This document shows, one piece after another, positions 1 through 24,081 of a stretch of 24,081 bases of DNA (position 1 is the stretch's first letter; the number at the start of each line of letters is the position of its first letter). Both the position numbers and the translations under genes were made by a program. The stretch covers positions 2,960 through 27,040 of the forward strand of contig CAYQTZ010000002.1 of NCBI GenBank assembly GCA_964420565.1. Reading direction: 5' to 3'. The notes below the pieces were generated by a model. The model saw nothing but the letters and a program-made list of their open reading frames with translations, searched no databases and had not been told where the DNA came from. The stretch is from an uncultured Hyphomicrobiales bacterium (GTDB lineage Bacteria; Bacteroidota; Ignavibacteria; Kapaibacteriales; UBA2268).

Positions 1-54
1 AAAGTAATGCTGGATTTGAGAGTAAAAATTTGTTTAAACAAAAAATGAACTATT

Positions 55-954
55 ATGTATTTGCCATTTGAATATGATGAGCCGGTTTTTAGACCACCCA
101 GCGAGGCAATGTCTGCAATATTTCAGATCACTCACGGGTGTAGCTGGAATGAATGTGCATTTTGCGAGATGTACACTTCCAAGAAATTTAAAGTGAGAAA
201 GATGGAAACTATTGAGAAAGAAATCAGGTCTTATGCTGAGTATGATAACGAAGTCAATAAGGTCTTTCTTGCTGATGGGGACGCAATGGTGCTGTCTGCT
301 GACAAGTTGTTGAAAATACTAAAAATCATTAATACTTATCTGCCAAATGTAAGGCGGATATCTTCTTATGCAACACCGGGAAATTTACTTCGCAAATCTG
401 ATGATGAGCTGAAGCAACTTGCAGATGCGGGTTTGACTATGGTATATGTCGGTATAGAATCTGGTAATGATGAGCTGTTGCATCTTGTTAATAAGGGAGA
501 GACTTACGACACCACTATCAATGGATTAATAAAATGTCAGAATGCCGGGATAAAAACTTCAATTATGATCATTATCGGGCTTGGCGGCGAGCGTTATAGC
601 AAGCAACATGCAGAAGATTCAGCGAAAGCAGTTAATGCTATCCAGCCAGATTTTCTTTCCACTTTGATTCTTAGCTTTCCTTTTGGAGTAAATCATTATA
701 AGGAGAGATTCAAAGGTGAATTCATTCCTTTAGATGTAAAGGGATTGCTTAATGAAATGTATTGTTTTATGGATAATATCAGCGAAGACGATATAAAAAA
801 TCAAATTGTTTTCCGAAGTGACCATGCCTCGAATTACTTAGCTTTGAAAGGATTTTTACCTCGCGATAAGGAACGTTTCCTGAAGAAGTTGTCTTTTGCT
901 ATTAATAAACCAGAGAATGCAAAACTTCGTAAGGAATGGCAGAGAGGTTTATAG
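55..954 (+). CDS. Radical SAM protein, uncharacterised family
   Basis: CxxxCxxC motif (GCSWNECAFC) after FRPPSE, VFLADGDA, YVGIESG, FRSDHASNY motifs. Confidence 0.9.
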   Translation: MYLPFEYDEPVFRPPSEAMSAIFQITHGCSWNECAFCEMYTSKKFKVRKMETIEKEIRSYAEYDNEVNKVFLADGDAMVLSADKLLKILKIINTYLPNVRRISSYATPGNLLRKSDDELKQLADAGLTMVYVGIESGNDELLHLVNKGETYDTTINGLIKCQNAGIKTSIMIIIGLGGERYSKQHAEDSAKAVNAIQPDFLSTLILSFPFGVNHYKERFKGEFIPLDVKGLLNEMYCFMDNISEDDIKNQIVFRSDHASNYLALKGFLPRDKERFLKKLSFAINKPENAKLRKEWQRGL

Positions 955-994
955 TGCTAAATTGTTTGTTATGAAGAAATATGGGCTATTCTAA

Positions 995-3151
995 TTATTT
1001 CTTTCTGATAACCAGTATGTATGCTGTTAGTAATATAGCTGCAATGATATAGTTTGTATTTGCAATGCCCGCTATGGGTAACAAAAGAACAGATGTAACT
1101 ATAGCCCCAAGAGATGCTCCGAAGTAATCAGCGGAAAAGCTTTGTCCTGCGATAGATCTGCTTTCCGAAACGTAATTATCAGAAATTAGTCTGCCTGCCA
1201 CTGGGAATTGCAATCCACCCATTATTGAAATGATTAGTATTAATAATATGAAAATTGCTATTATGAAAAAATCATTGTTCATGCCAGCAAGCTCTTTGAT
1301 TATAATTGGTAAAGCTATGATGTATGCGGTCAGAAAAAGAAGCAGATTGCGGTATAGGACAGCTGTTTCTTTGTTGATGATTTTATTCAATCCTGCCCCC
1401 AGAGCCAGCCCAAGCATGAAAACAGAAAATATTATTGCTATAAATTCATAAGCGAAACCGTAGATCACCTGAAATGAGAATATCAGAATAAATTGGACAG
1501 AGGAAGCTGCAAAACCTCCTGCAAATAAGCCGTAGCTAACTGGATTTGACTTGATGGCAAAAAGGATCAGAGGAATAATGAAAATAATTAGAATAAAAAT
1601 ATCATATTCACCAAAATAGCTTAGCCGATAGTTTATCTCGCTGAAGTATGCAAATGGCTGAAAGTCGCGATTAATCGAAGCTGTACTGTCTAAATTGCTG
1701 ATTATATATTCTGCTCTGCTTTCTGTGGAGATCAGATCGTAATAGTATTGATTAACATAATCATTATCAATATTTTTTTCTATGAGAGAAGGAATAATAT
1801 TATATGTTAATATTTTATCAGATGCCAGAAAATAATTTCTTGAGCCGGGTATTATTATTATGTTTTGAAATACTTTGCTAAGTGTATTAAAAATTACTGA
1901 TTGAGCGAGTGCTTGTTCGCTGCTGAGGTAATTAGCAGTGGCGGGTAGCTGCAAAGATAATACTCCATTTGGAGAAAGGGCATTTTTTGCAAGGAGGAAG
2001 AATTCTTCAGTATAATATCTATTAAGCTGAGCGTTTGAGGGTGAGGGGACATTGATAATGATTGCGTTATAATTATTGAAATGATTTTTCAGGAATCGTC
2101 TGCCATCTGTTCTGTGGATGGATATTCTTTTATCGGATAAGTCAGCTTTAGAGAATTTATGATGATTCAATATTGCTGAGTTGATTTCTGTGTAGTCTAA
2201 TTTTTTGATATTATATTTCAGCACTTCGTCGGTCATTCCGGCAATTCCACCTGAGATCAGCAGCACATTCCGCACGGAGTCAAGTTGAGATAGTGCATAA
2301 TGAATAGACTCTTCGTTTTCAATTACAGAATTAGTAGAAAAAAGCAATGTACCATCTTCGAAAAAGTTGTATTGCTGCTCAGTTTTTGAGATAAGCAATC
2401 TGCCGTAAGGGGTGTCTTCGGTTATCATTATTTCCTGGTCGGGATATAATACCTGAATGGATCTTTCCTTATAAGTAGTTATAAGTATAATTGAAATAAC
2501 TATAATGATGATACCGGTAAGTCGTATTAGTATTTGATGTTTTTCTTTTGTGTTAAGTAAAAAAGCAGCGAAGATATTTAAAAATAATATTACAATCAGT
2601 GCATCGAAAGAATCAAGTATAAGCAAGAATACAAAATAAAAGATAAGTCCGCCTATTGCTCCACCTGTCAGGTCTAAGATGTAAACGGAAGCAGATGCAT
2701 TTTCAGCACGTAGAACTGAGGAATATTGGATTAGTGCTATGCCTGCTGCAAGGCAATAAGGAGCTGTCCATAATAATGAAAAAATGGTTGTTTCGGGTAG
2801 ATCCATCATTACTCCCTGTCCGAAGAACCATGCACGGCTGAAACGTATGCCCAGCACAGAGATTATTGGAAGTAAGGCAAGTAGAAGATGTAAGAATTGT
2901 ATTGATTTTATGCCTGCTTTGCTGCTCAGATATTTACCAATATAAGTACCGACACCGCTTAGCATAAGCCATAGCGAAAGCATGATGCCAAATATAAGTT
3001 CATTGCCATATACAACTGAATAAATCTCCCTAAAGAATAATAACTGGGCAATAATGGAGCTTGCTCCTATGATTATTATATTTGATCGCAGTTTTATCAT
3101 ATTATTTTGAATAATGCTCTTCATTTTTATAATATAATTTTTTATATTCAA
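995..3151 (-). CDS. Multi-pass membrane protein fused to a spermidine-synthase-like SAM-binding domain; true start possibly ATG at 3100
   Basis: Hydrophobic N- and C-terminal TM blocks flank a central domain with TPYGRL, YEESIH-like NEESIHY, VLLISGG, DGRRFL and YTEEFF; LELIVYG-like REIYSVVYGNEL and DYFGASLG membrane motifs. Confidence 0.8.
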   Translation of the reverse strand: MNIKNYIIKMKSIIQNNMIKLRSNIIIIGASSIIAQLLFFREIYSVVYGNELIFGIMLSLWLMLSGVGTYIGKYLSSKAGIKSIQFLHLLLALLPIISVLGIRFSRAWFFGQGVMMDLPETTIFSLLWTAPYCLAAGIALIQYSSVLRAENASASVYILDLTGGAIGGLIFYFVFLLILDSFDALIVILFLNIFAAFLLNTKEKHQILIRLTGIIIIVISIILITTYKERSIQVLYPDQEIMITEDTPYGRLLISKTEQQYNFFEDGTLLFSTNSVIENEESIHYALSQLDSVRNVLLISGGIAGMTDEVLKYNIKKLDYTEINSAILNHHKFSKADLSDKRISIHRTDGRRFLKNHFNNYNAIIINVPSPSNAQLNRYYTEEFFLLAKNALSPNGVLSLQLPATANYLSSEQALAQSVIFNTLSKVFQNIIIIPGSRNYFLASDKILTYNIIPSLIEKNIDNDYVNQYYYDLISTESRAEYIISNLDSTASINRDFQPFAYFSEINYRLSYFGEYDIFILIIFIIPLILFAIKSNPVSYGLFAGGFAASSVQFILIFSFQVIYGFAYEFIAIIFSVFMLGLALGAGLNKIINKETAVLYRNLLLFLTAYIIALPIIIKELAGMNNDFFIIAIFILLILIISIMGGLQFPVAGRLISDNYVSESRSIAGQSFSADYFGASLGAIVTSVLLLPIAGIANTNYIIAAILLTAYILVIRKK

Positions 3152-3190
3152 TTAATCAAGATTATGTAAAACATTTTTTGGGAAATAATA

Positions 3191-4492
3191 ATGTATGGAT
3201 CTGAATACGAGACAAAGCTTACCACGCCAGAGATAGCGGCAGAGATGATAAATGATGGCGATTCGATAATTCACGGGATGGCAATAGGCGAGCCACCAGC
3301 GCTCTTAGAAGCTATAGCTAAACGACTGCGTGCGGATGATCTCGATAAGATTCGTGTTTATTCGCTGTTGCCTTTGGATCATATGCAGAATACTTTACTT
3401 ATGCCAGATATTGCAGATAAGGTTTACCCATATACATGGTTCGTTAGCGGACACGATAGGGGATTAGTGCATATCGGCTTGGATCAGTTCATTCCCAATC
3501 ATTTTCACGAAGTGCCAAAATTGATAGAAGATCATATTGATCTGGATGTGGTGATAACAACAGTTTCACCTATGGATAGGGCGGGGTACTTTACTTTTGG
3601 GGCTATCAATGATTATATCAGCACTGCTGCCCGCCACGCAAAAAAGCTGATAGTGGAAGTCAATCCAAATATGCCTCGTGTATTCGGTGATTCTTTATTA
3701 CATATTTCTGAAGTGGATGCAGTAGTTGAGTTTGAGACACCTCTCCTTGAGTTCAAGGTGGCTAAAGCAAAACCTGAAGCTAATATTATTGGGAAATATA
3801 TTTCTGATATGATACCAAATGGAGCAACTATTCAACTTGGGATAGGAGCTATACCCGATGCAGTAGCTGGCTTGCTTTCAGACCACAAAGACCTTGGTGT
3901 GCATTCTGAACTTTTATCGAACGGAATGCTGGGCTTGATCAAGAAAGGAGTAATTAACGGCAGTAAAAAGAATCTGCATCCCCGAAAGAATGTCTTTGCA
4001 AATGCTCTTGGCGATAGGGATTTATATGAGTTTATTAATGACAATCCGTCTATGGAAAGTTACCCCGTGTCTTACATAAACGATCCTGATATAATTGCAA
4101 TAAATGATAACATGATTTCGATCAATTCTACTATCGAGGTGGATCTGTTCGGTCAGTGCAATTCTGAATATCTTGGGGATCAGCAGTTCAGTGGCACTGG
4201 CGGTCAGCTTGACTTTGTTCGAGGAGCTTATAAATCAAACGGGGGCAAATCTTTTATCGCATTTTATTCTACAACGCAAGGTGGGAAAGTCTCGAGAATA
4301 GTGCCGAAGCTTCACAGCGGCACTGTGATTACTACTCCGCGTATGGATACTCATTATCTCGTAACAGAATATGGTATTACTGATCTGAAGGGAAAATCCG
4401 TCAGGGAGAGGGCATTAGCGATAATCCAGCTTGCTCATCCTGATTTTCGGGAGGATCTGCTATTAGAGGCTGAGACTATGAAGTTGATGTAA
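3191..4492 (+). CDS. Acetyl-CoA hydrolase/transferase family protein (4-hydroxybutyrate CoA-transferase-like)
   Basis: TIQLGIGAIP, HSE (catalytic Glu position), GTGGQLDFVRGA, VTEYGI and IAHPDFR-like LAHPDFRE motifs. Confidence 0.92.
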   Translation: MYGSEYETKLTTPEIAAEMINDGDSIIHGMAIGEPPALLEAIAKRLRADDLDKIRVYSLLPLDHMQNTLLMPDIADKVYPYTWFVSGHDRGLVHIGLDQFIPNHFHEVPKLIEDHIDLDVVITTVSPMDRAGYFTFGAINDYISTAARHAKKLIVEVNPNMPRVFGDSLLHISEVDAVVEFETPLLEFKVAKAKPEANIIGKYISDMIPNGATIQLGIGAIPDAVAGLLSDHKDLGVHSELLSNGMLGLIKKGVINGSKKNLHPRKNVFANALGDRDLYEFINDNPSMESYPVSYINDPDIIAINDNMISINSTIEVDLFGQCNSEYLGDQQFSGTGGQLDFVRGAYKSNGGKSFIAFYSTTQGGKVSRIVPKLHSGTVITTPRMDTHYLVTEYGITDLKGKSVRERALAIIQLAHPDFREDLLLEAETMKLM

Positions 4493-4701
4493 GGATATGC
4501 TCTGATATATTGAAGAAGTATTTTTGTAGAATTTTCAATAGTGAGGTGTTCGGCGAAGGGCTTGCGTAAGCGTAAGATAAATGATTACAGTAATTTACGA
4601 TTATTTGGGAATAAAATTTGAATTGATAATAAGAATAGTGCTTATAATTCATTAATTTGCAAAAAATAGAATTACGATAAATAGATTTGTTAGGAGATGA
4701 T

Positions 4702-5787
4702 ATGCAAATAGGTATAGTTGGACTGCCGTATTCAGGCAAAACGACATTTTTTCAGACGTTGACCGAGACTCAGCTTGATCCAGAAGCTCTTCAAAAGCGA
4801 GATTCGAATCAGGCAGTAATTAAGGTTGTGGATAACAGGCTTGATGAGTTAACAGCAATTTTTAATCCCAAAAAGAAAGTGAATGCCACAATTGAAATAG
4901 TTGACCTTGTCGGGTTGCAAAAAGGGGACCACAGTTCGCAGACCTTTACTACAAATTTTATGGCTAAAGTAAAGACTAATGATGCACTTATCCATGTTGT
5001 GCGTGGTTTTGGCGATGAAGCTGTTCCTCATGTGGATGGTAGTATTGATATAGTTAGAGATATACGTACTCTTGAGGAGGAATTCCTTTTTGCTGATATG
5101 TCTTTTGTAGAGAACCGTTTCGAGAAGATTGAAAAAGATATGAAGAAACCCAAGGCAAAGGATATAGCAATTAAAGAGAAAGTAATTATGGAAAAATGGA
5201 ATGATGCTTTGCAAAATGAGATTCCTTTGCGACAGTTAGAAATGAACGACGAAGGAAAGCATTATGTTAAAAACTATCAACCGCTTACAGCAAAACCTGT
5301 GTTGATTGCTCTGAACCTTGACGAGGGCGATATAGCTAATGCTGACAAAATTGTGGAGGAAGTAAAAAGTAAACTTGATATGAAGAATGTAAAGATTGAG
5401 CCATTTTTTGCTAAGATTGAAATGGAATTAATGAACTTGCCGCCAGATGAAAAAGCGGTCTTCATGGAAGATTACGGCTTAAAGGAATCTGCTCTTTCAC
5501 GCCTTATACGCAGCGCTTATGACCTGCTCGGGCTTCAATCTTTCTTTACAGTGGGCGAGGACGAATGTCGGGCATGGACTATCAAAAAAGGCGATAATGC
5601 TCAACAAGCCGCTGGTACGATACATACTGACTTTTTCAATAAATTCATTCGGGCAGAAGTTGTAGCTTATGATGAATTTATTAAAAATGGCTCATTTGCC
5701 AAATGCAAAGAGCAAGGAGTATTTCGCTTAGAAGGCAAGGAGTATGTAGTTCAGAACGGAGACATTCTTCACGTAAGGCACGGATAG
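4702..5787 (+). CDS. ychF: Redox-regulated ATPase YchF (Obg family)
   Basis: GIVGLPYSGKTT P-loop, DLVG, HVVRGF, C-terminal TGS domain (AAGTIHTDF, FIRAEV, EGKEYVVQNGD); AGGAG SD at 4692-4696 favours ATG 4702 over TTG 4687. Confidence 0.97.
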   Translation: MQIGIVGLPYSGKTTFFQTLTETQLDPEALQKRDSNQAVIKVVDNRLDELTAIFNPKKKVNATIEIVDLVGLQKGDHSSQTFTTNFMAKVKTNDALIHVVRGFGDEAVPHVDGSIDIVRDIRTLEEEFLFADMSFVENRFEKIEKDMKKPKAKDIAIKEKVIMEKWNDALQNEIPLRQLEMNDEGKHYVKNYQPLTAKPVLIALNLDEGDIANADKIVEEVKSKLDMKNVKIEPFFAKIEMELMNLPPDEKAVFMEDYGLKESALSRLIRSAYDLLGLQSFFTVGEDECRAWTIKKGDNAQQAAGTIHTDFFNKFIRAEVVAYDEFIKNGSFAKCKEQGVFRLEGKEYVVQNGDILHVRHG

Positions 5788-5896
5788 ATTACCAAAGAAT
5801 ATATTTTTATGATTTCAAATATTTTATAATATTAACTCCCGACATCGGGTTTTAATTATTTCAGGGGTCTGTGTGATGGTCCTGAAGAGTATATTA

Positions 5897-7198
5897 TCAC
5901 TGAATAATTAGCTTCAAAGAATTACGTTTGATGCCATTTGAAATATTAACGACATACATCCCCTTTGGATAATTGGCAATATTGATCTCGATAGTATCTT
6001 CATATTGTGTTTCTAATCTATGCTGCAATATGCCATCGCTCGAGAATACTTCTACATAAAGAATTTGGGAAAATGGAATATTATGATTCAGATATGCTAC
6101 GTTATCTGTCGGATTAGGGAATATGTAACTATCATTATAATACGCAGTTTCTTTTACTGAGGAATATGGGTCCTCAATCTTAGTTACCCCAATCTCGTGG
6201 GCAACCCATACATTTCCATATTTATCAAAGTCCAGATCAGAACATTTATTGCTCAATAGTCCATCATCTTCGGTAAATTGCTTTAATTTATCATCTTTGA
6301 GAAAGAACACTCCATTACCGCAAACAAACCATAGTACGCCATTATTGTCATATTTCATTTCCTTGACTTTTTCGTATAGCAATGCAGAAAGATCAACATC
6401 CATTCTAATCCATTCGCTATCATCATAAAAATATAACTTGTGAATTCTTTCATTTGTATAATAATAATATAATACCAGATTGTTTTCATATATTGCTAAA
6501 TTTATAGTAAAGTAAAATGGATTTATATTTTTCACATCAACAGGCATATTTATATTTTCAAATTTATTTCCATCATATTTTGTTAATAAAACATTATTGG
6601 GATCTCTGAATATTTCAATGAGATAAAGATTACCCTCTTCGTCTTTTATATTGTCGAGAATAGTTTTTTCATAGCGACCAGCATCGTTTAGTGTAGAATG
6701 CTTTCTATAATCACGTATTACATTTACTATTTTGGTTTGCATATCAAACTCATATAAACGAGTATGAAAATTTGAAGCGAAGTCAGTTATATATTCGCTC
6801 TCTTTGCTGGAAAAAACAAGTTTATTATTTTTATCAAACATTAGATTTTCTTGGGTAGTAATTGATGGCTTAAGCCATTTCCATTGATCATTCTTATAAT
6901 AAAATATTAGTGATGGAGTATTAACAAATACACTTCCTTCGGGTCCACTTACAATACAATTTAAAACAAATTGGTATTCGCCTAATTCTATTCCTTCCCA
7001 TGAATGACCATCATATTTGAATAAAGCAAGATCATATTTTAATTCAAATCCATTATCTCCTCCGTACCAGATATTATTTTCCTGATCACAATGAATATAA
7101 TGGCAATTTTGCGGATATGTAAAAGTAGTGAATTTCTGTGAAATCAAAACATTTGAAAATGCAATGATCAGGATCAAGGTCAGGTTTACTATTTTCAT
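5897..7198 (-). CDS. Secreted beta-propeller protein with a C-terminal T9SS type A sorting domain
   Basis: Signal peptide; Reg_prop-like motif FTEDDGLLSNKCSDLDFDKYGNVWVA; CTD IFPNPT...GMYVVNI...KLIIQ. Confidence 0.8.
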   Translation of the reverse strand: MKIVNLTLILIIAFSNVLISQKFTTFTYPQNCHYIHCDQENNIWYGGDNGFELKYDLALFKYDGHSWEGIELGEYQFVLNCIVSGPEGSVFVNTPSLIFYYKNDQWKWLKPSITTQENLMFDKNNKLVFSSKESEYITDFASNFHTRLYEFDMQTKIVNVIRDYRKHSTLNDAGRYEKTILDNIKDEEGNLYLIEIFRDPNNVLLTKYDGNKFENINMPVDVKNINPFYFTINLAIYENNLVLYYYYTNERIHKLYFYDDSEWIRMDVDLSALLYEKVKEMKYDNNGVLWFVCGNGVFFLKDDKLKQFTEDDGLLSNKCSDLDFDKYGNVWVAHEIGVTKIEDPYSSVKETAYYNDSYIFPNPTDNVAYLNHNIPFSQILYVEVFSSDGILQHRLETQYEDTIEINIANYPKGMYVVNISNGIKRNSLKLIIQ

Positions 7199-7303
7199 TT
7201 TTTATCCTGGAAATAAATGTAATACTAACTCATATTTAATACAACACAAAAAGTAAAAGAAGGTTGCAAAAAAAGACTCATAGCTTTGGACCATTGCATG
7301 ACG

Positions 7304-7336
7304 AAGCCCCCTTATTCTAAAAGAATAAAGGGGCTT
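7304..7336. terminator. Stem-loop (terminator or REP-like) just downstream of oadB
   Basis: aagcccc-c-ttattct-aaa-agaataa-a-ggggctt: 14 paired bases with one internal mismatch, 11 bp after the oadB stop. Confidence 0.55.
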
Positions 7337-7347
7337 GAAGGGTAATT

Positions 7348-8475
7348 TCATCTAAGTAATGTGAGGAATATACCAGCGGTAACGGCTGAGCCAATAACGC
7401 CAGCTACATTAGGCCCCATCGCAGGCATGATCGGATTAACTCTGCCGTCAGTTTCATCTGAAACAAATTTCTGGACTACTCGCGCAGCCATAGGTACAGC
7501 CGAGACTCCGGCAGCTCCAATGCAGGGATTTATCTTCTTTCCTTTTGGCAGGAAGATGTTCAGTATCTTGGCAAATAACAGACCACCAAAAGTAGAAAAA
7601 GAAAACGCTATGGCGCCAAGTATCAGTATTCCGATAGTTTGTAATGTCAGGAATTGATCGCCTACCATAGTGGCTCCAACGACTAAACCTAAAAATATGG
7701 TAACAATATCAACCATTGGTCCGCCGGCTGTTTTCTTTAATCTGTCAGTTACGCCTGATTCGCGTATTAAATTACCAAACATAAGCATGCCGATAAGCGG
7801 AGCTGAAGAAGGTATAGCCAAAGAAGCGATGATACCAGTAATTATCGGGAAAAGCACTATTGCTGTTTTCGATATCGGTCTTCCTTGTGGCATATCTATT
7901 GCCCTTTCCTTTTTCGTGGTCATCAATCTTATGATCGGCGGTTGAATGATAGGCACCAGCGACATATAGCTGTAGGCTGCTACGGCTATTGGTCCGAGAA
8001 GTTCGGGAGCTAATTGGCTTGCCAGAAATATTGACGTTGGTCCGTCAGCACCACCGATAATACCAATGGATGCGGCTTCCTGTGGAGAGAATCCAAATAA
8101 ATAGAAAGCCCCGAGAGCAGCTATGAATATGCCAAGCTGTGCTGCGGCTCCCAGCAAAAATGTTATGGGTCTGCTTAGCAATGGTCTGAAATCTGTTAAT
8201 ACGCCCACACCGAGAAATATCAGCGGAGGCAGAAGTTCTGTTTTTATTCCGGCATCATATATGACTTGAATGATACCCCCTCCATCAGCAGACATAGCTG
8301 ATAAAGGAAGATTGGCAAGTATTGCCCCAAAGCTGATAGGTATTAGCAACAGGGGTTCGTACTTTTTAGTTATAGCCAGATAAATGAGTATGCCTGCTAC
8401 AACAAACATAACCCAATTATACCAGCATAAATTAGCAAATCCGGAATAATACCAAATATCTATTAGTTTATCCAT
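7348..8475 (-). CDS. oadB: Sodium-translocating decarboxylase beta subunit
   Basis: YEPLLLIPISFG, LLGAAAQLG, IGIIGGADGPTSI, AYSYMSLVPIIQPP, GAAGVSAVPMAARV, AMGPNVAGVIGS. Confidence 0.96.
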   Translation of the reverse strand: MDKLIDIWYYSGFANLCWYNWVMFVVAGILIYLAITKKYEPLLLIPISFGAILANLPLSAMSADGGGIIQVIYDAGIKTELLPPLIFLGVGVLTDFRPLLSRPITFLLGAAAQLGIFIAALGAFYLFGFSPQEAASIGIIGGADGPTSIFLASQLAPELLGPIAVAAYSYMSLVPIIQPPIIRLMTTKKERAIDMPQGRPISKTAIVLFPIITGIIASLAIPSSAPLIGMLMFGNLIRESGVTDRLKKTAGGPMVDIVTIFLGLVVGATMVGDQFLTLQTIGILILGAIAFSFSTFGGLLFAKILNIFLPKGKKINPCIGAAGVSAVPMAARVVQKFVSDETDGRVNPIMPAMGPNVAGVIGSAVTAGIFLTLLR

Positions 8476-8484
8476 TATTTCGCC

Positions 8485-10326
8485 TTATTGTTTTAAAGTC
8501 AAAATCGGTTTTGATGAATCTATTTCGTCGCCTATTCTTACATCTATTGATGCCACTATGCCATCGAGAGGAGATTTTATGTCGTGTTCGGCTTTCATTG
8601 CTTCTACGATAGCCACAATCTGACCTTTGCTTACCTGATCGCCAACTTTTACTTTTATATCAGCAATTTCAACGGAGCCAGCAAATGTAGATCTTACAGG
8701 GAAAGTTGTACCTGATGTCTGTTTATCCTGTGGTTCGGCTGTCTTAGCAGATGTACTGCCAATAGGCTCTACCGTAACAGTAAATATGCGGGCTTTCCCA
8801 TTTTCTTCGACTACGCATTTTGATTTCACAGTGCTGAGTAGCTGAGGAGCTGCAGCTGTCGCTGTTTCTTGCTTTGATTCCTCTTTTGGCACTTCTTTTT
8901 TCTTTAAAGGAATGTCGAGTTTGCCTTTACCTGTTAATAATCTGATACCTTCGTTGGCTTCCATTTTTTTTGTTGGGGTCATTGCCGAGACAACAAGAAA
9001 AGTATTTTTATCGTTTACTTCAAGACCTCTTTCCCTGAGAGCTTCCTTAGCAGGAGCAATATTCTTAGGTGCCACTTCTAATGGATCTGCTTCTGTCGGC
9101 GGCATATTTAATTGTTTTGCGGCTATTTCTACGACTTTAGGATCTGGTGGTAAAGGAGTCTTGCCGAAATATCCGAGGACTGCTCTGCCGTATCCTGCTT
9201 CAATTTTTTCCCATCTACCGTACATAACGTTATTGAATGCCTGAAGCCAATATTGCTGGCTGCCTGGCGTAACGCTTGTCCATGCACCGCCTGCCTCTAC
9301 TACTATCGGAAACTCTGCGAGCACATCGCTGTATTTATCGAGTATACCTGCTTTTACCATCATGTGGACATTTGGCCCTATAGCACCGCCTGGCATTGGG
9401 AAACCAAGAACACGAGCATCGGCTGTGGTTGTGGTTGGATTAAAATCATAATCTTTCATTCCTTCGTTTAAAAGATTTTCTATATCATGCATTGCCTCGG
9501 GTTTTACATCTAAAGAGTAGCCAGTGCCCTTCAAAGCATGAGCCATCGAACGCACATCTGGCTGAACTGTGCCGCTTGCCATTGGGCGAACGGATAGGTC
9601 TATGCCATCTACGCCAGCTTCTATACCCGCCATATAGCAAGCAACTGCCATTGATGCTGTGTCGTGTGTGTGTTGCCATAATGGCATTTCGGGAGGCATT
9701 AGTTTTTTCAGCCCGATGCATGTGTCGTAGATTGTTTTGGGGTCTGTAGTGCCGCTGGCATCTTTCAGACAAATACTATCTATCTGGACATCACTTTCTA
9801 ATAACTGTTTGCCTATATTTATATAGAATTCTGCTGTATGCACTTTATCAGATTTAAAAGGAAGCCCCATTAATGCGATACATACCTGATGGTGCATCCC
9901 GGCGTCAACTATTGGCTTGCCTGTCTTGATAAGATTTCTTACATCATTCATATAATCAAAATTTCTATCCCAAGTGGTACCGTATTGAGCCATTAGCTTA
10001 GCTTGTAGAGTTAATGCCTCTAAGGATTGAGTAGTAAGCGTAACGCCGGATACTGATCGGGTAAGAATTTGGTAATCAAGATCTTTGCCTGCGGCTTCTT
10101 TGAATTTCATCATAGTCTCGAATGGATCTTCCTGCAGATAAAAGAATGGAGCCTGGTAGCGTGCACCACCGCCAAACTCGAAATGACGGATCCCTGCCTT
10201 AGCCGATGCTTCGAGAGCTGGCTTGAAATCCTCGAACCGCACTTTCCCTCCGAAAGAACTCTGCAAACCGTCGCGAAATGGGGTAAACATCACCCGAATA
10301 TTTTTTGGTTTTTGGGTAAAGATCAT
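8485..10326 (-). CDS. oadA: Carboxyltransferase plus biotin carrier: oxaloacetate decarboxylase alpha / PycB-like subunit
   Basis: FRDGLQS, CLKDASG, HTHDT, VTPGSQ; Ala/Pro-rich linker; biotinyl motif EAMKA; lies between gamma-like and beta genes. Confidence 0.85.
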   Translation of the reverse strand: MIFTQKPKNIRVMFTPFRDGLQSSFGGKVRFEDFKPALEASAKAGIRHFEFGGGARYQAPFFYLQEDPFETMMKFKEAAGKDLDYQILTRSVSGVTLTTQSLEALTLQAKLMAQYGTTWDRNFDYMNDVRNLIKTGKPIVDAGMHHQVCIALMGLPFKSDKVHTAEFYINIGKQLLESDVQIDSICLKDASGTTDPKTIYDTCIGLKKLMPPEMPLWQHTHDTASMAVACYMAGIEAGVDGIDLSVRPMASGTVQPDVRSMAHALKGTGYSLDVKPEAMHDIENLLNEGMKDYDFNPTTTTADARVLGFPMPGGAIGPNVHMMVKAGILDKYSDVLAEFPIVVEAGGAWTSVTPGSQQYWLQAFNNVMYGRWEKIEAGYGRAVLGYFGKTPLPPDPKVVEIAAKQLNMPPTEADPLEVAPKNIAPAKEALRERGLEVNDKNTFLVVSAMTPTKKMEANEGIRLLTGKGKLDIPLKKKEVPKEESKQETATAAAPQLLSTVKSKCVVEENGKARIFTVTVEPIGSTSAKTAEPQDKQTSGTTFPVRSTFAGSVEIADIKVKVGDQVSKGQIVAIVEAMKAEHDIKSPLDGIVASIDVRIGDEIDSSKPILTLKQ

Positions 10327-10529
10327 TTTATCTCCTCGATTTTTGTGATTTTGGTATTTGGATATATTGATTGATAAGTGGTTGTGATCGTTGCTATTAA
10401 GGCGGCATCTGTGCTTTCTTCTTTGTAAGGGAATACGTATTCAATAAGCCGTATCAACAAAGCAAGGAAAGAAAGCAGAACAAATACTGCGATAAATGCT
10501 GAAATACAGATAGTTAGCAGATCAGGCAT
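10323..10529 (-). CDS. oadG: Na+-decarboxylase gamma/delta (OadG family) membrane subunit
   Basis: 68 aa, single N-terminal TM helix, 'AALIATI' segment, 4-bp overlap with the alpha subunit start. Confidence 0.75.
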   Translation of the reverse strand: MPDLLTICISAFIAVFVLLSFLALLIRLIEYVFPYKEESTDAALIATITTTYQSIYPNTKITKIEEIK

Positions 10530-10871
10530 AGTTGTCTCCTAATGTAATTTTGTATATGGTATGTTGTAATTTTGCTTTTTGTTTTTAGCATATATAAAAT
10601 TTATATTTGATTTATGCATTTTTTTCTATTAATATATAATTTCTTTAAACTAATTTCAAGAAATTTCATAACACAAAGTAAACAAAATCCAAATAATAAA
10701 CAAAAATGTATTCGATATGTTGCAATAATTTTTTGTTTTATAATATATTTAGGATATAGTATAAATGAAAATTCAAAATGAAGTTATAATATCATACATG
10801 AAGCAGTTCTTCTATGTAACTTATGGAGCTATAATAAAATAATATATTATAACAGGGTGAAGATTGAATAA

Positions 10872-12335
10872 TTATCTGAGAATACTGAGTGGGATTGTCA
10901 TCTTTTTTCTATCATAATGAATTACTGCATAGTATAATCCTGCAGGAATATTATCTGTGCTGATGTATATTTCACCGGGATTATATTCTCTTCCTTGATC
11001 GGTAATAGCATTTTTACCTAATATATCAAAAAGCTCAACTAACTTTATATCTCCACAGCTACTTTCAAAACGAAGATGATTATTGCTTTGGCTATATTCA
11101 ATACATTTTTGGTTTTCTTTAATATCCTGAACCGAAGTGGTCTGCTCCAGCGGAAATAGATATGAAAATGGCGAAACTCCCATTAGGGACTCTACTTTTG
11201 GAGCTATTTCAGGCAAGCCGTTCTCAACTATAAGATATGCCAGAACACCCTCTTTTTCAGCAAAATCACTTTTATCGGTATTAATGAATGCGATTTGAGC
11301 GCTGCTGTTATTGTCATCTGCATAGCTAACGAAAAAAGCCGCATCTCCGGTAAATATATCACCTCTTTCTAAACCCAGTACTTTGACATTTTCTGGGAAA
11401 TGATCCCATTTAATTGTTCCTGCTGCACCTGTGTATGGTTCGTTATTCCCAATATATATTGGAATGGCATGAGTGCCGGGTTTTCTATATGTTTTTTCTT
11501 CGAATATCTTAGATAGAGAGCTTTCGGATTTTTTTTCAATTTTATTAGGTAAGTGCATATTCACTACGAGTAGGTCAGATGTTGTAACGTCTCCGTTTCC
11601 ATCACAATCAGCGTAAGTAGCTGCGTTATCATCCCATGCCAGTACCTTATGAGGAGCCCAGATAGTGCTTGCAGAACGCCTTTTGAAGCTTCGCATATTC
11701 TTCGTGGCTGAGCCGTACCCCATATAGAAGTTAATAGGGATGAAATCATTTTCATCTACTTCGCCATTATTGTCAGCATCTCCAGGCCAAACGTCCACAA
11801 AGCTGTGAATATTATAGATTATTGGTTCTTTGGCAATATTGATAATTGCTCTGCCTGTATCTGTTGATATTACAGCGTATATATTTTGAAAATTGAGAGT
11901 TAGCTCTTCGTTATGCTCTACTGATTGAGAGACACCAAATTCTAAATGAATCACATTTGGATTATCGAAACCTTCGACATCAATATCATCATTGATTCCA
12001 ACACCTATGTATAAAGAACCTTTTTTGGCGAGTTTATCAATTTTGTTGTGAACTACAGCAAGAGCATTTTCACCGAAATTATCCATTGCATATTCAGAGA
12101 AATGTATATAATCTGTCAGATCATAGTCTAAACGGAAAGACACACCGCGACATTTTTCTACATCTTCGAGATAAATATCAAAACCAAAAAGGAAAGTAGC
12201 CGTTACAAAACTTGAACGAGTAGAATCCACATCAGTCCTTACAATTTTTAAGGACTGGGCGCTCAGCTCAGAAAAGCAGAGCATCAGGATCATTATTATT
12301 ATATATTTTATTTGCATTTTATAGTATTCGTTCAC
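10872..12335 (-). CDS. Secreted protein with dockerin-like Ca-binding repeats and a T9SS-like C-terminal domain
   Basis: Signal peptide; WPGDADNNGEVDENDF and ADCDGNGDVTTSDLL duplicated loops; C-terminal LFDILGK...GLYYAVI...LSILR. Confidence 0.7.
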   Translation of the reverse strand: MNEYYKMQIKYIIIMILMLCFSELSAQSLKIVRTDVDSTRSSFVTATFLFGFDIYLEDVEKCRGVSFRLDYDLTDYIHFSEYAMDNFGENALAVVHNKIDKLAKKGSLYIGVGINDDIDVEGFDNPNVIHLEFGVSQSVEHNEELTLNFQNIYAVISTDTGRAIINIAKEPIIYNIHSFVDVWPGDADNNGEVDENDFIPINFYMGYGSATKNMRSFKRRSASTIWAPHKVLAWDDNAATYADCDGNGDVTTSDLLVVNMHLPNKIEKKSESSLSKIFEEKTYRKPGTHAIPIYIGNNEPYTGAAGTIKWDHFPENVKVLGLERGDIFTGDAAFFVSYADDNNSSAQIAFINTDKSDFAEKEGVLAYLIVENGLPEIAPKVESLMGVSPFSYLFPLEQTTSVQDIKENQKCIEYSQSNNHLRFESSCGDIKLVELFDILGKNAITDQGREYNPGEIYISTDNIPAGLYYAVIHYDRKKMTIPLSILR

Positions 12336-12546
12336 AATTTTCCAGAACCAACATTAATTATAAATTTAATAGCAATGAATGTGCCAAACTGTTTTTGATT
12401 AGCTACTATATGTATTAAACTGAGTACTTCATAATATATATCGGCAATTATTTCAATTACTTAACAAAATATGGCGATATATAGGATCTGTTATATTTTA
12501 TATAGATAAAATGATAATATTAGCCAACAATTGTAGATGTTATGAT

Positions 12547-13062
12547 TTATATGCTGTTAAACGTTAGAGTAATTCTTCTTTTCTTTGAATAACTGACAAC
12601 GTGGTTATAAGTCGTTCTTACAGATTTCAATGATTGTGGTTTTATGTTAGGATCACTATTCTTTTTGTATTCAATGTATTCATTGAAATGTTTTAGAAAA
12701 CTTTTTTTATCATCTTCTTTCTTATTCTTTAATTCAGGTCTTAATCTCGAGAATAAAATCTGCTTAAAACTTCCTGAGCTTTGTTCTTCCCAAATAAATC
12801 CATCAGTCTTTTGCAATATAATCTCTTTTATTGTATTCTCCATTTTTGATAGCTCAAAATTATATGCCTGAGAATACTCAGCTTTTGGTTTCAATCTTTG
12901 AGTCTTTTCATTCCGGTCCTTATGTGCAATTGAAAATCCACTTGAGAATCTGAGTCTTTTTCCTCTGTATGAGATATGCACAAGAATTGCAGAATTAGAT
13001 AGATTTGGTCTCATTAAATTGAAACCAACATTGATTATGTTCTTACTATACTTCCTTGCCAT
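12547..13062 (-). pseudogene. N-terminal half of a tyrosine integrase (Arm-DNA-binding plus SAM-like domain start); catalytic domain missing
   Basis: FNL...ILVHISYRGKRLRFSSGFSI...RNEKTQRLK arm domain; FLKHFNEYIEYK...KSVRTTYNHV...LTFNSI then stop; no R-H-R-Y domain follows. Confidence 0.8.
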
Positions 13063-13097
13063 TTCCCCATTTCCCAGTAATCACTCTTTTACTTCTG

Positions 13098-13129
13098 CAA
13101 AAATACATAATGTACTAAGTGTTGTCAAG
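13098..13129 (-). promoter_or_regulatory. Putative integrase promoter (TAnnTTTG -7 box; upstream TTGACA)
   Basis: Minus strand TATTTTTG at 13105-13098; TTGACA at 13128-13123 lies within the 23-bp repeat. Confidence 0.45.
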
Positions 13130-13144
13130 TTTGCTGCCACTTTT
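13122..13144 (+). repeat. 23-bp direct repeat copy 1 (ttgtcaagtttgctgccactttt), possible integrase arm-type site
   Basis: Exact match to 23618-23640. Confidence 0.85.
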
Positions 13145-13272
13145 TGTTGTTTTATATTTGTTTTATTTGTTTATGCAATAAAACTCATTTTAACTATTCA
13201 GCCAATAACCATAGTTTTGAAGGGTATTCAAAGAAATTTAAACCAATTGAAATTAAAAGGTTTGTAATACTG

Positions 13273-13283
13273 TCGGGATCACT
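13273..13283 (+). mobile_element. att-core-like copy of the tRNA-Glu 3' end (tcgggatcact)
   Basis: Identical to 23549-23559; 210 bp upstream of the integrase start; followed by ccaaca repeats at about 13341-13357. Confidence 0.5.
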
Positions 13284-13665
13284 CCTGCATTTCATAAGTA
13301 ATTGTTTTATATGATAGTTAGAAATATCGCAAATCAACCTCCAACATATATCCAACACTTTCCTCCAATTTGCAAAAAAAATACAGGATTCGCAATAATC
13401 AATGTAAATATTTCATAAATATAGAATTACAAGAAATATTTTTTTCGGCACCTAAATTTCGTAAATGAAGCCATCCGGTGCGGGTTTTACACAAAAGCCA
13501 TAGATCATCATTAAGAATTCATAAAACGTGGATTAGAGGCAATTTGTGGAGTTCGTTTACTCCAAGTGCATCATTGCCAAAATTGAATTTGATACATATT
13601 ACTTATGTGCAAGGTAGAGGGTATAATGAAGAAAATGGGGCTGCCAATAACAGCCCCAATAATGT

Positions 13666-14025
13666 TTAATACGGAATGATCTTTGTATTCCATTTTTTGA
13701 AATTTTCTTTCTCTTTTTCTGTCATACTGTCAATCATTGCTTGAGGATAACGGATTGTTGCATTAGCATAAAAGGGAGGTGCTTCAGTATAATTGATTCG
13801 TTTGTAAGAATCTGGTACCTCCTCATAGTGCTTCTTAAATACTTTTTCATCCAGGAAGTCAAGCCCAATCATCTGACTTAGAACTTTTACGTATTTTGGT
13901 GGCACTTGCTCACGTCTTTCTAATTTTTGAATAAAATGTCGGTTACGAAGCCCAACATTATAAGCAAAATCCATTTGGCTAACCTGGTTATACATCCTTA
14001 TTGCACGAAATTCCATGCCTGTCAT
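13666..14025 (-). CDS. XRE-like helix-turn-helix protein
   Basis: FRAIRMYNQVSQMDFAYNVGL...IQKLER pattern; GGAG SD upstream; divergent from the ECF sigma gene. Confidence 0.55.
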   Translation of the reverse strand: MTGMEFRAIRMYNQVSQMDFAYNVGLRNRHFIQKLERREQVPPKYVKVLSQMIGLDFLDEKVFKKHYEEVPDSYKRINYTEAPPFYANATIRYPQAMIDSMTEKEKENFKKWNTKIIPY

Positions 14026-14316
14026 ATCATATCTCCATTAAAATTGAACAAATCTCTTATTATCACCTTCAAATTCTTTGACTTTTTCATATTATCGCCA
14101 TCAAAAATTTTAAAAAAACCATTGATTTCCATAATATCTACTTATAAATTTCCATATTGTTGTCATCAATTTCCTTATAATTGCCAATATAGATACTTTT
14201 CCATATGATACTGTAGCCATATCGAATACAGATTTATCTGATAATGCAGCCATGATTATACTTTTAGATGTAGTCAACCGGAATGGTGTACTTTATTCAA
14301 TTCCTTTAATTTTTTT

Positions 14317-14345
14317 TGTAACAATTTACTGATTATATTCTCTTA
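14317..14345 (+). promoter_or_regulatory. Possible ECF-type autoregulatory promoter TGTAAC-N17-CTCTTA
   Basis: GTAAC -35-like box with 17-nt spacer immediately upstream of the ECF gene; pattern match only. Confidence 0.3.
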
Positions 14346-14347
14346 CA

Positions 14348-14860
14348 TTGAAAAAGATAGAACAAAAATTAATGAAAAGTCACGAAAAATATTTCAAATT
14401 AGTGGATGAATTTTATCCTAATCTTGAGAAGTTCGCGCTGAATATGAGCAGGAACAGGGATGTCGCTAAAGATTTGGTAAGCGAAACGATTCTAAAATCT
14501 TATGATGGATTCAGAAAATTAAGATCAGAAAAGGCGTTTCTAAGTTATTTGTTCACTATTTGCTCGAGGTTGTATTATTCTCACTTAAAAAAAACGAGAA
14601 ATTTTGCTACAGAGGAACCAGATAGTTTATTCTCTAATTTCATGAGTCCAGAGGATAAAACAGATGTTTCAATCTTGCAGGAAAGTATTGACGAATTACC
14701 AGATATGCAGAGAGAGATATTGATCCTATATGAAATAATTGGATTTAAGTATAAGGAAATAGCTGATATTAAGGATATTTCCATTGATAATGTGAAAGTA
14801 ATTTTGCACAGAGCAAGAACAAATCTGAAAGAAATGCTGATAGTTTCAGATAAAAAATAA
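14348..14860 (+). CDS. ECF-type RNA polymerase sigma factor; ATG 14372 is an alternative start
   Basis: Region 2 (AKDLVSETILKSY, FLSYLFTI) and region 4 (LPDMQREILILY...YKEIA...VKVILHRARTNLK). Confidence 0.93.
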   Translation: MKKIEQKLMKSHEKYFKLVDEFYPNLEKFALNMSRNRDVAKDLVSETILKSYDGFRKLRSEKAFLSYLFTICSRLYYSHLKKTRNFATEEPDSLFSNFMSPEDKTDVSILQESIDELPDMQREILILYEIIGFKYKEIADIKDISIDNVKVILHRARTNLKEMLIVSDKK

Positions 14861-14879
14861 TCTATTAGAAAGTAGTGCC

Positions 14880-16928
14880 ATGAAAGATTTAGATAAATAT
14901 ATAGAAAAGCTTCGATCGCTCGAAAATCAGAAGCCATTGCTGAACAGCGAGGAAATCCGGAACCTTGCCAACAGCTCAAGTAATATTTATTTCAAAAAAC
15001 AAAGGAATAATATCATGAAAATCTTAACATTGACTGCAACTGTTTCAATACTTACTTTTTTTGCACTTTTTTCCGGGCTTGATTTTGATGCAAATACTGA
15101 CTACTCAAAGAGTATGGAAAAATCAGTAACAGAGAGTCATAATGCAGCACAAGAAAGCAATTCAAACTTACTTATTGATAATCAAGATGTTAAGGATAGT
15201 ACTTACTCAATTGGCTCTGATATCACTGAAACCAAGAAATCAAATATTGAAAAACATCTAAATGTAAGGCATCTCTCAAATGAAGATTTCAAAGCATTTG
15301 GTGTAGAAATTATGGAAGATAATATTTCACTAAAATATAAAAGATTTTATGGTGAAGAAAGTATCTCAGAAAAATGTATCGTTAGTATCTTGCCTGATAG
15401 CAGTAACTTAAAGATCAATATCACCAATAATATAATCGCTAATGACACGGCTATCAAAGAAATTAATCCCCATTATCCTGTGGCATTTTATGGTGTATTG
15501 AAAGATAAAAAAGGTAAGGTAATAGATAGTAAATATTTTAGAACTGGGAAAAATGCTCTTATCGAAGACGATTCTTATGTTGAATTCCATGAGGAAGTTC
15601 AAAAGTTTATTGAATATCTGAAAGAAACTGGTCAGGATATATCGGAAAAATTATATATATCTTACGATAAAGATGATTTTCCTTTAGTATATCAAAGCAT
15701 CTTCTTTCCCTATGATTTATCAATTGACGACAAGTATTCTTTATCGGGTTATATCATATATCCAGCGAATCCAGGGATGCATTACAAACTTCAGCAGTAT
15801 CAAACATTAGAACAAATGCAGGGCACTCATTGGCATTATATGATCAGCAGAACTTCACATCGGATTCAAGATGGTTCAAAGGCATTGGAAGCAAAACGAT
15901 TTGATATTGCTGCAATTGAATATTTGGAACTAACCGATAAAGAACTTGAAAATATTGGTATATTCAAAATGGATTCGGTTTATAAATTTACTAATAAAAA
16001 TTATTATGATCTTAATAACATCTGGGAGAGAGTTCATAAGGATTATATTAGGAAAGATTCATTAGGGAATTATATTGGTTATGCGCCTTATGCTAAAAAA
16101 GATTATGATTTCTCTAAAACTATATTTGAATTAGGATATGACACTTTACAAAGAAAGGGATATTACTATCAAGATTTTGTTTTAGATTCTCACCATATTC
16201 TTCCACATTCAATAATTTCTTATGATGCAGATATTAATTTCAACGAATCATTCAATCCTGTAGCATTTTATCAAATTTGGAACCAACATTATACAGGAGA
16301 TATATTGAAAAAATTATTAACCCTCAGATTTATTAGTAATGAAGTACTTGACGAAGATAATATATACCATAAAGATTTAAGCAGGGATAATATTTCAACA
16401 TATCAATTAATTGTACCTGTCAGAATAAGTTTTTCGCCGGAGAATACTAATAAATTGTGCAGATGGTCCGATTACGAAATATATTATCCATTAAGCAGTG
16501 AATTCATTTCAAAACTGCCGGATAGATACAGAATCCCCTTGGAAAAAGAATATGAACTCATTCAAAAAGTCTTCCGTGGAGAGATTTCTTATCTCGAAGC
16601 ATGCAAGGGGCTTAATAATGAAAGATCTATGTTAGGAATATGCCGCTCGGAAACAGAAAACTTACAGATAATAAATCTATATCCCAATCCCATACTAAAT
16701 CATGAAACAACCATTGAATTTATATTGACAAAAGATAGTGATTTAAGAATTGATATGCACGATTTAAATGGTTCTTATCTCTCATCATTAATGGAATCAA
16801 CTAAGCTAAGCGAGGGAATACATAAGTTCAGCATTAATATCCCGGATGATACAAAAGAAGGACTATACTTCATTACACTATCAATAGATCATGGGGATCA
16901 GGTAGTGCAGAAGATACTTGTGAAATGA
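14880..16928 (+). CDS. Putative anti-sigma-like membrane-anchored protein with C-terminal T9SS type A domain
   Basis: 19 bp after the ECF gene; about 45-aa charged N-terminus, TM helix at aa ~48-66, CTD LYPNP...DLNG...GLYFI...QKILVK. Confidence 0.7.
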   Translation: MKDLDKYIEKLRSLENQKPLLNSEEIRNLANSSSNIYFKKQRNNIMKILTLTATVSILTFFALFSGLDFDANTDYSKSMEKSVTESHNAAQESNSNLLIDNQDVKDSTYSIGSDITETKKSNIEKHLNVRHLSNEDFKAFGVEIMEDNISLKYKRFYGEESISEKCIVSILPDSSNLKINITNNIIANDTAIKEINPHYPVAFYGVLKDKKGKVIDSKYFRTGKNALIEDDSYVEFHEEVQKFIEYLKETGQDISEKLYISYDKDDFPLVYQSIFFPYDLSIDDKYSLSGYIIYPANPGMHYKLQQYQTLEQMQGTHWHYMISRTSHRIQDGSKALEAKRFDIAAIEYLELTDKELENIGIFKMDSVYKFTNKNYYDLNNIWERVHKDYIRKDSLGNYIGYAPYAKKDYDFSKTIFELGYDTLQRKGYYYQDFVLDSHHILPHSIISYDADINFNESFNPVAFYQIWNQHYTGDILKKLLTLRFISNEVLDEDNIYHKDLSRDNISTYQLIVPVRISFSPENTNKLCRWSDYEIYYPLSSEFISKLPDRYRIPLEKEYELIQKVFRGEISYLEACKGLNNERSMLGICRSETENLQIINLYPNPILNHETTIEFILTKDSDLRIDMHDLNGSYLSSLMESTKLSEGIHKFSINIPDDTKEGLYFITLSIDHGDQVVQKILVK

Positions 16929-17139
16929 TCGAGTAAAAAGCAAGTACCGTTTTTTTTTACTGATTCAATATACAACCAGTACAAGTAAGAGAGGAAGTAA
17001 ATATTTGATATTATTAGACACAGGACTTCCCCCTTGCTTGTAAAGGAGCAAACAAGTGGGATCATTATTTATTCTTTTCACCCAAAAATTTATTTATAGG
17101 TAGCTAATACACAGACTCGACAAGTTAGGGGAAAATCTA

Positions 17140-17278
17140 AGACCATTGCAAAACCAAAGAAAATCCCCCTCTTAAAATAGAAAGAGCTTATAATATTATA
17201 TATCAATGACTTACCCCTCTCTCTAACTCGTAAGGAAGGGCCGGGGAGGGATCAGCTTTGGAGTTTTGCAATGGTCTC
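17140..17278. mobile_element. MITE-like element with terminal inverted repeats
   Basis: agaccattgcaaaac (17140-17154) and gttttgcaatggtct (17263-17277) form a perfect 15-bp inverted repeat; no ORF inside. Confidence 0.6.
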
Positions 17279-17296
17279 TTATTGTAATATGATGAA

Positions 17297-17380
17297 TTAT
17301 ATCCTACCCCCAATATCATCCTTTTTCTTTACGCCTTCTGAGAACTCGGCGAGTTTATTTTCGAATATCTCACTATAAAT
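17297..17380 (-). pseudogene. Degenerate PP2C/SpoIIE-like gene 3' end, copy A
   Basis: Translates IYSEIFENKLAEFSEGVKKKDDIGGRI*; DNA aligns to copy B (ccttctgagaactcggcgagt vs cctttggagaactctgcgagt). Confidence 0.6.
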
Positions 17381-17457
17381 TTAAAGCAGTTATGTCAGCA
17401 TCCAGAATAATGCTATGAAAGAATTTATTAAGATATTATTGAGTATATATATTGATA

Positions 17458-17670
17458 TTATAGCAATTCCATAAATTTTTCGATAGACAGTCCAGATGAT
17501 TTTCCAATACCACCCATAGTATAAGAATTTATGGGGTTATTCCTTGGAATTGTTAAAATTATATCGCCATTTGTCATTATTATGTGTTTGCTTTGCCGAA
17601 GAATCCAAAAACCAGCTTTTTCAAAAGCTCTAACTGCATTAAGATGATTTATACCAGAAATTTTTGGCAA
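17458..17670 (-). CDS. hicA: HicA family toxin (mRNA interferase)
   Basis: 70 aa; AVRAFEKAGFWILRQSKHIIM (conserved His), TIPRNNPI...TMGGI; TTG start abuts the antitoxin stop. Confidence 0.8.
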   Translation of the reverse strand: MPKISGINHLNAVRAFEKAGFWILRQSKHIIMTNGDIILTIPRNNPINSYTMGGIGKSSGLSIEKFMELL

Positions 17671-17862
17671 CTATACCTCTATCTGAAGGGATTTTTCTCT
17701 CAAACTAAGCTCTTTTTTTGCTTCAAGATACTCAATAATAGCAATTTTGATATTTTCTATTGCTTCTTCCTCGGAATCTCCCTGAGAAAAACATCCAGGC
17801 AAATCCTCGCACCAGACAGCATAACCTTCATCACTATTAAGTATTTTTATATTATAATTCAT
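17671..17862 (-). CDS. hicB: HicB family antitoxin (short form, no DNA-binding domain)
   Basis: EGYAVWCEDLPGCFSQGDSEEEAIENIKIAI; GAGG SD before ATG 17862. Confidence 0.88.
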   Translation of the reverse strand: MNYNIKILNSDEGYAVWCEDLPGCFSQGDSEEEAIENIKIAIIEYLEAKKELSLREKSLQIEV

Positions 17863-17943
17863 AGACGACCTCATTTTCTTTTTAAACGATTATTATTTAT
17901 CAATATTATAATTTAATAAGAATCATAGTAATTAGAAATTAGA

Positions 17944-18048
17944 TTACACCCTCACCCCCAGCACCGCCACATCATCCCTGTTCTTTTCGCCTTTGGAGAA
18001 CTCTGCGAGTGTTTTTTCCAGTATCACTTTTTGCTCTGGTAAATGTAT
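17944..18048 (-). pseudogene. PP2C/SpoIIE-like gene 3' end, copy B
   Basis: Translates IHLPEQKVILEKTLAEFSKGEKNRDDVAVLGVRV*; DD-hydrophobic-G-V-R matches the final metal-binding strand of SpoIIE/PP2C domains; begins beside the vapC stop. Confidence 0.7.
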
Positions 18049-18049
18049 C

Positions 18050-18433
18050 TTATAGTCTATGAAGTTCATTAATACAATCGAATTCCTTATCTAAGGAGTA
18101 GAATGTTATTGAATTTCGAATACATAGTTCTGCAATTAAAACATCCGAAGGTGTTAAAGTTATTCCTTCTTTTCTTAAATCTCTTATTCTGCTACCAGCA
18201 TTAATAAAATCTCTTCTTTCAAAATCAAAGTATTTTAATATTGAAAACAACTGTTCAACTTCTTCTTTTTGTCTTTTGCTTTTTATGCCCTGAATTATTT
18301 CAAGTTCGATTATCCCGCAAATACAAGCAGAATCATTTTCAATCAGTAATTGTACTTTGTCTGCTACATCTTTATCAGAGTTCCTAAAGAATTTGATCCA
18401 GCAAGAGGAATCAATCATTATCAAATTTGCCAT
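18050..18433 (-). CDS. vapC: PIN-domain VapC toxin (start possibly ATG 18418)
   Basis: IMIDSSCWI, IELEIIQG, SDVLIA, SLDKEF acidic PIN motifs. Confidence 0.92.
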   Translation of the reverse strand: MANLIMIDSSCWIKFFRNSDKDVADKVQLLIENDSACICGIIELEIIQGIKSKRQKEEVEQLFSILKYFDFERRDFINAGSRIRDLRKEGITLTPSDVLIAELCIRNSITFYSLDKEFDCINELHRL

Positions 18434-18641
18434 TGGCTATCTCTTCCAGCTCTTTATGCTTTAGAATATCAATATTATCATCTATGTCAACATTGCCTCG
18501 GAGTGCAATCAGCTTCTGCTTTTTGAAAAGTATCATAAGATCTTTTAATGCTCTGTTGACCGCTTCAGTTTTAGTCTTCGACTTATAATGAGCGAATATC
18601 TCATTAATGATTTCGTCATCAATATTTATAGTCGTTCGCAT
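18411..18641 (-). CDS. vapB: VapB-family antitoxin
   Basis: MRTTINIDDE...TKTEAVNRAL RHH-type pattern; overlaps the vapC start; GAGG SD. Confidence 0.88.
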   Translation of the reverse strand: MRTTINIDDEIINEIFAHYKSKTKTEAVNRALKDLMILFKKQKLIALRGNVDIDDNIDILKHKELEEIANGKFDND

Positions 18642-18715
18642 ACATTTCCTCTCAAATAATATGTCAAATTAATGCATAAATATAATAAATAATTAGCATA
18701 TTTCCAATAAGTATT

Positions 18716-18919
18716 TTATACACTCACCCCCATCACCGCCACATCATCTCTGTTTTTCTCATTTTGAGAAAAATAATCATGGGTATATTCTTTAGCATTC
18801 CGAAGCTCTTTCAGATGCGAATCAATTTTCTCCTGACCCTGCTTTTGGGCTTGTAAAGTGGAAAGAGTAAAAATAAAGAACATCACTGTAAAAACAAAAA
18901 ACTTCTGTAACATTTTCAA
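18716..18919 (-). CDS. Mini-gene copy C: signal peptide plus 44-aa stub ending in the PP2C C-terminus (probable internal-deletion product)
   Basis: AGGAG SD; hydrophobic signal peptide ending LQA; last 136 bp match copy D at 125/136. Confidence 0.55.
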   Translation of the reverse strand: MKMLQKFFVFTVMFFIFTLSTLQAQKQGQEKIDSHLKELRNAKEYTHDYFSQNEKNRDDVAVMGVSV

Positions 18920-18986
18920 GTCTCCTATAAAATTATTCTTGATTACTTTCGTATAGGACTATATTGTTAAATATTTTGAGTTCATA

Positions 18987-19253
18987 ATGGTTGTTCTTGA
19001 AAAAATTACTACACAGGAATTTGAACTATTTCATTTATTATATCAAATTCATACACTTAGATACAAAATACATTTTTTTGAAATTAAATACAAATGTAAA
19101 TTCAATGAATTTGAAGATAGCATAGAAAAAATGAATGTTGAAAATTTTGAGGAGTGGGATGAATATCTTGAATGGAAAGCTAATTCAAAATTGTTAAATC
19201 AATTACTATCTCAGAAAAAGGATATTGAAAGTGGAGATTTTAGCATTTCTTGA
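18987..19253 (+). CDS. Small acidic antitoxin-like protein (TumA-like, usual partner of DUF6516)
   Basis: FEIKYKCKFNEFE...EEWDEYLEWKA pattern; stop overlaps a short downstream ORF. Confidence 0.5.
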   Translation: MVVLEKITTQEFELFHLLYQIHTLRYKIHFFEIKYKCKFNEFEDSIEKMNVENFEEWDEYLEWKANSKLLNQLLSQKKDIESGDFSIS

Positions 19254-19308
19254 TAATTCTGAGATTGTGAAGCAATATTATACAAAACGAAGCAAATGCA
19301 AAGAATAA
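19231..19308 (+). pseudogene. Truncated DUF6516/TumE-like toxin N-terminus
   Basis: GTG-start MEILAFLDNSEIVKQYYTKRSKCKE*, overlapping the upstream gene; resemblance recalled, not searched. Confidence 0.35.
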
Positions 19309-19343
19309 TCGTATATTATTAAAAAGTATTTTGGAATTAAAAT

Positions 19344-19562
19344 ATGATAAGTAATAACATAGCAATTGAGCCGGGTAAACGCAGCGGAAAGCCCTGCATT
19401 AGGAACTTAAGAATAACAGTTTATGATATTCTTTCATGGCTCGCTAATGGTATGACTTTCGAGGAAATTATTGATGATTTCCCGGAGCTGACGAGAGAGG
19501 ACATCCTTGCTGCTTTGAAATATGCTTCTGAAAGAGAACAAAAACTCATGGTTGTTACATGA
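19344..19562 (+). CDS. DUF433 antitoxin
   Basis: PGKRSGKPCIRNLRITVYDIL...EIIDDFPELTREDILAALKYA. Confidence 0.93.
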   Translation: MISNNIAIEPGKRSGKPCIRNLRITVYDILSWLANGMTFEEIIDDFPELTREDILAALKYASEREQKLMVVT

Positions 19563-19891
19563 AACTTCTTTTTGACCAGAATATATCGTATAAGATTGTC
19601 AAAAGATTGAAACATTTATACCCTGACTCTGTTCATGTGAATATCCTTGGTTTATCAAAAGCAAGTGATATTGAAGTATGGAATTATGCCAGGAGCAATG
19701 GATTTACAATAGTTACTCATGATGTAGATTTTTCAGAACTATCTGTTATTAAAGGCACCCCTCCCAAAATTATTTGGCTTCGATGTGGAAATAATACAAC
19801 AAAACATATTGAAATATTACTATTGAAAAATCATTCAATAATTTCTGATTTTATTAATGATATAAATATATCAGTCCTTCAGATTTTCTGA
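19559..19891 (+). CDS. DUF5615 PIN-like (VapC45-like) toxin
   Basis: MKLLFDQNIS, SDIEVWNYA, IVTHDVDF, PPKIIWLRCGN; ATGA overlap with DUF433. Confidence 0.93.
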   Translation: MKLLFDQNISYKIVKRLKHLYPDSVHVNILGLSKASDIEVWNYARSNGFTIVTHDVDFSELSVIKGTPPKIIWLRCGNNTTKHIEILLLKNHSIISDFINDINISVLQIF

Positions 19892-19893
19892 AC

Positions 19894-20091
19894 TTACGCC
19901 CTCACCCCCAGCACAGCTACATCATCTCTGTTTTTCTCATCTTGAGAAAAACAAATATGGGTATATTCTTTAGCATTCCGAAGCTCTTTCAGATGCAAAT
20001 CAATTTTCTCCTGACCCTGCTTTTGGGCTGGCAAATTGGAAATACCAATAGTAAGAAATACCGCTGTTATTAGAATGGATAGCTTTTTCAT
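19894..20091 (-). CDS. Mini-gene copy D: signal peptide plus stub ending in the PP2C C-terminus
   Basis: MKKLSILITAVFLTIGISNLPA signal peptide, then QKQGQEKIDLHLKELRNAKEYTHICFSQDEKNRDDVAVLGVRA*; stop lies 2 bp from the DUF5615 stop. Confidence 0.55.
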   Translation of the reverse strand: MKKLSILITAVFLTIGISNLPAQKQGQEKIDLHLKELRNAKEYTHICFSQDEKNRDDVAVLGVRA

Positions 20092-20514
20092 AGCTCTATC
20101 TTTAAGAAGTATAACAATGCATATTCTAAATTGTAAGTTCTAATATAGCAGTTTATTAGCTTAGTTCAAAAAAAAATCATTATCATAACAATTATCTGGA
20201 ACATCAGATAAATCGCATCAAGAAACACGCAAGTATGCACTGAGTCAGGTCTGATAATTCAGCTCAAATGAGCTTTTTCTTGATCATTTAAATAAAATAT
20301 TTTACTTATGAAGTTTATTAAATACAAGAGGTGATTTGGAAAGATATGAATCGAAATGAAAAATTCAAATTTAATTGCATTCAATAGATTTAATAATAAC
20401 TTAGATAATAATTTTAAATATATCTTTTGATTTATTTTAAAATATTACTATATAAGATGAAGCCCTCTTATATGGATGTCATCTGTAAAATATTAGCTGA
20501 TTTCTGTTTTGTAA

Positions 20515-20889
20515 CTATCCTTCCAAAACATTAAAAGAGAACTTAATATCTTCGGCAAATTCTTCACCACTTTCTTTAATGTCTTCATCATCTTTTTCGT
20601 AGTACCAATTGACCTTTGGTTCTTTGCCCTGCTCGTGGAATACTTCCAAAATATCGAGAATATCTAAGATAGCTTTAGATGAGCTAGTATTAAAATATAT
20701 GAATTTGAAGCTAATAGTTAAGTTGACATTACTTTTCTCACCATATTCTGTAATCAACTGAATAATCTGATTATAGAATTCAGAGGCGCTTTCAGGATAA
20801 GACTGTCCTTCGATAAAAAGCTCTCCTTTTTCTGCAACGAATTTAATTTCTGGAGTATCCTTAGCTGCTTCGATGAATAGATCTTGCAT
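20515..20889 (-). CDS. siaC: SiaC family regulatory phosphoprotein (DUF1987)
   Basis: DTPEIKF...IEGQSYPE...FYNQI...YFNTSSSKAIL...VNWYYEKDDEDIKESGEEF. Confidence 0.9.
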   Translation of the reverse strand: MQDLFIEAAKDTPEIKFVAEKGELFIEGQSYPESASEFYNQIIQLITEYGEKSNVNLTISFKFIYFNTSSSKAILDILDILEVFHEQGKEPKVNWYYEKDDEDIKESGEEFAEDIKFSFNVLEG

Positions 20890-20890
20890 A

Positions 20891-21433
20891 CTATGTTTCC
20901 TTTTTTACTTTTACATTAATTTTTAAGAATGAGCAATCATCATCTATAGGTAATATCTCGTAATCAATTATGCTCTTTGATTTGCGAACAATATCTATCA
21001 ATCCGAGTCCTGCGCCCTTACTGTCTGACTCTTTCACATCGCGTAAACGTTTTTTATAGAATTTCTTTAGCTCAGGTTCTTTCATGCTATTGATATTATT
21101 CAAATGGTCTGTCAGTTTATTGACTTTAGTATTTTCAATCTTATTGCCAGAGAAAATATTAAACCATTTTTCATCTTCTGAGAAAAGTATTATTCCAACG
21201 CCAATTTCTTTGCCTTTTATTCTTTCTTTTTCTGCAGAATAATGCATTATATTCTGTGCTAATTCAACGAAAACAGAGAATATCGTTTTTATAAGCTTGC
21301 CTGCCGATACTTTTTTAACAATAACATCGCCAATTCTGACCAGCAGGTCCTGAGACAAAGCACCATTGAATTCAAGAAGCACATTATCGCTTTTTGTATT
21401 AAAGTAATGTTTTAAAAAATCTACTTCAGCCAT
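20891..21433 (-). CDS. siaB: SiaB family protein kinase (DUF6272); likely start MAEVDF
   Basis: FSVFVELAQNIMHYS, FSGNKI, KGAGLGLIDIVRKS HATPase-like motifs; 1 bp from siaC. Confidence 0.88.
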   Translation of the reverse strand: MAEVDFLKHYFNTKSDNVLLEFNGALSQDLLVRIGDVIVKKVSAGKLIKTIFSVFVELAQNIMHYSAEKERIKGKEIGVGIILFSEDEKWFNIFSGNKIENTKVNKLTDHLNNINSMKEPELKKFYKKRLRDVKESDSKGAGLGLIDIVRKSKSIIDYEILPIDDDCSFLKINVKVKKET

Positions 21434-22300
21434 AGTACACTTTCCTTTTTTGTCAATATATTCATTTATTTTAACAAAAACAATGCCAATCAATATTTAT
21501 TGCAAATACTTATTAATGTCAGCTGCATAAGAAAAGTTCATATTATAAAATATCCTTAGCCCTTATATTTATTACCCTCAATAGATATGTCGAAAACCCG
21601 AGTATCATGAATATTTCTTATTATATAAAGGATCAATAGAAAATATTCGATAATTAATTAGTTATTAAAAAAAAGAAATGTGAGAAAAACAAGAAATATT
21701 TCATATATTAGAAATTAATATTTATTGCATTTATGAAAAGAAGAAGAAAAAACTTACACTTTAATACTATTCATGGAAATATTTGGGTAAGGATGTCTGC
21801 AAAAATGAATATGAAAAAAGATCATTTCTGAAAATGATAACTTTCCGTTGATTTGCATAACATATATATTACTAATTCAATCCAGCAAGCATCTTATATA
21901 GACGATAAATGAAAAACGATGCTGAACAATAATTCGCAATGTGATTTTATTGATTATTGAAAATCCCATCTACTAAATTAATGTGCTCTGGCAGCAAAAT
22001 ATAGATAACCAATATAGAAAAAAACCGATGAGCAAAGCCTTCCAAGAAGATGTATTTCTGGCAAGTTACTTTATAAGAGAAACAAGCATTATCAAAATAC
22101 TATCAGGTAAAAATTTCATAGGAATAGAATTACGATCTGTATTTGTAGTAGAGATATTAACTATAATAAGCGATAGCAAAGACGGCTGATCAGAAAAATC
22201 AATTTCGCAGAAAATTAAATAAATTCTAAAGCCGATATAATAATTGTAAAAGAAAAAGTGGAATATATGAACCAATTGATAGAAATAAATCAAAAAAAAA

Positions 22301-22331
22301 TTTGAAAATATTAGGAATTTCATTATCTTTG
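22301..22331 (+). promoter_or_regulatory. Bacteroidota-type promoter for rpsT
   Basis: TTTG (22301-22304), 19-nt spacer, TATCTTTG (22324-22331). Confidence 0.65.
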
Positions 22332-22375
22332 GAGTTCGTAAAACAGTATTATTAATAAAAGAGTGTATAAGGTAG

Positions 22376-22648
22376 ATGGCACATCATAAGTCAGCATTGA
22401 AAAGGATAAGACAGGCGAGCAAAAACCGCCTTTACAATCGTTTGCAGAAAAAAGATATGAAAAAAGCATTAAGAAGCGTTCGCGAGGCGGAATCTTACGA
22501 CGCAGCTATGGAAAATATGAAGCGAGTAACCAAAGTATTGGATAAACTTGCAGCGAAAAATATCATACATAAGAATAAAGCTGCAAACCAAAAGTCGAAA
22601 TTATCAAAATTTGTCAACAAAATGAAGACTGAAACAGCAGAAGTATAA
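22376..22648 (+). CDS. rpsT: 30S ribosomal protein S20
   Basis: MAHHKSALKRIRQ...IIHKNKAANQKSKL. Confidence 0.97.
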   Translation: MAHHKSALKRIRQASKNRLYNRLQKKDMKKALRSVREAESYDAAMENMKRVTKVLDKLAAKNIIHKNKAANQKSKLSKFVNKMKTETAEV

Positions 22649-22664
22649 AAAAAGAAAAAATAAA

Positions 22665-22738
22665 GCGCCCGTAGCTCAACTGGATAGAGCATCTGACTAC
22701 GGATCAGAAGGTTTGGGGTTCGAATCCCTTCGGGCGTA
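22665..22738 (+). tRNA. tRNA-Arg(ACG)
   Basis: Acceptor GCGCCCG/CGGGCGT, D-arm gctc/gagc, anticodon arm tctga-ctACGga-tcaga, GTTCGAATC; CCA not encoded. Confidence 0.97.
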
Positions 22739-22754
22739 CTATATCCTACAATGT

Positions 22755-22790
22755 AAAGCCCTGTAATTTGAACGAGTTACAGGGTTTTTT
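22755..22790 (+). terminator. Stem-loop with T-tract after tRNA-Arg
   Basis: ccctgtaa/ttacaggg 8-bp stem followed by TTTTTT. Confidence 0.6.
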
Positions 22791-22810
22791 GATGAGGGAA
22801 AATAATTGTC

Positions 22811-22832
22811 TGGGTGACAGATGGGTGACAGA
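22811..22832 (+). repeat. Tandem 11-bp repeat tgggtgacaga x2
   Basis: Two exact adjacent copies about 70 bp after the tRNA-Arg 3' end. Confidence 0.75.
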
Positions 22833-23438
22833 TTTGTTTGTTAATAAGGATGTTTTATGTTTGATTTCGATAAAAATGCAAAAAAACTGAAGGATTTGTT
22901 TGCTCCGATTGATCAGTATTTAAAAGTTAGGAGAAGGAAGCCAATTGATTTTTCATTTACTATTCCATTTACTATGAATCTGCTCAACGTTCAAATTATC
23001 CAAGATTTTTACGTGATATTGACGACAATCAATTGACAAAACACGAATACAAACATGTTGCAGACATGCTTTTGAGAATAATCAAACGTCTTGATAGTAA
23101 TAGCCAGCCATCCTTCGATCTCATGATTGCTGAAGCACTTGCTATAGAGTCTTAATACTTGCCCTCGCCATTTCGATAGCCTTCTTTTGGGTTAAACAAC
23201 TATTTTACAACATTGAGCTATCAATATTCATGCAAATATTGCTTGAACCAAGTAGGGTGATTACTCAGAGACAGGTGTGGTACTATCACTGAAACTGGAA
23301 TTGGATTTTCATCGAAATGCCTGGGGTAGAATGAGCGAAATATACAAGCTTTCTTTAAATTTTAAAATATATTCACAAATATCGTTCTTTAGTTTTTCAA
23401 AATATTATTCAGAACAAGTCTAAAAATGAAAAAAATAA

Positions 23439-23470
23439 TTTGGAAATAAAAAAAAATAGTCATAACTTTG
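23439..23470 (+). promoter_or_regulatory. Bacteroidota-type promoter for tRNA-Glu
   Basis: TTTG (23439-23442), 20-nt spacer, TAACTTTG (23463-23470). Confidence 0.7.
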
Positions 23471-23485
23471 AATTCTTTGAAAACA

Positions 23486-23557
23486 GGTCCCGTCGACTAA
23501 TGGTTAGGTCACCAGCCTTTCACGCTGGCAGTAGGGGTTCGAATCCCCTCGGGATCA
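23486..23557 (+). tRNA. tRNA-Glu(TTC)
   Basis: Acceptor GGTCCCG/CGGGATC, anticodon arm ccagc-ctTTCac-gctgg, T-arm agggg-ttcgaat-cccct. Confidence 0.97.
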
Positions 23558-23617
23558 CTTACTAATTCTCGTAATTAATTATCTTCCAAAAACTTATAGA
23601 AACAGCTGATTTTATGT

Positions 23618-23640
23618 TTGTCAAGTTTGCTGCCACTTTT
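23618..23640 (+). repeat. 23-bp direct repeat copy 2
   Basis: Exact match to 13122-13144; 60 bp downstream of tRNA-Glu. Confidence 0.85.
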
Positions 23641-23780
23641 GGGCTTTTTTGATGATTTTTATCCTTGATAGTCTCCATTTCATTCTCTTCAAATATATTT
23701 ATTCACTTATGCGGTTTTTTACAAATTGCTATTTCATTCCGATTGATTGATAATTTGAATCCCAAAAATTAGCTTCGATC

Positions 23781-24044
23781 TCACTTGCGTTTTTCATCAG
23801 AACACAATGTTGATATATTATTACTTGATATTTTCAGTCTCTCTTCCAACACCTTCATAGCGTGCTTTTTATTAGCTGGCTTCCATATGATGCCAGTTGA
23901 TTTCCTGTCTGAGTCAACAGATGTGTAAACGAGTATTGTTCCATCCTTCATAGTACGAGGATAGCAATAAGCAAACTTGTACCATGGATGAATCCAAAGG
24001 TTTTCAGTATTTTTAACTATTCTCATGATATTTTTGAGTTTCAA
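23781..24044 (-). pseudogene. Possible N-terminal (arm-binding-like) fragment of an integrase
   Basis: YTSVDSDRKSTGIIWKPANKKHAMKVLEERL resembles RKSTG...NKK.A arm domains; stops early; lies next to tRNA-Glu. Confidence 0.35.
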
Positions 24045-24081
24045 TCGCTGCTTAAATTGAAACGTCGCCCCTTTTTATTAA

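What the first reader, a model, noticed from the sequence alone, without database searches (positions are those of the whole stretch)
14348..16928. ECF sigma factor paired with an anti-sigma-like protein carrying a T9SS secretion signal and a possible internal start
Seen: the gene after the ECF has a charged ~45-aa N-terminus, then a hydrophobic helix, and ends in a T9SS type A CTD. Met46 (ATG 15015) has an AGGA SD-like site 8 nt upstream (15003-15006) and begins a signal-peptide-like stretch (MKILTLTATVSILTFFALFSG). Known: T9SS cargo needs Sec export and release into the periplasm, whereas anti-sigma factors are inner-membrane anchored. Inference: a secretion-coupled sensor in which T9SS engagement or cleavage frees the sigma factor, or two isoforms (anchored anti-sigma and secreted protein) from one gene.
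Basis: partly seen in the sequence, partly recalled or inferred. Interest (0 to 1): 0.65.

Follow-up and report, generated by a model that had tools for sequence, protein, structure and literature searches.

The report
Two-start anti-sigma gene with T9SS tail
A sigma-factor gene is paired with a membrane protein that looks like its inhibitor yet ends in a type IX secretion tag, and relatives conserve a second ribosome-binding site and start codon inside that gene, so it probably makes both an anchored inhibitor and a shorter form without the sigma-binding part.

Summary
An ECF sigma gene at 14348-14860 (probable true start ATG 14372) precedes a 682-aa ORF at 14880-16928. That ORF has:
- a 45-aa cytoplasmic N-terminus and one hydrophobic helix;
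- a disordered linker and two copies of an unannotated beta-rich domain;
- a two-cysteine helical hairpin and a genuine T9SS type A C-terminal domain (CTD).

The pair belongs to a large unnamed family: at least 360 clusters at 50% identity, found in Kapabacteria/Ignavibacteria-type MAGs, with 3 pairs in this genome.

- The N-terminal segment is translated. It stays open in frame, dN/dS is 0.17-0.71, and in 19 of 39 loci its ATG overlaps the sigma stop codon (ATGA).
- Met46 is ATG, within one codon, in 52 of 54 homologues.
- A Shine-Dalgarno-like motif lies at -17..-5 in 31 of 50 homologues, against 12 expected from synonymous resampling (23 of 37 against 8.4 with one representative per cluster). 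It is written through different amino acids.

No protein data exist. Binding of the N-terminus to sigma, cleavage, and any coupling to T9SS remain inferred.

I found no paper describing an anti-sigma factor with a T9SS CTD; the closest concept is the Dma family. Earlier notes of this scan report the sigma/T9SS-tail architecture on other DNA at least 8 times. None matched a query for a conserved internal start in a T9SS-tailed anti-sigma gene.

The parts
14317..14346 (+). ECF-type promoter: -35 TGTAACA (14317-14323) and -10-like CTCTTAC (14340-14346)
   Evidence: The same two-block motif, TG(T/C)AAC(C)TTTT, about 16 nt, (G)CAC(T)TAC(C), lies upstream of the sigma gene in most of 30 homologous loci. 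In the own genome a simple pattern found it, outside likely chance coding-region hits, only at this operon.
14348..14860 (+). ECF sigma factor ORF (170 aa from TTG 14348; probable true start ATG 14372, 162 aa)
   Evidence: Pfam r2 and r4_2 plus TIGR02937 score over their cut-offs. The fold matches ECF sigma structures. Start inferred from the promoter position and from homologue N-termini.
14880..16928 (+). Anti-sigma-like T9SS-CTD protein gene (682 aa, long form)
   Evidence: ORF. Family profile: 360 clusters at E<=1e-30. A sigma gene lies directly upstream in 51 of 65 loci, most of the others being cut short.
14880..15014 (+). Cytoplasmic N-terminal segment (aa 1-45), two short helices, candidate sigma-binding part
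   Evidence: Conserved motif MKxLDKY..(A/L)(K/R)...P(L/F)...EE(I/L)R. dN/dS is 0.17-0.71 in 18 pairs. Length is 44-58 codons in most homologues. AF2 gives helices 2-13 and 23-31. The nearest language-model clusters include one named 'putative anti-sigma factor domain protein'.
15003..15006 (+). Internal Shine-Dalgarno-like AGGA
   Evidence: SD-like tetramer at -17..-5 in 31 of 50 homologues against 12.0 expected, and 23 of 37 clusters against 8.4. Anti-SD duplex energy is -6.0 against -3.8 kcal/mol, p=1.6e-7. The GGA starts at -12 or -11 in 28 of 40 occurrences.
15015..15017 (+). Internal in-frame ATG (Met46), candidate second start
   Evidence: ATG at the aligned column or within one codon in 52 of 54 homologues. 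M46 is the only column in the first 300 residues listed as at least 90% conserved in the 81-sequence alignment. The public gene call for this protein starts here (637 aa).
15015..15077 (+). Hydrophobic helix (aa 46-66): membrane anchor of the long form, signal peptide or anchor of the short form
   Evidence: Hydropathy scan. AF2 helix 43-64.
15078..15242 (+). Low-complexity linker (aa 67-121), predicted disordered
   Evidence: pLDDT below 50 over residues 67-121. Length and sequence vary among homologues.
15243..15794 (+). Beta-rich domain, copy 1 (aa 122-305)
   Evidence: AF2 strands, pLDDT mostly 62-92. Repeat relationship shown in a paralogue: 24% identity, E 1e-6. No Pfam match.
15897..16514 (+). 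Beta-rich domain, copy 2 (aa 340-545), ending in the W(F/Y)xxxxEFxxxLP(D/E)RY motif
   Evidence: Alignments A1 and A5. AF2 model.
16515..16655 (+). Helical hairpin with the two invariant cysteines C575 and C588
   Evidence: C575 and C588 are invariant in 81 sequences. AF2 helices 548-565 and 571-576.
16656..16925 (+). T9SS type A C-terminal sorting domain (aa 593-682)
   Evidence: TIGR04183 29 bits against a cut-off of 23. PF18962 in 14 of 15 homologues. Z 8.7-9.6 to solved T9SS CTDs.

Best explanation
This is a self-contained, probably autoregulated two-gene ECF sigma module of an uncultured Kapabacteria-type bacterium.

The partner gene appears to encode two products.

- Long form: it starts at ATG 14880 and is usually translationally coupled to the sigma gene. 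It is a single-pass inner-membrane protein. Its 45-aa two-helix N-terminus would hold the sigma factor in the cytoplasm, as a short anti-sigma domain does. Outside the membrane it carries a disordered linker, two unknown beta-rich domains and a T9SS sorting domain.
- Short form: it starts at the conserved internal SD plus ATG (15003-15017). It begins exactly at the hydrophobic helix, lacks the sigma-binding part, and would be the bulk T9SS cargo or an inhibitor-less membrane copy.

Most likely working: the long form is removed by cutting at or just outside the membrane helix. Signal peptidase does this for RsiV and RsiP. The outer part then leaves through the T9SS, a site-2 protease clears the stub, and the freed sigma factor re-induces the operon.

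Shown here: the architecture, conserved synteny and coupling, translation of the N-terminus, selection on the internal SD and ATG, a genuine CTD, and SprA in the genome.

Inferred: sigma binding, existence and fate of the two proteins, the cleavage step, and the signal.
For: - Architecture and CTD.
- Synteny: sigma directly upstream in 51 of 65 loci. The three closest sigma paralogues of this genome each sit beside a family member.
- Coupling: the ATGA overlap occurs in 19 of 39 loci.
- N-terminus translated: dN/dS 0.17-0.71; 123 of 150 representatives carry it.
- Internal start: ATG in 52 of 54 homologues. SD-like motif in 31 of 50 against 12.0 expected, and 23 of 37 clusters against 8.4, compared with 8% at other in-frame ATGs of the same genes.
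- The SD is spelled through different residues (KGA, RR as AGG-AGA, KRR, WR, GG, TGA).
- Duplex energy and spacing match real starts of this genome, which does use SD (27% at starts against 6% at internal ATGs).
- ECF-type promoter conserved upstream of the sigma genes.
- SprA scores over its cut-off and the genome has about 30 other ORFs matching the CTD part of the family profile.
- Precedents: signal-peptidase site-1 cleavage of anti-sigma factors (PMC4183432, PMC8844934) and bacterial internal starts (10.1101/520783).
Against: - No protein, ribosome-profiling or RNA data exist; only DNA metagenome runs hold the locus.
- The short form would mostly lack a K/R n-region, and the family lacks the A|Q cleavage motif seen in many of this genome's other CTD cargo, so release from the inner membrane is unexplained.
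- The N-terminus matches no anti-sigma Pfam or NCBIfam model.
- The sigma-N-terminus fusion model gave only pLDDT 70-78 and no contact read-out.
- More distant family members lack the Met.
- The window's own SD is a weak AGGA.
Confidence: 0.55

Rival explanations
1. One product only. The full-length anti-sigma protein is the sole product. The conserved Met and the GGAG-like codons reflect a protein-level juxtamembrane motif, (K/R)-G/R-x-(I/L)-x-M-(T/S), or a translational pause before the membrane helix is made.
For: The motif sits where positive-inside residues are expected. The amino-acid context alone already gives 24% SD-like sequences. More distant homologues lack the Met. The short form has a poor signal-peptide n-region.
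Against: Codon choice exceeds the synonymous expectation 2.6-fold, and different residues spell the same GGAG at the same distance. A pause does not explain an invariant ATG at SD spacing. Gene callers pick this start for some members, including this one.
Confidence: 0.2
2. Tethered dual-membrane sensor. As in the Dma family, the long form stays intact. Its CTD takes the sensor domains to or through the outer membrane by the T9SS, while the disordered linker spans the periplasm, wiring a surface signal or the state of the T9SS directly to the sigma factor. This can coexist with the two-start reading.
For: A disordered linker of 55 residues in this protein, variable in length among homologues, follows the helix. 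Dma1 shows that Bacteroidota anti-sigma factors can span both membranes (PMC10927553). Several diverged pairs per genome suggest distinct signals.
Against: T9SS cargo crosses the outer membrane whole, so a chain still anchored in the inner membrane would have to stay threaded through the translocon. There is no outer-membrane beta-barrel. No experiment bears on it.
Confidence: 0.15
3. Plain secreted T9SS protein. The real gene starts at Met46 and the upstream 45 codons are a spurious ORF extension. Adjacency to the sigma gene would then mean only that the sigma factor drives its expression.
For: The public gene call is 637 aa from Met46, and the internal start has the better SD in this window.
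Against: The extension is open in frame in the roughly 60 homologues examined, has a narrow length range and a conserved motif, shows dN/dS below 1, and its ATG overlaps the sigma stop codon. 123 of 150 representatives include it.
Confidence: 0.04

Closest known systems
[quoted passage not shown] 2024, PMC10927553)
   Same: An ECF sigma gene is followed by a partner with a short N-terminal cytoplasmic part, one inner-membrane helix, a long disordered periplasmic linker and a C-terminal module addressed to the outer membrane. The phylum is Bacteroidota. C-terminal fragments are seen for Dma1.
   Different: Dma proteins end in an eight-stranded outer-membrane beta-barrel, which is presumably inserted rather than secreted. 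This family ends in a T9SS CTD preceded by about 470 aa of folded domains. No sequence similarity was detected. No internal start is reported for Dma in the sections read.
RsiV/SigV and RsiP/SigP (Bacillus): anti-sigma factors whose site-1 cut is made by signal peptidase (PMC4183432, PMC6066255, PMC8844934)
   Same: A single-pass anti-sigma factor whose membrane helix doubles as a latent signal peptide. This gives a precedent for releasing the outer part and triggering intramembrane proteolysis.
   Different: These are Gram-positive proteins, ligand-gated by lysozyme or beta-lactams. They have no secretion-system tag and no second start. Cleavage in the present family is untested.
PorA - PorXY - SigP circuit of Porphyromonas gingivalis (PMC7712824)
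   Same: A CTD-bearing T9SS cargo protein feeds back on an ECF sigma factor.
   Different: PorA is a separate secreted protein acting through a two-component system. It is not an anti-sigma factor and is not encoded next to the sigma gene.
In-frame internal translation starts that give N-terminally truncated proteoforms (E. coli examples mapped with retapamulin, 10.1101/520783)
   Same: An SD plus an in-frame start codon inside a gene yields a shorter protein lacking an N-terminal domain.
   Different: The paper search for anti-sigma factor, internal translation initiation and isoform together returned nothing. I know of no example that places the second start exactly at a membrane helix of an anti-sigma factor. 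Here the evidence is comparative only.

Membership tests
ECF (group 4) sigma-70 factors | Only sigma-2 and sigma-4 domains, about 160-200 aa | tested here: met
   PF04542 scores 37.8 bits and PF08281 47 bits. TIGR02937 scores 78.8 against a cut-off of 42.9. The protein is 162-170 aa. Fold matches to SigH, RpoE, SigW and CnrH.
ECF (group 4) sigma-70 factors | Co-transcribed cognate regulator and a self-type promoter upstream | tested here: met
   Partner gene conserved directly downstream in 51 of 65 loci, often overlapping as ATGA. A TGTAAC...CACTTAC motif is conserved upstream. Promoter activity itself was not tested.
NF058625 GFO_1088/PG0214 family ECF sigma | Score over the curated cut-off (130 bits) | tested here: not met
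   94.3 bits. It is the best-scoring model but falls below the cut-off.
T9SS type A cargo | C-terminal Por_Secre_tail domain | tested here: met
   TIGR04183 scores 29 against a cut-off of 23. PF18962 matches 14 of 15 homologues. Z 8.7-9.6 to solved CTDs. P602, P604, G661 and Y663 are conserved.
T9SS type A cargo | Cleavable N-terminal Sec signal peptide | tested here: inconclusive
   The long form has 45 aa before the helix. The short form starts at the helix but mostly lacks K/R, and the family lacks the A|Q motif seen in many other CTD proteins of this genome. No signal-peptide predictor was available.
T9SS type A cargo | T9SS machinery in the genome | tested here: met
   SprA (TIGR04189) scores 357.9 bits, over its cut-off. 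GldM was not found and GldK matched only weakly, in a genome that is 81% complete.
Class I (zinc-binding or RseA-type) anti-sigma domain | About 80-90 aa four-helix domain, often with HxxxCxxC | tested here: not met
   Only 45 aa with two helices. There is no Cys or His motif in residues 1-45, and no zf-HC2 or RskA match.
Class II short anti-sigma domain (CnrY/NepR-like) | A short two-helix cytosolic segment of about 50 aa or less that binds sigma-2 and sigma-4 | tested here: inconclusive
   Size and the two predicted helices fit. Binding could not be read from the fused model. No sequence similarity was found.
[quoted passage not shown] | C-terminal eight-stranded outer-membrane beta-barrel (OMP_b-brl_2) | tested here: not met
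   The C-terminus is a beta-sandwich CTD. No beta-barrel appears in the model and no Pfam hit was found.
Genes with a functional in-frame internal start | Conserved start codon with a ribosome-binding site under selection | tested here: met
Genes with a functional in-frame internal start | Second protein product detected | not testable with these tools
   Only DNA metagenome runs hold the locus.

The most novel reading that the evidence does not exclude
One gene makes both a T9SS cargo protein and, from an upstream start coupled to the sigma gene, a copy of the same cargo fused to an anti-sigma segment. The tethered copy reports the fate of the cargo: each time it is processed or pulled by the secretion route, one sigma factor is freed. 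The cell would thereby tune production of the cargo to the working of the T9SS. This would be a secretion-coupled, two-proteoform feedback device not described for any secretion system.
Probability: 0.25. Interest if true: 0.88.

Novelty: new variant of a known kind. Interest (0 to 1): 0.72.

Why it matters
ECF sigma/anti-sigma pairs are the main way bacteria pass envelope signals to transcription. How T9SS cargo production is matched to secretion is poorly understood outside Porphyromonas.

This family offers a compact, testable design:
- an anti-sigma factor that is itself a T9SS substrate;
- a conserved second start that would give an inhibitor-less copy.

If both proteins exist, it would add a new use for bacterial internal translation starts. 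It would also give a second route, besides the Dma beta-barrel, by which Bacteroidota-type bacteria link the cell surface to a cytoplasmic sigma factor.

There is a practical point too. Gene callers start some members, including this one, at the internal ATG, which hides the sigma-binding part.

Tried and rejected
- **Word-indexed homologue search:** found only the protein itself. The profile search was needed.
- **The search for related loci:** A degenerate DNA pattern for the W(F/Y)..EF..LP(D/E)RY motif was used instead.
- **Co-folding sigma with the N-terminus using a paired or block alignment:** failed, because MAFFT laid the N-terminal pieces onto the sigma part (A3 and A4). Those alignments were discarded.
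- **Fallback fusion model with sigma-only rows:** the tool returns no coordinates or PAE, so no docking read-out was possible. Its sigma-2/sigma-4 arrangement is only vaguely closer to anti-sigma-bound forms (rmsd about 12) than to polymerase-bound forms (about 17). I do not count this as evidence.
- **Fold searches of the full-length model:** dominated by the CTD and gave no informative match for the two beta-rich domains.
- **Regulon hunt with the promoter pattern:** outside likely chance coding-region hits, found only the operon itself in an 81%-complete genome.
- **Sigma-70 promoter and terminator scan:** at chance level.
- **RNA evidence:** no RNA run holds the locus.
- **Conserved third gene:** none found.
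Full report
**1. What is in the sequence**

The window carries two + strand ORFs: 14348-14860 (170 aa from TTG) and 14880-16928 (682 aa).

The first is an ECF sigma factor.
- Sigma70_r2 and r4_2 score over their Pfam cut-offs, and TIGR02937 scores 78.8 bits against a cut-off of 42.9.
- The best specific NCBIfam model is the GFO_1088/PG0214 family. It scores 94 bits against a cut-off of 130, so I do not file the gene there.

The second ORF has no Pfam match at all. It does match TIGR04183, the T9SS type A sorting domain, at residues 600-682 with 29 bits against a cut-off of 23.

ATG 15015 is codon 46. AGGA lies at 15003-15006, with 8 nt between it and the ATG. A 21-residue hydrophobic stretch follows.

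The surroundings look like an island. They hold an integrase remnant and hicAB and vapBC cassettes, and G+C drops to about 30%.

**2. The pair belongs to a large, unnamed family**

- The genome has three sigma/partner pairs. The three sigma paralogues closest to the window's sigma each sit next to a family member.
- A search of 100 genomes of the same taxonomic family found matches in 63, often several per genome.
- A profile of 15 members found 360 clusters (50% identity representatives) at E<=1e-30 among 1.84 billion proteins.
- Record titles of loci fetched with a degenerate motif pattern name almost only Candidatus Kapaibacterium, Kapabacteria, Ignavibacteria or Chlorobiota MAGs.
- In a sample of 300 genomes from the phylum, strong matches occurred only in the window's own order.
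- Of 65 members whose N-terminus lies inside a fetched locus, 51 have an ECF sigma gene directly upstream. Most of the others are cut too close to the gene.
- In 19 of 39 loci the partner's ATG overlaps the sigma stop codon as ATGA, the usual sign of translational coupling.
- No third gene is conserved downstream. Some loci hold tandem arrays of pairs.

**3. Anatomy of the partner protein**

An AlphaFold2 model built on 81 sequences has mean pLDDT 76.5. It gives, in order:
- helices 2-13 and 23-31;
- a membrane helix at 43-64;
- a disordered stretch at 67-121;
- two beta-rich domains, roughly 122-305 and 340-545;
- a helical hairpin at 548-576;
- a beta-sandwich at 595-681.

The two beta-rich domains are copies of each other. 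In a paralogue they share 24% identity with E 1e-6, and each ends in W(F/Y)xxxxEFxxxLP(D/E)RY.

C575 and C588 are invariant in 81 sequences.

The C-terminal sandwich superposes on solved T9SS CTDs: PorU at Z 9.6, mirolase at Z 9.3 with 26% identity, and the NucA CTD bound in the translocon at Z 8.7. PF18962 matches 14 of 15 homologues.

The genome encodes SprA over its cut-off and about 30 other ORFs that match the CTD part of the family profile. The tag is therefore real, and at least the T9SS translocon protein SprA is encoded.

The beta-rich domains matched nothing informative.

**4. The N-terminal 45 residues are part of the protein**

- In the roughly 60 homologues examined, the frame is open from an ATG 44-58 codons (up to 65) upstream of the membrane helix.
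- The segment carries a recognisable motif: MKxLDKY..A(K/R), then P(L/F)..EE(I/L)R.
- In 18 pairs of moderately diverged members, dN/dS for this segment alone is 0.17-0.71.
- 123 of the 150 best representatives were called with it.

The segment has no Cys or His motif and matches no anti-sigma model. By language-model features, its nearest clusters are about 70-aa Bacteroidota proteins, one of them named 'putative anti-sigma factor domain protein'. The nearest clusters that carry a Pfam family carry anti-sigma families. This is a lead, not proof.

Its role as the sigma-binding part rests on position, topology, coupling and co-duplication. I could not test binding. A sigma-plus-N-terminus fusion model gave pLDDT 70-78 for the segment, but the tool returns no contacts.

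**5. The internal start is under selection**

This is the new result.

- After alignment of 54 homologous N-termini, the codon at the cytoplasm/membrane boundary is ATG in 46. In 6 more, ATG lies one codon earlier.
- M46 is the only column in the first 300 residues listed as at least 90% conserved across 81 sequences that are 17-26% identical.
- This genome uses Shine-Dalgarno sites moderately. AGGA, GGAG or GAGG occurs at -17..-5 of 27% of likely starts and 6% of internal ATGs, and G peaks at -10 to -8.
- Upstream of the conserved internal ATG, the same motifs occur in 31 of 50 non-identical homologues. Resampling synonymous codons with each gene's own usage predicts 12.0, and none of 20,000 simulations reached 31.
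- With one representative per 40%-identity cluster the count is 23 of 37 against 8.4 expected. For AGGAG or GGAGG it is 13 against 2.8.
- Other in-frame ATGs of the same genes carry the motif in 8% of cases.
- Mean anti-SD duplex energy is -6.0 kcal/mol, against -3.8 for the synonymous expectation (Wilcoxon p=1.6e-7) and -1.85 at other ATGs.
- The GGA begins at -12 or -11 in 28 of 40 occurrences, which is the spacing of real starts.
- The same GGAG is written through different residues: K-G-A as AAA GGA GCA, R-R as AGG AGA, and also K-R-R, W-R, G-G and T-G-A. This argues for selection on the nucleotides.
- The first start of the same genes has an SD-like motif in 24 of 48 cases.
- Gene callers chose the internal start for this protein (637 aa) and for a few other members.
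- More distant, mostly one-repeat members often lack the Met, so the feature is not universal.

**6. What the short product would be**

It would begin M-(T/S/K/I/G) and run straight into the hydrophobic helix. Only about one in six members has K or R next to the Met.

Most other CTD proteins of this genome with a recognisable start have a K/R-bearing n-region, often MKK-type. About half show an A|Q or S|Q cleavage motif, and the family's helix does not.

Acidic residues after the helix still favour an N-in, C-out insertion. I cannot tell whether the short form is cleaved and secreted, or stays anchored as an inhibitor-less copy. No signal-peptide predictor was available.

**7. Promoter and sigma start**

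Upstream of the sigma genes of the family lies a conserved two-block, ECF-type motif: TG(T/C)AAC(C)TTTT, about 16 nt, then (G)CAC(T)TAC(C). It usually sits 52-68 nt before the start.

In the window it is TGTAACA at 14317-14323 and CTCTTAC at 14340-14346. That leaves no room for a start at TTG 14348. ATG 14372 (MKSHEKYF..., 162 aa) fits both the spacing and the N-termini of homologues.

Outside likely chance coding-region hits, a simple pattern found this motif only at this operon in the 81%-complete genome. This fits a module whose main output is itself.

**8. Most likely working, with rivals**

I read this as an autoregulated sigma/anti-sigma module in which the anti-sigma factor is also a T9SS substrate and the gene has two starts.
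- The long form is made in step with the sigma factor and holds it at the membrane.
- The short form, driven by its own SD, lacks the holding segment.

Release of the sigma factor most plausibly needs a cut at or just outside the helix, then intramembrane proteolysis, with the outer part leaving by the T9SS. Signal peptidase makes such a cut in RsiV and RsiP (PMC4183432, PMC8844934). These steps are inferred.

Three rivals remain:
- a single product with a protein-level motif or a pause site (0.2);
- an intact, Dma-like tether across both membranes (0.15, compatible with two starts);
- a plain secreted protein with a spurious ORF extension (0.04, contradicted in section 4).

**9. Comparison with what is known**

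Full-text searches for anti-sigma factors with T9SS sorting domains found no description of this design. A search for internal starts in anti-sigma genes also found nothing.

The closest concept is the Dma family, which spans both membranes through a C-terminal beta-barrel. PorA shows that a CTD protein can feed back on an ECF sigma factor, but by another route. Internal starts are known in bacteria (10.1101/520783).

Earlier notes of this scan report the sigma/T9SS-tail pairing on other DNA at least 8 times. One note describes an 828-aa duplicated member that may belong to this family. Separate notes report SD plus ATG just before the membrane helix in sigma fusions or anti-sigma genes of other phyla. 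I did not check those notes. They served as leads only.

**10. Verdict**

The two-isoform reading is supported by comparative sequence evidence but not by protein data. Secretion coupling remains open. I class this as a new variant of a known kind of system, with interest 0.72.

Noticed in passing
window 14317-14372: A conserved ECF-type promoter (TGTAACA ... CTCTTAC) abuts TTG 14348. The sigma gene therefore probably starts at ATG 14372 (162 aa), not at the TTG of the longest ORF.
   Followed up: partly
window 5897-7198 (-): A second T9SS cargo gene lies in the window: 433 aa, with Por_Secre_tail (E 2.9e-9) and a two-component-regulator propeller repeat.
   Followed up: no
window 12547-13062 (-), 17458-17874 (-), 18050-18641 (-): The sigma module sits in a low-G+C stretch (about 30%) with island-like content. 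This includes an integrase remnant (171 aa, Arm-DNA-binding plus SAM-like N-terminus only), hicAB and vapBC.
   Followed up: no
window 10872-12335 (-): A 487-aa ORF whose only match is a weak dockerin type I hit (22.6 bits, cut-off 22.9). This is unusual for this lineage and was not examined further.
   Followed up: no
window 20515-21493 (-): A SiaC-family phosphoprotein gene lies next to a DUF6272 gene, which looks like a SiaB/SiaC-type partner-switch pair.
   Followed up: no
L032:1608-7871, L045, L069; G100:C5:381540-396753: Sigma/partner pairs occur as tandem arrays in some relatives: two pairs back to back in L032, and four family hits within 15 kb in G100.
   Followed up: partly
L017, L024, L025, L037, L062, L074 (downstream of the partner gene): A subfamily of shorter members (about 485-590 aa) has a conserved downstream gene for a secreted protein that starts MKKLLFILL...FAQ. 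The two-repeat members lack it.
   Followed up: no
own genome (G000): This genome uses Shine-Dalgarno sites moderately: 27% of likely starts have AGGA, GGAG or GAGG, and G peaks at -10 to -8. An SD argument is therefore meaningful here. From memory, typical Bacteroidia use SD sites little.
   Followed up: yes

Follow-up and report, generated by a model that had tools for sequence, protein, structure and literature searches.

Toxin-antitoxin modules among putative phosphatase gene remnants beside siaBC in an uncultured Ignavibacteria/Kapabacteria-like bacterium

Genes and repeats at the locus

All open reading frames (ORFs) between 14.3 and 22.7 kb of the window (the whole stretch of 24,081 nucleotides analysed here) could be identified, and comprise an ECF sigma factor, a T9SS protein, toxin-antitoxin (TA) genes, siaBC and rpsT. 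On the minus strand, siaC (20515..20889, 124 aa; Pfam SiaC, PF09345, E 9e-41) is adjacent to a siaB-like kinase gene (20891..21493, 200 aa; Pfam DUF6272, E 9.4e-40), and a non-coding spacer of 423 nt (20092..20514) lies between siaC and the array described below. In relatives siaC is followed by a small SpoIIE gene, of which no remnant was found in this spacer by tblastn with the 346-aa and 318-aa proteins of genomes G055 and G024, respectively. The PP2C partner of siaBC is present in the window only in the form of stubs, and no intact phosphatase gene was found anywhere in it; a complete phosphatase-siaB-siaC operon, with an intact phosphatase, is located on another contig (C22) of the same genome.

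Four copies (A to D) of the tail of a TPR-SpoIIE (PP2C) sensor phosphatase gene, all on the minus strand, start at 17297, 17944, 18716 and 19894. The original prediction had reported these repeats in the same orientation, with spacings of 647, 772 and 1178 bp, and both their positions and their four minus-strand translations were reproduced, as was their relatively high GC content (0.38-0.55 in the initial 60 nt against 0.34 in the window). A repeat search of the window grouped 17944, 18716 and 19894 into one family of 57 nt, with 79-81% identity to the copy at 17944 taken as reference, and recovered a longer pair, 18716-18889 and 19894-20067, showing 86% identity over 174 nt, or 92% over 142 nt according to blastn. 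A 24-nt core, with at most 3 mismatches allowed, matched exactly three sites (17944, 18716 and 19894) and none in 100 shuffles.

A profile search for SpoIIE on the stubs by themselves, which had been proposed as a check, returned no Pfam match, and their identity rests instead on alignment to full-length paralogues in which the SpoIIE domain reaches the last residue. The stubs match the final 21-32 residues of such paralogues (E 3e-10 to 5e-3), whose SpoIIE domain covers profile positions 2-190 of 192 (PF07228) and ends at the final residue. Within the same genome, the tails can be aligned with the C-terminal end of C260, a 707-aa TPR-TM-SpoIIE paralogue with its SpoIIE domain at residues 510-706, while the heads of copies C and D match those of full-length phosphatases in L027, L029 and G024. 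These alignments indicate that the stubs derive from the TPR-SpoIIE phosphatase gene family. None of the four copies retains the TPR, TM or catalytic regions; they are gene remnants devoid of an intact catalytic domain. The tails in the window correspond to the terminal 20-32 codons of the gene and carry a G-rich motif (EKNRDDVAVLGV); the head motif region is QKQGQ..ID.

Tail A (17297..17371, minus strand) consists of a decayed stretch of the terminal ~24 codons plus the stop, with a gap of ~5 codons (14 nt) and stops upstream; it was recovered when the full-length paralogue of the genome itself served as tblastn query (57% over residues 681-701, E 0.005) and was also aligned in alignment A2. 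Tail B (17944..18042, minus strand) comprises the terminal 32 codons and the stop, with 75% amino acid identity to the paralogue C-terminus (E 3e-10) and 85-88% nucleotide identity to the C260 tail. As predicted, it lies tight against vapC: its homology, extending to ~18042, ends 8 nt before the vapC stop (18050-18052), and this tail is read in a 41-aa frame (17944-18069) that shares 20 nt with the 3' end of vapC. The stretches had been described as 3' ends only, which holds for A and B; in C and D a head is fused in frame to the tail. In mini-ORF C (18716..18919, minus strand, 67 aa) the head (18781-18919), made up of a signal peptide and a conserved mature N-terminus, is joined to the last 20 codons (18716-18780), and a 64-aa orthologous ORF is present in L021. 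Mini-ORF D (19894..20091, minus strand, 65 aa), the first array member after siaC, has the same head and tail composition, and its stop (19894) lies 2 nt from that of the DUF5615 gene (19891), a proximity that had also been correctly noted. The junction between head and tail is identical in position in C and D, both of which keep the first ~45 codons of the gene (signal peptide plus ~22 mature residues) followed by the last 20.

The intervals between the repeats are occupied by TA genes. On the minus strand, the hicA toxin (17458..17670, 70 aa; Pfam HicA_toxin E 3e-4, under the gathering score) shows 96% amino acid identity to the L021 copy and a dN/dS of 0.07, and the hicB antitoxin (17671..17874, 67 aa; Pfam HicB_lk_antitox E 4.4e-9) is 94% identical to its L021 counterpart. 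They are followed by a vapC (PIN) toxin (18050..18433, minus strand, 127 aa; Pfam PIN E 4e-12), with amino acid identities of 90% to L021 and 84% to L030 and a dN/dS of 0.11-0.20, and by the vapB antitoxin (18411..18641, minus strand, 76 aa; Pfam VapB_antitoxin E 8e-13, dN/dS 0.08-0.12). The plus strand carries a TumA-like gene in antitoxin position (18987..19253, 88 aa) with no TumE toxin after it, which had been described as a remnant. It is an intact ORF that found no match of its own in a Pfam search and shows 59% amino acid identity to an 88-aa L021 gene overlapping TumE (TumE Pfam E 3.5e-18), and is best described as an orphan antitoxin. Further along the plus strand lie a DUF433 antitoxin-like gene (19344..19562, 72 aa; Pfam DUF433 E 2.5e-25), 82% identical at the amino acid level to an L027 copy that separates two full phosphatase genes, and a DUF5615 (PIN-like) toxin-like gene (19559..19891, 110 aa; Pfam DUF5615 E 2.9e-36), which is convergent on mini-ORF D. 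A Pfam-backed type II pair layout is thus found for hicB/hicA, vapB/vapC (23-nt overlap) and DUF433/DUF5615 (4-nt overlap). Values of dN/dS of 0.07-0.33 show that purifying selection acts on the TA genes, and contigs 100% identical over vapC and hicAB were recovered from two metatranscriptome runs.

Arrays in related genomes

In the following, P stands for a TPR-SpoIIE phosphatase gene, T for a tail and H for a head. In relatives of the same family, siaB-siaC adjoin three to four full-length TPR-SpoIIE genes arranged back to back: G055 has the order siaB-siaC-SpoIIE(346 aa)-P669-P1059-P810, and G024 carries four P genes with 10-nt spacers beside TPR-HisK, siaB, siaC and a SpoIIE gene. One member of the tandem P pair of G067 is frameshifted. 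Two closer metagenome relatives combine full genes with TA genes: L029 has vapB-vapC between a full P1 and a full P2, and L027 has a tail stub, a full P (834 aa), an inverted DUF433 gene and another full P. In both, tails like those of the window are the ends of intact genes, and one stub of L027 has no TA module beside it. These gene orders show that arrays of full-length genes occur with TA modules as well as without them.

Three independently assembled relatives contain comparable arrays of stubs and TA modules, with different module content. The array of L021 and L033 reads T1, a PIN module, H+T, vapBC, T3, TumE, TumA and DUF433 (inverted), T4 and hicBA, whereas that of L030 reads T, DUF4160/DUF2442, T, vapBC, T, TumE' and TumA (inverted) and a head-only stub. 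In L032, vapC is followed by head fragments interrupted by IS elements. Orphan or truncated TA genes recur: TumA lacks a TumE in the window, DUF433 lacks a DUF5615 in L021 and L027, and the TumE of L030 is truncated. Since no genome of the same species was found to have an intact array at exactly this locus, the ancestral state was deduced from genus- and family-level relatives.

Two readings had been put forward for the locus. The one that proposed a collapsed array of phosphatase paralogues with hitchhiking TA modules agrees with these data, as the relatives show every intermediate and heads are present besides tails. The region is therefore most probably the wreck of a siaBC-linked tandem array of TPR-SpoIIE paralogues that decayed around surviving TA modules.

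Module turnover and proposed sequence of events

A comparison of the region downstream of siaC across relatives had been expected to reveal changes in TA content exactly at the repeats, and this is what was observed. By its site pattern, the 5' part of tail B resembles the L021 tail T3, whereas its 3' part and the flank downstream of it resemble the L021 tail T4, which identifies tail B, at the level of sequence, as a recombinant of L021-type tails T3 and T4. In L021 these two tails flank the extra TumE/TumA/DUF433 module, so that modules are lost or gained at the repeats. In addition, the homology between the window and L021 breaks precisely at the boundary between signal peptide and mature head (46% versus 93% identity). 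Homologous recombination between the conserved gene ends is the simplest cause of this module turnover, and the agent may well be recombination of the RecA type.

The sequence of events that we infer would start, in an uncultured Ignavibacteria/Kapabacteria-like bacterium, from TPR-SpoIIE (PP2C) paralogues arranged in tandem and linked to siaB-siaC. Type II TA modules (vapBC, hicBA, DUF433/DUF5615, TumA/TumE and others in relatives) would have lodged in the spacers between the paralogues, after which the phosphatase genes would have lost their ~2-kb bodies by deletion, leaving either head and tail fusions (C and D) or bare tails (A and B). Throughout this deletion the TA modules would have stayed intact under purifying selection, and addiction or a benefit may be the reason why they outlasted their neighbours. 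The head and the G-rich tail, as the sole near-identical stretches among the paralogues, could serve as homology arms, and recombination or gene conversion between these arms may delete, duplicate or swap the TA modules lying between them. Such exchange between conserved ends would account both for the strain differences that start and stop in the repeats and for the two mini-ORFs with one common junction. The repeats would accordingly be the leftover ends of near-duplicate genes with deleted middles, which points to ordinary gene decay rather than to a new gene-capture system.

Some features fit this scheme less readily. All of the ~12 stubs in the window and its relatives retain the last 14-32 codons with the stop, which is not predicted by random deletion, and two deletion left ends coincide with a TA stop codon or lie only a few bases from it (vapC/tail B in the window and DUF2442/T in L030). 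The mini-ORFs with head and tail, compared to the L021 copy, show a dN/dS of ~0.24 with a synonymous excess (Fisher p 0.014 and 0.048, at 4-8 changes per class).

As an observation on the mini-ORFs themselves, a synonymous excess of this kind is unexpected in dead DNA, unless gene conversion imported the variation.

Alternative explanations

The retention of the stubs could be due to selection. In one version, which we regard as unlikely, the locus would be a cassette system without a recombinase, in which TA modules are moved on "gene-end homology arms" and the tails and mini-ORFs are kept by selection for exchange or for a function of their own. In another, which we would call improbable, the remnants are selected as such, either since the 65-67-aa ORFs encode small secreted peptides or since the tail DNA serves the TA modules in an insulator or operator-proximal role. 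Mini-ORFs C and D and the L021 copy, three in all, are indeed open and in frame with the signal peptide kept, the stop-proximal codons persist in all stubs, and a perfect palindrome of 9-13 bp marks the head/tail junction; however, a stop interrupts the head copy of L030 and tail A has decayed. The synonymous excess against the L021 copy comes from tiny substitution counts, C and D compared to each other give a dN/dS of 0.65 (not significant), and gene conversion from live paralogues could look like constraint. Moreover, the tails are not more conserved than the neighbouring TA genes, and there was neither promoter or terminator enrichment nor an Rfam match.

The other reading of the original prediction took the phosphatase 3' end as a dedicated recombination site, that is, an att-like site at which a site-specific recombinase captures or shuffles TA modules singly, as in an integron or by tandem accretion at a 3' end. 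A tail copy does bound every module in four arrays, module order and content vary among strains with breakpoints within tails, and the DUF433/TumA module of the window is a circular permutation of that in L021. Nevertheless, we found no recombinase in or adjoining the arrays of the window, L021, L030 and L033, and no IntI-type tyrosine recombinase with attI beside the array among the ORFs at 14.3-22.7 kb. Integrase N-terminal fragments do occur ~4-5 kb off on either side of the array, but these sole traces are short Arm-DNA-binding fragments (12547-13062 and possibly 23781-24044), absent from L021, L030 and L033, and housekeeping genes (rpsT, tRNAs) lie between them and the array. The repeats are plainly coding sequence of a gene family and have no attC-like fold: shuffled sequences fold as well as tail B on both strands (z +0.36 and +0.65), and C and D have just the short junction palindrome. 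The expected signs of 3'-end accretion are also missing, there being no intact target gene, no integrase between the repeats and a C/D repeat that spans the head, so that heads are duplicated as well as tails. The retained tail length varies from 14 to 32 codons without a constant boundary, tails of identical type terminate intact genes in L027 and L029, one L027 stub stands without a neighbouring TA module, and no tail accompanies the homologous TA modules of other genomes or of other loci in this one. A dedicated recombination site is consequently very doubtful. The polarised accretion suggested by the decay of copy A is likewise unsupported, as this copy is simply the most eroded member and is missing from the closest relative.

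Finally, a chimera of paralogous phosphatase loci joined via their common ends is extremely unlikely. The genome is indeed a MAG of 604 contigs, covered ~5x by the source run, and unitigs break at common 31-mers within C and D. However, the repeats are resolvable in assembly because they are only 79-92% identical, a 985-nt unitig (17824-18808) covers hicB, tail B, vapCB and tail C with zero mismatches, and unitigs 19836-19986 (DUF5615 to tail D) and 19957-20700 (head D to siaC) are 100% identical in the source run. Arrays that share the vapBC-tail junction and the head and tail ORF were also obtained in independent assemblies of two JGI samples and one ENA sample.

Comparison with known systems

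The array wreck that we favour is a fresh instance of known processes, namely the clustering of TA systems, the erosion of genes and recombination between paralogues. Type II TA systems on chromosomes have been reported to erode, and to cluster at small spots of the genome (Belot et al. 2026, PMC13617665; review PMC7167474). As in such spots, several unrelated TA pairs are found here within ~3 kb, with content variable among close relatives and with orphan antitoxins and truncated toxins. Unlike them, the "spot" of the window sits inside a paralogue array, the eroded genes are host genes and not TA genes, and the modules come without transposase or integrase.

For the superintegron of Vibrio, a sedentary chromosomal integron, it has been proposed that TA cassettes guard against large array deletions (Szekeres et al. 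2007 via PMC7167474; PMC11551772). The superintegron likewise alternates short repeats with TA modules in variable order; the window, by contrast, has no IntI, attI or attC hairpins, its repeats are phosphatase gene ends, and its turnover is best explained by homologous and not by site-specific recombination. Tandem accretion of integrative elements at the 3' end of a gene or tRNA (attL/attR duplicates) similarly brackets accessory DNA with 3'-end direct repeats, but the window array has neither an intact target gene at its head nor integrases, its 5' ends are repeated too, and in relatives the tails belong to distinct full-length paralogues.

With the SiaABC(D) partner-switch pathway of Pseudomonas aeruginosa (PMC7647112) the locus shares the adjacency of siaB (DUF6272 kinase-like) and siaC, for which PP2C/SpoIIE phosphatases are the expected partners. 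It differs in that this lineage couples siaBC to multi-copy TPR-SpoIIE sensors instead of a single SiaA, has no siaD, and in the window has all linked phosphatases cut down to stubs, so that the siaBC pair at the present locus has lost every linked phosphatase input. Three known processes are thereby combined, i.e. tandem arrays of signalling paralogues, the lodging of selfish TA modules in spacers, and differential decay, and all stages are visible side by side, from the compact array through the array with TA modules to the wreck. The locus and its relatives therefore offer a natural test bed for asking whether TA modules outlive their neighbourhood by addiction, and whether conserved paralogue ends act as homology arms in the turnover of accessory genes.

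Identity of the repeated remnants

The window comes from a 3.29-Mb MAG of 604 contigs that is 81% complete; named homologues of its YchF and vapC proteins indicate uncultured Bacteroidota of the Ignavibacteria/Kapabacteria-like kind. All locus maps follow the coding direction of the phosphatase genes, on the minus strand of the window. A repeat search of the window returned a family of 57-nt direct repeats at 17944, 18716 and 19894 (copies B, C and D) and a longer pair of 174 nt at 18716/19894; copies C and D align with 92% identity over 142 nt by blastn. A 24-nt repeat core, allowing up to three mismatches, matched exactly these three positions, with no match expected from 100 shuffles. Copy A (17297-17371) has decayed and contains a gap of about five codons (14 nt) and upstream stops, but can still be aligned to the other tails and is matched by a full-length paralogue (E 0.005). 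The four repeats described in the original prediction are therefore real, and their spacings, translations and tight junctions agree with our results. The description of all copies as gene 3′ ends holds for the tails, but understates C and D, which are open frames combining the 5′ end (head) and the 3′ end (tail) of a phosphatase gene. These mini-ORFs of 67 and 65 aa consist of a signal peptide and about 22 conserved mature residues, followed in the same reading frame by the final 20 codons. The head/tail junction is identical in both copies, and a search for microhomology revealed no clear repeat accounting for the deletion, only a short palindrome. This palindrome, perfect over 9-13 bp, lies exactly on the junction of C (18745-18773) and D (19931-19959), has DNA fold z-scores of -2.4 and -3.1, and is weaker in full-length tails.

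The stubs by themselves, being too short, gave no Pfam match to SpoIIE, so that the proposed HMM check was negative, and their identity was established instead by alignment to full-length paralogues. Contig C260 of the same genome encodes a 707-aa protein with, in order, a signal peptide, TPR repeats, a TM segment and a SpoIIE domain (residues 510-706 by Pfam), the last 32 residues of which are 75% identical to copy B. Since SpoIIE reaches almost to the end of this protein, the match identifies the tails as the last strand of a PP2C-type domain, in agreement with the original guess. For the heads of C and D, the matching part of the full-length homologues is the N-terminus, and the match takes in the region of the conserved QKQGQ..ID..L..L motif.

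Phosphatase arrays in related genomes

In the window, siaB and siaC are followed by 423 nt, head+tail copy D, a convergent group (DUF5615, DUF433 and TumA-like genes), head+tail copy C, vapB, vapC, tail B, hicB, hicA, tail A and a MITE. Three family relatives carry full-length arrays without TA modules: in G055 siaB and siaC precede a SpoIIE gene (346 aa) and the full-length genes P669, P1059 and P810; G024 has four back-to-back TPR-SpoIIE genes with 10-nt spacers, adjoining TPR-HisK, siaB, siaC and a 318-aa SpoIIE gene; and G067 has a tandem pair with one member frameshifted. These genomes show that the pairing of siaBC with tandem TPR-SpoIIE genes extends across the family. Between the four-gene array of G024 and siaB (L064, G024:C1:443000-460000, 2648-4669, minus strand), a 673-aa protein combines a phosphatase-family head and TPR sensor with a HisKA/HATPase end replacing SpoIIE, and gives the impression of a shared sensor that has exchanged its output domain.

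Two closer metagenome relatives from sample Ga0272443, with 68-82% aa identity in the common TA genes, have TA genes between full-length phosphatase genes: vapB and vapC separate two such genes in L029, and L027 reads tail stub, full gene (834 aa), inverted DUF433, full gene. Stub/TA arrays of the same kind as in the window, with different content, are present in L021/L033 (two JGI samples; tail T1, PIN module, head+tail, vapBC, T3, inverted TumE, TumA and DUF433, T4, hicBA) and in L030 (ENA; tail, DUF4160/DUF2442, tail, vapBC, tail, truncated TumE and TumA inverted, head-only stub). This graded series, running from compact arrays by way of arrays with TA genes in their spacers to TA modules among stubs, is the core evidence supporting the window array as a collapsed array of sensor-phosphatase paralogues, one of the two options originally proposed. 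In L032 (JGI 3300066524, contig positions 1-20408) phosphatase head fragments interrupted by IS elements follow a vapC homologue (74% identity); the region is crowded with transposases of the DDE, ISL3 and rve types, and a McrBC system lies there too.

A DNA search of 40 relatives, all of other genera, found no orthologous array, and a YchF-anchored search for same-genus contigs found that synteny was not kept. At the siaBC loci of G003, G005 and G014 a histidine kinase or methyltransferase comes next, which makes these loci uninformative for the array of the window. The exact-codon tail pattern had no match in the metagenome and genome contig collections, and the amino-acid-degenerate pattern gave three true low-GC matches and five chance matches in high-GC DNA. 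Exact matches to the siaC and vapC proteins were confined to unitigs of the source run, and no exact match to the DUF5615 protein is on record.

The remnants might alternatively be maintained by selection, as stop-proximal codons are retained in all stubs, two deletion ends lie on or a few bases from a TA stop codon, and the mini-ORFs show a synonymous excess when compared with their counterpart in L021 (Fisher p 0.014 and 0.048). However, this excess rests on tiny counts and conversion from live paralogues would give an identical signal, and we regard such selection as unlikely.

Turnover of modules at the repeats

The alignment of the window with L021 starts at the mature head of C, covers vapBC and reaches tail B, and a second stretch extends from tail B across hicBA (89% and 94% identity). 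L021 has an additional TumE/TumA/DUF433 module between tails T3 and T4, which both correspond to the single tail B; compared position by position, the 5′ part of tail B is T3-like, its 3′ part and downstream flank are T4-like, and the conserved core is mixed. L030 also has the order vapBC, tail, TumE/TumA. The simplest reading of these alignments is that the window lost the module via recombination between two tails. The test originally suggested, whether TA modules are gained or lost precisely at the repeat, is positive. Upstream, window/L021 identity falls from 93% to 46% exactly at the boundary between conserved mature head and signal peptide, which makes the head a breakpoint as well. The DUF433 and TumA-like genes of the window and L021 share only 72-74% nt identity, in permuted gene order, and are not simple orthologues.

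It had also been proposed that the phosphatase 3′ end serves as the recombination site of a cassette array, which would amount to a site-specific cassette system. Both an integrase and an attC-like fold are absent from the array, tail lengths vary from 14 to 32 codons, intact genes in L027 and L029 own the same tails, one stub was found without a TA module, and TA homologues at other loci have no tail, those of G006 and G039 lying amid housekeeping genes, leaving this proposal with very little probability. Diffuse breakpoints, the involvement of heads and the lack of a recombinase point instead to homologous recombination or gene conversion acting on the only regions in which the diverged paralogues are well conserved. 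An assembly chimera is hardly conceivable, as unitigs bridge the repeats with 100% identity and three independent assemblies exist. Polarised accretion, suggested earlier by the decay of copy A, was rejected: tail A is absent from the nearest relative, and nothing indicates a temporal order of the copies.

State of the toxin-antitoxin genes

Purifying selection acts on the TA genes (dN/dS 0.07-0.33 versus L021 and L030). TA pairs have also eroded, the window having TumA-like without TumE, L021 and L027 DUF433 without DUF5615, and L030 a truncated TumE, in agreement with what has been published on the turnover of chromosomal TA systems (PMC13617665). We infer that the modules may have outlived the phosphatase genes through addiction or benefit, in line with a passage in PMC7167474 citing Szekeres 2007. 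Contigs with 100% identity to window 17564-17803 (part of hicAB) and 18016-18308 (part of vapC/tail B) are present in two metatranscriptome runs from salt lakes. These are compatible with, short of proof of, vapC and hicAB expression; given their identity, this organism or a near-identical one is present in a second habitat, where it may transcribe both modules. A scan for promoters, terminators and Rfam families gave nothing beyond background.

Surroundings of the array

No siaA remnant was found upstream of siaB or in the spacer between siaC and copy D. Within 20891-22375, the place beside siaB-siaC at which a siaA-type phosphatase would be expected is occupied by 0.9 kb of AT-rich non-coding DNA with no detectable remnant; contig C22:1-2615 carries a complete phosphatase-siaB-siaC operon. 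The MITE-like element (17139-17278, about 140 nt, 15-bp terminal inverted repeats) lies 19 nt from the tail A stop, has about 195 blastn matches over the MAG and a unitig depth of 96-135x versus about 5x in its flanks; another copy is located at the start of L027. On the minus strand, a 171-aa ORF (12547-13062) has an Arm-DNA-binding domain only, with no catalytic domain, and an 87-aa ORF (23781-24044) adjoining tRNA-Glu (23486-23558) has no Pfam match and resembles an Arm fragment by eye only. Both could be remains of elements that had integrated on either side of the wider region.

Comparison with known systems

By membership tests the locus is neither an integron nor an instance of integrative-element accretion. 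It works like a TA-rich hypervariable spot bounded by paralogue ends, and is a further instance of known processes.

What the first reader, a model, noticed from the sequence alone, without database searches (positions are those of the whole stretch)
18716..20091. Two open mini-genes with different signal peptides share an identical N-stub/C-stub fusion junction
Seen: copies C and D are uninterrupted ORFs (67 and 65 aa) with dissimilar signal peptides (MKMLQKFFVFTVMFFIFTLSTLQA vs MKKLSILITAVFLTIGISNLPA). Their last 136 bp match at 125/136, and 3 of the 11 mismatches fall in the two codons at the apparent junction (GAT TAT vs ATT TGT). Inference from recalled resemblance: AQKQGQEKIDxHLKELRNAKEYT looks like the mature N-terminus of Bacteroidota TPR-sensor proteins (AQKQGQ.RIDSLL.ELP.AKEDT). 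Each mini-gene may therefore be a TPR-sensor-PP2C gene with its whole interior removed at the same point. That suggests site-specific excision of a sensor/phosphatase cassette, gene conversion after one deletion, or a retained secreted micro-protein.
Basis: partly seen in the sequence, partly recalled or inferred. Interest (0 to 1): 0.65.

Follow-up and report, generated by a model that had tools for sequence, protein, structure and literature searches.

The report
Gutted sensor-phosphatase gene relics among toxin-antitoxin genes
The two mini-genes are real leftovers of a large TPR-sensor/PP2C phosphatase gene that lost about 2 kb of its middle once, in frame, and was then copied by recombination inside a collapsed gene array held together by toxin-antitoxin pairs; this is an instructive case of genome decay, not a new system.

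Summary
There are two open frames of 67 and 65 aa. Their last 136 bp match at 125/136, and 3 of the 11 mismatches fall in the two junction codons.

Residues 1-45 match the N-termini, and the last ~20 residues the C-termini, of the same 700-830 aa TPR + SpoIIE (PP2C) proteins. No TPR, membrane or catalytic part remains anywhere in the window.

The window holds four C-terminal stubs: A, B and the two mini-genes. They alternate with HicAB, VapBC and DUF433/DUF5615 toxin-antitoxin (TA) pairs.

The undecayed layout exists in other metagenomes: full-length gene, VapBC, next full-length gene. Two further decayed arrays (L021/L056 and L050) share the VapBC block. They have other cassettes and other flanks, and their breakpoints lie at stub borders.

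One external mini-gene (L021) has the same junction, the same derived residues and a third signal peptide. This points to one deletion, later spread by recombination through the conserved 5' and 3' coding ends.

Site-specific excision has no support. A working secreted peptide is not excluded: dN/dS is 0.2-0.6 on very few sites. It is unlikely, because an exhaustive search of 1.84 billion proteins found only this one lineage.

Interest is modest. The same scan also noted the stub/TA array on this same stretch (e1-5291008).

The parts
19894..20091 (-). Mini-gene D (65 aa). Signal peptide 20026-20091; N-stub 19957-20025 (23 codons); junction codons 19951-19956; C-stub 19897-19950 (18 codons); stop 19894-19896.
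   Evidence: The signal peptide plus N-stub is collinear with the 5' end of full-length gene 2 on L054 (77% over 117 nt).
18716..18919 (-). Mini-gene C (67 aa from TTG, 65 aa from ATG). Signal peptide 18848-18919; N-stub 18779-18847; junction 18773-18778; C-stub 18719-18772; stop 18716-18718.
   Evidence: From 18760 leftwards it is collinear with the 3' end of full-length gene 1 plus VapBC on L054 (75%). It is 89% identical to L021 from exactly 18850.
17944..18042 (-). Stub B: the last ~33 codons of a PP2C gene, starting about 10 nt after the VapC stop. It has no N-stub.
   Evidence: 75% identical over 32 aa to the C-terminus of the C260 protein. It is a mosaic: its 5' side resembles stub 3 of L021 and its 3' side resembles stub 4.
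17309..17371 (-). Stub A: a degenerate relic of the last ~27 codons, with a 9-nt gap.
   Evidence: tblastn; alignment.
18050..18641 (-). VapB (18411-18641) and VapC/PIN (18050-18433) toxin-antitoxin pair.
   Evidence: Pfam PF09957 (8e-13) and PF01850 (4e-12).
17458..17874 (-). HicB (17671-17874) and HicA (17458-17670) toxin-antitoxin pair.
   Evidence: Pfam PF15919 (4e-9). PF07927 scores 3e-4, which is below the curated cut-off.
18987..19891 (+). An 88-aa ORF (18987-19253), which is the partner of TumE in L021, followed by DUF433 (19344-19562) and DUF5615 (19559-19891).
   Evidence: Pfam. L021 homologues at 73-74% in swapped order.
20515..21493 (-). SiaC (20515-20889) and a SiaB-like DUF6272 gene (20891-21493). 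These are the upstream neighbours of the array, with no PP2C gene beside them.
   Evidence: Pfam 9e-41 and 9e-40. No PP2C interior anywhere in the window.

Best explanation
Each mini-gene is a remnant of a TPR-sensor/transmembrane/PP2C (SpoIIE-type) phosphatase gene. It keeps the signal peptide, the first ~24 mature codons and the last ~20 codons. About 645 codons between them are gone.

The ancestral state was a tandem array of such paralogues with type II toxin-antitoxin (TA) pairs in the spacers. One in-frame internal deletion produced the N-stub/C-stub fusion. The two retained segments are the most conserved DNA of this multicopy family. They then served as homology arms for recombination or gene conversion. 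This copied the deletion allele within the array and swapped what lies upstream of it. The result is three different signal peptides on one junction. Other paralogues were cut back to 3' stubs of 14-33 codons.

The TA pairs survived, probably because losing them is costly, so the array collapsed to TA pairs separated by gene ends. The mini-genes themselves most likely do nothing.

Shown: the homology of both halves, the intact layout elsewhere, the shared junction and shared derived residues, and breakpoints at stub borders. Inferred: the single origin, homologous recombination as the copying mechanism, and TA addiction as the reason for what is retained.
For: (1) Both halves map to one family.

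(2) The intact layout is seen on L053, L054 and L055: a full-length TPR+SpoIIE gene, VapB, VapC (68% identical), then the next full-length gene, which starts with a signal peptide and AQKQGQ. L054 is collinear with mini C's C-stub plus VapBC, and with mini D's signal peptide plus N-stub.

(3) The three mini-genes (C, D, L021) share the junction position. They also share residues that differ from every full-length relative examined: SHL for SLL, LRN for LPK/LPN, EYTH for EDTN, and FSQ(N/D) for FS.G.

(4) Window and L021 are 89% identical from exactly the Ala-Gln border through VapBC. Their signal peptides are 54% identical, which is no better than shuffles.

(5) Stub B is a mosaic of L021's stub 3 and stub 4, and a TumE/88-aa/DUF433 cassette lies between those two stubs in L021. 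L050 also differs from the window at stub borders.

(6) The N-stubs of C and D are 68/69 identical while the rest is 50/60 (p = 0.003). This fits conversion within the genome.

(7) G024 has four tandem paralogues, three of them with identical N-terminal 30 aa. This shows concerted evolution in the family.

(8) No orphan stubs were found in 80 family genomes, and no other mini-gene among 1.84 billion representative proteins. It is a one-lineage accident.
Against: Six apparently independent 3' remnants all lie within 14-33 codons of ~700. That is about 1e-8 if deletion ends were random. Plain decay does not explain this. TA-promoter protection is only an inference, and promoter-like hits are no more frequent than in shuffles.

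All three mini-genes keep an intact start, signal peptide and frame. dN/dS against L021 is 0.22-0.25, similar to VapC at 0.20.

The three junction mismatches in D sit oddly beside a nearly identical N-stub. No donor genes carrying the C or D signal peptides remain in this genome, which is only 81% complete.
Confidence: 0.65

Rival explanations
1. The stubs, and the two halves of the mini-genes, are the recombination sites of a mobile cassette system. TA cassettes would be excised and inserted at the conserved PP2C 3' core (and the N-stub) by a dedicated recombinase, as attC sites work in integrons. Alternatively they would move as circles by homologous recombination. The mini-gene would then be a by-product or an empty site.
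For: Every cassette border in three arrays carries a C-stub that keeps the same ~45-nt core up to the stop codon. Cassette sets and order differ between arrays, with breakpoints at stub borders. The 88-aa and DUF433 genes occur in swapped order. The array blocks are 82-94% identical, while the flanks of L021 and L050 match other contigs of this genome at only 66-72% and lie in different neighbourhoods. The narrow 14-33 codon range of the stubs is otherwise unexplained.
Against: The stubs have different 5' extents and no common outer boundary. They do not fold better than shuffles as single strands (z = +1.2 and +0.4). No recombinase lies in or beside the array; only one Pfam-supported integrase N-terminal fragment, about 4 kb away, was seen. 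The intact gene-VapBC-gene layout explains the stub positions as ordinary gene ends. No orphan stubs occur in 80 related genomes, so it is one lineage and not a general system. No skipping joints were seen in reads, though depth was only ~6x.
Confidence: 0.13
2. The mini-genes are kept because they work. A Sec-exported 43-aa peptide, made of the first helix of the sensor plus the last strand of the phosphatase, would have been domesticated as a small periplasmic or secreted protein.
For: Three copies are open, each with a start codon and a plausible signal peptide ending in a small residue, one residue, then Ala before Gln. There are no indels in 129 nt. dN/dS is 0.22-0.25 against L021. The excess of synonymous changes is borderline (p = 0.02-0.13, depending on the neutral expectation).
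Against: C versus D gives dN/dS 0.64 with 8 of 11 changes non-synonymous. The related array L050 has no mini-gene. At that position it has a 14-codon stub, and elsewhere an N-stub cut by a stop after 20 codons. Only one lineage holds it among 1.84 billion representatives, two metagenome scans and one genome scan. There is no Pfam hit. The C-stub is normally cytoplasmic and would be exported out of context. Low dN/dS can be borrowed through conversion from functional paralogues. Metatranscriptome contigs match VapC and HicAB but not the mini-genes.
Confidence: 0.12
3. The interior was removed independently from two or three different paralogues at one fixed point by a site-specific or hotspot process.
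For: There are different signal peptides on the same junction. The junction codons differ between C and D, as imprecise joining would give. A 9-bp (C) to ~13-bp (D) inverted repeat sits at the junction (z = -2.3 and -3.5).
Against: The mini-genes share derived residues on both sides of the junction that no full-length relative examined has, so they form one clade. There is no recombinase and no repeated motif in full-length genes at the two cut points. No orphan interior exists in this genome. The signal-peptide swap is explained by a breakpoint at the N-stub border. The inverted repeat follows largely from AT-rich codons for Phe-Ser ... Glu-Lys, and a 6-bp version exists in the intact L054 gene (my reading of the L054 sequence, not a dedicated tool result).
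Confidence: 0.05
4. The fusion is an assembly artefact of a fragmented metagenome-assembled genome.
For: The genome has 604 contigs and is 81% complete. Contigs break at family ends: C260 stops 70 nt after its PP2C stop codon, and L056 begins inside the N-stub.
Against: The junction is present in independent Logan contigs of the DNA run with no differences. It is also present in two JGI assemblies from other samples.
Confidence: 0.02

Closest known systems
TPR-sensor PP2C phosphatases of Bacteroidota/Kapabacteria (SpoIIE domain PF07228; the SiaA/RsbU-like class of sensor phosphatases)
   Same: The signal peptide, the first ~24 mature residues and the last ~20 residues are clearly homologous. 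SiaB- and SiaC-like genes lie next to the array.
   Different: The mini-genes have no TPR repeats, no membrane helix and no catalytic domain. They are remnants, not members in any functional sense. In this family the PP2C gene sits upstream of SiaB (contig C22 and G024). The mini-genes lie downstream of SiaC, where relatives have a kinase-like gene.
Chromosomal integron cassette arrays rich in toxin-antitoxin cassettes (e.g. the Vibrio superintegron; TA cassettes limit cassette loss, PMC13108822, PMC2654758)
   Same: TA pairs alternate with a short conserved repeat. Cassette content and order vary between relatives, with breakpoints at the repeats. TA addiction is a likely reason why the array resists deletion.
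   Different: There is no integron integrase and no attI site. The repeats are gene ends with ragged 5' borders and no attC-like fold. The intact gene-TA-gene ancestor is observable.
Orphan C-terminal modules downstream of rhs/cdiA genes (displaced toxin tips with immunity genes). This comparison is from general knowledge.
   Same: Arrays of 3' gene fragments of a multicopy family are each followed by a small gene pair. They are generated by recombination in the conserved part of the family.
   Different: Here the 3' fragments are the conserved end of the gene, not a variable toxin tip. The neighbouring pairs are unrelated TA families, and no full-length master gene heads the array.
Ordinary gene remnants from internal deletion, spread by ectopic gene conversion between paralogues
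   Same: This is the best-supported reading: one in-frame deletion that is then propagated through flanking homology.
   Different: It is unusual in that the remnant keeps an open, exportable frame in three copies and travels with a TA block between genomic contexts.

Membership tests
TPR-sensor SpoIIE/PP2C phosphatase | N-terminal signal peptide followed by the conserved AQKQGQ..IDSLL..L first helix | tested here: met
   There are 18/31 identities to residues 15-45 of P0020. The match is near-identical to the G024 paralogues.
TPR-sensor SpoIIE/PP2C phosphatase | TPR repeat region (PF13424, PF00515 and related) | tested here: not met
   Pfam finds no TPR in either mini-gene. tblastn finds no interior of the family anywhere in the window.
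TPR-sensor SpoIIE/PP2C phosphatase | SpoIIE catalytic domain (PF07228) with its metal-binding Asp motifs | tested here: not met
   Only the last ~20 residues (EKNRDDVAV.GV) remain. There is no PF07228 hit, whereas P0020, P0021 and the L054 gene all have it.
Integron gene-cassette array | IntI-type tyrosine recombinase and attI next to the array | tested here: not met
   All ORFs of 90 aa or more in the window were listed, and most of the larger ones were scanned against Pfam. One shows an Arm DNA-binding fragment (12547-13062). The ORF at 23781-24044 gave no integrase Pfam hit; its resemblance to an integrase N-terminus is my reading. No scanned ORF has a catalytic integrase domain.
Integron gene-cassette array | attC sites: imperfect palindromes that fold as single strands, with a fixed boundary | tested here: not met
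   Stub B folds no better than shuffles on either strand. The stubs have 5' extents of 14-33 codons.
Type II toxin-antitoxin modules (neighbours, not the mini-genes) | Adjacent small toxin and antitoxin genes with family-specific domains | tested here: met
   VapB/PIN, HicB/HicA (HicA below the curated cut-off) and DUF433/DUF5615.
Conserved secreted micro-protein family | Intact homologues across several lineages under purifying selection | tested here: not met
   There is one external homologue (P0002) in one lineage. dN/dS is 0.22-0.64 on 8-15 changes. The frame is broken or absent in L050.

The most novel reading that the evidence does not exclude
The conserved 5' and 3' coding ends of a multicopy sensor-phosphatase family act as portable homology arms or recombination sites. 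Through them, TA cassettes and even a deletion allele are excised, shuffled and carried between genomes. This would be an integron-like cassette array that needs no integron integrase, with the mini-gene as its smallest unit (left arm fused to right arm).
Probability: 0.18. Interest if true: 0.65.

Novelty: new member of a known kind. Interest (0 to 1): 0.33.

Why it matters
The locus offers an unusually readable series. The intact gene-TA-gene layout, three differently collapsed arrays and a propagated in-frame deletion are all visible together. It shows how conserved ends of a multicopy gene family drive ectopic recombination, and how toxin-antitoxin pairs can outlive the genes around them.

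For annotation, the 65-aa 'hypothetical secreted proteins' and the 33-41 aa ORFs here should be called gene remnants. Only if the stubs prove to be true recombination sites would it bear on the open question of how chromosomal TA modules move.

Tried and rejected
- **Wider search for mini-genes.** I ran a degenerate-pattern scan and a junction-specific DNA pattern on the metagenome contigs and a scan of 185,579 species genomes. No further mini-genes turned up; the only hits were N-termini of full-length genes.
- **Orphan stubs in relatives.** None were found in 80 genomes of the family.
- **Read-level test for excision or full-length alleles.** The source-like DNA run has only ~6x depth and is held as contigs. 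It showed no joints in the array, which is uninformative about rare forms.
- **attC-like folding of the stubs.** Rejected.
- **Sigma-70 promoter scan.** Hits were no more frequent than in shuffles. The TTGGAA-17-TATATT site 9 nt after mini C's stop is therefore only a candidate VapBC promoter.
- **Quasi-palindrome template switching as the cause of the three clustered junction changes in D.** Two of the three changes extend the hairpin but the third does not, and the changes do not form a contiguous tract. This is not supported (my analysis of the fold).
- **Junction residues HDYF as a third retained piece from the start of the SpoIIE domain.** The conserved motif is K(D/E)YF, and GATTATTTT is exact in L040 and L042. 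BLASTP gives E = 0.13, so this cannot be told from chance.
- **Mini D as the eroded cognate SiaA of the neighbouring SiaB/SiaC.** This is unlikely. The PP2C gene lies upstream of SiaB in contig C22 and in G024, and relatives have a kinase-like gene after SiaC.
- **Structure prediction.** Not run, because three near-identical sequences would give no useful model.

Full report
**Observation.** From the Ala codon before Gln-Lys-Gln to the stop, the two copies are collinear without gaps. The 129-nt mature parts differ at 11 positions, three of them in the two junction codons GAT TAT versus ATT TGT. The clustering is mildly non-random (p about 0.01).

Similarity is uneven along the peptide: N-stub 1/69 mismatches, junction 3/6, C-stub 7/54 (Fisher p = 0.003). 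The signal peptides are diverged homologues rather than unrelated sequences. C versus D is 40/69 nt identical (z = 4). D's signal peptide is 50/64 identical to that of a full-length gene on L054 (z = 9.5).

Independent Logan contigs of a sediment DNA run cover both junctions without a difference. Two JGI assemblies from other samples carry the same junction. The feature is real.

**What the two halves are.** In 60 relatives, residues 1-45 of mini D match only the N-termini of frames of 480-950 aa. The last ~20 residues match the C-terminus of a 714-aa TPR/transmembrane/PP2C protein on contig C260 of the same genome. A Kapabacteria genome (G024, named) has four tandem paralogues that begin with a signal peptide and then AQKQGQEKIDSLLAELPNAKEDTNKV.

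An exhaustive phmmer run over 1.84 billion representative proteins returned three hits. One was the external mini-gene P0002. The other two were proteins of 751 and 761 aa, each matched in two stretches. Both have TPR repeats and a SpoIIE domain. BLASTP puts the two halves of the mini-gene at residues 15-45 and 717-751 of one of them. No TPR, membrane or catalytic part of the family is left anywhere in the window. About 645 codons are missing, and the deletion is in frame.

**Setting.** Read on the minus strand, the order is as follows:
- SiaB-like gene, SiaC, then a 420-nt gap
- mini D
- DUF5615/DUF433 and an 88-aa ORF, on the other strand
- mini C
- VapB, VapC
- stub B (last ~33 codons)
- HicB, HicA
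- stub A (degenerate, ~27 codons)

The window therefore holds four copies of the PP2C 3' end, and two of them carry an N-stub. The same scan noted this array separately (e1-5291008). I reached it independently.

**The undecayed state and other arrays.** VapC homologues led to contigs L053, L054 and L055. There a full-length TPR+SpoIIE gene is followed by VapB, by VapC (68% identical), and 18 nt later by the next full-length gene. L054 is collinear with mini C's C-stub plus VapBC (75%). It is also collinear with mini D's signal peptide plus N-stub (77%). The stubs are therefore ordinary gene ends left in place.

Two more collapsed arrays exist:
- **L021, with L056 from a sibling sample:** stub, a 70-aa/PIN pair, a mini-gene with a third signal peptide, VapBC (90%), stub, TumE/88-aa/DUF433, stub, HicBA.
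- **L050:** stub, DUF4160/DUF2442, a 14-codon stub, VapBC (84%), a 32-codon stub, a TumE fragment and the 88-aa gene. It ends with a signal peptide plus N-stub cut by a stop after 20 codons.

Their outer flanks match other contigs of this genome at only 66-72%, while the shared blocks are 82-94% identical. This suggests that the block has moved or sits on a mobile island. That step is inference.

**One deletion or several.** The three mini-genes share the junction position. They also share residues that no full-length relative examined has, on both sides of the junction: SHL, LRN and EYTH in the N-stub, and N or D in place of Gly in the C-stub. That points to one origin.

The different signal peptides are explained by recombination at the N-stub border. 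Window and L021 are 89% identical from exactly the Ala-Gln border through VapBC. Upstream of that border they are no more alike than shuffles. Stub B is a mosaic of L021's stubs 3 and 4, and a whole cassette lies between those two stubs in L021. The N-stub is conserved at the DNA level even between genera. Tandem paralogues in G024 have identical 5' ends. Ectopic exchange through these segments is therefore expected. The near-identity of the two N-stubs within this genome fits recent conversion.

**Function.** dN/dS is 0.64 for C versus D, and 0.22-0.25 against L021, on 8-15 changes. VapB, VapC, HicB and HicA give 0.12, 0.20, 0.33 and 0.07. This is inconclusive, and conversion from functional paralogues could mimic constraint.

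Several points argue against a working peptide:
- It occurs in a single lineage.
- L050 lacks it.
- It has no domain hit.
- A normally cytoplasmic strand would be exported out of context.

Metatranscriptome contigs from salt lakes match VapC and HicAB pieces but not the mini-genes, which proves little.

**Unexplained.** Six apparently independent 3' remnants span only 14-33 codons out of ~700. I infer that deletions stop where they would damage the neighbouring TA pair or its promoter. TA loci are known to oppose deletions (PMC2654758, citing Szekeres et al. 2007; PMC13108822). The promoter scan gives no support for this. The stubs do not fold like attC sites, and no recombinase is nearby.

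An inverted repeat of 9 bp (C) to ~13 bp (D) sits at the junction. It stems largely from AT-rich Phe-Ser and Glu-Lys codons. Two of D's three junction changes lengthen it.

**Verdict.** The most likely history is one in-frame internal deletion, propagated by recombination through conserved family ends within a TA-retained, collapsed paralogue array. The mini-genes are probably inert. It is a clear example of a known kind of event and is of modest interest. There is a minority chance (about 0.18) that the gene ends serve as genuine cassette-exchange sites.

Noticed in passing
window 17139-17277: A ~140-nt element with terminal inverted repeats (AGACCATTGCAAAAC ... GTTTTGCAATGGTCT). It gives 181 BLAST hits in this genome. 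Its contig depth in the DNA run is 62-170, against ~6 for the surroundings. It looks like a MITE and lies between stub A and the T9SS gene.
   Followed up: partly
window 20515-22375: The SiaB-like/SiaC pair has no PP2C gene upstream. About 880 nt without a credible ORF separate it from rpsT. A second, complete PP2C-SiaB-SiaC locus lies on contig C22. In relatives, the gene after SiaC is kinase-like.
   Followed up: partly
window 18740-18790 and 19918-19968: An inverted repeat lies at the fusion junction: TTTTTCTCA / TGAGAAAAA with a 3-nt loop. In mini D it is extended to ~13 bp plus 3. DNA fold z-scores are -2.3 and -3.5. Two of D's three junction substitutions add pairs.
   Followed up: partly
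window 18773-18784: The junction residues HDYF equal a conserved motif, K(D/E)YF, at the start of the SpoIIE domain. The 9-mer GATTATTTT is exact in two relatives (L040, L042). This could be a third retained fragment or chance.
   Followed up: partly
window 18016-18308 and 17564-17803: Salt-lake metatranscriptome contigs (runs X2, X3) match VapC and HicAB with no differences, although the window's best DNA holder is a sediment sample. The TA blocks are present, and perhaps expressed, in another habitat.
   Followed up: no
window 12547-13062, 13122-13166, 23618-23662, 23781-24044: An Arm-DNA-binding integrase N-terminal fragment (12547-13062) and a second short ORF (23781-24044) each lie beside a copy of a 45-nt repeat. 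The second ORF looks integrase-like by eye but has no Pfam support. tRNA-Glu ends at 23558. The TA array may lie inside an old integrated island, as note e1-5291012 suggests.
   Followed up: no
G000 contig C260:1-172 and L056:1-20: Assembly breaks coincide with family ends. C260 stops 70 nt after its PP2C stop codon, and L056 starts inside the N-stub. This is as expected if these segments are repeated in the communities.
   Followed up: no
L022 (G024:C1:444000-461000): Four tandem TPR-PP2C paralogues (826, 746, 746 and 826 aa) plus a TPR histidine kinase lie upstream of SiaB/SiaC. Three of the paralogues have identical N-terminal 30 residues, and some share C-terminal tails. This is concerted evolution or domain shuffling within the array.
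   Followed up: partly
L023 7922-8308 (G034): A VapC of the same subfamily follows a TPR-sensor adenylate/guanylate-cyclase-type gene. The link between this VapBC lineage and TPR-sensor genes is therefore wider than the PP2C output type.
   Followed up: no
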